DNA from: a virus | Taxonomy: Duplodnaviria > Caudoviricetes | Direction: 5' to 3' (one strand) | Virus record (IMG/VR): IMGVR_UViG_3300015607_004069 | Location: 117,659-181,658 of that record | Length of the DNA stretch: 64,000 bases | In this document: positions 1-64,000 of the stretch, one piece after another | Layout of the letters: each line of letters starts with the position of its first letter | Position numbering within the stretch: position 1 is the first letter of the stretch | Position numbers and translations under genes: made by a program | Notes under the pieces: generated by a model | Told to the model about the DNA's origin: nothing | Database searches by the model: none | The model's input: only the letters and a program-made list of their open reading frames with translations

Positions 1-19
1 AAAGGCTAGAATAGCTGAA

Positions 20-343
20 ATGAAACAAGAGGCTGCTGATAGTGGCCATATCTCTAAGCAGTCCATTATCGAATACGCTATCTGTGGTGCTGTTAATGCC
101 TATACTACTGCCATGATAAGAAAGGATGAATTAAAAATATCGGCAAGACTGGTAAATTCGGCGATTGACTCATCAGTCAGCGCATACGTCGCCACCATTT
201 ATCCCGATTTTATCTATGAAGCATTTAATTTAAAGATGGTGAGTGCAAAAGAGCAAGTCGATGCTTGCGAACTGGCTCGTAACATAGAAATATGTCAGAT
301 ATTGCGTTCTATTATTCCGCAACCATTCATTAAATATGAGTAA
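20..343 (+). CDS. hypothetical protein
   Basis: 107-aa ORF ending 2 nt before the next gene; no recognised motif. Confidence 0.55.
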   Translation: MKQEAADSGHISKQSIIEYAICGAVNAYTTAMIRKDELKISARLVNSAIDSSVSAYVATIYPDFIYEAFNLKMVSAKEQVDACELARNIEICQILRSIIPQPFIKYE

Positions 344-345
344 TT

Positions 346-3300
346 ATGCCAACAGACGTATACAATTCATCTACAACATGGGTCTGTCCAACCGGTGTAA
401 CATCTGTTGATGTAGAATGCTGGGGCGGTGGTGGTGCTGCTGGTGCTCCTACTACTAAAGGCACTACTGGTGCCGGTGGTGGTGGAGCCTACAGTAAGAA
501 GCTAGCTATTTCGGTGACACCCGGAAATAGCTACACAGTCACAGTTGGGGTTGGGGGTGATGGCGATACATTTACGCCCGGTGGTGACAGCTGGTTCAGC
601 ACCAGCGGCACGGTCCTAGCTAAAGGTGGAACAAACGGTGATGATACTGGCACAACATTATTAGGAGGTGCTGGTGGTCTTGCCTCAGGTGGTGTCGGTG
701 ATACTAAATATTCTGGTGGTAATGGTGGCAATGGAAGTAATGATAAAGACATAGGCGGTCCCGGTGGAGGAAGCTCTGCTGGCACCGGTGCCAATGGAAA
801 TAATGGTGCAAACGGCGCTGCTGCTGGCGTTATTGGTTCAGGCGGTGCCGCTCCGACCGGTGGTGGCAAGGGTGGCGACGGTGGTCGATCTGATGCTTCA
901 ATAATCGCGGAAAATGGATCAGCGCCTGGCGGTGGCGGTGGTGGCGGCGACGGCGGAGTCTCGAACAATGGCAGTGGAGCTAATGGTCGAGTTTCTATCA
1001 CTTATATTGCGGCACCACAGGTAACAGTTAGTGATTCCATTGGTTCTCAAACAGCAACCTCTAGATTGTCGAATGCTTTTCGATCTATCGCAGAATTATT
1101 AATATCATCTGATTTTGCTAATGGTGGCATCCAAGCAATCATAAATTATCGATTCAATTATCGCGGAGACATTCGTAGATTATGGAATATTTCGTTCTTA
1201 TTAATAGATGACGATTATATGATGCCCACGGCAGGTGGGGCATCAGGAGGTGTTTTCAATGTCAATACATCAGATAGTCTAGCCTTCACTGACAATTTTT
1301 CCAGATTAGTTCTTCTTTACAGAGTATTTATCGATAATTTGGCTTTTGTCGATAATATTTCTAGGTTAACTGTTAGCTATAGAACATTCGCTGACAATCT
1401 TGCATTGGCTGAATCGGTAAAGACTACCACCAATTATTTCAGATCTGCTTTTGATAACTTGGGCCATACGGAAACAGTTCGCAAATTAGCCAACGTCTCT
1501 CGGTCTATTCTTGACAATATAGCTCTTTCTGATCGCGATCTGTTGTCTCAAGGTATGCTTGGCAACATGCTGGGCGAGATGCTTGGCGACATGCTAGGTG
1601 GCACCTCCTATGCCCCTAGTGTATTTATAAAGACTAGCTATTTTAGGTCATTAACTGATTCATTAGGCGAACAAGATTCTGTCAGCAGGCTGATTGCCGT
1701 TTACCGCTTTATAGCCGAATCAATAGCCTTGATTGATCAAGTATCAAGAAGTCAGCAATTTGCTACAACAATTTCTGACAATTTAGGTGAGCAAGACGCA
1801 GTCAGCAGAATTGTTTCTTATCTTAGATCTATCATTGATAATTTGGGGTTGTCTGATTTTGCTACAGCCGTTATTCAATTTAGTAGTACAACCTATAATG
1901 TTTCAGTTATTGATTCATTAGCATTTAGTGATCTAATTGTCAGGATGGTGACTGCCTTCAGATTTACTTCTGATTTGCTGGTTCAAATCGACACTACAGG
2001 CAGGCTCGTTAATGCTTTCAGGTCTGTCTCTGACGTATTGGCTGAAATCGATGCGACCAACAGATTTGTCAATACCTTTAGATCAGTATTTGATAATATT
2101 AATGCTCAAGATGCAACTGCTAGAATACTAAATGCCTTAAGATCTGTATCTGATAGCATTGGCATTCAGGATACGACCAGCAAGCTATTAACAGCCTTCA
2201 GAACTTTATCTGATAATATTAGATTTCAAGATGCGTCTAGTCGATTAGCCAATGCTTTTAGGTCGATTGCTGATGATATAGATGTGCAGGATATCACTAG
2301 TCGTTTAGCTAATACTCTCAGACGATTTGCCGATAATCTTGGTATTCAAGATGCTACCAATGCTGGCGTTGCCAGATTATATAATATTCTGACTTCCGAC
2401 AATTTAGGTGAACAGGATGCATTTTATCGTCTGGCAAATGCAGCTAGAACCATCGCCGATGGTTTAGTGTCAACCGATCAGGCATCAAGGCTGGTAGCAT
2501 CGGCGCGGCTTTTGTTAGATTTATTGGCTGAATCTGATTCTACACAGACTTTGACGAACTCCTTTAGATCGCTGGTTGACAATTTAAATGTCATTGATAA
2601 TGTGTTTCGAAAGTCAGACGCTCTTAGGTTATCATCGTCGAATCTCGGATCTGCCGATCTAGTAACGCGATCTACTTCTGTCTTCAGATCTATTACTGAT
2701 TCGATAATCATATCTGATTTGGCATTGGTAAAATCGACCTTATCCAGATTAGTGTCTGATAATGTAGCTGAGCAGGACTCTACTTCTAGAATCGTTCTGG
2801 TTGAAAGAAGGTTAAGCGATCTTATAGTAGAGACTGATGCTGCGACACGTCAAGCCAATACAGCTCGTTCTACTTCTGATTTCATAGCAGAAACCGATAC
2901 TATAACACGTAAATCTGATGCTGCTCGATTGGCTTCAGACTTCCTAGTAGAAACTGACGCTGCTTCGCGTAAAGCTGACGCTTTCAGATCTGTTTCTGAT
3001 GTTTTGGGTATTCGTGATAGTGTTGATAGATTATCTAATGCTTTAAGATCTATTTCTGATCTTCTTCGTATTATTGATATAGCTACGCCTTTAGGCACTT
3101 TTACATTATCTATTTCAGTACAGGAATCTCTCGGTTTAACCGACAGCGTTTCCAGAAGGGTTAATGCTCTAAGATTGCTCTCTGATAGCATCGGTGTGGC
3201 TGATACCACTAAGACGATTTCTGCTATTTTTAGACTCACTTCTGATATTATCGGTTTGACTGATTCATTGAGTCGTGTAGCCACTAGTTTCAGAGCTGTC

Positions 3301-4134
3301 AGTGATTCGATTCGTATCACCGATTCTGCCAATACATCTGTTGTTTATTCAAGATTAATCAATGAACAAATTGGTCTGTTTAATGCGTTTAGTAGACTCG
3401 TCCAATCATTTAGATCGGTATCTGACAATTTTGCGTTGACTGATGTACTTAATAGGCAGCTGGCACTCAGAATTTCACTTAGCGAAATTCTAGGCGTAGC
3501 CGATAATATTCTGAATAAGACGCTGCTCTTTAGGCTGATGTCCGATCTCATAGCGGAAAGCGACTCAGTTTCGAAGAGAATAGATGCTCGAAGATCGGTT
3601 CAAGACAATCTAGCGTTGTCTACTAATACATCTAGAATAGCCAACGCATTTAGAGCTATAAGCGATCAATTGTCAGAAACTGATGCGGTATCAAAAGCAG
3701 TCAGTTACAACAAATTGATTTCAGAACTGATAAAAGCTGCTGACAATATACTGATTCAAACTAATACCAGACGATCAGTATCTGACTCAGTTTCTATGGT
3801 TGATCTGACTGGGATTTTCTTATCTGTCAGAAGAGCAATTGTAGAGTCGATTGGTGTTTCTGATTCGACGTTTAGAGTTTCAAACGCTATCAGATCCATA
3901 TTTGATACTATTAACATCACCGATAGTGTTAGTAAGTCAATTCATATTGGCAGATTGGCTGTCGATAATATTGGTCTGTTGACAGAGGTCTATAAAACTG
4001 CAGAATACCATCGCTTGATGAGCAGTATGATAGGGATTGAAGATGAAATGTTTACGGAAGTGATAAATCTGTCATTAGCAGTTGGCGTGTTTTATATTCT
4101 TGACACCCCTGATGCTTGGGGAGGTCTTTTCTAA
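346..4134 (+). CDS. virion structural/tail-associated protein: N-terminal glycine-rich domain plus long array of ~20-aa repeats
   Basis: N-terminus WVCPTGVTSVDVECWGGGGA...GGGGAYSKK...VTPGNSYTVTVG is a typical phage Gly-rich domain; the rest is 20-aa repeats such as FRSVSDVLAEIDATNRFVNT/FRSVFDNINAQDATARILNA. Confidence 0.75.
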   Translation: MPTDVYNSSTTWVCPTGVTSVDVECWGGGGAAGAPTTKGTTGAGGGGAYSKKLAISVTPGNSYTVTVGVGGDGDTFTPGGDSWFSTSGTVLAKGGTNGDDTGTTLLGGAGGLASGGVGDTKYSGGNGGNGSNDKDIGGPGGGSSAGTGANGNNGANGAAAGVIGSGGAAPTGGGKGGDGGRSDASIIAENGSAPGGGGGGGDGGVSNNGSGANGRVSITYIAAPQVTVSDSIGSQTATSRLSNAFRSIAELLISSDFANGGIQAIINYRFNYRGDIRRLWNISFLLIDDDYMMPTAGGASGGVFNVNTSDSLAFTDNFSRLVLLYRVFIDNLAFVDNISRLTVSYRTFADNLALAESVKTTTNYFRSAFDNLGHTETVRKLANVSRSILDNIALSDRDLLSQGMLGNMLGEMLGDMLGGTSYAPSVFIKTSYFRSLTDSLGEQDSVSRLIAVYRFIAESIALIDQVSRSQQFATTISDNLGEQDAVSRIVSYLRSIIDNLGLSDFATAVIQFSSTTYNVSVIDSLAFSDLIVRMVTAFRFTSDLLVQIDTTGRLVNAFRSVSDVLAEIDATNRFVNTFRSVFDNINAQDATARILNALRSVSDSIGIQDTTSKLLTAFRTLSDNIRFQDASSRLANAFRSIADDIDVQDITSRLANTLRRFADNLGIQDATNAGVARLYNILTSDNLGEQDAFYRLANAARTIADGLVSTDQASRLVASARLLLDLLAESDSTQTLTNSFRSLVDNLNVIDNVFRKSDALRLSSSNLGSADLVTRSTSVFRSITDSIIISDLALVKSTLSRLVSDNVAEQDSTSRIVLVERRLSDLIVETDAATRQANTARSTSDFIAETDTITRKSDAARLASDFLVETDAASRKADAFRSVSDVLGIRDSVDRLSNALRSISDLLRIIDIATPLGTFTLSISVQESLGLTDSVSRRVNALRLLSDSIGVADTTKTISAIFRLTSDIIGLTDSLSRVATSFRAVSDSIRITDSANTSVVYSRLINEQIGLFNAFSRLVQSFRSVSDNFALTDVLNRQLALRISLSEILGVADNILNKTLLFRLMSDLIAESDSVSKRIDARRSVQDNLALSTNTSRIANAFRAISDQLSETDAVSKAVSYNKLISELIKAADNILIQTNTRRSVSDSVSMVDLTGIFLSVRRAIVESIGVSDSTFRVSNAIRSIFDTINITDSVSKSIHIGRLAVDNIGLLTEVYKTAEYHRLMSSMIGIEDEMFTEVINLSLAVGVFYILDTPDAWGGLF
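1552..1599 (+). repeat. 12-bp tandem repeat encoding (MLGx)4
   Basis: ggtatgcttggcaacatgctgggcgagatgcttggcgacatgctaggt = GMLGNMLGEMLGDMLG. Confidence 0.8.
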
Positions 4135-4143
4135 AAATAATTT

Positions 4144-4614
4144 ATGAAGATCATAAATTCACAAAGTCTGTCGAATGTCAATATATCGTCACTGGCAACA
4201 GTGTATAGTTATACTATTACAGAGACACTGTTGGTGGTGATTGATATTATCTTGGATGGTGTGTCGGCCAATGCCGATTATGATTTTCAATTTTTCAGCG
4301 ACAATGCCATGATATTGCCTTCTAGAAATATACCCATACCAGCCGGAGTCACTAAAGCCAATATTCAAAGTAGAAGCTTAATGGTCAGAGCTAATACTGC
4401 TTTGACCTTAAAAATTAGTGGTGCACCATCGGATACTAGTGTAAATATCCTAGTTAATCTTATTAATGCCAGCCCAATTGAAGCAGATGATGTTGTGACC
4501 ACCATAGAACCCGGTGTCACCGATGCTATTACAGAAGGTCTGGCACAGACCGAAATCAGGCCGACTAGGACTATACTCGGACCATGTAGAGCCGAAGATT
4601 GCGAGGATGAATAA
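4144..4614 (+). CDS. hypothetical protein, likely virion-associated
   Basis: beta-strand-rich 156-aa ORF tightly coupled in the structural operon. Confidence 0.65.
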   Translation: MKIINSQSLSNVNISSLATVYSYTITETLLVVIDIILDGVSANADYDFQFFSDNAMILPSRNIPIPAGVTKANIQSRSLMVRANTALTLKISGAPSDTSVNILVNLINASPIEADDVVTTIEPGVTDAITEGLAQTEIRPTRTILGPCRAEDCEDE

Positions 4615-4844
4615 TGAATTTGATGGAAATGCTGCTGGATGCCATCAAATCTTGGCACGTAGACCCAAAGGCTACAGCTAAAAAGTTACGTGGCGTAGCA
4701 GAGAAGATCATTTCTATTTCGGAAAAGTTAGAAATGCAGGGTCAAGAAAATCCATGGATGTCAGATGGCGGATTAGGAGACAAAGTCCTAATCAATGTTG
4801 TTGGTCCAGATGGCTCTACTAAACAGACTGTTACACAGGGGTAA
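4614..4844 (+). CDS. hypothetical protein with C-terminal VVGPDG motif
   Basis: TAATG stop/start overlap; shares VVGPDG with the next gene. Confidence 0.65.
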   Translation: MNLMEMLLDAIKSWHVDPKATAKKLRGVAEKIISISEKLEMQGQENPWMSDGGLGDKVLINVVGPDGSTKQTVTQG

Positions 4845-4850
4845 GGAACA

Positions 4851-5402
4851 ATGAGTGATCTTCTCAGAGGCATAACCAGAGCAGGTCATGCTGATTTCAA
4901 AAATCCGCAACCACATGCTGCACCCGGTTTTCGAAACCGAGTAAGATTACAAGTTGTCGGTCCAGATGGTAAAGTCAAGAAGACTACACCATGGGTCGAG
5001 AACATCATGTGCACATTCGGCTTGGCCAGTCTTGCATCTATGGTCGGCTCTGGTGCTGGTGTCAATGCCTCCACTCTAATTTCTGCTTGCAAGATTGGTA
5101 CTGGTAACACCGGTGCCACCTCGAATGATACCTCACTGGCCAATTCCACAGGCTCCGTGGTCATCACAGCCGCATCTATGACCAAGACTAATCTTGGCAA
5201 CAGAACAGTTGAATATCAGCATACTTTCGCTTCCAACAATCCAGCCGGTGCTGCTCAAATTCAAGAAGTGGGCCTTTTCTGTAATAGCACAGCAGACAGC
5301 CAGCTCGCCGCACGAACAGTGCTTACAGGAGCAAATAGCGTCAATAAGGGAGCGAGCGACGTAATCAACCTTTCGTACCAAATCATTTTTACCACAGGCT
5401 AA
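4851..5402 (+). CDS. phage tail/baseplate-associated structural protein
   Basis: pattern EN...G....IGTG......DTSL...IQEVGLF......LAART.....VNK...D.INLSYQI is common in phage tail modules; RBS aaggaaca. Confidence 0.7.
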   Translation: MSDLLRGITRAGHADFKNPQPHAAPGFRNRVRLQVVGPDGKVKKTTPWVENIMCTFGLASLASMVGSGAGVNASTLISACKIGTGNTGATSNDTSLANSTGSVVITAASMTKTNLGNRTVEYQHTFASNNPAGAAQIQEVGLFCNSTADSQLAARTVLTGANSVNKGASDVINLSYQIIFTTG

Positions 5403-5424
5403 TCCTAATAATTAAAACCAAAAT

Positions 5425-5457
5425 GCGATAGCCGAGAATAATTCTCTCGGCTATCGC
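5425..5457 (+). terminator. hairpin closing the structural operon
   Basis: gcgatagccgaga-ataattc-tctcggctatcgc, perfect 13-bp stem. Confidence 0.7.
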
Positions 5458-5651
5458 TGTATATGGTATTAACCAGAATGAGTGAATTAGCGGCGTTGGA
5501 CACTGACACGCAAGCAGTTGGGGAAGAAAGCTCACCGATAAGACCATGCTGACCAAGTGGAGAGCGATAGGTCTAGCAGGTGGAATTCCTGCCTAATTCA
5601 CTTTTGGAGTTCATCGTGATTCGCCGCTACTTCTCGGTTATCGCTGTATAT
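5445..5651 (+). repeat. 20-bp direct repeat pair (5445-5464 and 5632-5651) flanking the tRNA-like RNA
   Basis: tctcggctatcgctgtatat vs tctcggttatcgctgtatat, 19/20 identical. Confidence 0.85.
5481..5602 (+). ncRNA. tRNA-like non-coding RNA with non-canonical central arms
   Basis: terminal stem AGTGAATTAG/CTAATTCACT, D-like arm GCGT-11nt-ACGC, T-like arm GCAGG-TGGAATT-CCTGC, extra stem AGACC/GGTCT; no clear 7-nt anticodon loop. Confidence 0.6.
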
Positions 5652-5921
5652 TTACCCTACTCGCATCAGTTGCTTTAAATTTAGTTTATCAGAAGTGAGG
5701 TCTGGATTGCTCAATACCAATTTAAGCTCCTCATAACCAGATATCATCTCTATCTGCAGCTCCATATCAAGTATTTTCACGACTCTGGGAAACTCTGCAC
5801 TGTTTATTACAATCTTCTCGTTGTTTATAGCAATGTATGGAAATTTGTTTTTATCTAATTTGATGCGGCAATATTCACACTTGTTATCATGTGTTACCTT
5901 CAAGATCGTATTTGTCTTCAT
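5652..5921 (-). CDS. hypothetical protein
   Basis: 89-aa ORF with CxxC. Confidence 0.5.
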   Translation of the reverse strand: MKTNTILKVTHDNKCEYCRIKLDKNKFPYIAINNEKIVINSAEFPRVVKILDMELQIEMISGYEELKLVLSNPDLTSDKLNLKQLMRVG

Positions 5922-6013
5922 GATCTTATCTCTACAAGCATAGGTTGATAATAATCCTCGGCCATCATTATATTTAGTATTAATGAAGCGTGCATTTTGT
6001 ATTAGGAATTACT

Positions 6014-6238
6014 ATGAGCAATATCGGTCGGCTGTTGTTTAATGATGGTAATTCAAATACCAATAGCAATTATCGAACTTGGCGTATTGAAGCAGAAGGC
6101 TATGACTGGTTGATTATTCGAAGATCTGGCGATTTCAATTATCTGCCTGAATTGATCACGTTTAATGATTCCGACTCATTACATCGCCAAGAAATTATAG
6201 ATAAATGGGCCATTCCACCGTCTACAAATTTGATTTGA
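6014..6238 (+). CDS. hypothetical protein
   Basis: ATG after aggaatt RBS. Confidence 0.5.
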   Translation: MSNIGRLLFNDGNSNTNSNYRTWRIEAEGYDWLIIRRSGDFNYLPELITFNDSDSLHRQEIIDKWAIPPSTNLI

Positions 6239-6313
6239 TACTATTTTCGAGCCTTTCCTTTTGATTTTTCTGGGTTCAGAAGCCTTTAAAAGGCCTATGT
6301 GATTTTCTGTCGC

Positions 6314-6715
6314 CTATAACTTAAGTCTGAAAACTTGGCCATGTTCGTCATTGTATAATTCAGCGCCGATCTTTTTCCAGATCTTACTAGTCTGTTCTTT
6401 TCTGTTAGTGTCAGATCTTAATTCTTTAAGATTCAAATTTCTTGCTATATCTATTAACTTTTTGTATAGTGTAGATGCAAACCCTTTACCTTGATATTGA
6501 CTTGCAGTTTTCAGGTCTGATGTGTAACCAATTCCATTCAATGTAGTCAATGTGGTTGATGAAATAGTTCGTTCATTATATTTCAAGCTTACTTCATAAG
6601 TATTGATCGTTCCGGGGCCACAATCGTATTTTGCAGCATCACAAGTGTTAGTTAACTTGACATCTATGGTCAAATCAGACAATATATTATCAGCATTGAT
6701 ATCTGATAAACGCAT
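6314..6715 (-). CDS. GNAT-family acetyltransferase
   Basis: acetyl-CoA motif YQGKGFASTLY and C-terminal SKIWKKIG. Confidence 0.75.
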   Translation of the reverse strand: MRLSDINADNILSDLTIDVKLTNTCDAAKYDCGPGTINTYEVSLKYNERTISSTTLTTLNGIGYTSDLKTASQYQGKGFASTLYKKLIDIARNLNLKELRSDTNRKEQTSKIWKKIGAELYNDEHGQVFRLKL

Positions 6716-6793
6716 ATGTCATTCTCTCCGATTCTGATAAATATTTATCGAAAGACAACAGCCCATATTAGATTCATGCTGCGGAGCACCGTC

Positions 6794-7096
6794 ATGGTTA
6801 CAGTCAAGGAAGAGTCATATGGTTATCGAATAAAATGCAAACCCTGTGGCTATCATTATATTCCAAAAATAGGTAAGCCCGGTGCTAGCTGGTCATTTAA
6901 TAAAAACTTTGAAAAACCAACTTTCACACCATCAGTCAATGAATCGCAGACCTATGAGAATAAAGTCATAAAAAGATGCCATTATGTTTTAACTGATGGT
7001 ATTATGCATTATTGCTCAGATTGCATGCATGAATTAGCTGGGAGGTCTGTGGCTTTAGAACCGTACACTGAAGAAGAATTAAATAGGCCAGAATAA
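6794..7096 (+). CDS. DUF6527-like Cys/His metal-binding protein
   Basis: CxxCxxH...WSFN...PTFTPSV...RCHYVLTDG...YCSDCMHELAG pattern; start moved to ATG after ggag. Confidence 0.7.
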   Translation: MVTVKEESYGYRIKCKPCGYHYIPKIGKPGASWSFNKNFEKPTFTPSVNESQTYENKVIKRCHYVLTDGIMHYCSDCMHELAGRSVALEPYTEEELNRPE

Positions 7097-7159
7097 TTTC
7101 TGCTAACATTTCTTTCCAACAGTATTTCAAATCAGTCACCTACCACAGGAACTTCTGAT

Positions 7160-7453
7160 ATGGTTATCGCAAGCAAGGTCAGTGAGCAATTGACTACTCT
7201 TTTTATTGGCTTGAACGCCGAAGACATCAGAAAGCTTCAAGGCAATACGCCTGTCATGCTCTATCCTGATTCATATTCTGGCTTGCCCAAACAGCTGGCT
7301 GTGGCTATGGTTGGTGGATTAAGTGATCAGGCCATTGTTGACAGTATGATAAAAGCTGGCCTAATTGATCAATCCACTAACATCGACAGAGTGAAAGACA
7401 AGCCTCATGAATCTCAAAATCAAGATGCCAACAGTCAAACTGATAGAATATAA
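7160..7453 (+). CDS. hypothetical protein
   Basis: 97-aa ORF with RBS agga. Confidence 0.6.
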   Translation: MVIASKVSEQLTTLFIGLNAEDIRKLQGNTPVMLYPDSYSGLPKQLAVAMVGGLSDQAIVDSMIKAGLIDQSTNIDRVKDKPHESQNQDANSQTDRI

Positions 7454-9068
7454 GAATTTGCAGGAGTTTGATAAAAGAGGAATCAACATCGGTGTAAGAG
7501 ACGATAAATATTTCACCATTGAATTGGATCAGTTAGACGAAGATCAGTTAAATAGACTTCAAAAAGTATTAGAAAAGCATGCTAAGGACCCTAAAGTTGT
7601 TCCTGTATTGCGTGATTTCAAGCTTTATTTGAATATTGACAAACTGTGCGGCAGTGCCAAATCCACAACTGTCAGCCAATTCTGTGATCTGTTAACGGCT
7701 ACATTACTCAACTTGCCCGGTCACAGGATTTATGAAAGAGATAAAAACACTGGAATGTGGTCCGCCTACTTTGTGCAGTCAGTGAGATATGATGATGGCG
7801 AATCCTTTCGTCAGAAATCCCAGCCGACTACAGAAGTCAAACTGGTCTATCGTGAATTCGGCATGGATTGTACCACGTCTATAACATTCGATTCCAAGGA
7901 ATGCTGTTATATGACCATCAGCGAGGCTCTGAATAAGGCCGGTTATTACCTTGAAACGCCAGAATTACGAAAAGAGTACCTTGAATTTAAAAGCAAATTT
8001 GAGGTCATAGCAGAAGATATTGGTGCCCCATATTTGGCCGATGGGTACGGCTGCACTTTAGACAACTGGCGACATTCCTATATTCCTTTCGCTATGGAAG
8101 GTCAGAAATCGAAAGTCATCTTAGATGTCTTCTTTGAAGTACCACCTACCAAGGAACCTAAGAAATACCAAATAGATTTCTGGTGGAATAAGAAGACTAA
8201 GAGTGAACAGGTCGAGCCAAGTCGAGAGTATAGAGATTCCATTGAAATTCCAACCCATTTCAATGTGATTGTGTTTGATCTAGCCCGATCTGATCGGTTT
8301 AAAACACACATCAATAATCTGACAAAATACAAATTCGATTCGAAGGCTTCAAAGAGGTTGGTGTTACCAGCAGAACAACGGAAATTAATCGACCTGTTGA
8401 TTTCCAAAGACACGAACGCCTTCAAGGATATCGTTTCTGGCAAGTCGGGCGGGACAGTGATGGCCTTGTGTGGCGATGCCGGATTGGGCAAAACATTGAC
8501 TTGTGAGGTAGTTGCTGAATCAGTCCAGAGAGTCTTATACAGTGTTCAATGCTCGCAATTGGGTGTTGAACCGGAGGATCTGGAAAAGAATCTGAGGCTC
8601 GTCTTTGATCGTGCCCACCGCTGGAATGCTATCATACTACTTGATGAAGCTGATGTCTACGTTCAAAAACGTGGTGACAGCCTCAATCTGAATGCTATTG
8701 TTGGTGTATTCCTGAGACTATTAGAATATCATTCTGGCATCATGTTTCTCACTACAAACAGGGCCAGTGATATTGATGATGCCGTTCTTAGTCGATGCGT
8801 GGCTAGAATTGATTATCGCATGCCACAGGCTCAGGAACGTCATGATATCTGGATGTCTCTAATAGGGTCCAATAAGCTGACCATTTCACCAGATGACCTA
8901 GCCAAGCTAGTTGAACTGTCTGATGGAATGAGCGGACGTGACATCAAGAACGTCCTAAGACTAGCACTTTTGTTTAACCCAAAACTCACACCAGAAAGCG
9001 TAGAATATGTCAAGCAATTCAAACCAACGATCACCAAGAGAACGAATAAAGATCGCTTGCATGTCTGA
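7407..9068 (+). CDS. AAA+ ATPase
   Basis: Walker A GDAGLGKT, Walker B ILLDEAD, sensor FLTTNR, Arg finger DDAVLSR, SGRDIKN. Confidence 0.9.
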   Translation: MNLKIKMPTVKLIEYKNLQEFDKRGINIGVRDDKYFTIELDQLDEDQLNRLQKVLEKHAKDPKVVPVLRDFKLYLNIDKLCGSAKSTTVSQFCDLLTATLLNLPGHRIYERDKNTGMWSAYFVQSVRYDDGESFRQKSQPTTEVKLVYREFGMDCTTSITFDSKECCYMTISEALNKAGYYLETPELRKEYLEFKSKFEVIAEDIGAPYLADGYGCTLDNWRHSYIPFAMEGQKSKVILDVFFEVPPTKEPKKYQIDFWWNKKTKSEQVEPSREYRDSIEIPTHFNVIVFDLARSDRFKTHINNLTKYKFDSKASKRLVLPAEQRKLIDLLISKDTNAFKDIVSGKSGGTVMALCGDAGLGKTLTCEVVAESVQRVLYSVQCSQLGVEPEDLEKNLRLVFDRAHRWNAIILLDEADVYVQKRGDSLNLNAIVGVFLRLLEYHSGIMFLTTNRASDIDDAVLSRCVARIDYRMPQAQERHDIWMSLIGSNKLTISPDDLAKLVELSDGMSGRDIKNVLRLALLFNPKLTPESVEYVKQFKPTITKRTNKDRLHV

Positions 9069-9708
9069 TCTCCATGGGTATCTGATTGAGCATGATCTTA
9101 TTCCAGATTGTGACCTACTTATTCTAGCAGGCGATCTGTGCTATCACCATGACGATTATGGTTGGTATATTCGTGATTTTGGAAGATGGCTTGAGAAGCT
9201 ATCCAGACGAATGAAAATCATAGGAGTAGCAGGCAATCATGATTTCATGTTTCAGAATATCAATGAATGTGACCCTGAATATGTTGATCTTGTAAAGGCA
9301 TTGCCATGGACCTACTTGCAGGACGGTGGTACCACCTTTAAAGGATGGAATATCTATGGCACACCATGGCAACCGACATTCTATTCGTGGGCTTTTAATG
9401 CTGAAGAAGACGAATTGGCTAAGAAATGGGCTAAAATTCCTGAAGAAACTAGTATTTTAGTCCTGCATGGACCGCCTTTTGGATTTGGCGATATTAATCC
9501 GAAAGGTGAGCATGTCGGCTCGCGAACTTTGGAACATAAGATAGCTCAATTACATCGTCATTTGAAGCTGGCTGTTTTTGGCCATATCCACTCCGGACAC
9601 GGCACATACAGGCATTCATCGGGTACACTGCTAATAAACGCCTCTTTGGTCGATGAAAAATATCGTTTGGTCAACGGTCCGACTGTTGTTGAGTTGTCAG
9701 GGGAATAA
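9007..9708 (+). CDS. metallophosphoesterase (calcineurin-like)
   Basis: SDLHG, AGD, GNHD, HGPP, GHIH motifs; exact start uncertain. Confidence 0.9.
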   Translation: MSSNSNQRSPRERIKIACMSDLHGYLIEHDLIPDCDLLILAGDLCYHHDDYGWYIRDFGRWLEKLSRRMKIIGVAGNHDFMFQNINECDPEYVDLVKALPWTYLQDGGTTFKGWNIYGTPWQPTFYSWAFNAEEDELAKKWAKIPEETSILVLHGPPFGFGDINPKGEHVGSRTLEHKIAQLHRHLKLAVFGHIHSGHGTYRHSSGTLLINASLVDEKYRLVNGPTVVELSGE

Positions 9709-9709
9709 A

Positions 9710-9937
9710 ATGGGGCCTATTATCGTTAACGCATCCGGACAAGCTGATGTTCGTTGTGCCTACTGTAAGAAGCCAATCACTAAAAGGCAGTGGATTGGCT
9801 TTATTGATAGTTCCAGACAGTGCAGCCGCCTGTGGTGCAGGCTCTGGTCTGGTCATTGGCTCTGGATGAACTTCAGAAGACGAATCGTATGGGAAAAGAA
9901 GACATTTTCGATTAATTATCCGACTATCAGACGTTAG
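9710..9937 (+). CDS. hypothetical Cys/Trp-rich protein
   Basis: CxxC..CxxxxC; follows previous stop. Confidence 0.45.
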   Translation: MGPIIVNASGQADVRCAYCKKPITKRQWIGFIDSSRQCSRLWCRLWSGHWLWMNFRRRIVWEKKTFSINYPTIRR

Positions 9938-10638
9938 TGGATCAGCTGATAGGCCAATGGACGAAGCTGATTAAATATGGTCTTGTCTCTTACGAAATTC
10001 ATAAATTCGATATATTTTATAATAGTGAAGGGAGGAATAGGTATAATATTTTCTATCAAATCATCAAAGCCATCAAATTCGAATTTCTGTGCTAGTACGT
10101 CCATGGTTTGCTTAGCTGCCTTCACTTCCTTTTGAGTAGCACTGCTATTATAGACTCGAAGAAATAATTCCGCTATGCCGTCTGACATCTTTTTGCCCGT
10201 CTTCTGATTGCGATAGGAGCCAATATAGGGATAAATTCCTGCGTTCAACTTGTATACCACTGGATCATAAATTTTATGAATGCCGCTCCATATATAATCG
10301 ATTATATCATCACGTCTATACCAGTCAGGCGAACCCGGCTCTATGAAGACAATGGTGTCTTTTAGACCGTACTCGTTATCATAAATAAAGCATCGATCTG
10401 GCTGGTGATTTGGTTTGGTTTTGATTAGTTCTTTGAGATTCCACTTGAACAAGTTGAACATGATTTTGTCAGTAGGATCTAATAGCTCTTGATCTTGCTC
10501 GCAGAATTCAATGAATTGATCCCATGTCTTGGCTTCATTCTTATGATAATCGAAAATAGCATCCCAATTGATAGCTGGATCATCCTCCTGTAAATCCGTG
10601 AAACCATAGCCGATAACTTTAGTAAGCCTATTTCCCAT
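9934..10638 (-). CDS. hypothetical protein
   Basis: 234-aa ORF with protein-like composition. Confidence 0.7.
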   Translation of the reverse strand: MGNRLTKVIGYGFTDLQEDDPAINWDAIFDYHKNEAKTWDQFIEFCEQDQELLDPTDKIMFNLFKWNLKELIKTKPNHQPDRCFIYDNEYGLKDTIVFIEPGSPDWYRRDDIIDYIWSGIHKIYDPVVYKLNAGIYPYIGSYRNQKTGKKMSDGIAELFLRVYNSSATQKEVKAAKQTMDVLAQKFEFDGFDDLIENIIPIPPFTIIKYIEFMNFVRDKTIFNQLRPLAYQLIH

Positions 10639-10662
10639 TTAGCATTTTCCCGATGTGCTGTG

Positions 10663-10674
10663 GTATTACAATAC
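10663..10674. promoter_or_regulatory. face-to-face GTATT/AATAC motifs between divergent genes
   Basis: gtattacaatac between 9934..10638(-) and 10692(+). Confidence 0.5.
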
Positions 10675-10691
10675 TATTCATAGGAGATCAT

Positions 10692-11693
10692 ATGAAATAT
10701 AACGAATTCGAATGTACCTACCATTTCGTCAACAGGTACTGCAAGGCCACAGGGGTGAAACAGCATGAGAAACCATTGGAATTTTATAATAGGCATCTAT
10801 TGGATATCGCCCAGAATCTGAAGGAATTTGGCGATGATGGCGAGATCATTTTCAATCAGGCATCGTTCGAACAGATATGGTGGAAAATCGGCAGGCCGTA
10901 TTACCGCTTTCATCCGGCAGCGGCTAAGCTTTTCGCAAATACACGCCTAGATGTACCAGTAAAATATCTGAAGTTCCCTAGTCGCGTCTTCGTGATCAAT
11001 TTCAGCGAAAACGATCCCAGCATGAAATTGGATGACAAGCATTATGTCAAATCAGTTCTGGTTTATCGTGGTCTGTCTACCAACATTCAAAAGAATACCA
11101 GTACTGAAGCCTTCACTATTTATCTCGATATCGGTGAAATCTATTCTGCTGAAATCAATGGAGTCACTGTTACCTTACCATTGCTGACCTTCAGACAGTT
11201 GTTTTGGACTCTTGAAACAGAAGACCAGACACTAGAAGAAATCATGTGTAAACTGCCAGTCCATCCTTCTGCTTTGCAGGGTGTCATTATTTCCGAAGAG
11301 ATGCTTATAAAATGCTATCGGCTTATTGTTTCTATGGCCTTTCTCAAGCAGGATGAAAATCCTATCATCATACCGCATGTTCTGAGCAAGGACTCGGATG
11401 AATGGCATAGGGCTGATAAGACAAGGAAGGAACAACTAGAAAAGAAAGCTATCAGAGTCAGAGAAAGCGAAGGTTGGCTGGTCGGGCATGATGAAATGTT
11501 TGAAATGGGTAAGATCGGCAAAGCGATGCCGGGCCAGCCTTCAGAATGCACAGGACGCGAGCATATGTTTGCTCGTTTTGTGACAGGCCATTGGAAGCTG
11601 GTTCGATATGGTCCACAGAGGGAATTCGGCAGGGTTCGCTGGATTATGCCTTATATCTCTGGAGAGGGCAAGCCATTTAAACATGATGATTAA
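10692..11693 (+). CDS. phage hypothetical protein with C-terminal GHW...YG...WI.P motif
   Basis: RFVTGHWKLVRYGPQREFGRVRWIMPY resembles a recurrent phage C-terminal motif; RBS taggag. Confidence 0.7.
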   Translation: MKYNEFECTYHFVNRYCKATGVKQHEKPLEFYNRHLLDIAQNLKEFGDDGEIIFNQASFEQIWWKIGRPYYRFHPAAAKLFANTRLDVPVKYLKFPSRVFVINFSENDPSMKLDDKHYVKSVLVYRGLSTNIQKNTSTEAFTIYLDIGEIYSAEINGVTVTLPLLTFRQLFWTLETEDQTLEEIMCKLPVHPSALQGVIISEEMLIKCYRLIVSMAFLKQDENPIIIPHVLSKDSDEWHRADKTRKEQLEKKAIRVRESEGWLVGHDEMFEMGKIGKAMPGQPSECTGREHMFARFVTGHWKLVRYGPQREFGRVRWIMPYISGEGKPFKHDD

Positions 11694-12018
11694 TTATCTG
11701 GCTGGTAACGAGATAACGTATTGTCTCGTCATGGGCACTCAGACATGAGCATCCAAATCATATGGGCTTCTGATACAATCGAAGCATCCATGGGAGTCAC
11801 CACAATTCCCCAAACCCAAAGCGAGAGCAAAATTGTGGCCTTTCTGCCGTTGTAGGAACAGCGGCGCGGTCCATTGTCAGTTGAGCCGTATGATTCAACT
11901 GGACGTTGTAGGCACTGACGAATAGTGCCTCGTCGCCGGTCTTCCAGACGTACCAAGACCCGTGTTGTCTCAGCGCATCAGACACGCTTATGGTTTTGAG
12001 CGAATCAAAACTGGCCAT

Positions 12019-12058
12019 TGATGACCAGACACCATTACGGATGTCTGGTCATCATTTT
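12019..12058 (+). terminator. intrinsic terminator
   Basis: tgatgaccagaca/tgtctggtcatca 13-bp stem followed by tttt. Confidence 0.7.
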
Positions 12059-12077
12059 ATCCATTAAGGAATGACAT

Positions 12078-12308
12078 ATGAGATATACAAAGAACCAACT
12101 GGAATTCATGATCCAAAAGGCGGTGGCACAACGAGTTCGCAACCGTCGATTCCGCAGCTGCCTGTTGTTCACTTCATGCGTGACAGCAGCATTGTTATTC
12201 GGGACTTACTATCCGGACAATGTTAAGTCAGGCATTGCAAAAGCTGGCGAATACGCTAACCTAGGCTGGTTACAGACCAAGACGTTTCTGGCGAGCCTGT
12301 TCTCATAA
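12078..12308 (+). CDS. small membrane protein
   Basis: basic N-terminus then one hydrophobic segment; RBS aagga. Confidence 0.6.
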   Translation: MRYTKNQLEFMIQKAVAQRVRNRRFRSCLLFTSCVTAALLFGTYYPDNVKSGIAKAGEYANLGWLQTKTFLASLFS

Positions 12309-12325
12309 CGAAAGTGATGTGATCT

Positions 12326-12826
12326 GTGGAAGTCTTTGAAATTCATATTACCGGTGATGAATCCATACTGAAGAACGGCATGCAATTGGGTGTTAAGACC
12401 ATTGCTGTCGATCTTCTTAAACCAGATAAGAGCATCCTTCGATCAGAATATATGACTTCACATATTGCGAAGTTTAATAACTTCCAAGACTGTGTAAAAT
12501 TCGTCGATGGTTTATCGCACCAGTTAGAACAGATGGGAACCAAGATCATTCGAAAGAAAATCGAGTGCCCACCTTATCAGCACTACCTCAATTCTAGTCT
12601 TTATATGGAAAGCCACTTTAAATTATCTCTTGATGCCACACCTAATTTTCCTATTAGTAGGAATCAAAATAAGGACTATCTACTTGGGACTGACCGTACT
12701 TATGACAAATCTGATTATAAGCGTTTTCATGATGCCCATCAGGATGATGAACTGGAATTGTGCTTGTATGATTCCTTCATAGATGAAGACCTAGACTGGT
12801 TATCACTTCCTCGGCATTCATTATAA
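12326..12826 (+). CDS. hypothetical protein (FEIHIT...KIE...YMESH pattern)
   Basis: 166-aa ORF in operon. Confidence 0.65.
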   Translation: MEVFEIHITGDESILKNGMQLGVKTIAVDLLKPDKSILRSEYMTSHIAKFNNFQDCVKFVDGLSHQLEQMGTKIIRKKIECPPYQHYLNSSLYMESHFKLSLDATPNFPISRNQNKDYLLGTDRTYDKSDYKRFHDAHQDDELELCLYDSFIDEDLDWLSLPRHSL

Positions 12827-12838
12827 AGGCGATATTCG

Positions 12839-13162
12839 ATGGCTAATGAAAAAGATCAGGAACTCACTCCGTTAACTGAAGCTGAATTTGAATTAGTAAA
12901 GGAAGAATTTAGAAGACTTGATCGTCTGCGTATAGAGAACAGACCTCCGCCACAGGGAGAGTACCAATGGGATGGCGGATTAAGTTTCAATGGTGGTTTC
13001 GGATCATATCAAGCGTTATATTATAATGGTAAGAAAATAGGTGGCTTGTTTACTGATAAACCATATACTGGTGAATATAGACCATTTAGTGAAGACGGTG
13101 GCGTATGTAAACCATGTGATCCGCCTGTTACACACACTCCATTTGCTGGAATGACCATATGA
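12839..13162 (+). CDS. hypothetical protein
   Basis: ATGA coupling to the next gene. Confidence 0.55.
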   Translation: MANEKDQELTPLTEAEFELVKEEFRRLDRLRIENRPPPQGEYQWDGGLSFNGGFGSYQALYYNGKKIGGLFTDKPYTGEYRPFSEDGGVCKPCDPPVTHTPFAGMTI

Positions 13163-13584
13163 ACGTTTATATTGCAGCTCAAGATAAAGAACAAGCATTA
13201 GATATTCGAGCAATGCTTTTTGATAATGCTAAAGATGTTGAATTTTCATGCCGCTGGCTCGATCAGGATTTCAAACGCACATTGACCTACACTGAAGAAG
13301 AACGAAACGTCATCGCCACCCAATGTTATGAGGACATAGATAAGTGTGATGTTCTTATCCTGCTTGCCTCTGATAACAAGATGAAGTGCTCTGGAGGTAA
13401 GTTCGTAGAGGCAGGGTATGCTCTCGGTCAAAATAAGGATGTTATCATTCTAGGTCAGCCGGAAAACATGCTCTTGTGGGCGAGAAAGAATATTAAAGCA
13501 GTTCAAACAATATCACAATTATTATCAAATATCAATGCACTCAGTGAATCTCATAGAATCCGGAATGCTGAGCTTAACGCGTAG
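13159..13584 (+). CDS. nucleoside 2-deoxyribosyltransferase-like protein
   Basis: VYIAA...EDIDKCDVLIL...SGGKFVEAGYALGQNKDVII. Confidence 0.75.
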   Translation: MNVYIAAQDKEQALDIRAMLFDNAKDVEFSCRWLDQDFKRTLTYTEEERNVIATQCYEDIDKCDVLILLASDNKMKCSGGKFVEAGYALGQNKDVIILGQPENMLLWARKNIKAVQTISQLLSNINALSESHRIRNAELNA

Positions 13585-13777
13585 AATCTGACGATTGGTT
13601 TTTATCTGACTGGATACATAAGTTAATAAATATCGCAACAATGCCAATTCCTAATAACGCACCGGAAGCGACGAGGTTATTTCCGTGAATGCCCTCAAAC
13701 AAGGTGTTGATATAGATAGTCAATAGAAAGAAAGCTGCCCAGACAACACAGACCAAATTGATAGCTGATTTAGCCAT
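13574..13777 (-). CDS. small two-TM membrane protein
   Basis: two hydrophobic helices. Confidence 0.55.
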   Translation of the reverse strand: MAKSAINLVCVVWAAFFLLTIYINTLFEGIHGNNLVASGALLGIGIVAIFINLCIQSDKNQSSDSTR

Positions 13778-13856
13778 ATTATTTTCCTAATGGTTGGAAT
13801 TAGATAATACATTATCTGCTAGTACATACTTTAAACCATGTCCTACAGGATGAACT

Positions 13857-15458
13857 ATGAATACTATGTTTCATAATGCCAGAGTTTCTTTTGCTATCTG
13901 CACACCCATGGCGAAAGTGACCAATCCTCATGGCGTGTTGATGTTCGACACATTGACACCGGAATGGCATAGAGCACGAGCCAGTCTAGCCATGCCTACC
14001 AACATCAATCTGGTAGAACTTTTAGCCGATGGTATGGAAGTCGGCGATGCCCGTTCAAAGATCGCCAAACTGTGTCTGGAAAGCAAACCAATACCAGAAT
14101 TCTTATTCTTCTTAGATTCTGACGTTATCGTCCCATCAGATGCCTTGACCAAACTATTTTACAATGCCAGATGTTATCCAGACTACGATGTCTATGCTGG
14201 CGTTTATTGCTCTAAGACCAATCCACCAGAACCATTGATCTATGGAGACAATGGCACAGGAGCCATCTGGGATTGGGCAGTAGGCGATCTGCTCATGGAC
14301 GGCAGAGTGAAAAGCGTCCATATGGGTCTGACACTGATTAGAACCAGTGCCTTCCGGAAGCTTCTGGATTCTGGCCTTGTCCATGGTACAGGGGATGACC
14401 AAGAAGACGAGCCGTTCTTCAAAACAGTCAATGAGACTGAATTTGTCAATGGCAATAACCTGCTCAAGCGAGGAACAGAGGACATTTACTTCTGTGATAA
14501 GCTTATAAAGGCTGGCGGCAAAATATTCGTCAATACCGGAGTGTTAGCCGCCCATCACTGTCGGACCACAGGCATAATGTATGGTCTTCCGGTCGATAAG
14601 ACCAATAACCCATTTAGACGCGCCAAATGGATGAAGGATGGCGACAAGACTCAGGATGTTCAGGAAGCCGAGAATCTGATCTACGAAGGGCCTTGTGAAT
14701 GTGTCAAATATCTGACTAATGAAACGGAATTTCCAGAACAATATAAGCAGCTGGACAATTCAACGCTTTGCCTTGAAAATTGCGTTGACTGTAAAGGCAC
14801 TGGCCATGTCAAAAGGCCATATAAGATAGCTATCGATATTGGAGCCGGTGATACGCGCAGAGAATGGCCGGGTTATAAGACTTACACTACTGATATTCGT
14901 AGCGATTCCAAGCCTGATTATGTTCAGGATTCACGTGCTCTAACGCTGCCAAATAACCATTTTGATCTAGTGGCAAGCTCACACCATCTAGAGCATATTG
15001 GCCGATGGGATCAGGAAAAAGTCTGGAAGGAAATGTTTAAAATCTGCAAGCCCGGTGGCAGAATTGAGCATGTCGTTCCTAATATACAATGGGCCGCTGC
15101 CTCCATTATGGAGAACAACATAGACGAGCACGTCATGAATGTCATTTATGGAGCACAGGAGGCTCATGGATATGCTCGTGAATTCAATACTCATTTCTTC
15201 GGCTATACCCCTGAGTTAGCTAAGGCACTGGCAAGATCAGTCGGATTCGTTGATGTAGAAACTGGAGACTGGCGACAGAATCCCAAGTTAGGTTATAACC
15301 TCCTGATAAAAGGTCGTAAGCCTTATCCCGATGAAGTAGTCAAAGACACAGTAGTCATGAAAGCCAGAAAACAGGAAGAAAAGGATAAAAAGAAAGAAAA
15401 AGAGCCAGAAAAAACAGATCAGAAACCAAGCCGGTCCAGAAGATCAGCAGCAAAATAA
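13857..15458 (+). CDS. GT-A fold glycosyltransferase fused to class I SAM-dependent methyltransferase
   Basis: FFLDSD (DxD), GLTLIR, EDIYFC in the N-half; IDIGAG, SHHLEH, CKPGGRI in the C-half; Cys-rich linker. Confidence 0.85.
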   Translation: MNTMFHNARVSFAICTPMAKVTNPHGVLMFDTLTPEWHRARASLAMPTNINLVELLADGMEVGDARSKIAKLCLESKPIPEFLFFLDSDVIVPSDALTKLFYNARCYPDYDVYAGVYCSKTNPPEPLIYGDNGTGAIWDWAVGDLLMDGRVKSVHMGLTLIRTSAFRKLLDSGLVHGTGDDQEDEPFFKTVNETEFVNGNNLLKRGTEDIYFCDKLIKAGGKIFVNTGVLAAHHCRTTGIMYGLPVDKTNNPFRRAKWMKDGDKTQDVQEAENLIYEGPCECVKYLTNETEFPEQYKQLDNSTLCLENCVDCKGTGHVKRPYKIAIDIGAGDTRREWPGYKTYTTDIRSDSKPDYVQDSRALTLPNNHFDLVASSHHLEHIGRWDQEKVWKEMFKICKPGGRIEHVVPNIQWAAASIMENNIDEHVMNVIYGAQEAHGYAREFNTHFFGYTPELAKALARSVGFVDVETGDWRQNPKLGYNLLIKGRKPYPDEVVKDTVVMKARKQEEKDKKKEKEPEKTDQKPSRSRRSAAK

Positions 15459-15475
15459 GGCCTGATTTGACACTA

Positions 15476-15513
15476 AAAGAGGTGTCTTTCATTATAACGA
15501 AAGACACCTCTTT
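15476..15513. terminator. bidirectional terminator between convergent genes
   Basis: aaagaggtgtctttc/gaaagacacctcttt 15-bp stem. Confidence 0.8.
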
Positions 15514-15530
15514 CCATATAGGATTTGAAA

Positions 15531-15977
15531 CTATTTGATATAATGCGAGATCAGAATACCATTCAGGTGGTCCATCTCATGGTTGAAAATGCGGCTTCGA
15601 AGACCAGCCAACTGAGTTTTCTTAACCTTCCCGTCCTTCATGCAATAGTATGAGAAGGCTGTGTTGACAGGACGCGATATACTAGCCGTCATACCCGGAA
15701 GAGACAAACAAGCTTCATTGCCCATAGTCTGTTTGTAGGATGTGCTCGTTATTTCTGGATTGATGAAGATAGAAATGCTATTGTCAGCCATCATAACGCC
15801 CAATATACGCTGATCTATGCCAATCTGGTTGGCCGCTAGACCATAGGCCTTGTGTTCTCTGATAGTCTCAATAATGTCAGAGATAAGTGGATTTAAATGG
15901 TCTGGAGAGAAATCAGTGACTGGATCTATCATCTTAACCAGTAACGGATTTGGATGGATAATAATATCACGTGGCAT
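15531..15977 (-). CDS. def: peptide deformylase (short phage type)
   Basis: GLAANQIG, EACLS, HEMDHLNG motifs; ends soon after the third motif. Confidence 0.92.
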   Translation of the reverse strand: MPRDIIIHPNPLLVKMIDPVTDFSPDHLNPLISDIIETIREHKAYGLAANQIGIDQRILGVMMADNSISIFINPEITSTSYKQTMGNEACLSLPGMTASISRPVNTAFSYYCMKDGKVKKTQLAGLRSRIFNHEMDHLNGILISHYIK

Positions 15978-16038
15978 CTATCGTTTCCTCATGGTGTTAT
16001 ATGATACATAAGTTACAAACCTGAACAACGAGGTATTT

Positions 16039-16371
16039 ATGACTGATTTGAAAAAATTCGCTGACTATCTTATTGAAATAGCAGAAGCACAGCCAGAAGC
16101 GACATTAGGCCAGATGCAGCTTATATTAAACAGGTTTGAACCGGCTGTGTCTGCTTCGGCATTTAAAGTATTGGTTCCAAGCGTCTGTGCATGGCAAGCA
16201 GTCTGGGATAAATGCGTCCAACTGGGTCTGAATTCAACAGACAAGACTGATTCTGGTAAATTAGTATGCGACTTCATTGACAAGCTACACTCTGCTGCAA
16301 AGAGTCAAGTCGGCCAGTGTGAAAACGCAAATCAGATTAAATCGAATTTGGAGCGAGAAAATGCGGCATAA
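16039..16371 (+). CDS. hypothetical protein
   Basis: RBS gaggt, 110 aa. Confidence 0.6.
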   Translation: MTDLKKFADYLIEIAEAQPEATLGQMQLILNRFEPAVSASAFKVLVPSVCAWQAVWDKCVQLGLNSTDKTDSGKLVCDFIDKLHSAAKSQVGQCENANQIKSNLERENAA

Positions 16372-17113
16372 ACTTCTCATCATGGCCGCTGTTCATCAGG
16401 GAGATATAAAATTCATCCACACGAAATTGAATAATATAGCTCGTCAGAAAGACATCGAACTAGCTCATGTCGTCTATTTAAACAATATGAATTATGATAA
16501 TATTGGCGATATCATCACAAAACACATTGAATGTATCGACTATTCAAATAGTCATGTCATTTTCACAAAGAACATGCGTCTTTATGAAACATGGAACTAC
16601 GCCATCAAGCAATATGACTCTGAGTATATTGTCAATGCCAATGCTGATGATTTGTGGTCTGAAGATTATATTAGCAAATGCATCAAAATATTAGATGAAC
16701 AGCCAGATATCAATATAGTCACATCAAATTACTACATAACCGATGTGCCAAATCAAAGCAATAGACCATGGAAGAACATCATTGGCGATATAATGCCGCA
16801 ATATCCAGATGGAACCTTGGGACCATCCCCGATGTTCAGAAGAAGTCTGATCGACCGCTTCGGACCATATCGATCAGATCTGACAGTAGCTGGCGACGCT
16901 GAAATATGGGAACGATGGAGACAGCAGCATGCCTGTGTTTATTATCGAATACCAGAGCATGACATATTGTACTTAGCCAGAGGCGATAGTCTGGAAAGAA
17001 GAAGAGATGATAAAGGGTCGCTTTACAGTGATATTGATTCCTCTCTGATAAATGGGCCTCCTAGGGCCAAGACCATCAGAGTGGCGAGAGGCAATATTAA
17101 AAGATCATATTGA
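16361..17113 (+). CDS. family 2 (GT-A) glycosyltransferase
   Basis: LYETWNYAIK, YIVNANADD, GPSPMFRRSL, AGDAEIW; start moved to ATG 16361. Confidence 0.85.
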   Translation: MRHKLLIMAAVHQGDIKFIHTKLNNIARQKDIELAHVVYLNNMNYDNIGDIITKHIECIDYSNSHVIFTKNMRLYETWNYAIKQYDSEYIVNANADDLWSEDYISKCIKILDEQPDINIVTSNYYITDVPNQSNRPWKNIIGDIMPQYPDGTLGPSPMFRRSLIDRFGPYRSDLTVAGDAEIWERWRQQHACVYYRIPEHDILYLARGDSLERRRDDKGSLYSDIDSSLINGPPRAKTIRVARGNIKRSY

Positions 17114-17120
17114 TAAATCT

Positions 17121-17648
17121 TTAGATTTTATGAATCTTGACCTTCTTTTCAATGGGGTCCCACTTTAATCTTTTTGAATCGATCATCCCTGCTATGATCA
17201 TTTTGCTGGCCTTCACATATAACAAATTGGAAAAATTGCGGCAGGCAGGGTGTGGAACTGCTAATATTGGTCCTTCATAGACTTGTTTAATGGCATTTAA
17301 AGCCAATACGCCACAAGCAACGACTATGGAAGGCTGAATAAGCCTAATCATACTTTCCATGTGTTCGAAATCAGGCGGCACCACTGAACTCGGCGTATCC
17401 CCGACAACAGGGGTTGTATTATCAAACCAGATATCTATACCAGCTGCTTCAACTAGATCACGAATAATACGAAGACGTTTGCCTGATCGTGATTTTTCTA
17501 ACGCTTTCAACCATAATTCTCTTGGCCATTGGTCACCATAATATAACGGCGACCAAGCATTTTGCAATAAAATAATGATTTTAGCACGGTTTGAACTGTC
17601 CGGTATATCGGACGTTGACTCTGTAGCCACAATAGTCTTTCTGGTCAT
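17121..17648 (-). CDS. uracil-DNA glycosylase-like superfamily protein
   Basis: LLQNAW, SRSGKRL, PSIVVACG..A, VPHPA motifs; start uncertain because of overlap. Confidence 0.55.
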   Translation of the reverse strand: MTRKTIVATESTSDIPDSSNRAKIIILLQNAWSPLYYGDQWPRELWLKALEKSRSGKRLRIIRDLVEAAGIDIWFDNTTPVVGDTPSSVVPPDFEHMESMIRLIQPSIVVACGVLALNAIKQVYEGPILAVPHPACRNFSNLLYVKASKMIIAGMIDSKRLKWDPIEKKVKIHKI

Positions 17649-17817
17649 AGGTGTCTTTGAACAATTTGGCGGCATTTCTGTTAAGGACATAAATATATAA
17701 CTCCTCTATCTGATTGCTCTTAGGGCCAGTTCTGGACATACCGATAGTGACTGTGCCTGTTTCGAACATCTCATTGATGTCTGCAAGCAATGCGTCCGCT
17801 GCCTTTTCGATAGTCAT
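17581..17817 (-). CDS. hypothetical protein
   Basis: 78-aa ORF with protein-like composition. Confidence 0.55.
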   Translation of the reverse strand: MTIEKAADALLADINEMFETGTVTIGMSRTGPKSNQIEELYIYVLNRNAAKLFKDTYDQKDYCGYRVNVRYTGQFKPC

Positions 17818-17914
17818 TTTTCACCAATAGTGGTCGACATAGACTGAGTAGGTAGCTAACCCAGCTTCGGTCAAAGGAAGGCCATTTCTGGCATAGGTTG
17901 TTGATACGTTATGA

Positions 17915-18736
17915 TCAGATCGCCTTCAATATACCCATCAGCCGCTCATTATTGTCGAGCCAAGTTATATCAACCCACTTCAATTCACTTAATCTGTCCT
18001 GATAACGGTATAAGCTATCAATCCAAAGAGAAATATTATGCTTTGGCTGTAGTTCCGATGGTAATGACAATGATGCACAGAAAAAACCACTCCCCACATT
18101 AAAGAAGTATTCGGCTGTAGTCAGAGCACCAATGCACTGCCGTCTGGTCCACCTCTTCATATCGTCGAAACCTACAGCCCCAGCTGGCAATTTGGGCAAG
18201 GGCGTTTCTGGACTGAGCATCATTATCCTGTGAGTCAAAGCGAATTTATCGACTATCATCTGAAAGCTTTCAGCATTTGCCCAGCTCTGGCCTGATTTGA
18301 AATGCGATTCAATGGCAATGCTGCGAATACCATCGTTATATGTCCTCCGCATCCCATGTAGTTCATCATCAGTCAGATATAACTTGGGACGCTGGTTGGT
18401 GACTGTTATCCCGAATTGTTCGCCGATTTCCTTGGATGTATCAATCAGGCTGTGATTGGGGTTTGCACTCTTCAAGTGTGGAAAGTAGGAATTGGGTGTT
18501 ATTTGTCTGTACTCTTTGTAGCCATGGGCCTTGGCAGCGGCACGTCCGCCGTCTAAGCCACCGATAGGAACAATGTCATTTATGAATGGGACGTTTTGAA
18601 AGGCATCAATGCAGTGTGGCATGGTGGCGATGCCGACTGGACATCCGATTCGTTTGGAGAATTCTTCTATCAATGGCAGGCCCATGACGCAATCGCCAAA
18701 ACCATAGGCCAGTTCAATTAACAAAGTTTTGCGCAT
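17915..18736 (-). CDS. GT9 (heptosyltransferase)-like GT-B glycosyltransferase
   Basis: GFGDCVMGLPLI N-terminal motif, FQNVPFINDI, PKLYLT, FFNVGSG. Confidence 0.7.
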   Translation of the reverse strand: MRKTLLIELAYGFGDCVMGLPLIEEFSKRIGCPVGIATMPHCIDAFQNVPFINDIVPIGGLDGGRAAAKAHGYKEYRQITPNSYFPHLKSANPNHSLIDTSKEIGEQFGITVTNQRPKLYLTDDELHGMRRTYNDGIRSIAIESHFKSGQSWANAESFQMIVDKFALTHRIMMLSPETPLPKLPAGAVGFDDMKRWTRRQCIGALTTAEYFFNVGSGFFCASLSLPSELQPKHNISLWIDSLYRYQDRLSELKWVDITWLDNNERLMGILKAI

Positions 18737-18765
18737 GAAAGTATCCGATTAGATTGGGCAGAGGC

Positions 18766-18776
18766 GTATTAAATAC
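18766..18776. promoter_or_regulatory. face-to-face GTATT/AATAC motifs between divergent genes
   Basis: gtattaaatac between 17915..18736(-) and 18791(+). Confidence 0.5.
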
Positions 18777-18790
18777 GATCAGGAGGAACT

Positions 18791-18988
18791 ATGATAGATC
18801 ACAATGGACCATTCGCCAAAGCTATGCATGATATAATCTGCAGCAAGCTCTTTCACAACAGGGGCGACAATTCAAAAGATTCGTTTAGTTTACTTCCAGA
18901 AAGCATGCGTAAAAAGTACGCAGAAATAATCAACGAATATGAAAATCAACGAAAAGCAATAATGGAAACAATAGTCAAGAAGATTTAG
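18791..18988 (+). CDS. hypothetical protein
   Basis: strong RBS aggagg. Confidence 0.6.
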   Translation: MIDHNGPFAKAMHDIICSKLFHNRGDNSKDSFSLLPESMRKKYAEIINEYENQRKAIMETIVKKI

Positions 18989-19194
18989 GACTTCTTCTTT
19001 TTGACAATAGGAGTCTGCTTAGTTGGCTTGATGATCTTCATGCCCAGCATAGTAGTCTTGCTACCATTGCCAGCTTTGTTGCTGGCAATATTGCTATAAT
19101 TTTTGCTGCTTTTCTTGCTTTTGCTGCCTGCAGCCCCCAATGGCTTGAAAGAGCCGAAACCAAGTGTGCCGCCAAAACAACCAGTCGTAGTCAT
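18985..19194 (-). CDS. small Lys-rich basic protein
   Basis: 69 aa, directly downstream of the tail gene. Confidence 0.5.
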   Translation of the reverse strand: MTTTGCFGGTLGFGSFKPLGAAGSKSKKSSKNYSNIASNKAGNGSKTTMLGMKIIKPTKQTPIVKKKKS

Positions 19195-19215
19195 GAACTT
19201 GCTCCAATATCGATG

Positions 19216-22200
19216 TTATAACTTTGGCACCGCACCAATGTTGAGCATGTTCGGAATACTCCCGTCCATCCTCCATGGAGATCCGAACACTTCCGAAAAT
19301 GGCGCAACTGTTTCCAGAGTCGCAGACTCACCACCATACTCATCAGCTTCTACAGAACAATTCATGCGGATGGAGTAAGGCCTGCGACTAGCTGTGCCAT
19401 TGTACCAAGTTCCATCAGTCCCATCATGGTTCGCCACATAAATAGCAGAACCCATAGTAAATAAGACATTAAAAGTCCCGGCGAATATGGGCATGCCCAG
19501 AGCCGACATTATCTCTGATTTTTCGCTAGTACCAGATGCCACAAAGCTGAATTCGCCTACATCACTTGGATAACCATCGATAACATCAGTAAACAAGCCG
19601 GTAGAACTGTCATACACAGCAGTATCAAATAGCGGGCGATCTGTCACGATTGTTTCTGACTCAGTATAAGTAGTAGTCGGATTGTCATATGGTCTTGGGC
19701 TATTGTTAGAATAAACTGCATGCCAAATGTTACTGTCGTCAGAAACAGTAGATGAACTGCTGCCGGACATATTGTCAATATCTGGCGGCAGACCATTCCC
19801 TAATACGGTAAACGGCTCGGTATCGAACACCAGTTGTTCATCTTCCCCGTTCTGAATCAATCTTGCATTGAGGAAATTAGCAGATGAATTGCATCCACCC
19901 TGATCCCAAGGCCGCTTACTATAAATGGGACTTACGAAATCAGTCAGTAGGTTCCTCATCATGACAAGCCTGCAATTCTGAAACTGCAGACTCGGAATAG
20001 TAATGTTGAGTGAATTGGGAGTAAGAGCCAGATTGCTTTCTGGACGAATGTCATCAAGACCGGGCCGATTGCTGAAACACAATATAACCGATTTATTCAT
20101 GCTGGCGATAATTCTGCCGAGCCAGCTTTTTGGCTTACCGTTATTATTAAAGTCAGGCAGAAGGTTCTGATTAAAGCCTAGTTTACCACCGCTGAATGTC
20201 AGGTTGCGCTTGACAGTATTGTCAACATTGACCATAAGATTCATACCAGTCTTGCTATATAAATTGCTTGGACTGACATAATACCAGTATGAACCACTGC
20301 CTAAGGTGGCTGTACGACAAGAAATGACTCCGAGATCATATTGCTCTTCTAAAGGCACTCGATGAGTCGTTGACAGTTCGTCCTCTACTCGGCCTTTGAA
20401 ACACCAGTCAGATGTAACTGATGGTGCACAGACAAATCCATAACCACTGTAATATTTCATGGCTTCAGCGACAATATGCTTGTCCAAAGCATCGACTTTG
20501 CCGACTACTGTAGTGTTTATATGATCGTCGTCATTGGGTGGAACCAGATTGGCTGGTGACTGCCCGACCTGCAGTGAATTCGCTCCTATTCCGGGAATGA
20601 CATCCAAGGCATCTTCTTCAGTCCTCGAATCCTTTATGATGATGCTCTGACCATACTTCATATAGCCACAGGCATCAGGGGATGATGTCGGCAGATTGAT
20701 GATGATGGAATGAGTGAAATCCCTTTCTGACAATAGCTGATATGCTTCGTATTCTGCAGTCGCACCATTGATGACATGGGTTCGATAGGCATAGTCTTCT
20801 GATTTGAATCCGCTCAATTCCAATGGGCTGTCAATGCAAGATCCGCTAGGAAAATAGGGGATTACAGCGGGTGGCACTTGCTGCACACCAGCATCAACAT
20901 CAAATCGCTGTGTGACATCATATCCAACGCACCAGTCACCGACCATATATGTCTCTTCAAAGACACTCAAATATCGGAATGCTCTAAGAAGACTATGGGC
21001 AGCTTTCACTCTGTAAATGAAGTCGAGTAGGAACCCAAGAATGCTAGCGTCAGTAGGTAAAAGATTATCGATCTTAGATAGAATCTGAACATCGAAATAA
21101 TTCGACCGTCTGTTTTCCAAGGCGGCTGGTAGATTTATCTTGATGCGTTCATAGACTGCAACGCTATAAACTACACTCGTGCCATCGAATTCAACATACC
21201 TGTCATAGCTCAATGAAATCAGGTTCTTTTCTATATCCATAGTAGCGTTGACAGTACTTATTGGACCGCCATCGCCCACTATCATGGAGCTAGCTACTAT
21301 GCCATTGGCCATTCTCATCAGGCTGTAGTTGATCAGGCCTTCTGCTCTGGTCAGCTGTTCTATTTCAACAAGATCATCAGTGGTAGCGAACCCAGAAGAA
21401 TCTACACTGTTTACAGACCCTGTTAATGGCCCAATGGACCCATTGGTTGTCAAATAGTCTCTGATTCGATTTTCAGCGACGCTGTCTTTAGCTACCAGAA
21501 AGGAGTGGATGGTAACTGAGCCGCTGTCTTTATTGGATTTGAACGGATCAACGCCATCTAGGCTCTGTGGTCGATATACCAGAGGAATAATAGATTGGCC
21601 GAAACCATCGACCTCAGTGGCTACTAGAAGCGGATCGACTACACCATCGGTTTCTAATGTGAAGTCCGGGTATTCATCAGGCCCGATAGTGTCATTTTTT
21701 GTATAGGTGGTAGCGCCTGGAATGAAATAAAGATTATTGACTAATACAGTAAAGCCGAATAAATTGAAAAGTCTATTGATGGCAGTGATGCTACCTCTTG
21801 TCTTTTGAATCTCGGCCAGTGACAGCAGCACTGCTTTTCTTAGATCATCTGCCGATTTTGGAAAGAACGGAATGTCCCAGCCTAAGGTTGGCACCAGATA
21901 GGGGACAAGCGGAAATTGGATGTCTCTTACCCAATTTATGGATTGTAAGAATCCCTGCTCATCGAATATGTCCTGCAATGAGTCCAAAACAGGCCGAAAG
22001 AGGTCGATGGTTGGTTCTTTATCGAGGGTTGCACCGCTGAAGTCAATAGGGACTAAACCGTTGACGAAATCAGCCAGCACGTCGCCCGGATGGTTGAAAG
22101 GAATTCTGCATGAACTGGGGACAATATTATCAGTCACACAGACAATATTGTTGCCGTCTCGTGTCAGTATTCTCTGGTTGTAGTTGAGCGAATATTCCAG

Positions 22201-22740
22201 TGAATAATAGCCATTTGGCAGGCCGACTGTTTCAAACAGAATATTGCTTAGATCAAAGTAATCAACATCTTGAAACCATACAATCTTGTCAAATACGCCC
22301 GATGCCAGTGTCAGATACATCCGATCACCGTCTTTGACGTTTTCTGCGACAATCAGATTGTTATTGGAATCATAGAAATCTTGTATGCTGGTATCGATCT
22401 GAAGCGATAATAGTTCTACGGCATCGATAGTCTTGATGTATACGATTTCTTCTGGGAACCTTTCGCCTACATGGTCATGGCCGTTTACAAAGGGGCGATC
22501 TGGTGCTCCTAACACCCTGATGGTGAGGCTTTCTGGTAGAGTTCCAGCTACTTCAAGACCTTCTTTTGTTCTACGACCGGGGATGGTCAGGACTACAGGG
22601 TATCCAAATGGCTTCCATGCAGTTCTGTCATTGTTATTTGGAAAAAGGGTGTAACTAGGTAGTACACGAGAGGCTAGGCTGCTGGTTCCAGACCATGTTA
22701 ATAGACCGTAGTTGTTTAGTGGTTTATCTTGGCTTGCCAT
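19216..22740 (-). CDS. large baseplate/tail protein with Tail_P2_I-like domain
   Basis: LVPYLVPTLGWDIP...DDLRKAV...IQKTRGSITAINRLFNLFGF resembles the P2 gpI-type wedge motif. Confidence 0.75.
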   Translation of the reverse strand: MASQDKPLNNYGLLTWSGTSSLASRVLPSYTLFPNNNDRTAWKPFGYPVVLTIPGRRTKEGLEVAGTLPESLTIRVLGAPDRPFVNGHDHVGERFPEEIVYIKTIDAVELLSLQIDTSIQDFYDSNNNLIVAENVKDGDRMYLTLASGVFDKIVWFQDVDYFDLSNILFETVGLPNGYYSLEYSLNYNQRILTRDGNNIVCVTDNIVPSSCRIPFNHPGDVLADFVNGLVPIDFSGATLDKEPTIDLFRPVLDSLQDIFDEQGFLQSINWVRDIQFPLVPYLVPTLGWDIPFFPKSADDLRKAVLLSLAEIQKTRGSITAINRLFNLFGFTVLVNNLYFIPGATTYTKNDTIGPDEYPDFTLETDGVVDPLLVATEVDGFGQSIIPLVYRPQSLDGVDPFKSNKDSGSVTIHSFLVAKDSVAENRIRDYLTTNGSIGPLTGSVNSVDSSGFATTDDLVEIEQLTRAEGLINYSLMRMANGIVASSMIVGDGGPISTVNATMDIEKNLISLSYDRYVEFDGTSVVYSVAVYERIKINLPAALENRRSNYFDVQILSKIDNLLPTDASILGFLLDFIYRVKAAHSLLRAFRYLSVFEETYMVGDWCVGYDVTQRFDVDAGVQQVPPAVIPYFPSGSCIDSPLELSGFKSEDYAYRTHVINGATAEYEAYQLLSERDFTHSIIINLPTSSPDACGYMKYGQSIIIKDSRTEEDALDVIPGIGANSLQVGQSPANLVPPNDDDHINTTVVGKVDALDKHIVAEAMKYYSGYGFVCAPSVTSDWCFKGRVEDELSTTHRVPLEEQYDLGVISCRTATLGSGSYWYYVSPSNLYSKTGMNLMVNVDNTVKRNLTFSGGKLGFNQNLLPDFNNNGKPKSWLGRIIASMNKSVILCFSNRPGLDDIRPESNLALTPNSLNITIPSLQFQNCRLVMMRNLLTDFVSPIYSKRPWDQGGCNSSANFLNARLIQNGEDEQLVFDTEPFTVLGNGLPPDIDNMSGSSSSTVSDDSNIWHAVYSNNSPRPYDNPTTTYTESETIVTDRPLFDTAVYDSSTGLFTDVIDGYPSDVGEFSFVASGTSEKSEIMSALGMPIFAGTFNVLFTMGSAIYVANHDGTDGTWYNGTASRRPYSIRMNCSVEADEYGGESATLETVAPFSEVFGSPWRMDGSIPNMLNIGAVPKL

Positions 22741-22785
22741 ATAGAAGTACCGAGGGTATCAATACTCTATATTACCAGCGAACCA

Positions 22786-23427
22786 TCAAAGAATGATTTT
22801 TCTAGTCTTTGGTTGTTCTTGCTTGCGGAAATTCTTGATTGACTCTAACTTACGGGTGCGCTCTAAGGATTCGACCATAATGTTGATCTTACTCATTTCT
22901 GAATCATTTAAACCTTCACATTTTACCATGATGCCCGGTATGTTATGATTATAGACCCAGAAGGCTATTTTGGTATTGTCCATGATTTTGTTGGCCAGCT
23001 GTTTATTGCCTTGACCTTTGAAATACCCAGCCGCTTCTATAAGATCGAAAGGCCGTCTGGACCATTTGATTAGCGTATCAAACGAAATTGAAACTTTATC
23101 AATGTCCTTTTCGGATGGTGCCGGAGGCAGAACAAAATCAGTGTTAACTACTAGCTTATTGATTTCTAGCCTCTCATGCAGTTCGCCTGAGAAGAACATT
23201 TTGAATTGTTTCTTGTCATCAATATAGACTTTGACAGTGTTGACAAGGTTAGCTACCTTGTCTATGATCTCTTGTTTGTCGCTGGCAAATAGATGTCTGA
23301 TAGCCGTAAAGAATTCGCCAATGGGAACAAATGCGAATTGAAAATCGGCCAGAGCCATGATCTGATTTTCGTCGGGCTTGACTTCATCTATTTCTTTGAC
23401 TGTTTCGATTTTGCTCGGCGATGTCAT
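22786..23427 (-). CDS. hypothetical protein
   Basis: 213-aa ORF. Confidence 0.65.
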   Translation of the reverse strand: MTSPSKIETVKEIDEVKPDENQIMALADFQFAFVPIGEFFTAIRHLFASDKQEIIDKVANLVNTVKVYIDDKKQFKMFFSGELHERLEINKLVVNTDFVLPPAPSEKDIDKVSISFDTLIKWSRRPFDLIEAAGYFKGQGNKQLANKIMDNTKIAFWVYNHNIPGIMVKCEGLNDSEMSKINIMVESLERTRKLESIKNFRKQEQPKTRKIIL

Positions 23428-23450
23428 ATTGCAATCCTAGAGTTGTCACT

Positions 23451-23975
23451 CTAGATACAATCGAGAGTAATAAGAGTCTTATTGCTGTCCGTATCCGACC
23501 ATACTATGTGTTTTACGATGATGGTTCTGCCGGTTATATTATTAGGCATTCCGATATAGTTTTTGGCCTTTCCCTTGTTGAGATAGGATAAGGTAGCATG
23601 CGGACGAAATTCGTCATATTTATAATCATTTGGGAATATGGTTTTAATGGATTCGTGAATTTGGTGTAATGTCGGGCAATCTACAATATCGAATTTTAAG
23701 ACATCGTGCTTGGGGCTGGTTTCGAATGAAGTAATGTCACCAAATTGCATGGCGAACGGTCTTATGGCTTTCAAGGCTCGTAGAACCAGATTTTTGTATC
23801 GGTCATCAAGTCCATAGAGCACTGTCACATGATGGTGGTCTTCTAGTCCGTCATTGGCTTCTTCTACAAACAGGTCTTTCTGGTCGATCTTCTTTTGAAC
23901 TTCATATATGGCTTTAGAAGTCACAGGAGGGATGTTTATCAAAATACAGGCATATTTTCTAGGTCGGTCGGACAT
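23451..23975 (-). CDS. 2H phosphoesterase, T4 gp57B/Acb1-like
   Basis: two HxT motifs: HVTVLYGL and FRPHATLSY. Confidence 0.8.
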   Translation of the reverse strand: MSDRPRKYACILINIPPVTSKAIYEVQKKIDQKDLFVEEANDGLEDHHHVTVLYGLDDRYKNLVLRALKAIRPFAMQFGDITSFETSPKHDVLKFDIVDCPTLHQIHESIKTIFPNDYKYDEFRPHATLSYLNKGKAKNYIGMPNNITGRTIIVKHIVWSDTDSNKTLITLDCI

Positions 23976-24039
23976 TACTTAAAATGCCTCCAGCCAAACT
24001 TTTAGTACACACTATCTATCTTTATCAAGGGAAGACGTT

Positions 24040-25017
24040 ATGCCAAGATTAGTTTTCGTGTACGCAGGGTCACCAGATGAACAGAGGCGACAGTCACCCT
24101 ATAGCATAACCCGCAATCTCTATTCTTTTTTCAAAAATAAAGGCCTTGATGTAGTTTATAAAAACTGGACTGATAGCGGCGTTGGTTTTCAAGTCGATAA
24201 GAACGATATTGTTCTAGGGCATCCGGCATACGATCAGTCTTCCATAATTCAACATATATTCAGATCAGGTCAGAAATGCAAGGCCAAGATACTAATTCAT
24301 CCCTTGCATCTGAATTTCGTCGAAGACAACTTACCTTTTGATGATCTATGGAAGTCTTGCGATGCCGGTATTGCCATCACTGGCAAATACTGGTATGATA
24401 TGCTAGAGAAATCAAAATTCGCACACTGGAAGCCAAAAATGACACGCATCGACATGGCTGTCGATCATGAGATATACAAATGGTATAAAAAGGATATCGG
24501 TTTCAGAGTCGAAGGCACAAGAGAACTGGTATACATTGGCAGCAGCACACATAATAAGAACCTCTGGTATCTGACCAACATCATGCGTGCTATGCCGACC
24601 GTCAAATTGAACTGGTTCGGTGGTTCTTCTGATCATTCTCTTGCCAAATTACCTAATGTCACAACCACTGGCTGGCAGGAATTGAATGATGACGTATTGA
24701 AGCAAATATGTGGTAGCAGTGATATTTTCGTCAACGTCAGTATTAGCGATGCCAATCCGACAAGCTTAATAGAAGCGGCTTCTATTGGATTGGTTATTGC
24801 CTGCACTAAGGAAAGTGGTTACTATAATGATCCGATGGTTACTAATTTACCACTTGACGATGTTGACGGGGCCGTATCTAAGATTACTGAACTGCTATTA
24901 TTGCCAATCTCGGAAATGGAAAAACGAAGCACTTATAATCGTCAAGAAATTGAAAAGAAGTATAATTGGAATGTCTTCTGTAATATGGTTTGGTCAGTGG
25001 TCAATAAATTTATATAA
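24040..25017 (+). CDS. GT4-like (GT-B) glycosyltransferase
   Basis: LVYIGS..HNKN, SDIFVNVSISDANPTSLIEAASIG (D/E-x7-E), YNWNVF. Confidence 0.85.
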   Translation: MPRLVFVYAGSPDEQRRQSPYSITRNLYSFFKNKGLDVVYKNWTDSGVGFQVDKNDIVLGHPAYDQSSIIQHIFRSGQKCKAKILIHPLHLNFVEDNLPFDDLWKSCDAGIAITGKYWYDMLEKSKFAHWKPKMTRIDMAVDHEIYKWYKKDIGFRVEGTRELVYIGSSTHNKNLWYLTNIMRAMPTVKLNWFGGSSDHSLAKLPNVTTTGWQELNDDVLKQICGSSDIFVNVSISDANPTSLIEAASIGLVIACTKESGYYNDPMVTNLPLDDVDGAVSKITELLLLPISEMEKRSTYNRQEIEKKYNWNVFCNMVWSVVNKFI

Positions 25018-25038
25018 TCATTCTGCTAGGAGATCGAC

Positions 25039-26838
25039 ATGGCCGATCTCCTAGCAGAGTTTGTTGAAAAAGCAAAACGAATTCATGGCGACAAGTTTGA
25101 CTATTCTAAAGCTATATATACTAATAATAAGGCTAGAATAGAGATAGTCTGCCCTATGCATGGTTCTTTTTGGCAAACTCCATCCAGACATCTTAGCAGT
25201 CGTGGATGCGAAAAATGTAGAAAATTGTCATTTTCAAGTTTAGACGCTTTTATTAAAAAAGCTAATCTCGTGCACTCTAATAAGTATGATTATTCCAAAG
25301 CCAACTATATAGATAACGATACTGAGTTGGAAATTATTTGTCCAGAACATGGGTCATTCTTTAGAAGACCACGGACTCATTGCTGTGAGGCTGGGTGTCC
25401 GACATGTGACAATCTTAAACGATCTAAATCGACAAAATTTGGCAGGCTAGAAAAAGCCAGAAGAAAATTTGGCGACAGATTCAGATATGTTCTAGTTAAA
25501 ACCAGTCAATACGAGATATATTGTGCTGAGCATGGTTTAATTGACATGACACTGTCCGCCCATTTGCATTCTAAATTTGGATGCGCATTATGTTATGAAA
25601 AATCGAGACGGCATAGTGTTGATACGTTTATTGACAATGCTAAGAAAATTCATGGCGATATTTATGATTATAGCAAAGTCACTTTTTCTAATACATCAGA
25701 TAAAGTAGAAATCATATGTTATAAACATGGCTCTTTCTTTCAGAAAGTCGGCCCGCATATTTATGAAGGCAAAGGATGTAAAAAGTGTGCAGATAGGACC
25801 ATAGGAAAAGAAGAGTTTATTAGGCGTTCTAAATTGATTCACGGTGAAAGATATGACTACTCTAAAGTCATATATCGTAGCGTCAATCATCATGTTATTA
25901 TTGGTTGCCCAGAGCATGGCAATTTTCGACAGCGCGCTATATATCATTTATCCGGTAATATCGGATGTCCAAAATGCAATTCGTCTAGTATACAAGAGAA
26001 AGTGCGAACCTATATCAGTTCGATTTATGCTGGTGAAGTAATCGAAACTAGTCGTTCGATCATTCCACCATTTGAATTAGATTTCTATCTGCCAGAAAAG
26101 AATTTCGCAATTGAGGTCAATGGTAATTTCTTTCATTCATTTAATAACTTGGAAACATTAAAACAGAAGTTTAGGCATCATCGAAAAGCGACGCTATGCC
26201 ATGAAAAGAACATAACGCTATTTCAGATGACAGAGCATGAAATTAGTGAAAAATGGGATATATTAAAATCGATGATTAATCATCACCTTGGTATGTCCAA
26301 GAGAATTGGAGCTAGAAAATGCAGGATTAAAGAAATATTGGCACACGATTGCAGGGCATTCCTGCAAAGAACTCATATAGCCGGTTTTAATGGTGCGACT
26401 AAATATTATGGCTTATTTCTCGATAATCAATTGATACTAGTGTGTTCATTTATCAAGAGAGACAACAAATGGGAAATAATGAGATTAGCTACCGAATTGG
26501 GTTATAGCATAGCCGGTGGATTTGGAAAAATATTAAAATACTTCATTAAACACGAGAAACCAACTTTGATTTATACATATGCAGATAGGCGATGGTCTAA
26601 AAATGCCGGCGCTTATCAGACACAAGGTTTTAAATTGATCAAAATCACCAAACCGGGATATGTTTATTTAGATAAATCAGGAAAGTTTGCCGGTTCACGT
26701 CAGAGATTTCAAAAACATAAGCTGCCCGAAATTCTTAATAACTATGATAAATCATTAACTGAAGCAGAGAATATGTTTAATCACGGTTATAGGAGGCTGT
26801 GGGATGCTGGGCATTTTAAATTAGAGCTGAGATTATAG
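25039..26838 (+). CDS. Hef-like homing endonuclease: DUF723-type Zn-ribbon repeats, PD-(D/E)xK-type nuclease, C-terminal GNAT-like domain
   Basis: five HGxxYDYSK...CPxHG.F.Q....H....GCxxC-type repeats; ELDFYLPEKNFAIEVNGNFFH; TYADRRWS...WDAG. Confidence 0.8.
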   Translation: MADLLAEFVEKAKRIHGDKFDYSKAIYTNNKARIEIVCPMHGSFWQTPSRHLSSRGCEKCRKLSFSSLDAFIKKANLVHSNKYDYSKANYIDNDTELEIICPEHGSFFRRPRTHCCEAGCPTCDNLKRSKSTKFGRLEKARRKFGDRFRYVLVKTSQYEIYCAEHGLIDMTLSAHLHSKFGCALCYEKSRRHSVDTFIDNAKKIHGDIYDYSKVTFSNTSDKVEIICYKHGSFFQKVGPHIYEGKGCKKCADRTIGKEEFIRRSKLIHGERYDYSKVIYRSVNHHVIIGCPEHGNFRQRAIYHLSGNIGCPKCNSSSIQEKVRTYISSIYAGEVIETSRSIIPPFELDFYLPEKNFAIEVNGNFFHSFNNLETLKQKFRHHRKATLCHEKNITLFQMTEHEISEKWDILKSMINHHLGMSKRIGARKCRIKEILAHDCRAFLQRTHIAGFNGATKYYGLFLDNQLILVCSFIKRDNKWEIMRLATELGYSIAGGFGKILKYFIKHEKPTLIYTYADRRWSKNAGAYQTQGFKLIKITKPGYVYLDKSGKFAGSRQRFQKHKLPEILNNYDKSLTEAENMFNHGYRRLWDAGHFKLELRL

Positions 26839-26876
26839 TATTGCCGCTGCATTCCCTACTATGGAGTGCAGCGGCA

Positions 26877-27458
26877 ATGTATTTAGATCATCGTGAATGC
26901 AATCGAACATCTTGGAAATACGAGTACCTAGGGTCTGAACTTCTTGAGTCGGTTAAAAAACTACATGCCAAGCTTTCGGAAAAAGAAATAAAATTACGCC
27001 AAGAAATGTCCAAATGCATGTCCGATCTATCATCGACCGTAACCGGCAAGGCCATAGACGAACTGAAAAAGAATCTGGAACGGACAGCTATGACGGTAGA
27101 AGAGTGCCTTGTCTGGATGCATGAATTCGAACAGCGTCCGAATACCACCTACCTGTTAACTCAAAGTGACGTTGTCTTCTTTGGTTATCCAAAAAAGGCA
27201 CCAGTGCCAAAGCCGCCTGTGCCAAAAGCAATAGGTGAATATATGCCTCCTTTTAATAAGTCGCTTACGGTGCTGGAGAATCAGATAATCCAATTCATGG
27301 CAGACAATGTGGCACGAGACACTTTTTCAATTATAAAACATATTGAGGGTATTCATGGTAATCTGTACTCCCATCATGAAATATTCAATATGATCTTTAA
27401 ACTGATTGGTAATGGCTATCTTATTACTACAGTGGATAGTCGCGTTCAACATCGTTAA
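26877..27458 (+). CDS. hypothetical protein
   Basis: coiled-coil N-half, Pro-rich linker, possible winged-helix end. Confidence 0.6.
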   Translation: MYLDHRECNRTSWKYEYLGSELLESVKKLHAKLSEKEIKLRQEMSKCMSDLSSTVTGKAIDELKKNLERTAMTVEECLVWMHEFEQRPNTTYLLTQSDVVFFGYPKKAPVPKPPVPKAIGEYMPPFNKSLTVLENQIIQFMADNVARDTFSIIKHIEGIHGNLYSHHEIFNMIFKLIGNGYLITTVDSRVQHR

Positions 27459-28126
27459 CGTCTATTGAACTCATCCCAGAACATATTCCAAGGTAACATC
27501 TTAGTGTGCCTGATGCGTCTATGACCACCGGGCACATATAATAATAAGGTCTGATTAGGTTGTTCTTCTATGGCTAGCCTGACTTTATCTATCGATTTTT
27601 CTAACTGATGGACGAACTGTCTTTTGAATGGATCTGGATGATCGATCAGCATATAATATGAATACCCAAAGTCCAGCATGTACGGCAGAACCAGATCTAG
27701 ATTAGTTGACTGCACTGTAATAAGCACTATTGGCATACAGGTACAGATCACATTTTTCAGGGTCTGTAATGCTTCTGGTTCATTGTCAATTCTGATCAAA
27801 TCGACCATCCTATTCGTATCATTTAACTGTGATACTGTCTCTTTGACGATTTGTGCTTTCGCCAGATGATCTGAATATTCTTCACTCTCACAGGCCACAA
27901 CGATTCTGTTGGCGGCATATTTGTAAGACTGAGAATATATGCCGTCTTTTCCTCCAATATCATAGATGTAGTGTGATTCTAGAGGCTGTGGGATGGCGCT
28001 CAGCATTTCAAGAGTGGTCTGGATTTCCAAATCATTGTAATATCCGCCTGCCATCATTGCCGCCTGATAGGTAGGTGACCTGTGGCTGGATTCTACCAGC
28101 GTTACTCCGCTATGTAATTGAAGCAT
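27455..28126 (-). CDS. FkbM-like SAM methyltransferase (divergent)
   Basis: IYDIGGKDGIYS, VVACE, VDLIRIDNE. Confidence 0.6.
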   Translation of the reverse strand: MLQLHSGVTLVESSHRSPTYQAAMMAGGYYNDLEIQTTLEMLSAIPQPLESHYIYDIGGKDGIYSQSYKYAANRIVVACESEEYSDHLAKAQIVKETVSQLNDTNRMVDLIRIDNEPEALQTLKNVICTCMPIVLITVQSTNLDLVLPYMLDFGYSYYMLIDHPDPFKRQFVHQLEKSIDKVRLAIEEQPNQTLLLYVPGGHRRIRHTKMLPWNMFWDEFNRR

Positions 28127-28129
28127 GTT

Positions 28130-28687
28130 CTAGATTCTCTTGAAAAATGCCAGACCAACACTGGCCGGTGGGGTGATGATGTTATAAAGCATCCATTTAT
28201 CGCTTTTACCGATGACGTTCTTTAATTTCGAAACCTTCACAGATTCTTCATTAAGCCAGTCATGAGCAGCGAAAACACTTCCTGGTGCCATAAGTGATTC
28301 AATCATTTTGAAATCCTGAACTGCCAAATCAGGATCTTCAGGGCCGTCCGCAAAAAAGAAATCAACTTTGATTTTCTTACTGATTAAATCTTTGATGAGT
28401 TCTGTTGATGTTTTCTTGTGTAATGTGAGTCTGGGAAGAAATTGTTGGCCTGTAGTTGCATAGTATTCTGCTGCGATCTTGTGCATCGCGCTGTCAGGTT
28501 CACAGGTGTGCAAGAAGCCCTTTTGATTGATGTCCAGTGCACTGACAATTTGCAGGGTACTGCCTGCTCCTTTCCATGTTCCTACTTCGACACAGATTTC
28601 TGGTTTCATCTGAAGTATTGTCTGATGAAGAGCGGTACGTTCTGCTGGCAAAAGCTGACCAATCTCTGAATTAAATTGACCGTACAT
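28130..28687 (-). CDS. class I SAM-dependent methyltransferase (Methyltransf_24-like)
   Basis: VEVGTWKGAGST, DFFFADG, LMAPGSVFAAHDW. Confidence 0.85.
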   Translation of the reverse strand: MYGQFNSEIGQLLPAERTALHQTILQMKPEICVEVGTWKGAGSTLQIVSALDINQKGFLHTCEPDSAMHKIAAEYYATTGQQFLPRLTLHKKTSTELIKDLISKKIKVDFFFADGPEDPDLAVQDFKMIESLMAPGSVFAAHDWLNEESVKVSKLKNVIGKSDKWMLYNIITPPASVGLAFFKRI

Positions 28688-28696
28688 TACCGCTCC

Positions 28697-29233
28697 TTAT
28701 AAACCGTGTGTTATCTTGAAATTATCTAGCGATTCGAGCAGAAATTCTTCAATACAATGGATCTTATCACTATTCTTATTATATGGTGCTGGAACTAATA
28801 CCCCATGACCACCAGCGGCTGTAAAGCTGTCAATGTTATAATCATTATCGTCAATCAGTAAGACACCGGGATGAGCTAGTTCTGCCTTTTCTAGACAGCA
28901 AATGACCTTTTTGGCAAATACTGGTGATAATTTGGTGACCCATTCCGTCTTTCCTTCCCATCCGAAAGTGTATTTTATTGGCTTCGACAGAAAGGAAATA
29001 TTGTCTATACCAAATACTTCGATGGTTTTATTGATGAGTAGGTCACACCATGGTGTCTTTTCGAGATTGGACCAAAACAAATCATTGATCTTGAAGGCCT
29101 GAGTGAAGCTCATTCCCCACTCTTCATAGAAATCATAGTCATACTTGCCGGTAGGTAAAGGCTGGCGGTGGTACTCGCACAGTCCTTTAACCAAATTGCC
29201 CAATACGCCATCAAGATCTAGGAAGCATTTCAT
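28697..29233 (-). CDS. HAD-family 5'(3')-deoxyribonucleotidase
   Basis: FLDLDGVL, LIDDNDYNI, PAPYN; start moved to MKCFLD. Confidence 0.85.
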   Translation of the reverse strand: MKCFLDLDGVLGNLVKGLCEYHRQPLPTGKYDYDFYEEWGMSFTQAFKINDLFWSNLEKTPWCDLLINKTIEVFGIDNISFLSKPIKYTFGWEGKTEWVTKLSPVFAKKVICCLEKAELAHPGVLLIDDNDYNIDSFTAAGGHGVLVPAPYNKNSDKIHCIEEFLLESLDNFKITHGL

Positions 29234-29349
29234 TGACTTTGACCTAAGCCTAGATAAAGCATTTTTGACTCTGTATTTAAACTGGCTTATCACCAGTTTA
29301 TAGATCAATAGTATTTATAAATATCAAATACAACACATGAAGGCCAAAT

Positions 29350-29634
29350 ATGAAAAAGCTCAAAAAAGCCAAGCCGGGCATGCCCAGAGACTGGATAAAG
29401 ATAGAAAGAACAGCCAGAAGATTATCATCTATATCATCAGTATACGTTAACGACATTAATGGAAAAGTAGCAGCCATTATAAAATCAGGAGCCACAAAAG
29501 AAGCTATCAAAAGCGAATTCAATAAGTCCATGCCACCAGAGAGCCTTATTATATTAAATAAGGTCACCGACACATTGAAGGAAATCGGCTGGAGAAAATT
29601 ATGGCCAAGATCAAATAAGAACCGCGTTGCATAA
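29350..29634 (+). CDS. hypothetical basic protein
   Basis: 94 aa; upstream TATAAATA, T4-late-like. Confidence 0.5.
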   Translation: MKKLKKAKPGMPRDWIKIERTARRLSSISSVYVNDINGKVAAIIKSGATKEAIKSEFNKSMPPESLIILNKVTDTLKEIGWRKLWPRSNKNRVA

Positions 29635-30408
29635 CATGTTATACAGCATGCCGGGCTGAACATTCTGCAAGCCGCTTGAATTGGCATCGTTGACTTCAAC
29701 GACAATGAACCTCTGATCGATTGTTCTGGCTACATCGATAGCAAAGAAATCAATATGATTGGATAATAACCTAGCCGATTCATCTGCCAGATTGAGTGCT
29801 TCCTGTGGAATCTGATTGTCCGTTTCAGCCCAATAGGACCCACCGGCTAGTCTGACAGTTTTATAATAGAATATTCTCCATTCATCAGCCATAGGAATTC
29901 CAGTGATGGTAAAACCGTTAGACTGTAGCTGAACTAGCTCTCTGGCATATTTTGAAAAATGGCTGTGCCAAGTATCACGACACAGCATCAAATAATTGGC
30001 CATCAATTCGTCTTGATTATGTGCGACTATGAACTTCCAGTTCAGATGTTTTAGTGTTCCATAATCACTTCTGAGGACAACTGGATAACCCGGATATTTT
30101 ACATCATCAGTGATATCAATGGTCTTGGGAGTGCGGTTGCCAAGCAGATCTGTCCAGTTCTTCAGATTTAGTATCCATGTCCGTTGTTCTATGGTATTGA
30201 TAACATTGCAATGCTTCAGTGCTAAATCGTAAGCTATTTGCTTAAATGGGTAAGTATGATACCTTATAACTACTGTAGCCCCGTTAGGAATGGTGTTGAC
30301 CGACTTATGAGTCCTGAGCCTGAATGAGTTCAGGCCATTCAGGGTCACGGTTTCATCAAATTCAATCTTCGGGTTCTGGTTGACCAGAATGTGCAATATG
30401 TTATTCAT
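29611..30408 (-). CDS. ATP-grasp domain protein (DUF4343/R2K-like)
   Basis: DEWRIFYY, FFAIDVA, VVEVNDANSSGL. Confidence 0.75.
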   Translation of the reverse strand: MNNILHILVNQNPKIEFDETVTLNGLNSFRLRTHKSVNTIPNGATVVIRYHTYPFKQIAYDLALKHCNVINTIEQRTWILNLKNWTDLLGNRTPKTIDITDDVKYPGYPVVLRSDYGTLKHLNWKFIVAHNQDELMANYLMLCRDTWHSHFSKYARELVQLQSNGFTITGIPMADEWRIFYYKTVRLAGGSYWAETDNQIPQEALNLADESARLLSNHIDFFAIDVARTIDQRFIVVEVNDANSSGLQNVQPGMLYNMLCNAVLI

Positions 30409-30433
30409 ATAGTATCTTAATCTGAACGGCTAC

Positions 30434-31495
30434 TTATGCTCTAGTGGCCTGTAATTTGCTGAAGCTCTCATGAGTGAAGAAATGGCTATCTTTCGCTAAC
30501 TGCAGAGAATGCATTATCTGATGATCTTTATCGATATTGGAAAAGTTCTCGAATTTATCATGAAATGTCAATGATCCGGTAGCGCTCATTTGAGCGAAGT
30601 TCACCTGTGAACTGAGCATATCGATCGTGTGTACGAGTGCAGCCTCTGCACTGCAAGGACTGCATGGGCTACCCCATTCCCTTGTGCCATGATGAGATAG
30701 AATGATATGCTCAATATGATGAATAAGCGGATTATTATTGAAGCATCCATCAAATTCGACTGATTCATAAGCTTGGATGAATAACTTATACCCAATGGCG
30801 ATATGTCCAAAAGACATATCGAGAAACGTTCTTTTAGGTGAATTTTCCGCATAATTGGAGGAATAAGTCAAAAGCTTACCAATATCATGGCAGATAATGC
30901 CGCCGATTACAACATCACGGTTCAGGTTGCGGTACCTTTCTAACCTCAATAGGGCATCGGCGGCATCAAGCATTTCACAGACATGATCAAGAAAGCCGCC
31001 ACGATAACAATGGTGCTTGGTAGTAGAGCCGGGTGCATTTCTTATTGTCTTTTGAAGATCGTCGGCAGACCAGTCGCCTGTGTTATAATTGACCGCTGCT
31101 TTTTGAGCGTTAAGCACAGCGCACTGTATTATGCGTTTTGTTTGCTTGTCGCTGATAGTGTCGATATAATTCTTAAATTTCTCATGAAGATCATCGATCT
31201 GTTGATCGGTCAGATAATTGCTGTGATTTAATAAGGAAGTTTCCTCTAGCTTCACGCATCCAATCGGATCGATATGCAACGATACGTCGTCTTTATATTC
31301 TTTTAATTGGCCTACCAGCGTCCATTTCTCGCCTGCCTTGAATTCAAGACCACAGGTGTCATAGTTCCATACAATTGCACTGTCGAAATCATCCACATTA
31401 TTGGTCTTCAAGATAGCGAATTTCTTCTGCTGCTTTGTGTAGGCAAAATGGACACTCAAAATCTGATAGTCATTCTGAAATATTGGATTAGACAT
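30434..31495 (-). CDS. OB-fold plus HD domain protein, YhaM/Cbf1-like 3'-5' nuclease
   Basis: HHCYRGGFLDH, HDIGK, GHI, HIILSHHG..EWGSP, EAALVHTID. Confidence 0.85.
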   Translation of the reverse strand: MSNPIFQNDYQILSVHFAYTKQQKKFAILKTNNVDDFDSAIVWNYDTCGLEFKAGEKWTLVGQLKEYKDDVSLHIDPIGCVKLEETSLLNHSNYLTDQQIDDLHEKFKNYIDTISDKQTKRIIQCAVLNAQKAAVNYNTGDWSADDLQKTIRNAPGSTTKHHCYRGGFLDHVCEMLDAADALLRLERYRNLNRDVVIGGIICHDIGKLLTYSSNYAENSPKRTFLDMSFGHIAIGYKLFIQAYESVEFDGCFNNNPLIHHIEHIILSHHGTREWGSPCSPCSAEAALVHTIDMLSSQVNFAQMSATGSLTFHDKFENFSNIDKDHQIMHSLQLAKDSHFFTHESFSKLQATRA

Positions 31496-31543
31496 CGTAC
31501 GCTCCGTGATAGTATGTATGTATTGATACAAGGAGACTGGCTT

Positions 31544-31957
31544 ATGACATACAACTATAAAACATTGAAATCGCCTCGTCTGGCCGAAATAATACAATCT
31601 ATTGTAATGAAATATATCAACGGCGTACGCGACATCATGGCGATGGGAATGCCAGATGATTCCAAGATCGTCTCAATTTCTACTGATATTAAAAATGATG
31701 TCTATAACAACATGAGTTCATGTATTTGCATTATCGAAGATCAGAGGAAGTTCAAGTATTATGCCAATTTCAAATATCACCACGACACAGGCGATGTCTT
31801 GATTACTTTGACTCATTATTCTAAGCAATTTTACGCGACCACTTTCACTATAGACACCATCAATGATTGGGCCGCTGCGGTCGTCAATGATCTCATGAAA
31901 GCTACTATAACTATGTATATCGAATCAGCGTTTACTGTCTTGGTGACTGGTGGATAA
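31544..31957 (+). CDS. hypothetical protein
   Basis: ATG after aaggag RBS, divergent from the HD gene. Confidence 0.55.
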   Translation: MTYNYKTLKSPRLAEIIQSIVMKYINGVRDIMAMGMPDDSKIVSISTDIKNDVYNNMSSCICIIEDQRKFKYYANFKYHHDTGDVLITLTHYSKQFYATTFTIDTINDWAAAVVNDLMKATITMYIESAFTVLVTGG

Positions 31958-31958
31958 A

Positions 31959-32156
31959 ATGGCTCAGAAATCTACTTTCAAAATCAGGGTGAGCAGAGAT
32001 ATCGTCATAAAACAATATGGCGAAATCTCGGTCCAAGCCAAGGACATAGATGAAGCCGTTGATATGCTTCAAAGAGGCGCAGTGTCCGATCAGGAGGTCG
32101 AATGGCATGAAATTGAAATACCATCCGACTATCAGACCATAAAATCTTACCTGTAG
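31959..32156 (+). CDS. hypothetical protein
   Basis: short ORF coupled to the previous stop. Confidence 0.5.
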   Translation: MAQKSTFKIRVSRDIVIKQYGEISVQAKDIDEAVDMLQRGAVSDQEVEWHEIEIPSDYQTIKSYL

Positions 32157-32485
32157 TAATTCTGAATAAAGCTACACGCATCGGCAAAGAGTCGATTGTG
32201 CGAGTCGTCATCTAATACGATGAATTGCTTTATGCCTGTGTCGAATTCGACCACGCCAGCCAGTTTGGCAGCGATGATGTCAGTTAGCTCGGATTTGGAA
32301 CCATCGTTGGTATGGTCGATGATCGTCTGAATGTATCGCCACAATGACTCTGGGATCTGATTTCTGTTCTGGCAAAGACAAGCGATTGCTTTTCTGACTG
32401 GTATCTTAACATGATTGTTTTTTCTTCTTTTTCTTCTATGGCCATGATTAGTGTTTTTGAAACCGGCTGGGTATCTATGGCTCAT
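32147..32485 (-). CDS. hypothetical protein with basic N-terminus
   Basis: HRRKRRKNNH tract. Confidence 0.5.
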   Translation of the reverse strand: MSHRYPAGFKNTNHGHRRKRRKNNHVKIPVRKAIACLCQNRNQIPESLWRYIQTIIDHTNDGSKSELTDIIAAKLAGVVEFDTGIKQFIVLDDDSHNRLFADACSFIQNYYR

Positions 32486-32533
32486 CTTGATTTCGATCCC
32501 TCTATGAGTTTCATCTTAAATAATTTTTAGTGT

Positions 32534-33265
32534 CTACTTTAACATTCTAAACGCAAAATCGTCATATTCGATGCAAACATTGTTGAAGGAGAAGAACGTC
32601 TCATACTTCAAAACAGCACTGCCATCACCTCTTGGCCTGTTCACTTTGGCCGTCCACTCTTCTAGACTCTTGGTCCAATAATGATTAAGTTGAATAATAT
32701 CATATTCTGGTTCGCTTAGATAAGCACCAGCTACTTTGGTACCGGAAAAGCTATGACAGCCAGTATATGTCAGACTGAATTGATGTGGATTTATAACATT
32801 CAAAGTGTACTCTGGCTGCACAAGGCATTTAACATGTCTGGCTTCTGTAATCTTGGCCCATGCTGTATATGATTCAACTACCCTGCCGGGTGGTTTTTTG
32901 ATCCAGCCGCTATTACCAAACATCTTCCATGACATGGCCAAAGCACTGCTATTGTGTCGATATTTTAAAAGCTGCTTGAGGGGACTTTTTGGCACAATGA
33001 ATTCATCTATATCGATAAATCCAAGCCACTGCGTGGAAGATCCATATCGCATCAGGCAATGGTCATAAGCTGCAAGCTGACTATGCAGGCCTACAAAGGA
33101 TTCAACTGTTACATCTGGCGATGCGGGATAACCACATCCAAGATTGTCATAAATGAAAAAGTGATCTACGCCAATCATGCGGTGCCAGTCTAACCATTCT
33201 GGCACATACTCTGGTTCATTGGTGAAGAGACAAAGACTGAGATTGAATTTCATTTTAGCTCGCAC
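32534..33265 (-). CDS. glycosyltransferase family 92-like protein
   Basis: NEPEYVPEWLDWH..IGVDHFFIYDN, WLGFIDIDEFI, LNHYWTKS. Confidence 0.85.
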   Translation of the reverse strand: MRAKMKFNLSLCLFTNEPEYVPEWLDWHRMIGVDHFFIYDNLGCGYPASPDVTVESFVGLHSQLAAYDHCLMRYGSSTQWLGFIDIDEFIVPKSPLKQLLKYRHNSSALAMSWKMFGNSGWIKKPPGRVVESYTAWAKITEARHVKCLVQPEYTLNVINPHQFSLTYTGCHSFSGTKVAGAYLSEPEYDIIQLNHYWTKSLEEWTAKVNRPRGDGSAVLKYETFFSFNNVCIEYDDFAFRMLK

Positions 33266-33435
33266 TTACCATCTGTTTACATTAAGAATGTCACCAGTCC
33301 ACATGCTATGGATTATCAGTCCGATGCCGTAAATCACAGCACAAGCGGACTTTAAAAGATAGAGAGAACCTATAAAACAGAGAGCGGCGAGGCTAGCAAA
33401 CGTCGCCATATAAAGCGGACAAATAAATAGATAGA

Positions 33436-33762
33436 TCACTGACGCTTTGAGCATTTCCCGTTCTCCTTGTATTCCGACTGTAAAAGTGAGAAGGCACGAC
33501 ATTGAATGCATTTGCAGTCCTTGCGTGGCATTCCATTGCTGTTGATTTTGCAGGATTCGTATCTATCAACGTCTTCTGCAAGAAATTCCTGTATCAATTG
33601 TTCCAATGCAGCATTACGAATACGAAGTTGTTTTGCTTTGTTGGTGTCACCACATGACTCACAAATAGCAGTGTCGCCTATCCATTTGATAGTAGTTCTC
33701 TCAACGCAATGGCATGTCCAGAACTTTATTGCTATATTGCTAAAAACTTTATCTATATCCAT
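33436..33762 (-). CDS. hypothetical Cys-rich protein
   Basis: CxC, CxxC, CxCxxC. Confidence 0.5.
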   Translation of the reverse strand: MDIDKVFSNIAIKFWTCHCVERTTIKWIGDTAICESCGDTNKAKQLRIRNAALEQLIQEFLAEDVDRYESCKINSNGMPRKDCKCIQCRAFSLLQSEYKENGKCSKRQ

Positions 33763-33763
33763 T

Positions 33764-34018
33764 TTACTTTCCCACCTTTGTCGTATTCATCTCCAACTTA
33801 TCCAAGATGCGAATAGCCTTTTCTAACCTAGCCTTCAACATATCATCCACACACTTGGTATAAGGATCGCTGTTAAACAGTCGGATAAGTCGATTTACCA
33901 GTATTCGCTTTTTGATTTCATTCTTGCTCATGCGACACACTGAACACATAGCTTCTTCGGGCATATCGCTGGGACCGAAATCATGTGGTCCACCATCATT
34001 ACATCTTACTTGCCACAT
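33764..34018 (-). CDS. hypothetical protein
   Basis: tiles the minus-strand operon. Confidence 0.5.
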   Translation of the reverse strand: MWQVRCNDGGPHDFGPSDMPEEAMCSVCRMSKNEIKKRILVNRLIRLFNSDPYTKCVDDMLKARLEKAIRILDKLEMNTTKVGK

Positions 34019-34036
34019 GATGATTGCCCCATGGTT

Positions 34037-34240
34037 CTAGTTACCGGGGAATACGACGTATTCGATAGTAGGCTTATCTGGCCGAGCATCAGCTACCCAT
34101 CCATCAAGTCGTGGTTCACACAACTTGAGTATACGAATTTCTTTAGGCTCCATCAGATCATACTCACTACAACACCTGTAACATACGAGTAATTTAGGAT
34201 CGAATGTCTTGAGTAGATCGATTAGTTCCTGAACAGTCAT
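34037..34240 (-). CDS. hypothetical protein (MTVQELIDLL-type phage ORFan)
   Basis: common phage small-protein N-terminus; RBS present. Confidence 0.6.
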   Translation of the reverse strand: MTVQELIDLLKTFDPKLLVCYRCCSEYDLMEPKEIRILKLCEPRLDGWVADARPDKPTIEYVVFPGN

Positions 34241-34268
34241 TTCTCACCCTTCCTTTCGCTTCTGATGG

Positions 34269-34700
34269 TTACTCTTTGGTTAGTGTTCCATCCGGCCATA
34301 CGATTACAATTGGCTTGCCGGATTTGCGAGCATAACGAATCGTCGCCCATGTGCCTGAACGCTGCTCCTCTTGCATATCTGCTGGACATGCCAATAAGGT
34401 ATTACAGTAGTCCACGATAGTTCGGTTGCGTTTCAATGGCGGTTCGGCTTCGTACACGCTATCACTTATCTTAATAGCATCGTGAGAAGTCTGATCGCTT
34501 ATATTACAGGGATAGGCGTATAATGGGATATAGCGGTCTTGATTACGAATGAGTTTAGCCATCCACGCATCGGCACCAATCGCACAACCATGAAGAAATC
34601 CAGTAAACGTATCGCCGGTAGAATTGAACCATTTGACCACAGCTTCCATCTGTGGTGGTGTCAAACCTTTTCGTGTACCAGTAAAGCCTAGATAACTCAT
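34269..34700 (-). CDS. SLOG superfamily (DprA/YspA-like) nucleotide-binding protein
   Basis: GFTGTR, HGCAIGAD, RNRTIVD, SGTWATIRYA..GKP. Confidence 0.8.
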   Translation of the reverse strand: MSYLGFTGTRKGLTPPQMEAVVKWFNSTGDTFTGFLHGCAIGADAWMAKLIRNQDRYIPLYAYPCNISDQTSHDAIKISDSVYEAEPPLKRNRTIVDYCNTLLACPADMQEEQRSGTWATIRYARKSGKPIVIVWPDGTLTKE

Positions 34701-34729
34701 TCCTGCCCCTTAGAAACCTGCTTCAGGCA

Positions 34730-34945
34730 CTAACTGACCGCTGTGATTGATTGCTTCTTGGTTTGTTTAAAGTCCTTAATATTTGGCCCTCGATAAGATG
34801 CCGGAAATCCACAGCATTTGCAATACATTGAACCTTCGATCAGACCTGCCCCACACCAACCGCATGGAATAAATACCATCATTGCTAAACCATCAAGGAA
34901 AGCGTCTATTCGTAATCTATTCGCATATGTGATTTCTTCACTCAT
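34730..34945 (-). CDS. small zinc-ribbon protein
   Basis: CGWCG...YCKCCG. Confidence 0.5.
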   Translation of the reverse strand: MSEEITYANRLRIDAFLDGLAMMVFIPCGWCGAGLIEGSMYCKCCGFPASYRGPNIKDFKQTKKQSITAVS

Positions 34946-35298
34946 CTTTTTGCCTCCGATGATAATAATTGTTTTTCCAACGCAGCGATGCGAGCACGTA
35001 ATTTGACTATAACTTCTATTAAATCCGGTGGTGGTTCATACTTTACCTGTGCGTTCTGTGACTCAAAAGTCGAGGCAGCTTGATCACATATATCCAAGAA
35101 TGGCCTAGTGAGACTTGGCGGTGCTTGCGGCACCATATCACAGCCTTTTGACATGAACTTGTATATTATTCTCCACAAAGCCGCATTCTTTTTCTGCTCT
35201 TCGACTAACTGCTTTTCCAATGCAACAATGCGAGATTGCGCAGCTATAGTACCACACTCTGGACATTCATCTATCAAATTATCATGTTTACATATCAT
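34942..35298 (-). CDS. hypothetical protein
   Basis: CxH...CPEC plus coiled coil; RIVALEKQL/RIAALEKQL repeat. Confidence 0.55.
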   Translation of the reverse strand: MICKHDNLIDECPECGTIAAQSRIVALEKQLVEEQKKNAALWRIIYKFMSKGCDMVPQAPPSLTRPFLDICDQAASTFESQNAQVKYEPPPDLIEVIVKLRARIAALEKQLLSSEAKR

Positions 35299-35337
35299 AT
35301 GCTACTTTATGCCCTTTCTGGTTAATCATATTAAGAA

Positions 35338-35435
35338 GTAAGATGCCAGACTGCCCACCTTTAGTAAGGATGGCATGGAGAGGTTAGCGCAAATCCCCTC
35401 ACTGACCACGCACTAATATGGTCCCGGCATCTTAC
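35338..35435 (-). ncRNA. structured RNA candidate: four-way junction with complementary loops
   Basis: closing stem of 12-13 bp plus three hairpins in a non-coding gap; G-U pairs favour the minus strand; GTATT 9 nt upstream. Confidence 0.6.
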
Positions 35436-35473
35436 CGTTCATAAAATACGATTAGAAGTTTCTTCCTTGGAAA

Positions 35474-36127
35474 CTATAGCATACAAGCATCACTTCCTAA
35501 TGAATCTAACCACTTATTAGACTTGTCTGCAATAATCTTCTCCAATTTAGTGATAGCAGTTCTTCTGTCCACGTCATTCTTAGCCATTACAGCAAAATAT
35601 AAACCGATGGCAGCGACGGCAACATCAATCGCTTCTTCCTCTACGCTACTATTGTGTCTTTTACCAGTCAATGCAGATTCGGCTAGAAATTCATTGGTCA
35701 ATTCGCCTAGTTCTGATATAACATGGTTGAATAAAGTCGAAATAGACTTGCCACGCTTCACTTCCGCATTAGCTATCCAATGTAATTTGTTGAATTGTGA
35801 AAGCTTATAAGCTAAAGTCTGTGGAACAGTTATTGAGAGATCATCAGGAAAATCAGTTCGGATCAAAAAAGATGGCACTGAATAACAATCACTGAAGCTC
35901 AATAAGAATTGGCATCTGCGGCTCTGTTTCTTTTTGGCCACTGTCCAATCATGGCCCGGCGTTGCATGTGATACAGCAAGACGTATGAGTACATCCTGAT
36001 TACGTTCGTATTTCAAAGATGTCACCATGCCACTAAAATGTTCAGAGTGGACATGAGTGCCGATGGTAAGCAGACCATCGCTTATCAATTCAAAGACATT
36101 ATCGCTTGTCAGGGACTGAAAATTCAT
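35474..36127 (-). CDS. protein with C-terminal MazG-like NTP pyrophosphohydrolase domain
   Basis: SELGELTNE...VEEEAIDVAVAA; start moved to MNFQSL. Confidence 0.6.
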   Translation of the reverse strand: MNFQSLTSDNVFELISDGLLTIGTHVHSEHFSGMVTSLKYERNQDVLIRLAVSHATPGHDWTVAKKKQSRRCQFLLSFSDCYSVPSFLIRTDFPDDLSITVPQTLAYKLSQFNKLHWIANAEVKRGKSISTLFNHVISELGELTNEFLAESALTGKRHNSSVEEEAIDVAVAAIGLYFAVMAKNDVDRRTAITKLEKIIADKSNKWLDSLGSDACML

Positions 36128-36181
36128 AATTATATCCGGTAGGCCTCGTATCACCCATAATACGGACAAGGAGGTCCACAC

Positions 36182-36331
36182 ATGAAAAGTCTGATTTTGA
36201 TCGTTGCGTTGCTTTTCGTCGGTTGTACTACCATAAAGGTAGAAGTGTCACACAAGGAATTACGAAAGGCCGGTCTGGATAGCGTCAATGTTACTTATGA
36301 TGGCCATGCTTTCGTAATAGGCTTGAAATGA
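36182..36331 (+). CDS. small lipoprotein (49 aa, absent from the ORF track)
   Basis: MKSLILIVALLFVG-C lipobox; RBS aaggagg; ATGA overlap with the next gene. Confidence 0.7.
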   Translation: MKSLILIVALLFVGCTTIKVEVSHKELRKAGLDSVNVTYDGHAFVIGLK

Positions 36332-36600
36332 AATCAGTTATCACCTGCTACGCCGAATTAGCGCAAGACATTAGAATAGCCTCCCGCAAGGACAGGCAGT
36401 ATGGTCTGGATGAATTTATCCGGACTGAACTGGATAAGATGAAACAGCATGAGTCAGAACTCTATGCCTTAACAGCAGAAGTTCTGGCTCATGTCGCTGC
36501 CGATCAGCCGCCGATTATTTCACGCGAAGTCGGCGCTAATTATGTCTCCATGCTTGGTATTTTAGCCCACCGGATGGGCTTCAAATTAGTCAAAGAATAG
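36328..36600 (+). CDS. hypothetical protein
   Basis: translationally coupled to the lipoprotein. Confidence 0.6.
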   Translation: MKSVITCYAELAQDIRIASRKDRQYGLDEFIRTELDKMKQHESELYALTAEVLAHVAADQPPIISREVGANYVSMLGILAHRMGFKLVKE

Positions 36601-36615
36601 TTTCCAAACCAGAAA

Positions 36616-37341
36616 CTATCCCACTAGTCGAGCGACAATCTGTTTCTTCATATCGTCACTCAAGGTAAAATGAAACTGATTCACGACACCTCTACTGCTG
36701 GTGGCGGTATCCTGTGGATGGTTGATTGAACCAGACCTCCAGTCGCTGATAGTTATCGCCACTCTTGGCTCGACCTCATGAACTCTGCTGGCACTAAAAC
36801 TATGCCCTATGACCACATCATATTTCATCTTGGGAATGTCGCTAGTCATCCCTAAAACAACTGTTGCATATCCTTGAGAATGCAATAAGTCCTCTAAATC
36901 ACTATAGAACTTATTGGCTAATTGAGCAAACTCATCAAGCCTCCTGCCACGAATAATCAAGGCCACTTTACAGCCAGTCTTAGGAATTGGCAGTAATGAA
37001 GTGTAGAATTTCCCATCGGCACTGCTATATGCCCTATCAACGCTATGCATAACATTAGTCGCACTGTAGCCAGTACAGGGAATGGGGATGGCATAGACCG
37101 GCTGTCCATCCTGCGTATAATCTGTCTTTATGCCTCCGAATTTACCGACTTGACAGATTTTCCCAAATCTCAGGTAATTCTGATCAGCACCATATGCGTA
37201 TGGCTGGGGAAGCGATACCACGGTCTTGCTGACTCTGCGGGTTGTAATGGCCATAGCGGCATTTAGTCCTGAGTGGTATGGTATGGCGATTCTTTCCATT
37301 CTAGGATCGTTTCGCCTGTTTCTGATTGTTCGCTGGTCCAT
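36616..37341 (-). CDS. hypothetical protein, C-terminal alpha/beta-hydrolase-like segment
   Basis: DVVIGHSFSA nucleophile-elbow-like motif; start uncertain. Confidence 0.5.
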   Translation of the reverse strand: MDQRTIRNRRNDPRMERIAIPYHSGLNAAMAITTRRVSKTVVSLPQPYAYGADQNYLRFGKICQVGKFGGIKTDYTQDGQPVYAIPIPCTGYSATNVMHSVDRAYSSADGKFYTSLLPIPKTGCKVALIIRGRRLDEFAQLANKFYSDLEDLLHSQGYATVVLGMTSDIPKMKYDVVIGHSFSASRVHEVEPRVAITISDWRSGSINHPQDTATSSRGVVNQFHFTLSDDMKKQIVARLVG

Positions 37342-37505
37342 TGGATGACATGAACCAACTTGTATTGCTTGGATCGTTTGGCGTTTTCAAAGACTTGTCT
37401 GGCTTCGTCCAGACTACTATAGTAGAATTCTGGTGCTACTGGCTCTAATGTGTGGTCGCCGTAGTTTCCGTGTCTCTGACCAGAAACAGTGTAGATCATT
37501 ATCAT
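37263..37505 (-). CDS. hypothetical protein
   Basis: RBS aagga, 80 aa. Confidence 0.5.
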   Translation of the reverse strand: MIMIYTVSGQRHGNYGDHTLEPVAPEFYYSSLDEARQVFENAKRSKQYKLVHVIQWTSEQSETGETILEWKESPYHTTQD

Positions 37506-37568
37506 CGTTCCTTAGAGGATTTACTTGGACGAAGGATAGTGATCCTAGGGGTCTTTCCATAAATACGG

Positions 37569-37596
37569 TCAGACCCGACATTTCTGCCGGGTCTGA
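37569..37596 (-). terminator. hairpin after the AT-hook gene
   Basis: tcagacccg/cgggtctga 9-bp stem. Confidence 0.6.
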
Positions 37597-37616
37597 TTCG
37601 TTCCGTCGATCAATAC

Positions 37617-38042
37617 TTAGGACTTTTCGCTCTTGGTCTTTGATCGGCGTTTCTGGCGTTCTGCTTCCGTGCATTCGCGACAGTATTTGACTTGGAAGAG
37701 GTCAGAAGTGGCCACTTGGCGGGTGCTTTCGCAGCCATGACTGGCACAATCGATTGTGACTGTGATCTTGCCAGCGTAAGTACCGGATGTGTGACGTTTG
37801 ATGCTACCTTCGACGATGTGCTTGTACTTCTTGCGAAGTTGAGCTTCGCGTTCAGCGAGCACTTCGGCTGGCGATTTCGTCTCGACCTTGTTTGGCTTGC
37901 CAGCCAAGGTGCGTTTGTTGACCGCCTTGCTTGCCTGAATGTTAGTGGCCTTGCGAGGGCGACCACGACGGCGAGCCGGTGTCTCGACTTCGTTCGGTGT
38001 GGTCGTGGTTTCGGTGACGGTGGTTTCTTGTGTTGCTGACAT
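37617..38042 (-). CDS. AT-hook plus zinc-ribbon DNA-binding protein
   Basis: RRRGRPRK AT-hook; CxxxxC...CxxC; basic tail; RBS ggag. Confidence 0.7.
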   Translation of the reverse strand: MSATQETTVTETTTTPNEVETPARRRGRPRKATNIQASKAVNKRTLAGKPNKVETKSPAEVLAEREAQLRKKYKHIVEGSIKRHTSGTYAGKITVTIDCASHGCESTRQVATSDLFQVKYCRECTEAERQKRRSKTKSEKS

Positions 38043-38160
38043 GTCTGGCTCCGTTGGAAAAATTGTGTTTACTGTCTGTCTGAGTCGGGTATAACACCAA
38101 AGTCGATGGCGTTAATTTCAATTGATTGCAAAGCACTCCGTTACTCTCGCGTATCCTAAA

Positions 38161-38232
38161 TGTCACTTTTCATAATTGATCCTCTGGACGATTCTTGGTT
38201 GTCTCAACGTTATGATGTATCACGAAATGACA
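38161..38232 (-). promoter_or_regulatory. long interrupted hairpin in the 5' leader of the AT-hook gene
   Basis: tgtcattt/aagtgaca, tcataa/ttatga, ttga/tcaa nested stems; GTATT at 38240-38244 (minus). Confidence 0.45.
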
Positions 38233-38329
38233 AAGGTTTAATACTGCTTACTTTGGTGTATAATAGGAGTATCCCTACTGAATTCTTATTAGACCTCAAA
38301 CCATAAGGCCATAACAACAGAGGATAAAA

Positions 38330-39052
38330 GTGAATACGTTCGTTACTGCCGATCCGCACTACCACCACAGGAACATCATCAGATACTGCAATCGGCCTTT
38401 CCTGTCAGATGTCGATGCAGAGGAACTGCAGAGACGTGGCGGCAAATGGCACGATGGCGACTGGCGTAGCAATCCATGGAAGATAAGCGACGAATCTCTC
38501 GAAATGATGAATAGAGCCTTAGTAAAGGAAACAAACAGGCTCGTCAAACGGGATGACACCTTGATCATCGTTGGCGATTATAGCCTGAAGCCTAATAAGG
38601 AAAAGGACTTGAAGGAATACTATAGGAAATGCAGAGAAATCCGTGATCTGATCCACTGCCAGAATGTACACCTGATAAAAGGCAACCATGATCACGATTG
38701 CATCGCCGACCTGTTCTCTTCTTATTCTGTCGTACTAGAGGGCGAGTACTATGGCTCCCATGTCGTCTTCTCTCATCATGCTTTCTTGGCATGGAATAAA
38801 GCACATCGAGCCGCTATCCACTTATATGGGCATTCGCATTCCGAAATAGAGGAATGGTGTGACCTGTTCATGCCGGGTCGTAGAAGCATAGATGTAGGAG
38901 TAGATAATGCCGCTAAAATCTTGAAGGTGTATAGGCCATTCAACCTACAAACAGAGATCGTCAACGTCTTGAGTCAACGATCTGGCTTTTCTATGAATAA
39001 ACACATTCCAACCAATAGCACTTCACCAAATGAAGCCGATCATGTCGATTGA
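38330..39052 (+). CDS. metallophosphoesterase (phage type)
   Basis: ADPHYHH, VGD, KGNHD, SHH, LYGHSH, DVGVD. Confidence 0.9.
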   Translation: MNTFVTADPHYHHRNIIRYCNRPFLSDVDAEELQRRGGKWHDGDWRSNPWKISDESLEMMNRALVKETNRLVKRDDTLIIVGDYSLKPNKEKDLKEYYRKCREIRDLIHCQNVHLIKGNHDHDCIADLFSSYSVVLEGEYYGSHVVFSHHAFLAWNKAHRAAIHLYGHSHSEIEEWCDLFMPGRRSIDVGVDNAAKILKVYRPFNLQTEIVNVLSQRSGFSMNKHIPTNSTSPNEADHVD

Positions 39053-39255
39053 TAACGACGCATTACCAGTTTGGCCACAGCCATATTGATAGCTTCAAGA
39101 CCTGCCGAAATGACTGGTTCTTGTTCTGATGAAGGCTTTTGTTCTACCTTTTGAACATCATTGCCAAAAGGCCAGTCAGGCACTTCGACAATAGTATCAA
39201 ATTCGAGTCCATGATGGATACCTCCGCACATACGAAACTCCTTAGATGTGGGCGA

Positions 39256-39735
39256 TTACTTCTTGAATGCTGCTTTAGCAGCTTTTCTTGCAGTGTTGTT
39301 CTTGAAAGCCTTCTGGAAGACAGTTTCAAGTCGTCGTGGCGATGCCTTTTCTGGTTCGTTGACATCCCACTTATTTGGCACTTCAGCGCCGGGAATGAGC
39401 AACCACTTCAATACGATATTGGCCAATAGACCAGTATCAATAGGAGCCTCATTGGCATCAAAGCAATCTAGATTCAGGAAACGCCGAAAATTGTCATTGT
39501 CCTTGACGGGCTGGAAGACAATACCCGGCCACATATCCGGATTCTTCGTATATTGGCAATATGACAAATCGATTCCTGATTTAGTGCCAAACCAGAGATG
39601 CAAGTTGTCACAGAACGGCTTCTGAAATACGAATACGGTCAGATCCATATCATATTCGGTGCCTAGGTCCCATCCGAGGTTGATGAGCTTGTTTACCACA
39701 CGCTCTTTGACCGATTTGATTTGGAAGTTTTCCAT
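39256..39735 (-). CDS. hypothetical protein
   Basis: 159-aa ORF in the minus operon. Confidence 0.6.
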   Translation of the reverse strand: MENFQIKSVKERVVNKLINLGWDLGTEYDMDLTVFVFQKPFCDNLHLWFGTKSGIDLSYCQYTKNPDMWPGIVFQPVKDNDNFRRFLNLDCFDANEAPIDTGLLANIVLKWLLIPGAEVPNKWDVNEPEKASPRRLETVFQKAFKNNTARKAAKAAFKK

Positions 39736-39738
39736 GTG

Positions 39739-40281
39739 TTATGCCTGCTCTTGTTTCTTACGGGGTGCAAAGAATTTGTTCAATTGGCCGACACGATTCT
39801 TGGCGACCAGATCGACCTTAGGCTTTCTTTGCTTCACGGTAATAAGTGCTACCCCATGGAATTCGCATAATTCCGAAATATTCCTAGTCCATTCGGCTAT
39901 ATCTTTATATTCTTTGCCCGAATTAAATTCGGCTTTATTACTGAATTGGGCAATATTGTTATATGAACCTTTCAATCGCCATTCGTTAATTCGTGCTGAA
40001 ATCATGATGGCTAGAAGATTCTTAGCTAATATCTTTTTGTTTTTGATCGATTTCAGGTTTTCAATACAGGTGTAAGAGTTCGCATGGCCTATGTTGTAAT
40101 TGATGGGGAATAGGCAGTCAGTGAGTTTACAACATCGCTCGCAGATTTTCTGGCCTTCTGGTACTGTCGCTTCCTCATCCCGCACAAAAGTGCTAGTGTT
40201 GCGATTGCGACAAGCCGAACACACATAAAGTGTCGAGTTCTGTTTTTCGAAATCAGTCAGATTTCTCATCCTCACCTCCAT
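39739..40281 (-). CDS. hypothetical zinc-finger protein
   Basis: CSAC...CERC and CEFH. Confidence 0.6.
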   Translation of the reverse strand: MEVRMRNLTDFEKQNSTLYVCSACRNRNTSTFVRDEEATVPEGQKICERCCKLTDCLFPINYNIGHANSYTCIENLKSIKNKKILAKNLLAIMISARINEWRLKGSYNNIAQFSNKAEFNSGKEYKDIAEWTRNISELCEFHGVALITVKQRKPKVDLVAKNRVGQLNKFFAPRKKQEQA

Positions 40282-40288
40282 GATTGGT

Positions 40289-40651
40289 TTATTCGCTTGA
40301 TTTGCTCGATGCCCAGCCTCTATGCGGATCGATAAATTCGTTCTTTTGGTTTAGTTTCATGACTGAGGCGGCGTATCGGAAAAAGGCATTGTCAACAGCC
40401 AAGTGCCGTTGCGTATCTTGGACGATTTCATTGACCTTTTCCACGCTATCGGCTTTTTCCAGAGCATCCATAGCGGAAACGACTTGCCATTCATTGGCTC
40501 TTCTATCACATTTGAATAGTACCTTAGCAATCAGTTTATGATTGGCAAGTAGCGTCTTATTCATGCACTCAAGCATAAGTGCATGAGCCTGCACCAGATC
40601 GGCATAAGTACAATTCTGCATGCTGTCTACGATTGATGATGTATTAATCAT
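40289..40651 (-). CDS. hypothetical protein
   Basis: tiles the operon. Confidence 0.55.
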   Translation of the reverse strand: MINTSSIVDSMQNCTYADLVQAHALMLECMNKTLLANHKLIAKVLFKCDRRANEWQVVSAMDALEKADSVEKVNEIVQDTQRHLAVDNAFFRYAASVMKLNQKNEFIDPHRGWASSKSSE

Positions 40652-40660
40652 TGCGGTGTC

Positions 40661-40873
40661 TCATAGGCTTTCGATTGGGTAGCCGACCTTAGCAACGATG
40701 TCGCCTTCAGTGGTACGGCCACAGAATAACCTGCCATTCACATCCCACACCTGAATCGTTCCACAAGGAAACTCACCAAATGCGCCATAAGGACCATCGA
40801 CAATCTTATAGATATTGACTACCTTACCATCGGCTGTTCGGTAGTCTCCAGTTCGGTCAATAATCGTCTGCAT
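40661..40873 (-). CDS. hypothetical protein
   Basis: G.YRT.DG..V.I phage small-protein pattern. Confidence 0.6.
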   Translation of the reverse strand: MQTIIDRTGDYRTADGKVVNIYKIVDGPYGAFGEFPCGTIQVWDVNGRLFCGRTTEGDIVAKVGYPIESL

Positions 40874-41146
40874 TTATTGCCCTCTCTTGACAATACTGAC
40901 ATCTATATTATCAATGAGAATAGCGTCCTCTGTATTGGACATGCTCTTCTTGGCATTTACAGGCCATGCATAGAATCCGTCGTTTGGCTGATTACTAGCA
41001 TAAGCTAAATACACTTTCTGACCCTGCTCTAGACTTTTATAGGGCCAAGTCCCAAGGATAGTCACTCCATTGACCATGACCCCACGTAAGTCTTTTGTTA
41101 GTTGTTGTTTGCCGGGTCTTCGTTCGAGCAGCACAGGTGTCTCCAT
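40874..41146 (-). CDS. hypothetical protein
   Basis: abuts both neighbours. Confidence 0.55.
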   Translation of the reverse strand: METPVLLERRPGKQQLTKDLRGVMVNGVTILGTWPYKSLEQGQKVYLAYASNQPNDGFYAWPVNAKKSMSNTEDAILIDNIDVSIVKRGQ

Positions 41147-41148
41147 TC

Positions 41149-42366
41149 TTACATGTCGCTGTGGTCGCGAAAAGCCTTGGCGACGGGAAAGCGAGGAAGG
41201 TCATGGATAGTAAAACCAAAGTGCTTGACGGTTAATTTCCTGCCGATGTATTTCGCACCATCAACCAGATATCGCTTCTTCTGTTCGTGTGTGCCAGGCG
41301 CGGTAACATCGAAAACGTCTTTTGGGCCAGTGCAGCCAACATGCCTGCAGATGAAAACGCAATGTTCTTTGGCCTTGCCCTTGTCACCGGGTCTGAAGTC
41401 AATCACTTCATACTCATTTTCGTCGAAGTTCTTGACCTTCAACAGTGATTTGCTGCGTTCACCAGCATCATAGGGACTATTCGACCGAATCATGCCACCT
41501 TCAAATCCCATCCTGACCCAGCGTTCCACATGGATCAGCATTTCTTCCTCGGAGAAGACTTGTACTGTTTCCACAGGACGAAGAGCAGAAGCGGTATGCT
41601 GAGAATAGAATTCGGCCAATAAATCATGGCGTTCCTTGAACGGCATGTCAGGACAGTCAAGAAGAAGAGCATCGTAGGTATGATAATCGATCAGCTTGGC
41701 GTGTTCATGGCCACCTTCGGTAGAGATAGCAGCACCGATGTCTTCAAAGGATATCTTAGTGGTGTACAGTTCACCATCAGCTAAGATACCTCTCTCCGAA
41801 GAAATCAGGCCTTTCTTGGTGAAGAACTCCTGCATATGTCTTAGTTCTTCCGTGATGTGAGACATAGTCTGGATCAATTCGCCGCTTCGGCTATACTGCT
41901 CGATCCGATCAGTATAGAGGTGTGACATGCATCGTCGCCCATCTGACTTTGGTTGGATGAACATGCCGTCTGTCCAATTGACTATTGGCTTTTTGATGGA
42001 TCTGATGCCGGTCTTCTTGTCTACAACAGCCTTGTAGAAATCCTGTGCAAGCATGGGAGCCAATGCTCGCTTTTCTGACGATTCTGTCCCTGCACTATCC
42101 TGACCATAATGTTCCCGATTGACCTTGCGTTCCCATTTACTCTGTGCCTCGGACAGGGCTTGCTCCCATGGGGTGGTGGCATTGGCTCGACCGACATTCT
42201 TGCCCGATTTAATGGGATTGGTGGCTTCTTGGAACTTGCCGCCTACCAGACCGAATCGAGTGACCACGGTTGGCACACCATCCATCAGTTGGACTCTGAT
42301 ATCACACTGTTGAACAGCACCAGTAGCGGTCTTCTTGTACAGGCTGGGGTATGTCTTCGTTTCCAT
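41149..42366 (-). CDS. lig: ATP-dependent DNA ligase
   Basis: APMLA, motif I QPKSDGRR, DGELY, EGGMIR, LLKVKNF, PRFPV; start moved to METKTY. Confidence 0.92.
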   Translation of the reverse strand: METKTYPSLYKKTATGAVQQCDIRVQLMDGVPTVVTRFGLVGGKFQEATNPIKSGKNVGRANATTPWEQALSEAQSKWERKVNREHYGQDSAGTESSEKRALAPMLAQDFYKAVVDKKTGIRSIKKPIVNWTDGMFIQPKSDGRRCMSHLYTDRIEQYSRSGELIQTMSHITEELRHMQEFFTKKGLISSERGILADGELYTTKISFEDIGAAISTEGGHEHAKLIDYHTYDALLLDCPDMPFKERHDLLAEFYSQHTASALRPVETVQVFSEEEMLIHVERWVRMGFEGGMIRSNSPYDAGERSKSLLKVKNFDENEYEVIDFRPGDKGKAKEHCVFICRHVGCTGPKDVFDVTAPGTHEQKKRYLVDGAKYIGRKLTVKHFGFTIHDLPRFPVAKAFRDHSDM

Positions 42367-42428
42367 GTCAGTCTCTCCGTTGAAAGCAGGATGTAATACC
42401 ATCAGGCACTTCATAAATGCAAAATGGT

Positions 42429-43928
42429 CTAGCGGAAGCATTTCATCAGTCTGGTTCGATTCTGCAGTACCACGGCAAACATGTCCGTAAGCTGATTGGC
42501 ATACTGCTCGTCATGGTATGAGCAGCCTATTCCGTGAACCAGTTCGTGGACTGCCAGAGAGATCAGACGATCCTTCTCAGTCAGGCGGAAGCGAATCTTA
42601 AGCGAGCGACTGCTGCTGCCTTTCTGCTTTACCACCTTGCAGGGATTGACGTAGTAGATGCGTCCATATTCACTGGTCACTTCATGCTGAGCTTCCGATT
42701 CCTCAGAAATGACGAATCCAGTACCGAAATTCCCTTCGATGTTAAACAGCTTATGCAGTTCGACCATGACATTAGCCCAATACTTAGCTAATGTCTTAGC
42801 GTACTTGCTGAACTTCTCACTATGTGGCATCAGATAATCAGGCAGAGTCAGGTCAGTCTCATTCTTGATGATGAATTCACTATTCAACTGATTCTTCACG
42901 CTCTCTCTGGCTTCACTCTCTCCCACCATAGTGCCACGGTCAGGAGTCTGTGCTGTCGCACGAGCAGCGACGCAGACTTCTGATTCTGGTGCTGCCTGCT
43001 CTTCGGAAGCCACATTACTTGTCGTTTCGAGTTCCTTTGCTTCAACAGTCTTAGCGACCATATGCTTACGACCAGCATAATGCATGTAGGTCTTAGCGAC
43101 TTTTTTCAGAGCGGAATCCTTGTCTGTGGTGATTTCGCCGATGAAAGCCATAAGCTCTTGATTGTATTTGTCCAATAGGCGGTCGCGGCTGCTGGTCAGA
43201 AGGTCAGTAGATTTACCAGTCAGTTCGATGATGACGCATTTGTTGAAGCCGACATAATTGGAGAACATGCAGATGCCATTCATCCGAACGATAAGCCTGT
43301 TGGTGAAGGTATTGTTAGTGTAGACCTTTCCCCATTTGAATTCCCGTCGAGCAGAACCCTTGTGGAGGGCTGGCTTGAATGTCTTAGTGACGATTTTGTT
43401 GTCTGATTCGCAGTTGTGGCTGAATTCGATTTCACAATCGAGCTGACTAAAAGCGATAATGTGCTTAGTGGCTTCGACCAGATTCTCATGGAGATAAGCC
43501 GTGCTAGCATCGAGTGTGATGGTATTCTCTACACCATCGACAAATTGTTCGCTCTCGGTAATTTCATACTGTCCACCGCTTCCTGTTACGATCAAATTGC
43601 CAGTGTGAATGCGATAAGAGGTGTGGCAGAAGTACAACAGCAACTTGGCTGCGCCGAAACCACCAACGCTGGATTCGGAATTCTTCGTTGACCCTCCCAA
43701 GGCCAGAAGCTTGTTTTCTAAGGTGTCGCGATCCATGGGCGAGCCATTGTTATTGACTCGCATGGTGATGGTCTTCGAACCATCATGGAGGATTTCGACA
43801 TTGATCTTGTTAGCACCACCATCAATGGCGTTCTGCACGAATTCACGCAGAAGGGCATATCGCCAATCAGAGTATTCTCGCTTGGCTGATTTGGCAAAGT
43901 AGTCGGCTGGGATTGAAACTGATGCCAT
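42429..43928 (-). CDS. GHKL (HATPase_c) ATPase with C-terminal HExxH zinc-metalloprotease motif
   Basis: REFVQNAIDG, NNGSPMD, GGFGAAK; C-terminal HELVHGIGCSYHDEQY. Confidence 0.8.
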   Translation of the reverse strand: MASVSIPADYFAKSAKREYSDWRYALLREFVQNAIDGGANKINVEILHDGSKTITMRVNNNGSPMDRDTLENKLLALGGSTKNSESSVGGFGAAKLLLYFCHTSYRIHTGNLIVTGSGGQYEITESEQFVDGVENTITLDASTAYLHENLVEATKHIIAFSQLDCEIEFSHNCESDNKIVTKTFKPALHKGSARREFKWGKVYTNNTFTNRLIVRMNGICMFSNYVGFNKCVIIELTGKSTDLLTSSRDRLLDKYNQELMAFIGEITTDKDSALKKVAKTYMHYAGRKHMVAKTVEAKELETTSNVASEEQAAPESEVCVAARATAQTPDRGTMVGESEARESVKNQLNSEFIIKNETDLTLPDYLMPHSEKFSKYAKTLAKYWANVMVELHKLFNIEGNFGTGFVISEESEAQHEVTSEYGRIYYVNPCKVVKQKGSSSRSLKIRFRLTEKDRLISLAVHELVHGIGCSYHDEQYANQLTDMFAVVLQNRTRLMKCFR

Positions 43929-43980
43929 TGGAAAGGCTCCGTAGTGAAGATGCCTTTTTGTAATCCCGCTGCCAGATTGA

Positions 43981-44199
43981 TTAATTCTGATTCCTAGGAG
44001 TATATATTATATCGAGGTAATTGGCCAATTGAAGCTTGGGTGCATCAGGAACAGAATGAATGGCAGAAACCGCTAAAGATGGCTCGACACCATCAAAATG
44101 AAGATTGACTCGATTCGGTAGAGTTGAAATACTGATTGACACCCCGTTTTCCAGAGTGATCACAACATTATCATCGGTGCACTGCAATTTCTTTATCAC
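43981..44199 (-). CDS. hypothetical protein
   Basis: 72-aa ORF. Confidence 0.45.
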   Translation of the reverse strand: MIKKLQCTDDNVVITLENGVSISISTLPNRVNLHFDGVEPSLAVSAIHSVPDAPKLQLANYLDIIYTPRNQN

Positions 44200-44222
44200 G
44201 GAACTACAATACTAGGCTGGCA

Positions 44223-44720
44223 TTATTGCGGCTTAATTTCCTGACTTGCCCCACCGGCAATCGAATCGACCTTGTCTCCGGCAATGCTGACCAGCTTATC
44301 AAAGCGTCTTGGGAAGTATCCAATAACGAAGCTAAACAGGCTGGACATAGTAGCTAGCCTGATATACTGGCTTTGGCTGATCGAGGTCAGATCATTACCA
44401 CCAACTACTAAATTGCAGCTTACCACTAACAGATAAACAAACAATCCCTTGGCTAGCAAACCAACTAGACAGACACCATTAGTCAGGGAAGCCAAACCGC
44501 CTATCAGAGAAGCTAAACAGCATAATATGGCGATATTGCTCATACTATAATTCAAAAACACAACAATGACACAGAAGACTAAAAACCAGAAATCGTTGCT
44601 CCCATTGACAGGATCGAATTGAGAACGATAAAAAGCTGTCCCCACAATGATACCCGAACAATACAACCCGACCCACATGACGATACAACATAGAAATAAG
44701 GTAGTTCTTCCGCCGCTCAT
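44223..44720 (-). CDS. multi-pass membrane protein
   Basis: four to five hydrophobic segments; RBS ggag. Confidence 0.7.
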   Translation of the reverse strand: MSGGRTTLFLCCIVMWVGLYCSGIIVGTAFYRSQFDPVNGSNDFWFLVFCVIVVFLNYSMSNIAILCCLASLIGGLASLTNGVCLVGLLAKGLFVYLLVVSCNLVVGGNDLTSISQSQYIRLATMSSLFSFVIGYFPRRFDKLVSIAGDKVDSIAGGASQEIKPQ

Positions 44721-44844
44721 AGTATAATCTCCATATAATTCTTAGACTCAAATTAAATTTTTCGTATTATAAATATATCGAATAGTCGCGTTCGTTGTTT
44801 CAACGTCGTAAGTCGGCTATTCATTTGATCAGAGGTGTCTGTGC

Positions 44845-45030
44845 ATGAGAATACAGTGTTATTTATCAGAAGACGAGATGAAGATTGCAATAGCAAAATG
44901 GTTTCAGTCGCTTGGAAAAGACATCGAACCAAATAGCGTGATTATTAATCATTGCACGGCTGATAACCGGGATTCATATGGTGCTTTTGTCTCATATTAT
45001 GAAGAACCGAAAGTCAAGAAAACTGCATAA
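44845..45030 (+). CDS. hypothetical protein
   Basis: RBS gaggt. Confidence 0.55.
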   Translation: MRIQCYLSEDEMKIAIAKWFQSLGKDIEPNSVIINHCTADNRDSYGAFVSYYEEPKVKKTA

Positions 45031-45039
45031 TGGTGCCTT

Positions 45040-45234
45040 ATGACCCTTGAGCAACTGAAGCAGATCAAGATTCCGTTTGGAAAATACAAGAATAAGCCAT
45101 TGGGCGAGGTGAATGATCTGAAATATCTAAATTGGATGCTGGGTATAGCCAAAGAACCATTTAAGTCAAGACTGCGATCATATTTATACCATCCGCAAAT
45201 AGAATCTCAAGTCAGCGATGTATTAGATAGATAA
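45040..45234 (+). CDS. DUF3820/exonuclease X C-terminal-like small protein
   Basis: IPFGKYKNKPLGEV...YLNW. Confidence 0.7.
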   Translation: MTLEQLKQIKIPFGKYKNKPLGEVNDLKYLNWMLGIAKEPFKSRLRSYLYHPQIESQVSDVLDR

Positions 45235-45320
45235 TCCCTAAGATTGACATCATATTGTCACTCAAACGTATCTAATAGGTGTCAGATGATCTGACAACAG
45301 GCCCACATAAGGAGAAGCCC

Positions 45321-45779
45321 ATGTATGCTGTTTTGCTCGCCTTGGTTTTGGCAGGCACACCAGATGTTCAGACTGGTTGTATAGGTCAAAAGGTTCAGAA
45401 TAATTGCGCAGGCTCGAAAGCCGTCGCCACGTCTTGTGTCGGCTCCTGCACTGGCAAGGTCAGATACACACGTGTCCGCTTGGCAGTCAGTAACTGTACT
45501 GGTACGAAAGAAGCAGCATCCTGCACAGGCTCGAAAGTAGCAGCATCCTGCACAGGATCAAAGGCACCAAGAGTCAAATACATCCGAGCCAAACTGGTGT
45601 CTTCTTGCACTGGTGCTCCAGCCAAGAATACAGAACCGATGAAAGGCACTACCCCTCCTCCGCCACCTCCACCCCCTGTGAATTCGAAGCCGACAAAGAA
45701 GGTAGACTACTTGCCGCCTATCCAGTCTGAAATCTTGATTGTGTCACCGAGATCATATCGATATTTGACCGGCCAATAA
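45321..45779 (+). CDS. secreted Cys-repeat, Pro-rich protein
   Basis: hydrophobic N-terminus MYAVLLALVLAG; eight CxG motifs (SCTGS); poly-Pro; RBS aaggag. Confidence 0.65.
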   Translation: MYAVLLALVLAGTPDVQTGCIGQKVQNNCAGSKAVATSCVGSCTGKVRYTRVRLAVSNCTGTKEAASCTGSKVAASCTGSKAPRVKYIRAKLVSSCTGAPAKNTEPMKGTTPPPPPPPPVNSKPTKKVDYLPPIQSEILIVSPRSYRYLTGQ

Positions 45780-45793
45780 GTAAATATTCATAC

Positions 45794-45833
45794 CGACAGT
45801 GGCCACAGAGATCATTTTCTGTGGCCATTGTCG
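45794..45833. terminator. bidirectional hairpin between convergent genes
   Basis: cgacagtggccacaga/tctgtggccattgtcg 16-bp stem with one G-T pair. Confidence 0.75.
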
Positions 45834-46043
45834 TATAAGCCTAGTTGGTTCTTGGCTTTCGTGTTGTGATGATTTTCTTGCCACTTTTGTTGATTTGTCG
45901 CCCATGGGGTGGCTTTTGCACTACAGGAATATCGTTTTGGCTAGGCTGATTCAGGCTATGCAGCAGGATTCTCTGATAGTCCATCAGTTCGATTTTCGCC
46001 ATATTTGGAGGGGTGATAGCCTGTTGAATTCTGATCGCTGGTA

Positions 46044-46322
46044 TCATTTGTGCCTCTGGTTATGATGCTTTTCCATTTCGGTATAAAGCACGAAGAATTT
46101 AGGATCGCAAGTTATATTACTCTTTGGCAGTTCACTCTGAAAGTTGGTGGTGACAGCCCGGAAGAAACGAGTGGCATTTGCTGATGCCCATCGGAACGTA
46201 CTCCAGAATCCATTATAGTACGTATTCAGTATCATATAGGCTATGGTGCCGAACATATACGACAAAATGGCACCGATGACGATGCCATATAGGATTGCTT
46301 CTAGCAGATTAAACTCAGGCAT
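46044..46322 (-). CDS. membrane protein
   Basis: N-terminal TM helix. Confidence 0.55.
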   Translation of the reverse strand: MPEFNLLEAILYGIVIGAILSYMFGTIAYMILNTYYNGFWSTFRWASANATRFFRAVTTNFQSELPKSNITCDPKFFVLYTEMEKHHNQRHK

Positions 46323-46704
46323 TTTTACTCTCCTCCGCCTTCTTTAAGTCATCCAACAGGCGCGATACGTTTGGAGGTATATTATCTCCGTATAGTGCCT
46401 TGGCGTTGGCAAGTGCCTGCTCATATAGGCTCGGTGTTTTTGGATTTGCATAGATAGGTGGTGGTATGCCTTGAGCAGCAGCTTCTGCTTCGGCTATGCC
46501 TTGTTTATAGGCTGCTTTGGTCTGGCGTATCGACTCGCTTACAGCCGCCACAATTGAAGCGAAGAAACCGGGTTGTTCTGGTTCTGGTGGCGGTGGTATT
46601 TGATCTTTCTTATGCTTGATGGCGATAGAGGTGACTACGACCAGAGTGGTCATAATCATGCCGAGTGCTATGACTGCAGCGAGGGTGTAGTAGAGTCCTT
46701 GCAT
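46315..46704 (-). CDS. membrane-anchored Pro/Ala-rich protein
   Basis: N-terminal TM, PPPPEPE. Confidence 0.6.
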   Translation of the reverse strand: MQGLYYTLAAVIALGMIMTTLVVVTSIAIKHKKDQIPPPPEPEQPGFFASIVAAVSESIRQTKAAYKQGIAEAEAAAQGIPPPIYANPKTPSLYEQALANAKALYGDNIPPNVSRLLDDLKKAEESKNA

Positions 46705-46994
46705 GGTGGTAATTCCGGAAATGAGGAGATTATCTGATAATCTTCAGTAAAACGAACGAAATAGCTATTAATTATTGAATGGGTCTTGAAGTACCCCTCG
46801 CCTTCTTGCGAATAGACGTTTATTCTGGCTGTGCTGGCATATAGTAGTTTGACATCGACCCGGACGGTATTTGGATACCTGCACCTTGATATGATCTGTG
46901 CTTTCAAACTGGTCATGCACTGTCGCTCTTTTTCTTCAGTGGTTTTCAGCTTGTTTTCTTTATCATAATCTACGAATTCTCGGACCTTGCCCAT
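46668..46994 (-). CDS. hypothetical protein
   Basis: TAATG coupling. Confidence 0.55.
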   Translation of the reverse strand: MGKVREFVDYDKENKLKTTEEKERQCMTSLKAQIISRCRYPNTVRVDVKLLYASTARINVYSQEGEGYFKTHSIINSYFVRFTEDYQIISSFPELPPCKDSTTPSLQS

Positions 46995-47557
46995 TATGCT
47001 CTCCGGATTGGTTGGACTGTAATATCCTTTATTACAGCATAGACATCATTGAGTGTTATCTTGTAATCCCGGCACTTTGCGGATGAATCCGCGAAGCCAA
47101 TTGTGATCTTCTCCGGAATCTTCTCTGGCATATGCCCATTGTCAGTCCTGAATCGTAATGGGCAGAATAGGACGTTGTATTGTGTGTCGGTTACGAACTC
47201 ATCATTTTTGACTAGATGCATTAGCTCATGTCTCCTGACTGTCTTTTCGAGGTCAGGCCAGAGAGTCAGTTCGTAGCCCTGTTTATAAGGCGTGATATCT
47301 ACATTAAAGAACTCATTTATCTTATTGTCAGACCACACCCTCATATGTTCGAGATTCTTTTCTACCGATGCCATGCAGACAATAATCGAATTGTCTATCC
47401 AGCGTGCGCCAGTGATAATATTGCTACCTATTATCTCATATTGCAGCAGTATCTCCGATAGACGTGATTTGTCCTGTGTCTTTATGGCAGACACCAGATC
47501 GTCTATGAGAAGATTGTCAGATGCAGGAAAATAGGAAATGAGCGTAGTGATTTTCAT
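46994..47557 (-). CDS. hypothetical protein
   Basis: 187 aa in operon. Confidence 0.6.
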   Translation of the reverse strand: MKITTLISYFPASDNLLIDDLVSAIKTQDKSRLSEILLQYEIIGSNIITGARWIDNSIIVCMASVEKNLEHMRVWSDNKINEFFNVDITPYKQGYELTLWPDLEKTVRRHELMHLVKNDEFVTDTQYNVLFCPLRFRTDNGHMPEKIPEKITIGFADSSAKCRDYKITLNDVYAVIKDITVQPIRRA

Positions 47558-47569
47558 GCGACTTCCATG

Positions 47570-48112
47570 TCAGTTTACTAACGCTTTTCTAAGGTTAGCC
47601 CACATTTTGGCGTATTCTGTGAAGAACACCTGTACCGGTGATACATAACTATGTAGTTCCTCGGTAACATTAGTCAGTCTTGACAAGGATGAATAGTTTA
47701 GACGAGTAGCACGAAAGATAACCGGTGTCACAGAAGTATAGAAAGCAAATGATAGCTCAATAAATGAGTTATCGTCATCATTAGTGCAGACCGCAGCAGC
47801 AGAGACGACTTGTTGTTCTTTAGCCAGTTTTCTGGCCAATGCCGAAATGGACTGAATCAAATTCTCTGGATCGATATCGTAATCGACCTGCTTAGCTTCA
47901 GACGATCCATCGCTGGTAATAATCGCAAGGACAGGATCGATTTCTACAAAGATTTTCTGCTTCTTTAGCTTGTTTTTGGCGGTGACATTGATCAAGTCAA
48001 TGGATTCATTGATCTGGCCGATGTATTTGGCCACAAGGCGTTCGGCCAGTGAATTCGATGCAATGTTGCCGATGACAAGGTTGATTAGCTCTTTGGGGCT
48101 TTTAGCAGTCAT
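47570..48112 (-). CDS. hypothetical protein
   Basis: 180 aa; RBS gagggg. Confidence 0.6.
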   Translation of the reverse strand: MTAKSPKELINLVIGNIASNSLAERLVAKYIGQINESIDLINVTAKNKLKKQKIFVEIDPVLAIITSDGSSEAKQVDYDIDPENLIQSISALARKLAKEQQVVSAAAVCTNDDDNSFIELSFAFYTSVTPVIFRATRLNYSSLSRLTNVTEELHSYVSPVQVFFTEYAKMWANLRKALVN

Positions 48113-48125
48113 TGTCCAGTCCCTC

Positions 48126-48150
48126 TAGGGCGAAGACTGTCTTCGCCCTA
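48126..48150. repeat. 25-bp near-perfect palindrome abutting the RBS of the downstream gene
   Basis: tagggcgaagac-t-gtcttcgcccta. Confidence 0.75.
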
Positions 48151-48175
48151 TTTTGTGATACGAGATCAGTTTCGG

Positions 48176-48376
48176 TTAATCGTCTTCTTCATCGTCCACA
48201 AAATCTTCATCATCATCGAAGTCTTCGTCATCGCCATCGTCTTCGTCATCATCGAAGTCATCGTCTTCGAAGTCGCCGTCATCGAAGTCTTCTTCATCAT
48301 CCTCCGGACCACGCGACACTACAGTCTTGACAAGATGACCTTCGACAGCTTTAAAGCCGTCCAGACGCATTACCAT
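48176..48376 (-). CDS. small hyper-acidic protein
   Basis: RBS aggagg; last 42 residues contain 34 D/E with spaced Phe. Confidence 0.7.
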   Translation of the reverse strand: MVMRLDGFKAVEGHLVKTVVSRGPEDDEEDFDDGDFEDDDFDDDEDDGDDEDFDDDEDFVDDEEDD

Positions 48377-48472
48377 AATCAGCCTCCTAAAAAGAACAGA
48401 AGTAAATACAAGTAACACCAGACCGATCCTCAAAAATACAAGTGTCCGGTACAACTCCTAGGGATTATCAAG

Positions 48473-48709
48473 ATGAAATTGTCTCTCATGACAGAAGCTT
48501 ATTCACAACCAATACAGCCAAGAGCAGAAGCAGCCAAAATTCGAATCAGATACTGGCACGATGGCGACCAAAGCTGGAACGACGAAGAATTCGGCGTAGG
48601 CAATCGCGGCATGGCCATCAAACGCATCAAGACTCTGATCGACCAAGGCTACAGAGTCAGACCAGAAATAGAATATCGGGATGGCAAGACCCAACCAATC
48701 AAGGTATAA
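48473..48709 (+). CDS. hypothetical protein
   Basis: 78 aa followed by a terminator hairpin. Confidence 0.6.
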   Translation: MKLSLMTEAYSQPIQPRAEAAKIRIRYWHDGDQSWNDEEFGVGNRGMAIKRIKTLIDQGYRVRPEIEYRDGKTQPIKV

Positions 48710-48714
48710 ACAAA

Positions 48715-48740
48715 CAGGAGGTGATTTTCATCACCTCCTG
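48715..48740. terminator. hairpin between convergent genes
   Basis: caggaggtgat/atcacctcctg 11-bp stem. Confidence 0.7.
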
Positions 48741-48823
48741 CTGTCGTTGGAGCACAAACATTTCTGAATCAATCGACTTCTCTATTTACTGCATATAATA
48801 AATTTGACCTAAGATCATCTTGC

Positions 48824-49543
48824 TTAGCGACAGAACCTAGAAGACCCTAGGTTAACCACCCCACAGCTGATGATATTAAATGAATAATCGACCACCACCC
48901 GTACCATCTTCCCGGTTTCATCATAACCAAGCAGATTGATATGCTGCCGGTCATCGAAGTAATAGAACTCAAGCTTATGAACCCCGCCAACCTTCAAAGC
49001 CATGAGAACATTCAACTCATGATACTCCATCAAATCATCGGATGACTTGATAGCAAGCGGAGCGAACGGAGACAAGTATCGATTATCCACAAAAAGCGTC
49101 ATATCTATAGGGCAACCAAAAGCAGACAAATCACTCCTGCCAACTATCTTAAACGTGACAAGATTGATAAAATGCTCAGCATTGATCCTCAAATGAGGAT
49201 GAATCAACTGACTGAGCCGCTTCTTGCCCGAATACACACCAAAGACCATGCCATCGCCGACCTTGTCTATGGAGATCACCTTATTGCCGACAATCCCCAC
49301 CTTTAATGGCACATCGCTGGTAACAACATTACATCGCATAATGCAGTTAACAGGAGTGGTATTGCCAGACATGATGGAAATCTGATTGGCAAAAACATCA
49401 TATAGACGGTCTTCAGACCCATCACTGACAACGAAATAAAGGCGATTGTCTCGGACCACCACTGCCGAGGAGGCAGGGCGAGTGTCCAACGACATGGTCG
49501 AATTGACCTTCAGACGAGAAAACCGGTTGAATTGTGCAGTCAT
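48824..49543 (-). CDS. hypothetical beta-rich protein
   Basis: 239 aa; RBS gggag. Confidence 0.6.
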   Translation of the reverse strand: MTAQFNRFSRLKVNSTMSLDTRPASSAVVVRDNRLYFVVSDGSEDRLYDVFANQISIMSGNTTPVNCIMRCNVVTSDVPLKVGIVGNKVISIDKVGDGMVFGVYSGKKRLSQLIHPHLRINAEHFINLVTFKIVGRSDLSAFGCPIDMTLFVDNRYLSPFAPLAIKSSDDLMEYHELNVLMALKVGGVHKLEFYYFDDRQHINLLGYDETGKMVRVVVDYSFNIISCGVVNLGSSRFCR

Positions 49544-49582
49544 GATCGCATACTCCCGTTAGATAGGAGTACATAATACCAA

Positions 49583-49813
49583 CTATTCAGGAATTAATTG
49601 CTCGTACCTATACTTCGACTTGATCTGGGCTGCAAAAAACTTCCCGACAGATGGAGCCTTTACAAGCGATTCATATACTTCTCGTGGGACCCCGAAGTAT
49701 TTGTAAAACTTGCCACCAGATTTGAATTTGATGACAAGCTCTTGTGGCCCATCGATATAGGCGACCGACTCAATATTGGAACTATCGACACTCGTCATGT
49801 TAGGTAGCGGCAT
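49583..49813 (-). CDS. KTSC domain protein
   Basis: VDSSNIESVAY...L.IKF..G..YKYFGVP..VY..L..APSVGKFF. Confidence 0.9.
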   Translation of the reverse strand: MPLPNMTSVDSSNIESVAYIDGPQELVIKFKSGGKFYKYFGVPREVYESLVKAPSVGKFFAAQIKSKYRYEQLIPE

Positions 49814-49860
49814 GGTATAAGATACTCCTGAAGATATCCTATGTACCGTATTGCTTCACC

Positions 49861-50082
49861 ATGAATTATCCTATAGCCATATCTATCATAACATTAGAAA
49901 GACTCGGATTTACCATGAAATCGGATGAAAGCACCACAACTCTAATATTCAAACATCACAATCACGAATTGACCATCAAAAAGACCGCAGAAGGCTGGAT
50001 ATACAACACAGGCAGGAAAACCATTCTGATAAACGACATAAAAGACTTGCTGACCGAACTCATTGAGCCTGTGGCTTCTTAG
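49861..50082 (+). CDS. hypothetical protein
   Basis: 73 aa, divergent from KTSC. Confidence 0.45.
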   Translation: MNYPIAISIITLERLGFTMKSDESTTTLIFKHHNHELTIKKTAEGWIYNTGRKTILINDIKDLLTELIEPVAS

Positions 50083-50254
50083 AACAACACTTGCCAGATG
50101 CACAATTTGACTTGTAACTGTTATTGCTCATAGCCTTCAGATAGCCTTTACGCCATTCTACGTGCTGTAAAGTGCCATATGTGTATGGGCAAGCTTGATG
50201 ACCTTTGAGTGGGTATGCCTTGAAACCAGCCCGATAAGCTTCACTGGTAGTCAT
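50060..50254 (-). CDS. Rmf/CrpP-fold small protein (ribosome modulation factor-like)
   Basis: AYRAGFKA......CPY........EWRKGY..A matches the Rmf pattern A..RGY.AG..G...E.CPY.......WLGGW. Confidence 0.6.
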   Translation of the reverse strand: MTTSEAYRAGFKAYPLKGHQACPYTYGTLQHVEWRKGYLKAMSNNSYKSNCASGKCCSKKPQAQ

Positions 50255-50258
50255 AGGA

Positions 50259-50480
50259 TTACAACGCTATTACGAACCAGATGAACGAAACCCAAGCACA
50301 GAAACAGAGAAGCTGGCACATCTGTCCGATAATGGCATTCAGGCCGACTTGTAGATTAGGCGACTCGTCATGGGAACGCCATAAGCCATAGGCTATCAGA
50401 GAAAAAACGCAAAACAATTTAAGTGAAAGTGGAAACATATAACACCAAAAAGAGCGGACTGGCGATGTGCGATTACACAT
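50259..50480 (-). CDS. two-TM membrane protein
   Basis: two hydrophobic segments. Confidence 0.45.
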   Translation of the reverse strand: MCNRTSPVRSFWCYMFPLSLKLFCVFSLIAYGLWRSHDESPNLQVGLNAIIGQMCQLLCFCAWVSFIWFVIAL

Positions 50481-50545
50481 ACTTCACTGATGCTGTTCCA
50501 TCGCGCAAAACAGCTAGCTATCAAAGACCAGTCCGACCACCTACG

Positions 50546-50851
50546 CTATTTACGCTCAGATAAATCTATTTGCTCGATGTGCTTAAATTCATGTCGCAGA
50601 CCACACACCTCACACAACCCAAGATATTCGACTATATATTGGCCATTAGGACGCATGCCATGCACATACTCTTCACTAAAGGTCGATGGGAAACATTTTT
50701 CAGCTAATCTTTCATACACTTTAATCATGCTCAAGTACTCATTCTGATCGACCTTCCCATAAAATGCATCGATTTCTTTCTTCTTGGCTTTCAATTCATC
50801 CTTGTGTCTCTTGAGACACCGTGGACACTTCTCCCAATTATCTGGAGACAT
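50546..50851 (-). CDS. hypothetical zinc-binding protein
   Basis: CPRC...CEVCG. Confidence 0.65.
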   Translation of the reverse strand: MSPDNWEKCPRCLKRHKDELKAKKKEIDAFYGKVDQNEYLSMIKVYERLAEKCFPSTFSEEYVHGMRPNGQYIVEYLGLCEVCGLRHEFKHIEQIDLSERK

Positions 50852-51134
50852 TATATGCTCCTCTAGCTAAACAAGACCAATCGACCTTCGAATAGACATA
50901 TTTGGCAATATGATCGATGCCCATGCTTATGACATCATCAGGAATATCGCCGCACTTGAACAGAACAGCAATAGCATGACGAAAACGCCTTCGACCAAAC
51001 ATGCATCCTTTGCCGCATTCCTCAGATTGGCAAAATAAATCCGTTCCGCCAGTAGCACCAGAGGCGATATCGCCCAATCGATCTTTAAGATACTTGAGCG
51101 TGATCTTATCATACTCACCGTCAACGATCTTCAT
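50838..51134 (-). CDS. hypothetical protein
   Basis: RBS ggag; overlaps the next gene. Confidence 0.55.
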   Translation of the reverse strand: MKIVDGEYDKITLKYLKDRLGDIASGATGGTDLFCQSEECGKGCMFGRRRFRHAIAVLFKCGDIPDDVISMGIDHIAKYVYSKVDWSCLARGAYNVSR

Positions 51135-51162
51135 TTTCTACTCCAAACAAAATGAATTGTCG

Positions 51163-51522
51163 CTATTCAGGCCATTTAGTCTGGCCCGACGCTCCAATGT
51201 AAAGCCAAGTAAGACCGCCAGCAGGCTTAGTTTTATAGATGCGACCATAACGCTGGCAACACTCGACAGCTACATCGATAGCTGTCGTGTCTATTTGAAG
51301 TGATACCGCCATGCCAGTCATTAACCATATGTCTACCAGACAACCATAATATCCCTGAACATAAAGAGGCTGATGACGTAGAGGGTGGTGAATAATATTA
51401 TAATCCCAGATAGAGCTATCGGGATCGGTGAACAGTTTGCTAACATCGTCGGGTGGTGTATAAGTAAGAGGGTTCGTTGGTAGTAAGTCATCTAGCGGTG
51501 GAAAACCTTCTGGTAAATTCAT
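51163..51522 (-). CDS. hypothetical protein
   Basis: RBS ggag. Confidence 0.55.
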   Translation of the reverse strand: MNLPEGFPPLDDLLPTNPLTYTPPDDVSKLFTDPDSSIWDYNIIHHPLRHQPLYVQGYYGCLVDIWLMTGMAVSLQIDTTAIDVAVECCQRYGRIYKTKPAGGLTWLYIGASGQTKWPE

Positions 51523-51587
51523 GATAACAATCGCTCCAAGAGTGGTATTCCACCAATACTATGACTACAGTTTCATGCCTTACCCGT

Positions 51588-51884
51588 CTAAATGTCGTAT
51601 TTGTATTTGGCGTATTTGGCGTATCTGCGACGATACGGTCGAGGACTTGATGAAGGTGCTTCGTCTTCTAAATCTGGCTTCTTTTTTGGGATTTTAGTTC
51701 CATCAGAGCAAATCCAATAGCCATATGGAGCTTCCCTACTCCTGTTCTCATCAGTCTTACGGTTATCTGATTCATCATAGACGATCAACCCGACACATCC
51801 ACTAATATGATCGATATCCATCAATCTGATAGTGACACCATTAATGGTGATTGGGCTATCATAGCTCAGTTCGATCCGCTTCAT
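51588..51884 (-). CDS. hypothetical protein, weakly CsrA-like N-terminus
   Basis: ITINGVTIRLMDID...VGLIV beta pattern; basic tail. Confidence 0.45.
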   Translation of the reverse strand: MKRIELSYDSPITINGVTIRLMDIDHISGCVGLIVYDESDNRKTDENRSREAPYGYWICSDGTKIPKKKPDLEDEAPSSSPRPYRRRYAKYAKYKYDI

Positions 51885-51893
51885 GTTTCACCG

Positions 51894-52151
51894 TTAGACA
51901 TGGACTTGCTTTCTGCGATAATAGACCACATTACCGCTTCGAAAGAAGATGATCTTCGTAAAATCTGCCTTGATCTTTCTGGCCTGAATCCTTACCAGTC
52001 GCCACTGTCGTTTCTGTGCCGCCATCGACATATTAGACAGACGTTCTATCATCTGTATTCTTCTACTTGGCAGAATCTGGCTGTTTGGCGTGAAAGCAGC
52101 AAGCAGAAATGCACTTTCGACGACTTCGTTCAGACCTTTCAGACGCTTCAT
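51894..52151 (-). CDS. hypothetical basic protein
   Basis: RBS gggag. Confidence 0.5.
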   Translation of the reverse strand: MKRLKGLNEVVESAFLLAAFTPNSQILPSRRIQMIERLSNMSMAAQKRQWRLVRIQARKIKADFTKIIFFRSGNVVYYRRKQVHV

Positions 52152-52177
52152 TCATAGTCTCCCAAATACATTAGATA

Positions 52178-52214
52178 AGTCGATAGGCCAGACTCTTCAT
52201 CTGGCCTATCGACT
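52178..52214 (-). terminator. hairpin after the DUF932-like gene
   Basis: agtcgataggccaga/tctggcctatcgact 15-bp stem. Confidence 0.75.
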
Positions 52215-52219
52215 AGGGA

Positions 52220-53536
52220 TTACTTGATAGTGGCAGCTATCGATTTCGTCTTAGGATCGGCCAAGAACATCTCCTGAAAATCAGAATACCGACTCTTGCT
52301 TCCTTCAAGATCGTACTCCTTGTTGGCGAGGAAAGTCCCGACCAGACCCTGCATGCGTCGCTGACCTTCAATGTTCGTCCAGTGAGTGCCGACCTCAGTC
52401 ATGAAATTCAGCAGATCATAGACAGAGCAGGCAGTCGGCAGAACCTGCTTGCGACGAGTAGACAAGGCATCCAGATTGGCGATGCCATAAGCCTTAGTCA
52501 TGTCACCAAGCAATTCACGGTATCGGCGAAGCACAGGGCTGGTAATAGGGTTGTACTCACCGACAGCCACATTACCATCATTCGTACTGGTTACTTCCGT
52601 GGTGACTTCTGTCCCATCAGGCAATTCGATGAAGCCCTTATTATGCATGGTGATAAGAGCCTGATAGACCTGCTGGGCCTCATTGATCGATGCCCACGAC
52701 TGACCGGCCTTTGTGAAGCGATCCCTGATGATGTCATAGCCCTCATCATCATTAAAGCTCTCCATAGCACGACCAACCGCTTCCACATAGTCACGAGACT
52801 TATTGAGATTCAGACTGGACTTGAAAGTCTTAGTCAGACCAACACTAAGGTTGGTACAGACCTGACGCAACATTGCCAGATAGACAGCAGGAGAGCCATA
52901 GCCATCCACCGGGATATCCAGTACATATCGACCGAGGAACTTATCCCCATTGATGTCGAAGTCATTGTTGGCTCGTGGCATAGCCAGAACTCGGACCACA
53001 CCACGCGAGTAAGTGATGTCATGGATGTCATTCAACATCATGTCAGCACTGACCTGTGATGCATGACCAAAAGCACCTTCCATGGCAATTCGGTCACTTC
53101 CAGCATTCTGAGTAGTGCTGACGCGAGCACTTCTTTGAACTTGCTTGTTAGTGCGACCATCCGTATGGAAATCTGCTTTGAAGCTATCAATGTTGATGCC
53201 GCCATCCTTCAAGGCGTTCTCTATGTCGGCAACATCGGGCAATTCCCATCGCGAGTTGCACAGGGAGAGTAGGGTAGGGGTGTCGGTGGTTTCATCGATA
53301 GTGACCTGAATGACATCGCCCTTGTCGCTACGCTCCTTGATGCGTGAGAAGACCTCATGATGGTCGAAATAGTCGAAGAATCGACCGCTGATGCCATATC
53401 GGCTGTACAGACTTGTGAAGAATCGATCGTCTGGCTTGATGGCCTGATCGAACAGGGTGAAGTTGAGGTCTTTATCGACCTTGATATCACCAAGAGCGCA
53501 AGTTTCTCGTCGCAGGCGAACGTCTGACAGTCTCAT
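52220..53536 (-). CDS. DUF932-like phage protein
   Basis: DGYGSP...LRQVCTN and C-terminal SVYDLLNFMTE..TH....QRRMQ..VG pattern. Confidence 0.6.
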   Translation of the reverse strand: MRLSDVRLRRETCALGDIKVDKDLNFTLFDQAIKPDDRFFTSLYSRYGISGRFFDYFDHHEVFSRIKERSDKGDVIQVTIDETTDTPTLLSLCNSRWELPDVADIENALKDGGINIDSFKADFHTDGRTNKQVQRSARVSTTQNAGSDRIAMEGAFGHASQVSADMMLNDIHDITYSRGVVRVLAMPRANNDFDINGDKFLGRYVLDIPVDGYGSPAVYLAMLRQVCTNLSVGLTKTFKSSLNLNKSRDYVEAVGRAMESFNDDEGYDIIRDRFTKAGQSWASINEAQQVYQALITMHNKGFIELPDGTEVTTEVTSTNDGNVAVGEYNPITSPVLRRYRELLGDMTKAYGIANLDALSTRRKQVLPTACSVYDLLNFMTEVGTHWTNIEGQRRMQGLVGTFLANKEYDLEGSKSRYSDFQEMFLADPKTKSIAATIK

Positions 53537-53630
53537 AACCTATCTCCAGTAAGAGTGTTGAATGCAGGTGACACCATCACCGACAGGATTAATACCTGTA
53601 GTATTGGATACTACTATATAGTATTTGATT

Positions 53631-53671
53631 GGGTCATATAGGATTATATACCCTATAACCCTATATGACCC
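53631..53671 (-). terminator. hairpin after the helicase
   Basis: gggtcatatagg/cctatatgaccc 12-bp stem plus inner ttata/tataa. Confidence 0.7.
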
Positions 53672-53677
53672 TCTACC

Positions 53678-54868
53678 CTAGAACTTCCTTGCTGTACGCT
53701 CAGACTTGCGTTTGTGCAGCTTCTCTTCGATTTCAGAGACTGGCATGATAACCCTAGCCGCCAAATCCTGTACCATCTTAGTAGAGACAGCATCGACATT
53801 ACCATTGGCTTCAATAGACCGCCATTCCTTCTCCACTCGGACATACTGACCGGCAGGAGAAGCATACTTCATGAAGCACCAACCCTTCTCCGCTTGCACG
53901 ATTTGCTTCCGAGGGAATAGAGGACTCTTCCTGAGCACTCGACCGCCCATCTGAATCGAAATACCCTTACAAGACGAACGGAGAAACACGGTCTTCAAAT
54001 CGGGATCGTTATATCCCTCAGTCAACGCCAGACACCCCACCAGAACCTGCCACTTGCCAGCCTTGAATTCAACCAGCTGGTCAATTCGCTTGAATGGACA
54101 CTTCTCCACTAATTCAGCCCGTATCCCATTCTTGCGAAGGCGTTTGACCACCTTCGTACACTCCTCTATAGTATGGAAGAACATTACAGACCGACCCCAG
54201 CGATCAGGCGACTCACAATAGATGTCCACCGCCACCCGATTATTCCACTTATCCAGAGAATAATAATCGAACTGAGACAAATGGCCATCACGAATCAAAT
54301 GACGTGCAGAAGCATCACGAATCACCAATGAAAAACCAAGCTTCGCACCATCCTCACGCAAAGGCGTACCAGACAATCCCAGACCACGCAACCGCCCATT
54401 CGATGCTTCGCTCATCCGATTACGCAAAGTAATCGCAGAAGCAGCAGCCTGATGATGTGACTCATCGTCCACGTGATTGATAGGACGACCATTCAGATTC
54501 GATAAATCAGGCTCCCGCTCAAACATCGAAATTGGCACAAGACGCAACTTCAGATCGAACTTATTCTTCTCCTCAACCACCTGATCGAGCAGATTCCTAC
54601 GCATGGCAGACCACGACGTAGTCAACCCCGGCACTAACTCCTGCAATATGCTATTACCTATCAAAGCCATGATAGTCTTGCCAGCACCCACCGGAGCCTC
54701 GACATTGATGAACTTATGGTAATTGGGAGAAGAAGGATCGGCCATCCAAGCATGAACCATCTTACTGATAATTCGACGCTGGTAGTCACGTGTCTCGATC
54801 TTCGGATGACGACGCAGGAAATCGTCCACCACTGGCATAAATTCAACACCAAGATCAGTCAGAACCAT
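53678..54868 (-). CDS. superfamily 2 (DExH) helicase
   Basis: RDYQ, APVGAGKT, DESHH, LSGTP, LTEGYNDP, QMGGRVLR. Confidence 0.9.
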   Translation of the reverse strand: MVLTDLGVEFMPVVDDFLRRHPKIETRDYQRRIISKMVHAWMADPSSPNYHKFINVEAPVGAGKTIMALIGNSILQELVPGLTTSWSAMRRNLLDQVVEEKNKFDLKLRLVPISMFEREPDLSNLNGRPINHVDDESHHQAAASAITLRNRMSEASNGRLRGLGLSGTPLREDGAKLGFSLVIRDASARHLIRDGHLSQFDYYSLDKWNNRVAVDIYCESPDRWGRSVMFFHTIEECTKVVKRLRKNGIRAELVEKCPFKRIDQLVEFKAGKWQVLVGCLALTEGYNDPDLKTVFLRSSCKGISIQMGGRVLRKSPLFPRKQIVQAEKGWCFMKYASPAGQYVRVEKEWRSIEANGNVDAVSTKMVQDLAARVIMPVSEIEEKLHKRKSERTARKF

Positions 54869-55020
54869 TTGAACTCTCCCGTATGGTGATCAGAACAAAA
54901 GAATATATCACCAAGTACCCAAGAACTAATACCTTGACGACAAGCCAGAAAAATAAATTAATCCACAATCAGACCGTATCACCACCAAATAATATATCAA
55001 GCCATAACAGGCCAGAATAA

Positions 55021-55461
55021 CTAACTCCCATATATTATTCGATCCAGCTGCTCCCGCAAACGATCATGATAAGGCTTGCAAATCCGAACAGCCATTTCAC
55101 ACTGCTCGACATTCATCGACTCAATACGCACCACCTCACTCAGACCCATCTGGCCAGCCAGCCAGTTATAAGCAGCAGTTATGGCAACGCTCCTCGACAC
55201 CTTCTGACGCTCGACCTTTTGCTGCCATAGAAAATCAAAAACAATATGAACCGCCTTCCTCTTCCTCCGCAGAACAGGACCAGCAGCCGTGCCTAAAGCT
55301 ATGTCTGTATTCAGGCGACACCCCACATAAGCCTCACACTCACATCGCCAGAACCACAATTTGTCAGTGTGCCTTCCATAACCATAGATCGCATAACCTT
55401 TGACCTTCCAGCATTCCTTACCACATTCTTGACATAACACAGCCATTTGACTCTCCATCAT
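55021..55461 (-). CDS. DUF3268-like zinc-finger protein
   Basis: CQECG...WRCECEAYVGC...ALGT.A...LR..R...H..FD.LW. Confidence 0.75.
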   Translation of the reverse strand: MMESQMAVLCQECGKECWKVKGYAIYGYGRHTDKLWFWRCECEAYVGCRLNTDIALGTAAGPVLRRKRKAVHIVFDFLWQQKVERQKVSRSVAITAAYNWLAGQMGLSEVVRIESMNVEQCEMAVRICKPYHDRLREQLDRIIYGS

Positions 55462-55757
55462 GATTTGACTCGAAACTGTTCCGTCGAACCAATCGGATAG
55501 AGAATACCACTGCCAGTCACAGGGCAGGATACAAGATTCTTGGTGACCAAATGCGCTATCGTCTGCTCGATCAACGCCGACCGGCCAGAATGGCCCATAG
55601 TGCTAATCTTGTCTTGCGTTATGAGGTAATCGATAGAGCTATGTAAAGTCGGTCTGACGCAGTATGGTATATTAGCCGTTTCTGCATCCTTCAACCAGTC
55701 AGCACGAATCTGTTCAAGCCGTTTCAACAACTTACGATAAGTAATCTTAGGAAGCAT
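55458..55757 (-). CDS. hypothetical protein
   Basis: RBS aggag; ATGA overlap. Confidence 0.6.
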   Translation of the reverse strand: MLPKITYRKLLKRLEQIRADWLKDAETANIPYCVRPTLHSSIDYLITQDKISTMGHSGRSALIEQTIAHLVTKNLVSCPVTGSGILYPIGSTEQFRVKS

Positions 55758-55805
55758 TGATTCTCCTATTCGGGTTACCTATCTGTAGCACTAAGCCCTA
55801 TCAGA

Positions 55806-55910
55806 TTAATTGTCGCCATATAAAACGCCGACAATCCACAATATAAAACACGGCAATGCAATAAAACAAATTAAGTAAATAACCCACGTCGGAATCGTAA
55901 TAGTCGTCAG
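55806..55910 (-). CDS. possible 34-aa single-TM peptide with CTG start (absent from the ORF track)
   Basis: aggaaaccaa-CTG; TIPTWVIYLICFIALPCFILWIVGVLYGDN. Confidence 0.35.
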   Translation of the reverse strand: MTTITIPTWVIYLICFIALPCFILWIVGVLYGDN

Positions 55911-55918
55911 TTGGTTTC

Positions 55919-56158
55919 CTATTTCAAGAAAGTCGAAGCCTTAGCACAAGCATCATCCCACGATTTCAAACTGGCATCACGCCTATCACCAGCATACTTC
56001 ATATGCCCCAATGTCAATAGCTCACCACATAAAACTAGTTCTCGTATGACCGATTTCAATAGGGTCACTTGATCCTGCAATTCCTTGATCGTCGGCTGTG
56101 CTGTAATCACGCAGTTGCACTCATACCTTCCACAGTAATGGCACACACCTCCGCCCAT
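55919..56158 (-). CDS. hypothetical protein
   Basis: CxxC...CxC plus coiled coil. Confidence 0.55.
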   Translation of the reverse strand: MGGGVCHYCGRYECNCVITAQPTIKELQDQVTLLKSVIRELVLCGELLTLGHMKYAGDRRDASLKSWDDACAKASTFLK

Positions 56159-56186
56159 AACACACCTGCCTAATGATCGATGGTTA

Positions 56187-56990
56187 TTAAATAGAACTAA
56201 GGCTGCACTTTTTCTTTCTGGCCTTATGCCTCAGACCGTAATAGACACCAACTGTCACTGCCGTTATACCGACCATCCAGTGTGCACCGACTTCAGGAAC
56301 AGCCAACTGAATTGAATCAATAGCCAAATCACCACCAAGTAAACCATCAGTATAACCAGCAGAGAAACTAAGAGCGTCAATATCCGCCCAGTCTGGTGAG
56401 CCAATAGCAACAAAATCAGCCTTGGCAATTGACAGCAGCACTTCCGACTGATCCGACACTATAACGCCTTCAAAATAATTCGAGGCATTATTAGTATAGG
56501 CTCGGATAGTATATGTCCAATGACGATCATCGGCATTGATAACTGACCATTGAAAATTGAAGTTAGGCGATGAAAGCAATGAATTGAAATTGATATTGCC
56601 CAAATTAAAGCTGGTAGGATGAGAAACAATAGCATTTGTGTTAGGAGTGGCCCCATCACCTTGCCAGATGACCTGCCCGGCAGATCGTGTATTTGCCTGA
56701 TTGTTAATAGTAAATGCACTACTAGTGATCTTAGTAGCGTTATTGTAAAGAAGTCCGGGAGGATCACCAGCAGTGACCTCAACCAGATAATTTCCCACTA
56801 CACGATAATTACCAAGTACCGAAGAGCCGGGATTAAAACCACCCCATACACCATTGCCATCCAGCATCGGATCAGCAACAGTGCCATTCAACACACCAAA
56901 ATCATCAATCGTAAAAGAATTGATCAACTGAGCCTGCAGAACAGGCAAAAAGAAAAACACCGACACCAGAACAGCAGACAACCTAATCAT
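56187..56990 (-). CDS. secreted protein with PEP-CTERM-like sorting signal
   Basis: signal peptide ending LQA; C-terminus AVPEV + TM helix + RHKARKK. Confidence 0.75.
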   Translation of the reverse strand: MIRLSAVLVSVFFFLPVLQAQLINSFTIDDFGVLNGTVADPMLDGNGVWGGFNPGSSVLGNYRVVGNYLVEVTAGDPPGLLYNNATKITSSAFTINNQANTRSAGQVIWQGDGATPNTNAIVSHPTSFNLGNINFNSLLSSPNFNFQWSVINADDRHWTYTIRAYTNNASNYFEGVIVSDQSEVLLSIAKADFVAIGSPDWADIDALSFSAGYTDGLLGGDLAIDSIQLAVPEVGAHWMVGITAVTVGVYYGLRHKARKKKCSLSSI

Positions 56991-57295
56991 AACATCACCA
57001 TAAGAACGAGACTGTTATCACCACCATAGTGACAACTCATAACTGTTGTAATACGATCCTCACATTTATTAATTTATAATTTCACAATTATCTGGTATAT
57101 TCCTTCGTTCCAATACGCTCCAAGCACTCAGCTGCTCGCTTGGCTGCTCTTTTCTTCCCCGCTCTAATTCGATTCGCCATCTTCTTACGAATATCGCAAC
57201 GGGTTGTACTCTTAGACCAAGCCCGATGTCTACTATTGCGTAGCCAATGTGGCGATCTAGAATCATACTTGTCCGTAAGACATCTAAGAGACGAG

Positions 57296-57395
57296 AAAAA
57301 ACTGCGATCAGTCAACAGTATGAGAGCCGGTAGAATTCTCAGACTATTACTAGGACGATGCATCGCAGTAACCTCTAGGACTGTTTTGTTGTAGA
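57296..57395 (-). ncRNA. candidate small RNA or attenuator: 69-nt interrupted hairpin with U-tract
   Basis: actgcgat/atcgcagt, gtc/gac, aatagt/actgtt, tgaga/tctca nested stems (57301-57369) then a T-run; GTATT at 57405-57409. Confidence 0.45.
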
Positions 57396-57444
57396 ATTGA
57401 ATGTAATACCACATCAGTACATTTTAATTAGCAACAGCCCAAAC

Positions 57445-57744
57445 TCAACTGCCCAATTTCGCAGATGAATCACTGACATATCCATTCAAAGCCATTGCCA
57501 TTTCTAACCTCTTCAACTTCTCCTCTAACTCATAGATCCTGCCGCTCTCATTGTTGAATTGCCCGTCAATCAAAAACGGCGCAAAACCAGTCAGCAGAAA
57601 GAATGATACAGCAGGCCATGCAATACCGAAAACCATGCTGACCAGAACATCAAAAACGTCAAGACGCTTTTGAACAAACCACATACGAACACACAGACCG
57701 ATCACAAAACCAAAGTAACCAGCGAAATACAGAACATCGTTCAT
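57445..57744 (-). CDS. two-TM membrane protein
   Basis: RBS ggag; two hydrophobic segments. Confidence 0.6.
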   Translation of the reverse strand: MNDVLYFAGYFGFVIGLCVRMWFVQKRLDVFDVLVSMVFGIAWPAVSFFLLTGFAPFLIDGQFNNESGRIYELEEKLKRLEMAMALNGYVSDSSAKLGS

Positions 57745-57784
57745 GGCGGGCGACTCCATAAAGTTAAATGATACTAAGAACCGA

Positions 57785-58285
57785 TCAATCTCTCCAGTAA
57801 TCAACAGCAAGCTTCTTCTCTGCTTCAATCAGCGACTCTTTCATCAACCTATCATACTGATAAGTCGGCAAAATCATCCCATCACATGCAAAACAGCGAC
57901 GATCCTGACGAGCAAAAGACAGAAACCACTTTACTGACTCGTTTTCCACGTCATCCTTATGATATTTGGCAGCACATTCCGCAGAACAAAACAAATCGGC
58001 CCATCTACCATCAGCATACCTTACCAGATAGAACCGCTCAAGATGATTCGGCACCTCCATCTGATGACACCAGCCTATAATCGAATTGCCCTTAGGCACA
58101 TTATAACTGAAATTATTGCCAACCAGCCACACATTAGGCCAGCGCACAGACGTGTGCACCCGGCTACCATTCCATGGCTTGGCCAACAAAACAAAAACAG
58201 GAACCCCATCACTAGGAATATCAGTCGTTTGCCATTCTACTTGCATGTTCGTCTCCATTATGTGATAAAGGATGATACCGAACAC
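57785..58285 (-). CDS. hypothetical protein, DUF551-like N-terminus plus Zn finger
   Basis: EWQTTDIPSDGVPVFV...IIGWC; CxxxC...CxxC; true start probably downstream. Confidence 0.55.
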   Translation of the reverse strand: MFGIILYHIMETNMQVEWQTTDIPSDGVPVFVLLAKPWNGSRVHTSVRWPNVWLVGNNFSYNVPKGNSIIGWCHQMEVPNHLERFYLVRYADGRWADLFCSAECAAKYHKDDVENESVKWFLSFARQDRRCFACDGMILPTYQYDRLMKESLIEAEKKLAVDYWRD

Positions 58286-58310
58286 GCCTTGATAAATTCA
58301 AGCAAATACG

Positions 58311-58341
58311 AAAAAGGCCGATACCCAAAAAGTATCGGCCT
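58311..58341 (-). terminator. intrinsic terminator
   Basis: aggccgatac/gtatcggcct stem then a T-run on the minus strand. Confidence 0.75.
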
Positions 58342-58347
58342 AATCCA

Positions 58348-58575
58348 CTACGCCAATTCGACCTTGACAGAAAGCTTGATCACAGCTTCAGGATCAGCAT
58401 TAGGCACACCAACCACCCAATTCTGACCATCCCACGAAGCAAAAAGATCACGACCAGCTTCATCAACAGCATGAAACTTTTCAGTGTTGGCCAGCATCGC
58501 AAACAATGCCTTTTCAAAAGCACGACGTGCCGCCACACCGAAATCATCAACATTTACTGGCTCTTCAGGCATCAC
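58348..58575 (-). CDS. hypothetical protein
   Basis: RBS ggag; followed by a terminator. Confidence 0.55.
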   Translation of the reverse strand: MMPEEPVNVDDFGVAARRAFEKALFAMLANTEKFHAVDEAGRDLFASWDGQNWVVGVPNADPEAVIKLSVKVELA

Positions 58576-58632
58576 TCAACTCCAGAGAAACAGGATATCC
58601 GGTAATACTGCACCTTGTCTATTGCAGCTGTA

Positions 58633-58905
58633 TTATGCCAACTTTGGTTTGGCTTTCGCCATAGTCTTGGCAAACTCGAAATACTCCCCACTACCATCAA
58701 CAACAGTAAAACGCTCCGGAAACTTGGCAAACTCCAAAACAGCATGGTCGTCAGAATAATGCCCTCCACGCACAGCAGTAGCAACATCCCGCCCAGCAAA
58801 CACAATAGTAATATTGCTGACCGGAACCTTCTTACCCCCACGACGATCAACCCCATGGACACACCGAACATCCACCCGACTCGCCACAGGCTTAAGCACT
58901 TCCAT
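58633..58905 (-). CDS. hypothetical protein
   Basis: RBS aggag. Confidence 0.6.
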   Translation of the reverse strand: MEVLKPVASRVDVRCVHGVDRRGGKKVPVSNITIVFAGRDVATAVRGGHYSDDHAVLEFAKFPERFTVVDGSGEYFEFAKTMAKAKPKLA

Positions 58906-58938
58906 AATAACTCCTAGACAAAAGAAAACAGACTACCC

Positions 58939-59415
58939 CTAGCCCTGATTGCTATCAAACACCTTAGCGGTATTCTGAAATATCCTCACCAGCTGAGGAC
59001 TGATACCAAAACGATTGGCATTCACCTCAATCGACTTAAGAATATTCCCATTATTGTGCCTTTCCCCCGCTGCCTTCCAATCACAGAACATCTCCAATAG
59101 GTCAAGCAAATTCATATCATTGATCCCATTAGGCCAATGCTCCGGATGATGCGAATTCTTGGCATAATGATGCTCCAACGCTGGCCACATCGACTGCCTG
59201 AAACCCTCATACTCACTACTGCCATAAGTCGATGCAGCCAACTTAGGAGTAAACTCAGTAAACAACTCCACTTCCGGGGATTCAAGCTTAGACTGATCGT
59301 GCTGCTCACCACGCCTTATCAAATCAATCGCCATCAAATTGAGTAGATTTCGCACCCTTTCAATATGCCTGAACGTAACAAAATTAGTCGCCTGCTGTTC
59401 AATCGTAAGACTCAT
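58939..59415 (-). CDS. DUF5662-family HD-like protein
   Basis: HI..V...HDQSKL...ALEHHYAKNSHHPEHW...MNLLDLLEMFCDWKAA. Confidence 0.8.
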   Translation of the reverse strand: MSLTIEQQATNFVTFRHIERVRNLLNLMAIDLIRRGEQHDQSKLESPEVELFTEFTPKLAASTYGSSEYEGFRQSMWPALEHHYAKNSHHPEHWPNGINDMNLLDLLEMFCDWKAAGERHNNGNILKSIEVNANRFGISPQLVRIFQNTAKVFDSNQG

Positions 59416-59517
59416 ATGGTTTCTCCGGTTAGTCACTTCTCACCATCATTTCGTACCAGCTATCACAATCCGCCAATGCTTTAGTGGTTGGTTTGATTTC
59501 ACACCGCTCTTTTGTAG

Positions 59518-59787
59518 CTAAACCATGATTCCACTAACGTCTATGCGGTTGCATCGGTAACCATCTTCCGTGAGCGAATAATAATCAGGATCGCCCCTGA
59601 AGGTCTCCCGCTGAATCAGGCATTCCTTTTCTAACGCTGCCAATGCCGCATCAAGAGACTCATCCTCTTGTTCTTCCAACCATTCTGCAATTGACTTCTT
59701 ACGGCACACTTGGCCGATACTTCCAACACAGTTCGCAACAGATTGAAGAACTGCAACCTCATATTTAGATAGCTTCTCACCAATCAT
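59518..59787 (-). CDS. winged-helix-like small protein
   Basis: AALAALEKECLIQR...YYSLTEDG; RBS aaggagagg. Confidence 0.55.
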   Translation of the reverse strand: MIGEKLSKYEVAVLQSVANCVGSIGQVCRKKSIAEWLEEQEDESLDAALAALEKECLIQRETFRGDPDYYSLTEDGYRCNRIDVSGIMV

Positions 59788-59840
59788 CGATACCTCTCCT
59801 TAAAGTAAACAACCCCATCACAATACTACACACCCAAATC

Positions 59841-60119
59841 CTACTTCATAACCTCCAGATTAGCCGTAAGCTCAGACATAGCCTCCGCAACCAACTTCCG
59901 ATATGACATATGAAAATGAGAAGACCAATCCTTCGGACGTAAAGCCATAGGATTACGCAAAAACTCCCTCACACAACAGACCGCATCACAAAAACCATTA
60001 TACGCCCAAGAATCCTCATCCGGCTCATCAGGCAACGCCGTACCACAACAAGCACAAATAGAATCATCAGGATTATGAGACTCAATATCACTATCATGCC
60101 AACCACGTCTAGCAGTCAT
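59841..60119 (-). CDS. hypothetical zinc-finger protein
   Basis: CACCG...FCDAVC; RBS ggag. Confidence 0.55.
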   Translation of the reverse strand: MTARRGWHDSDIESHNPDDSICACCGTALPDEPDEDSWAYNGFCDAVCCVREFLRNPMALRPKDWSSHFHMSYRKLVAEAMSELTANLEVMK

Positions 60120-60164
60120 CGCAAACTCCAGATTAAACACCCGACACACCCAATAATGCCACCA

Positions 60165-60194
60165 CCCCACACCCCATTAATCCCCCACCCCCCC
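60165..60194 (-). other. G-quadruplex-forming motif (G7-T-G5-ATTAAT-G4-TGT-G4)
   Basis: four G-runs of at least 4 with loops of 1-6 nt in an intergenic gap. Confidence 0.6.
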
Positions 60195-60195
60195 A

Positions 60196-60903
60196 TCAAT
60201 CCACAATAGAATAAACCACCACACAATTACCCACAACATGCATAATCTTCTGAGGAAACAAAACATCAACAAAATACTTAGTAAAAGAAGTCGAACACAC
60301 CTTAAACTGCATCCCATCATCAATAAACTTATACTCCAACCGAATATGAACCCTATTCAACATCTCCTCATTCGCCACAATAATCCCACCACCATGCGCA
60401 AACACCCCATTATGAACCCTCTTCTCAATCAAATCTCGCGGCCCACTAACCTTCGACCCAGCCATCAAACACTTATTAACCTCCCACTGCACATCACGCA
60501 CAACCTTACCATCACTACGCTCACCCAACCTACTAAAAACAGACAATAAATAAGACTCCACCGAACCAGAAAAACCACCAGTGATCTTCGCTACCGCACC
60601 ATTATCAAGAGGCGACAAATACCCCACCCCCACACCAAACACCGTACCATCAGGATTAAGCTCCAAAGACTCCTTTGACCTCTCACCAATAAACGTAGCC
60701 CCCACATCCTTAGAAAACGCCAAATGCTGACGCTGACGCACCGCATCATTAAAAGACACCAAACAATCCGAAACATACCGAGCCAAAACAAAATCAGGAG
60801 TATCACAAAGACTATCAATAGAATACTCATTAAGCAACCTCGACAAATCCCTCATAAAACCATCATGATTATGAAACGACGGACTCGGCTTGACCTGCCC
60901 CAT
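60196..60903 (-). CDS. hypothetical protein; C-half weakly resembles a T4 gp23 capsid fragment
   Basis: N-terminal LLN.YS.D...DTPDFVLA.Y phage module; DVQWEVNKCL, GIIVAN, YFVD. Confidence 0.55.
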   Translation of the reverse strand: MGQVKPSPSFHNHDGFMRDLSRLLNEYSIDSLCDTPDFVLARYVSDCLVSFNDAVRQRQHLAFSKDVGATFIGERSKESLELNPDGTVFGVGVGYLSPLDNGAVAKITGGFSGSVESYLLSVFSRLGERSDGKVVRDVQWEVNKCLMAGSKVSGPRDLIEKRVHNGVFAHGGGIIVANEEMLNRVHIRLEYKFIDDGMQFKVCSTSFTKYFVDVLFPQKIMHVVGNCVVVYSIVD

Positions 60904-60953
60904 AACATACTCCCCATAAGAAATGTCAACCAACAATACCTAAACAAACACCA

Positions 60954-61226
60954 CTAACTCCCAGATTTAACCCTACCATCAAAATCCCGCATCATCCTCA
61001 ACCAACCCCTAGCCGTGACAGTATAAACCGTATCAGCATGCGGCGCGTACGGCGACGAACCACCACTAACCGGATCAACCCGACAATAACTCACCATATG
61101 CAAACTACCCTGATCATAATAAGCCATCATAACCACAAACTCAACACCCGGATTATTACCAACAATAACATCACCAGTAGCTGGCCTATCAACAGTCTTC
61201 TCCACAACACACCTCCTATAGAACAA
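60954..61226 (-). CDS. hypothetical protein
   Basis: RBS aggagg before an internal GTG; tiles the operon. Confidence 0.5.
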   Translation of the reverse strand: MFYRRCVVEKTVDRPATGDVIVGNNPGVEFVVMMAYYDQGSLHMVSYCRVDPVSGGSSPYAPHADTVYTVTARGWLRMMRDFDGRVKSGS

Positions 61227-61237
61227 CCAAAAAACAA

Positions 61238-61474
61238 CTAATACTCAGGATAGACCTGATCCAATAAAATAACCGCCTCAGACGGCTCCTCAGGCAAATC
61301 AACCACCAAACTCACCACCCTCAACTGAGGATAAGCAACAACAGACATACTCTCTGGCCTTTCCCTTGACTTCTCTTGGATATCAGACACCACAACACTC
61401 CCTCTAGCCCACAACACCACCACATACCCAAAAGAATGACAAGAAAACAACTCAACCACCCATCCGCCGACCAC
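61238..61474 (-). CDS. hypothetical protein
   Basis: tiles the minus operon. Confidence 0.4.
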   Translation of the reverse strand: MVGGWVVELFSCHSFGYVVVLWARGSVVVSDIQEKSRERPESMSVVAYPQLRVVSLVVDLPEEPSEAVILLDQVYPEY

Positions 61475-61757
61475 ACACCTTCACTATCTCCTCCAAATCA
61501 CCCTCCAACTCCACAATCCTCTCACGCTTATCAGCAATAACATCACGTAAAGACTCAACCCTCAACTCATAAAGCCGACAATCACTCCTCGCCACCCACC
61601 ACATCAACAACGCAAACAACATCAAACAAGTCGACACAATAGCCCACACCACCACAAAAATCACATCCATACCCATCACACACCATCCCCTCAACACAAA
61701 GGATAACGAAAACAACCCATCTAGACTCAATACCCAATAGTCGCAGAGGGACTCCAA
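61452..61757 (-). CDS. membrane-anchored coiled-coil protein
   Basis: TM helix then heptad segment; start probably at MGMDV. Confidence 0.5.
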   Translation of the reverse strand: MESLCDYWVLSLDGLFSLSFVLRGWCVMGMDVIFVVVWAIVSTCLMLFALLMWWVARSDCRLYELRVESLRDVIADKRERIVELEGDLEEIVKVCGRRMGG

Positions 61758-62558
61758 CTACTTAGAAGACATATCGACCTCCAATTTGACATGCCTAATT
61801 CGATGGCATATAGCACACAACAAATCACACTTATCAAGCTCTTTTTTCATCGACTCAATCGATCGCAATCGAAGTTTTGACCAATCAAATTCCTTAGTCT
61901 CAGGATCACGATGATGAAAATCAAAAGCAGCCCAATGCTTATCATAGCCGCAGTCAACACAACATCCTCCAAGATAAGCAATGGCCCAAAGCTTCCTATT
62001 CAACCACCTCTGACATTGTGATTTATATAAACACCCTTTACACATATGTTTCAATCTCGTTCCACTCGCAAAATCACCAACTGGTTTTGGCGAATTGCAT
62101 TCAACACATATCCTAAAACTGTTTTCATCAACACCAAGAATCTTAAGATTAATCGATCTAACTTCAGCAGACTGCTTCGACTGATAATCTGATCTGCATT
62201 TATTTGTACAATAATGATTAATATGACCATTAGCTGTATGTTTTTGAAATTGCTTGCTAGTTTTCAAGAATGTCTTATTACATCCACTACACAAAACCTC
62301 GACTTTATGTGAATAATTAGGATGATCCTTACGAGATTTCTGACATTTCTGCTTACCACACGTAACACGCCTAATATTCTTATTATTACTATCGACCCTG
62401 ATAAACAACTCACCACAACCGGGACAATTAGCTTCAGTACGCACCTCAAATCTATTAGGATTCACACAACCAGTCGAACAAAATCGCCTGACTTTACCCT
62501 TTGAACGATAATAAAATTCTCTCCCACATTGTACATTTTGGCATTTTGTAATTGGCAT
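61758..62558 (-). CDS. HNH endonuclease with N-terminal Zn-finger repeats
   Basis: YLGGCCVDCGY...FDFHHRDP...KCDLLCAICHRIRH; several CxxC...CxxxC units. Confidence 0.85.
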   Translation of the reverse strand: MPITKCQNVQCGREFYYRSKGKVRRFCSTGCVNPNRFEVRTEANCPGCGELFIRVDSNNKNIRRVTCGKQKCQKSRKDHPNYSHKVEVLCSGCNKTFLKTSKQFQKHTANGHINHYCTNKCRSDYQSKQSAEVRSINLKILGVDENSFRICVECNSPKPVGDFASGTRLKHMCKGCLYKSQCQRWLNRKLWAIAYLGGCCVDCGYDKHWAAFDFHHRDPETKEFDWSKLRLRSIESMKKELDKCDLLCAICHRIRHVKLEVDMSSK

Positions 62559-62577
62559 GCCCTACCTTTGACTTAAA

Positions 62578-62650
62578 TACCCCTGGCAGGAATCGAACCC
62601 ACTTAATCGCTCGTTAGAACCGAGGCGCACAGCCATTATACCACAGGGGC
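62578..62650 (-). tRNA. tRNA-Arg(UCU)
   Basis: acceptor GCCCCTG/CAGGGGT, D arm GTAT/GTGC, anticodon stem CTCG/CGAG with loop GT-TCT-AA, T loop TTCGATT; no encoded CCA. Confidence 0.75.
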
Positions 62651-62667
62651 ATCACAACAAACCAACA

Positions 62668-63078
62668 CTACCTACCAGCCCGATCAACCTCACCCCTAAC
62701 AAAAGACTCATTAATCTTATCCTGAACATGACGAGGAATCTCAAAAACCTCACAAGAAACAACCGACCCACCCACCTCCGCCCTCGCCCTATCCCTAATA
62801 AAACCATCCACAACATCCACCTCCGCCAACAAATCCCTCAACCTACCCAAAAGCTCAACCTGCTCCACCGACTGCCCACCAACCCCCACAGGAGGCACCA
62901 AACCACGCAAACGCAACCGCCAAATCAAATCCCAACTCATACCACCAGACTCCGACCCATACAACCTCAAAAACTCCTCACTCGCCCCCGACCCAACATA
63001 ATCAACAACCTCCCCACACCCAACACAACACCAACGCCCACCCACAAAAGACACAGAAACATGAGAACAAACCATCAC
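62668..63078 (-). CDS. hypothetical protein (V/G-biased)
   Basis: CxH...CxxC; RBS ggggagg; composition follows the skew. Confidence 0.5.
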   Translation of the reverse strand: MMVCSHVSVSFVGGRWCCVGCGEVVDYVGSGASEEFLRLYGSESGGMSWDLIWRLRLRGLVPPVGVGGQSVEQVELLGRLRDLLAEVDVVDGFIRDRARAEVGGSVVSCEVFEIPRHVQDKINESFVRGEVDRAGR

Positions 63079-63128
63079 ACACCCTCCCCAAAAACCACAA
63101 AGAAAGAGACACGAACCACCCCCACAAA

Positions 63129-63509
63129 CTAACGTTCCAAATTAGTCAACTCACCCCGCATAGGTGCCCACGCATCCTCCACCACAAAAAACAACCTCGC
63201 CCCATCATAACTATGAGCATACCACCTCTCCGCCCACAACCCACCACAACCAACACCAACCTTCTTCGGATCAAGCAACAACTCAGTCAACAACCTCCGA
63301 GCATCCTCCCTCAAACCCTCCACCGTCAAATCCCGCCAACCAGACAACAACCCACTCTCACTCCTCCTCCACGACAACTTCTTCACCCTCAAAACAAACT
63401 CAAAATCAAAACGACCCAACACCAACTCAATCACCTCCAAATAATGAGCAGACAACTTCCGCCGCTTCCGCAAAGACCTCTTAACACTCATAAAAGAACC
63501 AGCACCCAT
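63129..63509 (-). CDS. hypothetical protein
   Basis: RBS aggag; IE.VL..FDFE.V...GCGGL.A pattern. Confidence 0.55.
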   Translation of the reverse strand: MGAGSFMSVKRSLRKRRKLSAHYLEVIELVLGRFDFEFVLRVKKLSWRRSESGLLSGWRDLTVEGLREDARRLLTELLLDPKKVGVGCGGLWAERWYAHSYDGARLFFVVEDAWAPMRGELTNLER

Positions 63510-63607
63510 AACACACTCCTAATTTGAATCCACAAAGAAAGAGGCACGAACCGACCCGTCAGTCCAACATCAGAAAGATAAAGAACAATCAGCCCATGCC
63601 CCTTCCC

Positions 63608-63997
63608 TCACAGACTCCCCAAAAAACCAACAACCAAATCAACACAATCCCCAGCCAAACACACCACCCTCCCACCCTCCAAAGCCACACCACCCTCCAC
63701 ACCAGAAACACGACTCACCACCACAAACGTATCACCAACCACAAAATCACCACCCCGCACACACGACCCATCCCCAACCCCAACACACAAACCAACAGGA
63801 ACAGACTGCGCCAAAAACTCCACAATACGCTCCCCACCACTCACAGCCCGAACCACCCCACGACCCAAACACAAAACCTCCGAACCAACAGGAAAAGAAC
63901 ACAACAACCCCTCCAACCTCACCAACTCCCTCTCCAAAACCACACGAACATCACACCCAACCTCCAAACCCTCCACAACCCCACGCAACCCAGACAA
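63608..63997 (-). CDS. hypothetical protein (V/G-biased, may be 5'-truncated by the window end)
   Basis: open to the window end; same strand as neighbours. Confidence 0.4.
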   Translation of the reverse strand: MSGLRGVVEGLEVGCDVRVVLERELVRLEGLLCSFPVGSEVLCLGRGVVRAVSGGERIVEFLAQSVPVGLCVGVGDGSCVRGGDFVVGDTFVVVSRVSGVEGGVALEGGRVVCLAGDCVDLVVGFLGSL

Positions 63998-64000
63998 AAA

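Follow-up and report, generated by a model that had tools for sequence, protein, structure and literature searches.

A non-coding unit between terminator-derived direct repeats at the edge of a huge-phage gene island: a possible insert at a PeSL-like module junction

A 187-bp unit in an uncultured, huge, soil-type phage, composed of a 167-bp core and one of the two direct repeats flanking it, may well be a non-coding insert, or the relic of one, within a bidirectional terminator. The first-pass annotation had described the unit as a promoter-plus-RNA cassette encoding a tRNA mimic, and none of the tests that could be applied showed the insert to be a tRNA look-alike RNA. The whole stretch of DNA analysed (the window, 64,000 nucleotides) is the final 64 kb of a 181,658-bp viral record that is about 51% complete and is therefore a fragment of a huge phage. 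The G+C content across the record is 43%, and the sole tRNA that ARAGORN finds in it (Arg-TCT) lies far from the insert. The features of the locus, in window coordinates, are as follows.

4851-5402, plus strand: tail-fibre-like gene (183 aa), which closes the conserved block lying left of the insert
5425-5457 (arms 5425-5437 and 5445-5457), both strands considered: hairpin T1
5445-5464, plus strand: direct repeat copy 1 (DR1), the 3' arm of T1 plus TGTATAT
5465-5631: insert core, 167 bp, non-coding
5481-5602, plus strand: predicted five-helix 'tRNA-like' fold
5484-5495 with 5622-5633 (span 5484-5633): competing long-range helix, 11 of 12 positions paired
5632-5651, plus strand: direct repeat copy 2 (DR2), with a single C-to-T difference from copy 1
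5652-5921, minus strand: 89-aa ORFan, convergent with the fibre gene
5945-5983, plus strand: degenerate module copy 3, ahead of a small gene at 6015-6238
5403-13856: lineage-specific island of 8.45 kb with mostly orphan genes, the insert forming its left edge
11699-12058: leader RNA inside the island
13857-15458, plus strand: methyltransferase-domain gene, conserved in relatives as the next gene to the right of the fibre gene

The direct repeats are real and specific to this locus. DR1 and DR2 agree at 19 of 20 positions (longest exact overlap, 13 nt), no such pair of repeats arose in 100 shuffles of the window, and the rest of the 181-kb record holds no further copy with up to four mismatches. 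DR1 consists of the 3' arm of T1 plus seven further bases, which bears out the earlier proposal that the repeats derive from the upstream terminator. T1 is a strong hairpin (13 bp, 7-nt loop, -24.4 kcal/mol) that stands well apart from shuffled sequence on both the plus strand (z -5.9) and the minus strand (z -8.5). On the minus strand it is called as a strong intrinsic terminator with the T-rich tail ATTTTGGTTT at 5424-5415; on the plus strand the hairpin lacks a good T-run and has too few T to be called a terminator. DR2 has no significant hairpin partner (z -0.7) and adjoins the stop codon of the minus-strand 89-aa gene.

The repeats belong to a terminator/promoter module present in three copies in total, all of them at this locus within 560 bp, in the order module, core, half-module, ORFan, module. 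Copy 1 has the strong hairpin but a poor -35 element and a 20-nt spacer, and copy 2 is a 20-nt half consisting of the 3' arm alone. Copy 3 (5946-5983 in the alignment) is identical to 5434-5472 at 29 of 39 positions, a score equalled in none of 2000 shuffles. It has lost the hairpin and carries a sigma-70-like promoter (TTGATA, 18 nt, TATATT, then GTATTAA) that matches at 10 of 12 positions, precedes the gene at 6015-6238 and is the only good promoter of this type at the locus. The pattern TATAT-N(1-3)-GTATTAA occurs just twice in 181 kb, at 5460 and 5969. The GTATT motif that had been proposed as the promoter of the RNA is indeed present 10 nt before the stem (5466-5470), but it is part of the repeated module, and a sigma-70 scan found no promoter ahead of the core, where the -35 region is the T1 hairpin itself. 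Both full module copies are followed by an ATG 12-18 nt past the TATAT box (within 5463-5552 and 5983-6042), opening reading frames of 24-29 aa and about 19 aa, respectively. The surroundings of the two ATGs are loosely alike and neither has a Shine-Dalgarno motif; these short frames may be a coincidence or the remains of a shared leader.

Deleting the core together with one repeat rebuilds an ordinary end for the minus-strand gene, namely a stop codon, 7 nt, a 13-14-bp hairpin and a T-rich tail. Of the evidence within the locus, this restored gene end points most clearly to the 187 bp having been inserted into that terminator, or being what is left of something inserted there. The 89-aa gene is encoded on the minus strand, facing the fibre gene, so that its message would have to cross the core and end at T1. 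As T1 has no T-run on the plus strand, the core would also be read by any run-through from the fibre operon. The insert is most likely transcribed as the 3' UTR of the 89-aa gene and is unlikely to act as an RNA in its own right. It would have been brought in, or left behind, by recombination between short module copies, and the same process would have assembled the 8.45-kb accessory island. The insert would then be carried as a 3' untranslated tail of about 230 nt on the 89-aa message, ending at the intact T1, and the P4 hairpin of the core (described below) and the long-range helices would at most buffer the 3' end of that message or damp convergent transcription. The recombination route, the strand that is transcribed and the lack of a dedicated function are inferences.

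Related loci place the insert at a site of variable gene content. The fibre gene is assigned to a PHROG tail fibre family (5.7e-9) and is conserved in all related loci; its protein has 147 homologues with identities of up to 91%, and almost all of the closer ones come from Logan assemblies. With an alignment of fibre homologues we recovered 5 syntenic loci from IMG/VR and 13 from metagenomes; the same alignment found no locus in GTDB genomes, and single-protein searches of IMG/VR for syntenic loci returned nothing. Ten related loci carry a homologue of the gene at 13857-15458 only 8-1144 nt past the fibre gene, compared with 8454 nt in the window. Since the flanking genes are nearly adjacent in these ten relatives, 5403-13856 is a lineage-specific island. 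It encodes the 89-aa ORFan, a GNAT protein, a DUF6527 protein, an AAA ATPase, a metallophosphoesterase, a nucleoside deoxyribosyltransferase-like protein and many orphans. A search of 5.8 billion proteins yielded just three homologues of the 89-aa protein, all lacking a Pfam or PHROG match, and the protein of this exact locus was seen on two other contigs. Among close relatives it is 64-73% identical, and the fibre protein is 85-91% identical.

In several relatives the fibre gene is directly followed by a hairpin and a TATAAT-type box. Among the relatives that could be read, the closest (L007, 89% identical) shares the post-fibre hairpin, and its contig ends inside it; no empty site has been seen, which counts against the insert reading. 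One hairpin arm reads GATGGCC in L007 (1112-1168) and GATAGCC/GGCTATC in the window (5403-5457), changes that keep complementarity, with the partner arm in L007 cut off. Module copy 3 of the window has this arm in the L007 form, GGCCATC. Across the relatives, the site is a hot spot for variation in gene content. Together with the rebuilt gene end and the restriction of the module to this locus, this argues for the part of the first-pass annotation that had a cassette gained or lost at the repeats; the promoter-plus-RNA part of that proposal is not supported.

The closest known parallel is the promoter-early stem-loop (PeSL) of T4-type phages. PeSLs are terminator-plus-promoter modules that flank ORFan cassettes in hyperplastic regions, and recombination between them deletes, circularises and re-inserts those cassettes (Arbiol et al. 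2010, PMC2839356; Comeau et al. 2014, PMC4122927). The locus resembles them in that a short module of terminator stem-loop and sigma-70-type -10 box recurs beside small ORFan cassettes in a hyperplastic region. As with PeSLs, recombination between copies would insert or delete the intervening DNA, and neighbouring genes would be kept transcriptionally isolated. Here the copies at 5425-5472, 5632-5651 and 5945-5983 flank the core and the ORFan at the variable edge of the island. The hairpin is found only in copy 1 and a credible promoter only in copy 3, so that no single copy combines the two. T4-type phages have dozens of PeSLs, whereas the 181-kb record has three module copies, all of them here. 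Of the two 'cassettes' at this locus one is geneless, and the genes are convergent, unlike the co-oriented genes at PeSLs. On this comparison, the locus is plausibly a PeSL-like module junction carrying a non-coding insert. The insert reading draws on the locus-unique repeats, the gene end restored by deletion, the third module copy beyond the 89-aa gene, the ten relatives in which the flanking genes are joined, the relatives with a hairpin and a TATAAT-type box, and the PeSL precedent (PMC2839356). Three features of the locus count against it in addition to the missing empty site: all three module copies lie at one locus and copy 2 is half a module, a 10-bp inverted repeat as perfect as that in the core is rare in shuffled inserts, and the G+C content of the core is raised. 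A fourth is that plausible transcript ends (5472-5606) would yield the five-helix fold.

Two other mobile-DNA readings were rejected on geometry and copy number. Like a MITE, the insert is small and non-coding, with inverted repeats and flanking direct repeats. Its inverted repeats, however, are not terminal but set back from the direct repeats by 16 and 29 nt, its 20-bp duplication matches a pre-existing hairpin arm and not a transposase footprint, and it is single-copy. An integrase att site was ruled out on the same two grounds.

The core shows no coding capacity. All six frames contain stops, the longest open reading frames are 29 and 55 aa, no Shine-Dalgarno motif precedes the 24/29-aa frame, and tblastx found no paralogue, so that a hidden protein gene was rejected. 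The G+C content of the core (49-51%) falls in the top 10-16% of intergenic windows, compared with 35% in the adjacent small genes, and resembles that of two other conserved RNAs of the window.

The core is unique within its own genome, with no paralogue elsewhere. DNA searches with a region of 236-301 nt found nothing in GenBank phages, E. coli genomes or five related IMG/VR phage records, and exact-pattern scans with four core pieces in IMG/VR and one in GTDB genomes returned nothing relevant. A covariance model built from the single core sequence (R1) recovered only itself in the own genome and nothing in four related records. The 17-nt T-like hairpin alone has 23 matches in IMG/VR, in unrelated contexts. 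R1 also matched six unrelated phage contigs (L025, L027, L033, L034, L043 and L044) with E-values of 0.002-0.05, in each case without the helices P1, P3 and P4; because these contigs had been chosen for the 17-mer, the matches were rejected as an ascertainment artefact. The six contigs have in common a conserved non-coding stretch of about 80 nt that ends in the 17-nt hairpin followed by a T-run, as in a terminator. In L043 this stretch comes directly after a sequence resembling a tRNA 3' end, where ARAGORN finds no tRNA. We judge the 80-nt stretch not to be homologous to the insert.

The helices reported in the first-pass annotation, a 10-bp terminal stem with a T-like and a D-like arm, are all present in the sequence. 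The terminal stem P1 is perfect (5481-5490 with 5593-5602). The T-like hairpin P5 (5576-5592; 5-bp stem, 7-nt loop TGGAATT) abuts its 3' strand, and the D-like hairpin P2 (5493-5511; 4 bp, 11-nt GG-containing loop) starts two bases past its 5' strand. At minimum energy, 5475-5610 folds into a five-way junction of P1, P2, P3 (5517-5539), P4 (5541-5574) and P5. Whether this fold is predicted depends on the ends of the RNA. For an RNA spanning 5472-5606, pair probabilities of the helices are 0.74-0.98. With ends at 5465-5631, 5458-5660 or longer, P1, P2 and P3 drop to 0.01 or less on either strand, and P5 drops to 0.14-0.16 on the minus strand and to 0.01 or less on the plus; 25 extra 3' bases swap the five-helix fold for another helix. 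P4 is the sole helix that survives all end choices and both strands (probability 0.98). The helix between 5484-5495 and 5622-5633 takes over with a probability of 0.73-0.82 when its 3' partner is transcribed. It uses the 5' strand of P1, so that the two pairings are mutually exclusive and decided only by the transcript end. This second partner of the P1 strand is G+C-rich and lies just before DR2; it could be a chance match, since an 8-bp perfect inverted repeat occurs in 11% of shuffles. The proposed tRNA-like topology is thus predicted only for an RNA with ends near 5472-5606.

The stability of the fold is ordinary. Its z-scores against shuffles are -1.98 on the plus strand and -2.75 on the minus strand, and the full-length folds are likewise unremarkable (z -1.4 and -2.2). 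Among 12,102 windows of 130 nt across this genome, and with G and C content allowed for, the window with the best register falls in the top ~10% on the plus strand and the top ~4% on the minus strand. Perfect 10-bp inverted repeats 60-150 nt apart number 21 genome-wide, equal to shuffled genomes. Inside the 167-nt insert, a 10-bp inverted repeat arises in 42 of 5000 shuffles (0.8%, p = 0.008). As a whole the fold is not above chance, and it is neither robust nor unusually stable. Elsewhere in the window, a 98-nt stem-closed RNA at 35338-35435 has a z-score of -3.3 and turned up in the count of distant perfect 10-bp inverted repeats as one of the few located in non-coding DNA.

The insert resembles tRNA and the tRNA-like stable RNAs of phages in that its closing stem stacks on a hairpin with a 5-bp stem and a 7-nt loop, in the 4-bp GG-loop arm two bases past the 5' strand, and in a five-helix order like that of class II tRNAs. 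It differs in stacking 10+5 pairs (15), where tRNA stacks 7+5 (12). The tRNA T-loop follows the pattern U-U-C-R-A, and two of its positions contact the D loop. In the T-like loop of the insert, UGGAAUU, GG replaces the UC that meets the D loop. The middle loop has 13 nt, or 7 nt (AGAAAGC) without U33, and the closing stem is followed by UUUGG, with neither a discriminator base nor CCA; the earlier observation that a canonical anticodon loop and CCA are missing is thus confirmed. The insert also has no score from the tRNA covariance model (RF00005) or ARAGORN, and its tRNA-like fold is not preferred in a longer transcript.

Searches for known RNA classes were negative. ARAGORN called no tRNA at the insert, also with introns allowed; at an 80% threshold it gave only a junk call with mismatched stems. 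No Rfam 15 family reached the gathering score in the region. At E<=10, on 501 nt and on the 167 nt alone, there was no tRNA, tmRNA, Y RNA, ribozyme or riboswitch, and the only matches were meaningless ones to lncRNAs. Retrons, ribozymes and riboswitches were ruled out as classes for want of an Rfam match. YrlA-type bacterial Y RNAs reportedly act with Rsr/Ro60, and the gene for Ro60/Rsr (TROVE) is usually adjacent to the YrlA Y RNA gene. The insert would share with them the character of a non-decoding RNA with a tRNA-like part, but it lacks the long Ro-binding stem with its conserved bulge. A search for TROVE/Ro60 (PF05731) found none at E<=1 in the 181-kb record (~51% complete), with controls detected, in agreement with the earlier remark that no Ro60 gene is visible.

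A free-standing small structured RNA of about 130 nt, read from the plus strand, starting after TATATG and ending at TTTT, is an unlikely but living alternative. A start about 7 nt past TATATG (5460-5465) and a stop at TTTT (5603-5606) would give exactly the ends at which all helices reach 0.74-0.98, and this keeps the alternative alive. The helices would then run in the class II tRNA order of closing stem, D-like, middle, long extra and T-like arm, with class-II-like linkers (2 nt before the D-like arm and 0 nt from the T-like arm to the closing stem). By the general rules for T-loops, positions 1, 4 and 5 are retained in the T-like loop. The significance of the 10-bp stem within the insert (p = 0.008), the raised G+C content and the presence of other conserved orphan RNAs in the window, such as the one at 35338-35435, also favour a small RNA. 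Against it, no promoter is called, the -35 region is a hairpin, the TGTATAT box of copy 2 would fire antisense into the 89-aa gene, and just four T follow a weak, A/T-rich long-range stem. The negative tRNA, tmRNA and Y RNA models and ARAGORN runs, the 15 stacked pairs, the absent U33 and CCA, the GG at the D-loop-contact positions, the ordinary stability, the lack of a Ro60 gene in the record and the lack of any homologue weigh against it further. An insert is preferred over a dedicated RNA on the grounds that there is no tRNA or Rfam match, no paralogue in the genome and no homologue in the collections searched, that the fold depends on the ends and that its stability is ordinary.

The core might instead act in cis as a spacer between the convergent genes, either as a plus-strand stop or as a minus-strand 3'-end stabiliser, which we regard as comparably improbable. 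The hairpin at 5576-5592, or the long stem with T-rich sequence, would stop run-through from a heavily transcribed fibre operon that T1 could not halt, and the 89-aa gene would be shielded from antisense transcription. The convergent gene geometry fits, T1 is called as a terminator on the minus strand only, and a plus-strand terminator-like site is called at 5578-5594 with the tail AATTCACTTT. That site is a weak one, with three G-C pairs among its 6 and a gap of 10 nt between hairpin and T-run. Calls of terminator-like sites in the stretch exceed those in shuffles only modestly (4 vs 1.4 +/- 1.2), and there is no sign of selection for such a role.

In its strongest form, the small-RNA alternative would make the core a tRNA-shaped decoy, as the first-pass annotation had suggested, or the partner of a protein that binds tRNA. 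With ARAGORN and Rfam negative, the geometry off and the fold neither robust nor unusually stable, a true tRNA mimic is very improbable. A lineage-restricted small RNA gene, moving between terminator modules as a promoter-less mini-cassette, folded like a class II tRNA into a five-helix junction with a re-coded T-loop/D-loop contact and serving as a decoy for or partner of a host or phage tRNA-binding factor, seems just as remote. An assembly artefact, in which a foreign or strain-variant fragment was joined at a short repeat, would suit an uncultured-virus contig that is about 51% complete and a repeat length of 20 near the k-mer overlap, but it is highly unlikely, as the repeats differ at one base, their longest exact overlap (13 nt) is below usual k-mers, the 89-aa protein of the locus recurs on two other contigs, and a third, diverged module copy suits evolution and not misjoining.

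If the non-coding insert reading is true, the locus would be a further case of gene islands growing at short terminator/promoter modules, in which the 'cargo' of recombination is itself non-coding, a result that would be useful for annotation and unsurprising. If the core instead proved to be a conserved RNA, it would join at least two orphan structured RNAs of the window at the borders of swappable cassettes, hinting that RNA elements serve this phage lineage as the boundaries of cassettes.

Follow-up and report, generated by a model that had tools for sequence, protein, structure and literature searches.

The 175-nt gap between two minus-strand genes in the genome of an uncultured phage raises the questions of whether it encodes a discrete structured RNA, whether such an RNA belongs to a family already described, and what it may do for the genes beside it. 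The analysed window is a stretch of 64,000 nt taken from an IMG/VR contig of 181,658 nt, the completeness of which is estimated at 51%. The contig carries T4-type terminase, portal and baseplate genes, and its terminase is less than 28% identical to those of the nearest cultured phages. The source is a deep-branching uncultured large myovirus.

Sequence and fold of the element

The initial annotation had placed in this gap a four-way-junction RNA whose second loop could pair either with the third or with the fourth. The parts of the element, in window coordinates, are as follows.

35338..35435, minus strand: whole RNA element, 98 nt; four-way junction of P1–P4 with a loop–loop (kissing) helix between L2 and L3; minimum free energy structure equal to the centroid
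35424..35435, minus strand: 5' strand of P1, 12 nt, pairing with 35338-35349; one G-U among the 12 bp
35404..35423, minus strand: P2 hairpin, 6-bp stem (35423-35418/35409-35404) with the 8-nt loop L2 (35417-35410)
35410..35416, minus strand: L2 half of the kiss, 7 nt, pairing with 35384-35390
35401..35403, minus strand: J2/3, bases AGU, invariant in every lineage (alignment A2)
35378..35400, minus strand: P3 hairpin, 6-bp stem (35400-35395/35383-35378) with the 11-nt loop L3 (35394-35384)
35384..35390, minus strand: L3 half of the kiss, 7 nt, pairing with 35410-35416
35352..35375, minus strand: P4, two segments of 4 bp separated by a 2x2 internal loop and capped by a 4-nt loop
35338..35349, minus strand: 3' strand of P1, followed by a conserved UUCU at 35337-35334

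The folding of the minus strand with ViennaRNA gave the four-way junction as both the minimum free energy and the centroid structure, with an energy of -42.3 kcal/mol and a z-score of -3.9, and none of the 200 dinucleotide shuffles was as stable. The plus strand folds worse (-32.2 kcal/mol) and loses P3. Because the imperfect pairs are G-U pairs on the minus strand, the fold is strand-specific. The sequence, the coordinates and the G-U pairs given by the initial annotation agree with the computed structure, and the flanking motifs that it reported, GTATT at 35449-35445, 9 nt ahead of P1, and UUCUU after P1, are present.

P1 passes into P2 without a linker and can be extended by a G-U pair between G35436 and U35337. 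The stem of P2 counts 5 bp, or 6 bp with its closing U-G pair. P2 and P3, both of 6 bp, are bound to each other by the 7-bp loop–loop helix, and P4 lies at the periphery as an arm whose length varies. The 8-nt pairing claimed for L2 and L3 holds as a conserved and covarying contact, but over 7 contiguous pairs only, the eighth being a G-U pair that competes with the closing pair of P2. Random loops of the same sizes and composition reached at least 7 pairs in 1.3% of the trials.

A two-codon mini-frame (UUG, one codon, UAA) lies in L3 at 35384-35392 on the minus strand, after the purine-rich strand of P3, and its middle codon carries the covarying positions of the kiss. Start–stop mini-frames are known regulators; this one is probably a coincidence.

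All six reading frames are closed across the element, both in the window and in the homologues of all three lineages described below. A covariance model (R1), which scores the element of the window at 113 bits, found a single copy in the 181-kb contig. The proposal of a discrete structured RNA in a non-coding gap is borne out by the strand-specific fold and the closed frames.

Homologues and conservation of the fold

The homologues were reached via the flanking proteins in a collection of 5.8 billion proteins, and the contigs encoding the relatives of these proteins were then inspected; the element was found there at the same place. With the R1 model, 17 occurrences were detected in about 15 metagenome assemblies, one per contig throughout. 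They represent four distinct sequences from three lineages. Apart from the window type, these are a population variant, the L129 type (a sister lineage) and L128, which belongs to a distant lineage. L128 is a Logan contig 128,914 nt in length, and the proteins encoded next to its element are 41–88% identical to those of the window. The sites from which the contigs come are represented in ENA by ERZ272828xx/ERZ27284530, ERZ22305348, SRR149325xx and DRR438477. In this farthest lineage the protein adjoining the RNA, which is MazG-like, shows 59% identity. The homologues are located as follows.

L128, 5702-5819: homologue in the distant lineage
L129, 3843-3961: homologue in the sister lineage
L136, 4693-4790; L138, 3639-3736; L140, 1116-1213: population variant, from the assemblies SRR14932535, SRR14932542 and SRR14932541

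The population variant carries a G-to-A change that produces a C-A mismatch in P2, and the fold therefore tolerates some weakening in nature.

Searches based on nucleotide sequence or on short patterns did not extend this set. Neither the near nor the distant mode of blastn found a homologue of the region among 50,697 phage records. The search of IMG/VR for related loci returned nothing with both flanking proteins and one remote match with the terminase. A scan of IMG/VR with a pattern of the loops only gave at least 119 matches, all unrelated and mostly in coding sequence, and the patterns of conserved blocks (three searched in IMG/VR, one each in JGI metagenomes and GTDB genomes) gave chance matches only. 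The best of the latter, in a Sphingorhabdus MAG, scored 12.6 bits and had many pairs broken. Five contigs of distant phages, reached via a neighbouring metallophosphoesterase, contained no match to the R1 model. Other genes were noticed on two contigs of distant phages. L151 (SRR30642441) encodes a Ro60-like TROVE/vWA protein at 15259-18525; the next 1.4 kb or so are poor in genes and could accommodate Y-RNA-like or tRNA genes. On L150, the stretch 1116-3595 holds genes for a HicA-like toxin and a TnpB/Cas12f-like protein.

The base pairs were counted on alignment A2 under the full model, the kiss included, which comprises 161 cells. Standard pairs were present in 97.5% of the cells, compared with 31–49% when the 3' partners were slid by 1–3 columns. 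Changes on both sides were found at seven pairs (two in P1, one in P2, one in P3, two in the extension of P4 and one in the L2–L3 helix), and one of 500 shuffles did as well; as only four distinct sequences are available, these figures have no formal statistical power, though they agree in every helix. The changes from G-U to G-C or A-U occur on the minus strand only.

The 12 pairs of P1 include six that are invariant, three changed on one side and two changed on both sides, with 97.9% of the cells paired. P2 shows one double change from C-G to U-A and one change from U-G to C-G, while P3 shows one double change from G-C to A-U, one change from G-U to A-U, and an A-C mismatch in the L129 lineage. 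The seven pairs of the kiss are formed in 100% of the cells, with one double change from G-C to A-U and one change from U-G to U-A. The double change belongs to L128, in which a G-to-A substitution in L2 is matched by a C-to-U substitution in L3. The duplex energies of the kiss in the three lineages are -8.8, -9.2 and -7.2 kcal/mol. The lower stem of P4 and its 3' strand are invariant. The apex of P4 is 21 nt longer in both other lineages (L129 and L128), where it forms an extra 7-bp hairpin with two double changes and one single change; since the length of the tip differs by 21 nt between lineages, the apex appears dispensable. In the homologues, every helix is kept and the complementarity of L2 and L3 is conserved through a double change.

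The differences between the window and L128 are distributed unevenly over the element: 15 of the 59 stem positions differ and 3 of the 14 positions in the kiss, compared with 1 of the 16 unpaired junction and loop positions. At the junction, AGU, CA and GU do not vary. As far as sequence comparison can tell, this pattern of change is the signature of an RNA with a recognised tertiary fold or surface, rather than of a simple hairpin. The identity of the window and L128 is 82% for the RNA and 86% for the 38-nt upstream spacer, compared with 75% for the neighbouring coding sequence.

The same data bear on the two readings in which L2 would have a further partner, and both of them are most improbable. 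In the first, the RNA would act as a conformational switch, with L2 alternating between L3 and L4, as the mutually exclusive pairings of the initial annotation implied. The complementarity of L2 and L4 over 6 pairs is present in the window, and 23 of the 24 alignment cells can still form a standard L2–L4 pair, but it is not maintained in the relatives. There is no change on both sides of this pairing, and the shuffles do as well in 500 of 500 cases. The G-to-A change in L2 of L128, compensated in L3, leaves a mismatch with L4; moreover, the L4 partner lies partly inside the 7-bp stem in the lineages with the long P4. The L2–L4 energy is -3.9 kcal/mol in the window and falls to -0.9 and -0.6 kcal/mol in the relatives, compared with -7.2 to -9.2 kcal/mol for L2–L3. 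Because L4 does not compensate for the change in L2 and the L2–L4 energy falls, a switch between two kisses is unlikely, and the fold looks static rather than switching. In the second reading, the loops would pair between molecules and form dimers or rings, as in the phi29 pRNA. The covariation of L2 and L3 would be equally expected for pairing in trans, and it does not separate one molecule from two. However, P2 and P3 are adjacent, of equal length and joined by a 3-nt linker, a geometry that favours an intramolecular kiss. The packaging genes are also remote, with the terminase and portal about 130 kb away, and the pRNA model gave no match.

Genomic setting

The features flanking the element are listed below.

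35474..36127, minus strand: MazG-like gene, upstream; 217 aa; phrog_1247 at 1.4e-05 (C-terminal part MazG-like)
35458..35474, minus strand: small hairpin whose start lies within the MazG-like stop codon; stem of 5 bp in the window and 7 bp in L128
35443..35449, minus strand: GTATTTT, with a -10-like hexamer TATTTT ending 7 nt before P1; candidate promoter
32534..35298, minus strand: variable cassette, downstream; eight small, mostly orphan genes, including a GT92-like glycosyltransferase

The analysis of synteny with tblastn showed that the only constant gene neighbour of the RNA is the upstream MazG-like gene, and the RNA also follows the orthologue P0002, which is 59% identical. The profile search with the MazG-like protein gave three hits among 1.84 billion representative proteins, two of them remote and partial. 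Its N-terminal domain of about 130 aa has no detectable relatives among the same representatives, and its AlphaFold model is of low confidence (pLDDT 53).

The downstream side is different. The counterpart of the cassette in L128 (5838-6830) consists of two unrelated genes, encoding a CxxC-rich protein of 209 aa and a DUF3307 membrane protein, and no similarity was found between the first downstream genes of the window and those of L128. The homology with L128 stops a few bases past P1 and UUCU and resumes before the next shared gene, the gene order being otherwise conserved. The close relatives L129, L131 and L133 also vary in the content of the cassette. Judged from these alignments, the element sits at the conserved boundary of a gene cassette that can be replaced. 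Many nucleotide-metabolising enzymes are encoded near the element. In L128, the GGAG of the next gene lies about 10 nt past P1, and there is therefore no room for a separate terminator. Likewise, the terminator scan found no terminator-like site after the element or inside the cassette. Occlusion of the ribosome site by the fold was considered and rejected, as the site lies outside the element.

The GTATTTT motif of the upstream spacer is identical in the window and L128 despite the 59% identity of the neighbouring protein. The scan with a promoter consensus made no call at TATTTT, and GTATTT is enriched upstream of genes only about 2-fold. The search for a genome-wide promoter consensus based on GTATTT or TATTTAAGATA showed weak enrichment and no clear motif. 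The hairpin at 35458..35474 was not called as a terminator. A sequence of the form G-TATT(A/T)(A/T) is kept between the window and L128 in three intergenic regions on the minus strand, at 35445-35449, about 36150-36160 and about 38240, that is, upstream of this RNA, upstream of the MazG-like gene and where the leader of an AT-hook gene begins. It may be the -10 element of early-type promoters of the clade.

Two further observations concern the non-coding DNA of this region. The leader of the AT-hook/zinc-ribbon gene, of about 230 nt (window 38043-38300, minus strand; L128 2470-2725), is 83% identical between the two contigs, a conservation similar to that of coding sequence, and is probably another functional non-coding element. 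The element itself is bracketed by a 10-bp complementarity (35445-35454/35323-35332, minus strand), which could extend P1 if the spacer is transcribed and which is absent in L128.

Comparison with known RNAs and possible roles

The novelty of the element was judged against Rfam 15. The search of the whole window at gathering thresholds gave only a tRNA-Arg elsewhere. When the element and two of its homologues were searched at E-values up to 10, only chance-level matches to snoRNA and pseudoknot families appeared, far below threshold. The suspicion that the RNA matches no known class was thus confirmed for Rfam. The family is absent from that database, and its combination of a junction with a loop–loop lock is a known RNA design. 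Overall, the element is a genuine structured RNA, not catalogued before, that belongs to a small group of large myoviruses known only from uncultured material; we are highly confident that it is a real and conserved structured RNA carrying the L2–L3 kiss.

Several individual classes were tried and rejected. ARAGORN in default mode made no tRNA call in the element and only found the tRNA-Arg 27 kb away, while its loosest mitochondrial mode gave differing positions, strands and anticodons in the three lineages, and its intron calls were spurious. The tRNA cloverleaf has a 7-bp acceptor stem, conserved bases in the D and T loops and a 7-nt anticodon loop; here P1 has 12 bp, the loops are of 8, 11 and 4 nt, and the kiss joins arms 2 and 3, not 2 and 4. 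A CAGUC string at J4/1 recalls the hairpin ribozyme, but neither loop A nor loop B is present and there is no Rfam match. A retron, DGR or group II intron RNA was rejected, with no RVT_1 found on the contig, as was a Y RNA or YrlA, with no TROVE found on the contig (51% complete) and no Y-RNA match in Rfam. A purine-type aptamer shares the L2–L3 kiss, but the junction here is four-way and RF00167 was not matched. A phi29-like pRNA was likewise rejected on the four-way junction, the absence of a match to RF00044 and the distance of about 130 kb to the terminase and portal.

In architecture, the closest likeness is to the aptamer of the purine riboswitch (Rfam RF00167) and, more loosely, to the lysine riboswitch. 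A junction, parallel arms and an L2–L3 lock form the established architecture of the purine riboswitch. There too, neighbouring hairpins of equal length stand side by side and are locked through L2 and L3, the junction bases are more conserved than the stems, and the position is that of a leader, which here would follow from the candidate promoter. However, RF00167 has three arms and the element four, the kiss of the former consists of two G-C pairs and base quadruples compared with 7 Watson–Crick pairs here, and none of its conserved bases occurs in the element, which gives no Rfam match at E up to 10.

Three phage systems offer further comparisons. The put RNA of HK022 (putL) acts in cis and binds RNA polymerase just downstream of an early promoter; its two stem-loops are arranged as a V and include a short triple helix (PMC9378689). 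Like the element, it is a folded phage RNA of 70-120 nt; it is made at the start of an early-type unit and acts independently of the following genes, as is proposed here. Its shape is unlike the kiss-bearing four-way junction, the cassette showed no terminators, and the likeness is one of position. The PeSL (promoter-stem-loop) cassettes of T4-type phages combine a short hairpin with a promoter and are repeated many times per genome (PMC2839356, PMC4122927). In the present locus, too, a non-coding module made of a small hairpin over a stop codon and a -10-like motif stands exactly at the border of a swapped gene region. In contrast to PeSL, an extra structured RNA of 98-119 nt is present, and neither the spacer motif nor the RNA has a second copy in the 181-kb contig (about 51% complete). 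The prohead RNA of phi29 (Rfam RF00044; PMC5066667) is likewise encoded by a phage, measures about 120 nt and has a helical junction and two loops complementary to each other, but its junction is three-way, its loops form pairs exclusively between molecules and it is linked with the packaging motor. As a leader, the element would resemble put RNA in its logic; it resembles PeSL in its genomic position, and is a member of neither.

We tentatively prefer, at a little short of an even chance, the explanation that the element is a cis-acting 5' leader domain of the cassette transcript, independent of the genes that follow and recognised by some factor. Transcription would start about 7 nt past TATTTT, and P1 would close the extreme 5' end of the transcript entering the replaceable cassette. 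The rigid shape would then be recognised by RNA polymerase, a ribonuclease, a phage or host protein, or a small ligand, and this recognition would set how much of the cassette transcript survives or extends, through stability, processing or read-through. The leader is proposed to be gene-independent because the downstream genes differ, the RNA and its unpaired bases are conserved and the downstream start sites lie outside the fold. This explanation is consistent with the conservation of GTATTTT 7–9 nt upstream and of similar motifs ahead of two other genes, with the replacement of the cassette directly downstream while the RNA is kept, and with the absence of a terminator after the element. 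We infer from the spacer motif that the RNA has its own promoter and thus a 5'-terminal position in the cassette transcript. On the other side, TATTTT was not called by the promoter scan and the enrichment of GTATTT is about 2-fold; the sole constant partner lies upstream, which fits a 3' element or an RNA–protein pair equally well. Moreover, the U-rich tail after P1 (5–6 U in 8 nt) could end a discrete small RNA, and the cassette has no terminators for an antiterminator to overcome.

The main competitor is a small non-coding RNA that stands alone: its transcription would start from the TATTTT promoter and stop at P1 with the U-rich tail, and it would act in trans, perhaps by binding a protein as a decoy or scaffold, or by partnering the MazG-like protein. 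It is a possible reading, held with less confidence than the leader. The ends of the element pair with each other over 12–13 bp, as in many stable small RNAs, UUCU is conserved past P1, the RNA is kept regardless of the downstream genes and always adjoins the MazG-like gene, and its near-invariant junction and loop bases suggest specific recognition. However, the loop closed by P1 is multi-branched and C or A residues break up the tail, which makes a poor intrinsic terminator, and none was called; the position of the L128 ribosome site, about 10 nt past P1, means that read-through seems to be needed for the next gene. The constant upstream neighbour would equally suit a 3' element of the MazG-like mRNA, a protective structure or an unusual terminator inherited together with the gene, after which the cassette begins. 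The end of the homology directly past P1 and UUCU agrees with this, as does the 10-bp pairing of the window (35454-35445/35332-35323), which can extend P1 if the spacer is transcribed. Such a role is nevertheless decidedly unlikely. The conserved GTATTTT between the stop codon and P1 is unpaired in L128 and the 10-bp extension is absent there, and the spacer therefore resembles a DNA signal rather than a part of the RNA; a plain stabiliser would need neither invariant junction bases nor a covarying kiss. Lower still do we rate a ligand-sensing aptamer or riboswitch, in which parallel P2 and P3 would hold a junction pocket, as in purine riboswitches, and gate the cassette. The junction with equal neighbouring arms locked by the kiss, the invariant AGU, CA and GU, the putative leader position and the nucleotide-metabolising enzymes nearby are in its favour, but the downstream genes of the window and L128 are unrelated, and riboswitches normally precede genes tied to their ligand. 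The 12-bp P1 is very stable, and no conserved alternative pairing with the flanks that could serve as an expression platform was found, nor any Rfam riboswitch match at E up to 10. Finally, a self-cleaving ribozyme, a tRNA-like element or a single-stranded DNA signal is very improbable. The fold of the junction is compact, and a single-stranded DNA signal would also tolerate same-strand G-T wobbles; however, the Rfam families were not matched, the ARAGORN calls were inconsistent across lineages, the core motifs of the hammerhead, twister and hairpin ribozymes are not visible, and neither a reverse transcriptase nor a Ro-like protein was found on the contig.

A further reading is conceivable, though we consider it unlikely: the kiss-locked junction may be a sensor domain that binds a small molecule or a host or phage protein, the ligand being, for example, a nucleotide or a defence-related signalling nucleotide, and that gates a rapidly evolving accessory or counter-defence cassette of a giant phage, whatever its genes. 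If this is true, it would represent a new class of aptamer or riboregulator, with a logic not tied to one pathway.

The distribution of the element is narrow, and the new family adds to the unexplained structured RNAs of large uncultured phages. Its length of 98 nt, the dispensable tip of P4 and a kiss that designed mutations can disrupt and re-form make it tractable for probing, crystallography, cryo-EM scaffolding and reporter assays. Its position at the fixed edge of a swapped cassette points to gene-independent control or recognition rather than to a pathway-specific riboswitch.

Follow-up and report, generated by a model that had tools for sequence, protein, structure and literature searches.

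In bacterial genomes the GC skew of the top strand goes from negative to positive at the replication origin (Lobry/Grigoriev). Classical replication skew keeps much the same amplitude throughout a replichore, and in cellular genomes it typically brings silent sites to 55–65%. Vertebrate mtDNA shows a gradient in single-stranded time, with one strand affected genome-wide. Strand-specific effects that run downstream from a promoter or origin and decay over a few kb are exemplified by the ColE1 Pol I leading-strand footprint and the R-loop-primed T4 origins oriF/oriG; neither these laboratory mutation footprints nor the initiation mechanisms are known to us to leave an evolutionary two-letter composition. 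The first-step-transfer region of T5 and the leading end of T7 are first-injected DNA with early, anti-restriction genes, and we know of no such skew in those phages. The skew switch at replication origins has been reviewed (PMC3269016) and applied to huge phages (PMC7162821). The closest published analogue of the locus described here is GRINS, a class of sequences which are by definition duplicated (>80% identical), tied to gene conversion and found in bacterial PKS clusters (PMC8256042). GRINS are delimited by mean absolute GC and TA skews >0.15 over >500 bp, and their skew correlation is r = 0.70 versus 0.09 (PMC8256042). Our literature searches found no described phage region of comparable skew, in agreement with a first-pass annotation of this DNA.

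The window analysed is a stretch of 64,000 nucleotides at one end of a 181.7-kb phage contig, about half of a genome estimated at ~350 kb. A strong asymmetry between A+C and G+T had been reported at the window end, and we confirmed it. Per 300 nt, A+C on the plus strand rises from 0.50 at 52 kb to 0.55–0.65 at 54–59.8 kb, 0.69–0.75 at 59.8–61.9 kb and 0.77–0.87 at 62.8–64.0 kb; between positions 62668 and 64000 the GC skew is −0.69 and the AT skew +0.54. Outside the skewed end, A+C in the contig is 0.37–0.59 per 2 kb. The skew had been described as graded, and the rise toward the end stands, but it is stepwise rather than smooth: it jumps at position 59841 and is broken by a balanced island (61758–62651) made up of an HNH endonuclease gene and a tRNA gene. 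We read the HNH gene, with an overall A+C of 0.55–0.60, as a younger mobile insert in which the skew has yet to develop. The skewed end, referred to below as the left arm, stays saturated over ~4.8 kb and has returned to baseline by ~12 kb.

Every plausible gene from 52.2 kb to the window end lies on the minus strand, as had been noted earlier. In the nine minus-strand genes that lie between 59.84 kb and the window end (1128 codons), G+T at codon position 3 is 0.961. From ORF 59841–60170 on, the values are 95–100%, more than 7 SD from the genome baseline of 0.449 ± 0.074 (163 genes), and 495 of the 499 codons in the four genes closest to the sign flip described below end in G or T. Since the bias in the saturated ORFs (from 59841–60170 on) follows the order codon position 3 > 1 > 2, these ORFs are real and in frame; their stop codons are exclusively TAG or TGA. 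Composition counts bear out the claim that the encoded proteins are reshaped: V (14.7 versus 6.3%), G (10.2 versus 6.6%), C (3.8 versus 1.5%) and W (2.1 versus 1.4%) are enriched, T is depleted (1.7 versus 6.1%), and N, K, I and Q are also lower. Pfam and PHROG searches gave no functions for the saturated-arm genes, which have sister-phage orthologues at 72–81% amino-acid identity. A DMP19-like DNA-mimic gene lies near the block of small ORFan genes. The reported lack of hairpin terminators after about 58.3 kb also held up: past the last strong hairpin (58341–58315), the minus strand offers only weak candidates at chance level. Coordinates of these features are collected in the table.

Table. 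Features of the skewed window end and of the adjoining flip (window positions or their equivalents; L008 and L002 positions where available).
Feature	Position	Strand	Details
First baseline-composition gene	52220..53536	-	Position 3 G+T 0.56; outer limit of left arm, about 11–12 kb from flip
Intermediate zone, left arm	53678..59787	-	Coding-strand position 3 G+T 0.60–0.82
SF2/ResIII helicase	53678-54868	-	Position 3 G+T 0.76
Last strong intrinsic-terminator-like hairpin	58315..58341	-	12-bp stem, then T run
DUF5662 protein	58939-59436	-	Position 3 G+T 0.81
Saturated left arm	59841..64000	-	Coding-strand position 3 G+T 0.86–1.00
ORFan genes, saturated arm	59841-60170, 60196-60936, 60954-61226, 61238-61474	-	
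ORFan genes, saturated arm	61452-61757, 62668-63078, 63129-63509	-	
HNH (homing-type) endonuclease gene	61758..62558	-	PHROG 2255, E 7.8e-32; position 3 G+T 0.72
tRNA-Arg (anticodon TCT)	62577..62651	-	Adjoins HNH gene; in balanced island
133-aa gene, 3′ part	63608-64000	-	Complete in L002 9501-9902
Contig end	64000		= L008 1561 = L002 9510
Flip/non-coding gap	64305-64868 (window-equivalent)		= L008 1866-2429 = L002 9205-8642

One of the models in the first-pass annotation had the window end as a first-injected end. It is only the end of a contig, and five independent assemblies of the same phage continue through it; assemblies of other samples from ENA (SPAdes, MEGAHIT), JGI and Logan are 99.4–100% identical to the window sequence. 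About 0.5–0.9 kb past the contig end, the skew reverses sign at a ~0.5-kb non-coding element. The change point lies at window-equivalent 64695 (L008 2256), some 0.7 kb past the contig end, and the cumulative maximum at 64868. At the flip the top-strand GC skew goes from negative to positive, and top-strand A+C at position 3 falls from 0.98–1.00 on the window side to 0.18–0.37 immediately across. Along the right arm the same measure stays at 0.04–0.43 over at least 27 kb, through successive gene blocks on the minus, plus and minus strands; the coding strand is G/T-rich in the second block and A/C-rich in the first and third. This arm is patchy in amplitude (0.57–0.96). The genes across the flip are co-oriented with those of the left arm, and their coding strand is 63–82% A/C at position 3. 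A slow contig-wide drift in silent-site skew is likewise followed by genes of both strands. Because the opposite strand is G+T-rich beyond the flip whatever the gene orientation, the skew is strand-based, and does not stem from transcription coupling, mRNA-level selection or artefact. The window end is one arm of a mirror-image strand-skew pattern that has a conserved non-coding element at its centre.

Read outward from the window end, the non-coding gap opens with an A/C-rich leader that carries three GTATT motifs on the minus strand. A GC-rich patch of ~55 nt and an AT-rich patch of ~75 nt come next, followed by a 33-nt repeat present in 2.5 copies at a spacing of 41 nt. The saturated block starts at the conserved promoter-like motif GTATT. 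The core of the element, in which an imperfect inverted repeat is also found, contains paired GACAAGAATTTCACGCAG motifs together with an AT-rich patch and the conserved sequence GATTGTATT. It is ~85–90% identical between this phage and a sister phage related at 84%, whereas 44% of identical helicase codons differ silently between the two, and the core motif is unique in the 181-kb contig. A 56-aa ORF called over the element was rejected on account of a 16-nt indel between phage and sister. Neither an initiator gene nor a known origin motif could be recognised, and the flanking genes are ORFans in Pfam and PHROG; 2.5 repeat copies are few for an origin.

The skew is also present in related phages. 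In the 84% sister the flip occurs at this conserved element too, within a gap of 680 bp; values for position 3 are 0.15–0.23 versus 0.94–1.00 and decay to ~0.5 within 5.5 kb. Silent G+T of the helicase orthologue in three lineages (0.76, 0.51 and 0.21) tracks the distance from a flip, which is 9.8 kb in this phage (0.76) and 16 kb in the 84% sister (0.51). Synonymous differences from the sister in this gene are strongly one-sided, with 105 keto in this phage versus 25 in the other direction; by class there are 81 versus 22 transitions and 18 versus 2 T/A and 6 versus 1 G/C transversions, at sites that are saturated. In the next gene outward (52220..53536) they are symmetric, 65 versus 63. Orthologues in the saturated zone show 22 silent differences, 21 of them G↔T, and the bias is therefore actively maintained. 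The spectrum of SNPs among strains is thin, with too few to show ongoing mutational bias. In the 56% sister (L017), several flips occur within 20 kb, some of them without a clear non-coding gap. Thus the skew is strand-based, anchored at a point, conserved, dependent on position and actively maintained.

We tentatively favour the explanation, to which we assign a probability of about 0.45, that the element is a site of replication-origin type where DNA synthesis repeatedly starts and moves outward both ways. On each side, the strand running 5′→3′ away from the element has been depleted of A and C at almost every site that is free to change and at part of the constrained ones, with recoding of the proteins as the result. 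One strand might be displaced near the start and, while single-stranded, be open to C>T and A>G deamination; alternatively, the newly made leading strand might keep uncorrected G·T mispairs. Either route would enrich the same strand in G+T. The effect weakens with distance and acts in place on whatever genes are there, and inserts read as recent are still balanced. The anchor would then be an origin and the chemistry deamination or mispairing. Nothing shows that the anchor is an injected DNA end. The negative-to-positive polarity at the element fits the start of outward bidirectional synthesis, an argument that hinges on which mutational step dominates, and the same polarity would be expected from a fixed DNA end. 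Since the left arm decays by ~12 kb and the right arm is long and patchy, an extra local process is needed. A single origin per genome does not explain the several flips in L017. The models proposed in the first-pass annotation are partly supported. Of the three, replication bias of the mtDNA type comes closest to the evidence: the skew follows the strand, is anchored at a point, decays and has origin-type polarity, but the anchor is not the window end and the sign reversal was not predicted.

The main rival, which we consider unlikely, takes the element to be a fixed end of the DNA or a concatemer junction (pac/cos or short terminal repeat). The few kb beside the ends would be strand-displaced or resected and re-synthesised in each infection cycle, and the same strand on each side, exposed or remade one extra time per generation, would become G+T-rich. 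Such an end gives the observed polarity if displacement or re-synthesis is initiated there with dominant G·T mispairs; G/T errors are far more frequent than C/A errors (PMC6159521). A plateau and decay on the kb scale is matched more closely by the lengths of resection or displacement than by skew over whole replichores, and the repeats and AT-rich patch would also suit a terminase site. Two long contigs stop nearby, ours ~0.5 kb from the element and the sister's 129-kb contig ~6 kb away. In sample ERZ22302045, k-mer coverage is 99.0 on the flip-bearing contig versus 60.2 on the 145-kb main contig, a 1.64x ratio. Such an excess is expected near an origin, but the value is contig-level, from one sample, and ambiguous, since terminal redundancy or strain sharing could produce it as well. 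Against a fixed end, five assemblies cross the element without a repeat signature, although such continuity is also compatible with a terminal repeat or a junction of concatemers. No Terminase_6N terminase was found on the half-genome contig, hence none is linked to the site; plain 5′–3′ resection in which the surviving strand is deaminated would give the opposite sign; and several flips in the 56% sister misfit two ends per genome.

Still less probable than a fixed end is a GRINS-like process of locally biased mismatch processing or gene conversion, possibly via a NucS/EndoMS-type nuclease, that would fix G and T on one strand within domains defined by a recombination or nick site, irrespective of the point at which replication begins. 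A NucS_C protein is encoded on the contig (50 bits). We know of no mechanism by which NucS could favour a particular strand and position, which weakens this account. According to PMC6159521, a nuclease of this type cuts only keto·keto mismatches (G/T, G/G, T/T). Changes between amino and keto bases all pass via keto·keto or amino·amino mismatches, a division that coincides with the one made by NucS; linking it to the skew is our inference. The process would also account for the patchiness of sister lineages, for the quantitative match in skew signature given below and for the same amino-acid shifts (G, V, C and W up; T, P, H and Q down). The transversions in the helicase are biased as well, but this may be just multiple hits at saturated sites. 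The duplicated copy or gene-conversion partner (>80% identity in GRINS) is absent: a blastn search with the skewed field, run on the 181.7-kb contig together with 20 kb of right-arm sequence, gave self-matches only.

It is very improbable that the skew arose by transcription-coupled deamination of the non-template strand of a strong early operon, exposed (possibly in R-loops) downstream of a GTATT promoter. The saturated block does begin at this conserved motif, its genes are co-oriented and 6 kb pass without a strong terminator; in the right arm the skew of co-oriented genes slightly exceeds that of head-on genes, so that transcription may contribute. Transcription is refuted as the sole cause, because the sign of the skew is independent of the coding strand: co-oriented genes past the flip carry the opposite skew, and the same right-arm DNA strand is G+T-rich through all three gene blocks.

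Selection on the DNA or its transcript, whether for a palindrome-free injected end, a translocation preference or a C-poor, unstructured early mRNA proof against Rho or nucleases, is equally hard to credit. A transcript of the saturated block would have 7–9% C and few hairpins, and the density of palindromic 4-mers per kb is about 5-fold lower than in the remaining sequence. Compared with synonymous-codon shuffles, however, saturated genes contain 72 versus 77.7 ± 5.2 4-mer and 13 versus 17.6 ± 2.8 6-mer palindromes, and control genes 120 versus 149 ± 8 and 23 versus 36 ± 5. It is thus the ordinary genes that are depleted; the loss in saturated genes is no greater than protein sequence and codon usage give, and palindrome scarcity in the saturated zone follows from composition alone. 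With no extra loss under this codon-aware null, and with contigs from five samples crossing the site, the proposal of a first-injected, palindrome-free end gains no support. The proposed translocation preference found no evidence, and leaves unexplained the opposite-sign arm and the independence from gene orientation; the skew of the helicase orthologue, moreover, is set by distance from the flip and not by function. Assembly or sequencing artefact (a chimera or chemically converted reads), which extreme composition at a contig end might suggest, has a negligible probability and was rejected, the same sequence being reproduced in the ENA, JGI and Logan assemblies of other samples and neither codon periodicity nor conserved sister-phage orthologues being attainable in this way.

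Among known systems, the first-injected regions of T5 and T7 resemble the left arm in its one-orientation block of small early-type ORFans with a DMP19-like gene nearby, but here there is no palindrome avoidance beyond composition. As in the ColE1 and T4 cases, the effect sets in at such a site: the saturated arm has a conserved promoter-like motif at its start. Vertebrate mtDNA shares the G+T versus A+C strands, an apparent dominance of transitions, the grading with distance from an origin (here a putative one) and the reshaped proteins; unlike mtDNA, this locus has a mirror flip, a fuller saturation of silent sites and a local field in a ~350 kb genome. It shares with origin skew a negative-to-positive switch at one point, independent of gene orientation, with G+T on the strand leading away, but silent sites reach 96–100%, a much larger amplitude than in cellular genomes, and the left arm decays within 5–12 kb rather than remaining constant. 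The likeness to GRINS extends to intense, positively correlated and abruptly changing GC and TA skews, strongest at codon position 3, in working proteins enriched in Gly, Val, Cys and Trp and depleted in Pro, Thr, His and Gln. In absolute value, the GC and TA skews of 150-nt windows average 0.55 and 0.39 over 4.7 kb of the left arm, above the GRINS threshold, and 0.23 and 0.25 in the right arm, compared with 0.13 and 0.14 in control DNA; the two skews correlate with r = 0.68 in the left arm, 0.82 in the whole field and 0.07 in the control. Unlike the duplicated GRINS of bacteria, the pattern described here belongs to a phage and forms a single bipolar field on a conserved non-coding element, spanning 10–40 kb of unrelated ORFan genes.

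The window is the final 64 kb of a 181,658-bp IMG/VR contig that is classed as 'linear' and has a CheckV completeness of ~51%, so that the window stops where the contig does, which is not a demonstrated end of the genome. On the + strand, A+C content is 0.50 at 52 kb, ~0.6 at 54–59.8 kb, 0.69–0.75 at 59.8–61.9 kb and 0.77–0.87 in the final 1.2 kb, and at 62668–64000 GC skew is −0.69 and AT skew +0.54. All other 2-kb bins of the contig lie within 0.37–0.59. The graded skew described in the first-pass annotation is therefore present as a rise toward the end, but the rise is stepwise, and a balanced island formed by a tRNA-Arg gene and an HNH endonuclease gene breaks it within the saturated zone, which runs from 59841 to the window end. 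Every plausible gene from 52.2 kb onward is on the minus strand, as the annotation had stated for the terminal region, and strong hairpin terminators are lacking past ~58.3 kb, the last one being at 58341–58315.

The asymmetry is strongest at the third codon position (position 3). One gene of the saturated zone ends 137/137 codons in G or T; G+T at position 3 is 0.961 over nine genes (n = 1128 codons), and the four genes nearest the window end have 495/499 G/T-ending codons, with TAG or TGA as their only stops. The baseline for 163 contig genes is 0.449 ± 0.074, placing the skewed genes >7 SD away. The order of skew by codon position, 3 > 1 > 2, shows the ORFs to be genuine and protein constraint to be filtering a directional pressure. 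The proteins are indeed reshaped (V 14.7 vs 6.3%, G 10.2 vs 6.6%, C 3.8 vs 1.5%, W 2.1 vs 1.4%, T 1.7 vs 6.1%), and G, V, C, W, F and L together make up 45% of residues vs 28%. A smaller local skew patch occurs elsewhere in the genome, at contig 78001–80000 (outside the window), where + strand A+C drops to 0.37 and AT skew is −0.38 in a single 2-kb bin, and two genes have position 3 G+T of 0.69–0.72.

Features of the skewed region, the flip and the contig. Position 3 G+T refers to the coding strand.
Feature	Position	Strand	Properties
Gene	52220–53536	−	Position 3 G+T 0.56
Genes	53.7–59.8 kb	−	Position 3 G+T 0.60–0.82
Helicase gene (SF2/ResIII)	53678–54868	−	
DUF5662 gene	58939–59436		Pfam E 7e-37
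Genes	ORF at 59841 to window end	−	Position 3 G+T 0.86–1.00
HNH endonuclease gene	61758–62558	−	PHROG 2255, E 8e-32; balanced composition
Flip element	Window-equivalent 64305–64868 (L008 1866–2429; L002 9205–8642)		Non-coding
A/C-rich leader	In gap, nearest window contig		Three GTATT motifs on − strand; promoter-like motif
GC-rich patch	In gap, outward of leader		~55 nt
AT-rich patch	In gap, outward of GC-rich patch		~75 nt
33-nt repeat	Outward of AT-rich patch		2.5 copies, 41-nt spacing; imperfect inverted repeat between copies
DMP19-like (DNA-mimic) protein gene	L002 5888–6382, ~2.6–3.1 kb past flip		Pfam PF14300, E 5e-11
NucS-like open frame	Contig G000:C1:68169–68471, outside window		250 aa; Pfam NucS_C 50 bits, above cut-off

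Exact-protein look-up recovered the phage, at 99.4–100% identity, from other samples assembled by ENA, JGI and Logan, and the recurrence of the sequence in these independent assemblies excludes an artefact. In all, the phage occurs in more than 60 samples. Several of the contigs pass through the point where the window contig stops (window 64000 = L008 1561 = L002 9510). The last gene of the left block starts ~0.3 kb beyond it, preceded by a non-coding gap of ~0.5 kb in which the sign of the skew reverses (the flip). In window-equivalent coordinates, the strongly A+C-rich top strand ends at ~64509, with a two-segment change point at 64695 and a cumulative maximum at 64868. The first genes across the gap are on the same strand as those of the left arm, yet 63–82% of their codons end in A or C; farther out, plus-strand genes have 70–96% G/T-ending codons, and minus-strand genes beyond them are again A/C-ending. 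For at least 27 kb this right arm keeps a top-strand position 3 G+T of 0.57–0.96 across three gene blocks that alternate in orientation, one balanced five-gene island being the exception. Because the sign stays constant across alternating gene blocks, the skew is a property of the DNA strand and not of the gene. Its indifference to gene orientation and its mirroring at the flip rule out, as main causes, transcription-coupled mutation or bias, mRNA-level selection (e.g. for a C-poor transcript resistant to Rho) and anti-restriction selection. Silent-site skew drifts slowly along the whole contig for genes on both strands alike, from 0.26–0.35 at the far end to ~0.5 at 130–160 kb, 0.78 and then 0.99, a pattern compatible with genome-wide organisation around the flip. 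Comparison of the right arm with the left end of the contig revealed no join.

No contig assembled from the right arm, a hyperplastic ORFan region, exceeds 28 kb. Its strain variants (L008–L015 and L020–L023, extending 3–27 kb past the flip) are 99.6–99.9% identical and differ by whole-gene cassette swaps, such as an HNH_3 gene plus a DUF551 gene in L011 and alternative 104/106-aa genes. The DMP19-like protein, encoded among ORFan neighbours, could possibly function in anti-restriction or host takeover.

Gene callers predict a 56-aa ORF over the flip element. This is ruled out by the repeat spacing, which is not a multiple of 3, and by a 16-nt indel that disrupts the frame in a sister phage (Logan DRR438477, 129-kb contig; helicase 84% identical). 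The non-coding core is ~85–90% identical between the two phages while 147/334 identical helicase codons differ silently, which argues that the element is under purifying selection. No other close copy of the repeat motif was found in the 181-kb contig, no Rfam family matched the core, and as ssDNA it folds no more stably than shuffled sequences do (z = +1.1). A scan of IMG/VR for a 17-nt flip motif returned 75 single hits, about as many as chance predicts in a collection of that size when 15 bases are specified.

The sister has the same architecture, with a 680-bp gap between co-oriented genes; position 3 values are 0.15–0.23 on one side and 0.94–1.00 on the other, declining to ~0.5 within 5.5 kb. 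At 9.8 kb from the flip, the helicase of the window phage has a silent G+T of 0.76; that of the sister, ~16 kb from its flip, has 0.51 (0.21 in a relative with a 56% identical helicase). Synonymous differences in this gene are keto in the window phage and amino in the sister at 105 sites vs 25 in reverse (z about 7 by our arithmetic), whereas those in the next gene outward are symmetric (65 vs 63). Position has thus set the skew since the two lineages diverged. Orthologues in the saturated zone share 72–81% protein identity, and 21/22 of their silent differences are G↔T, indicating that both lineages have remained confined to G/T. Identical codons in this zone show ~10% transversion divergence, similar to the helicase (13%), which rules out general hypermutation. 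The HNH/tRNA island and the five-gene island of the right arm fit younger inserts that are still unconverted.

Within 20 kb, the 56% relative (L017; JGI 3300072492, 36-kb contig) carries several patches marked by flips from low to high and by gradual decays. Its top-strand position 3 G+T is 0.10–0.27, then 0.87 at ~4.8 kb, 0.2–0.35, and 0.88–0.96 from ~19.3 kb; its helicase coding strand is A/C-rich (0.79). Judging from these several flips, the clade has the process but no single fixed site. When the last 8 kb were searched against INPHARED by blastn, the sole hit was a short match between the DUF5662 gene and phages of Bacillus and Mammaliicoccus, and hence no cultured relative was found; tblastn with the helicase returned nothing but distant helicases of siphophages and with its 438-aa neighbour no match, an IMG/VR search for related loci with two proteins found none, and a 246-aa skewed protein returned only near-identical copies. 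Homologues of the helicase point to Planctomycetota as a possible host group.

Strain differences were also seen within the left arm. Within the terminal 8 kb, only the DUF5662 gene resembles cultured phages at the DNA level (Bacillus phage Eldridge and a Mammaliicoccus phage), and its exact protein was not found in other assemblies of the same phage by exact-protein look-up, so this segment varies between strains. Three independent assemblies (L002, L003, L004) terminate at window 59941, 60085 and 60128, and the 105.7-kb main contig of JGI sample 3300015608 stops at ~60106 with a ~20-nt overlap with the L003 end. SNPs with 2:2 haplotype splits cluster at 60131–60202, adjoining a G-run at 60165–60194; the position 3 step is at 59841. 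Window 59941–60202 looks like a strain-level recombination boundary. The strain-variant SNP spectrum, from 86 sites only, is 6 vs 1 toward the skew in the left arm (clustered sites, minority-rule polarisation) and 16 vs 18 in the right.

At the flip, top-strand GC skew changes from − to +, and the strands that lead outward are G+T-rich; cellular replication origins have the same polarity. The reading we favor, with a probability of about 0.45, is that the flip element is an initiation site of DNA synthesis. Deamination of a displaced single strand (C>T, A>G) would enrich that strand in G+T, as would uncorrected G·T mispairs in the nascent strand, and it is textbook knowledge that both routes enrich the same strand. 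Initiation at T4 oriF/oriG and ColE1 is transcript-primed, and by analogy transcripts from a promoter where the saturated arm begins might prime initiation here. For the mispair route, G/T errors are far more numerous than C/A errors (PMC6159521).

Among the three models initially offered, strand-displacement deamination is the nearest to the evidence: the pattern is strand-based, point-anchored, graded and transition-dominated, though its anchor is not the window end and it is bipolar. Deamination remains a candidate chemistry. A palindrome-poor, first-injected end is without support, since contigs are continuous through the site and palindromes show no extra loss. Palindromic 4-mers are ~5-fold rarer per kb in skewed DNA, but against codon shuffles at synonymous positions the saturated genes are not depleted (4-mers, 72 observed vs 77.7 ± 5.2; 6-mers, 13 vs 17.6 ± 2.8), while ordinary genes are (4-mers, 120 vs 149 ± 8; 6-mers, 23 vs 36 ± 5). 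Nothing was found in favor of a translocation or ejection preference.

A fixed DNA end or concatemer junction, re-synthesised or strand-displaced every cycle, predicts the same polarity as an initiation site and would account for the kb-scale decay; we consider it unlikely, if the closest competitor. In ERZ22302045 the flip-bearing 27.6-kb NODE_1687 has a k-mer coverage of 99.0 vs 60.2 for the 144.9-kb main NODE_36, and this 1.64x excess is compatible with origin-proximal copy number, terminal redundancy, or a segment common to co-occurring strains. No family A or B DNA polymerase, dCMP-type deaminase or Terminase_6N was found on the half-genome.

A broader proposal, which we put forward only tentatively, is that huge phages have an undescribed process that acts locally and on a specific strand to convert amino to keto bases. 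With conserved non-coding elements as its anchors, it would continuously rewrite several flanking kb into a two-letter silent code, ameliorate new genes and drive accessory-gene protein evolution. It might take the form of a long-lived displacement loop or a low-fidelity leading-strand start, together with NucS-type processing of keto·keto mismatches only. If the flip marks a start of DNA synthesis or a site of end processing, its footprint could allow uncultured huge phages to be mapped for initiation sites or ends from sequence alone. The skew also shows a mutational or repair force able to override codon choice and reshape proteins, with valine doubled and threonine down to a quarter, and it acts on any gene near the anchor, which is relevant to the fast evolution and ORFan status of phage accessory and early genes.

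To our knowledge, strand asymmetry in cellular genomes and mitochondria stays below 96–100% two-letter silent sites over several genes. Literature searches found no description of such a skewed region in a phage, in agreement with the first-pass annotation, and huge-phage work has employed ordinary genome-wide GC skew (PMC7162821). The closest parallel is with GRINS, skewed duplicated regions of bacteria (PMC8256042). A GRINS-like biased repair or conversion would fit the left-arm statistics (|GC| 0.55, |TA| 0.39, r = 0.68 vs a control r of 0.07) and the NucS-family protein encoded on the contig, but we regard it as improbable, and the repeat that defines GRINS is absent from the contig and 20 kb of the right arm. 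The only mismatches that NucS cuts are G/T, G/G and T/T (PMC6159521); these known substrates are exactly the keto·keto mismatches crossed by amino↔keto changes, and this match to the keto/amino split makes NucS a testable lead, and only a lead, to the mechanism. The region described here differs from GRINS in being a phage region without their repeat and resembles them in the skew statistics of its left arm, tying a phage case to an unexplained bacterial phenomenon.
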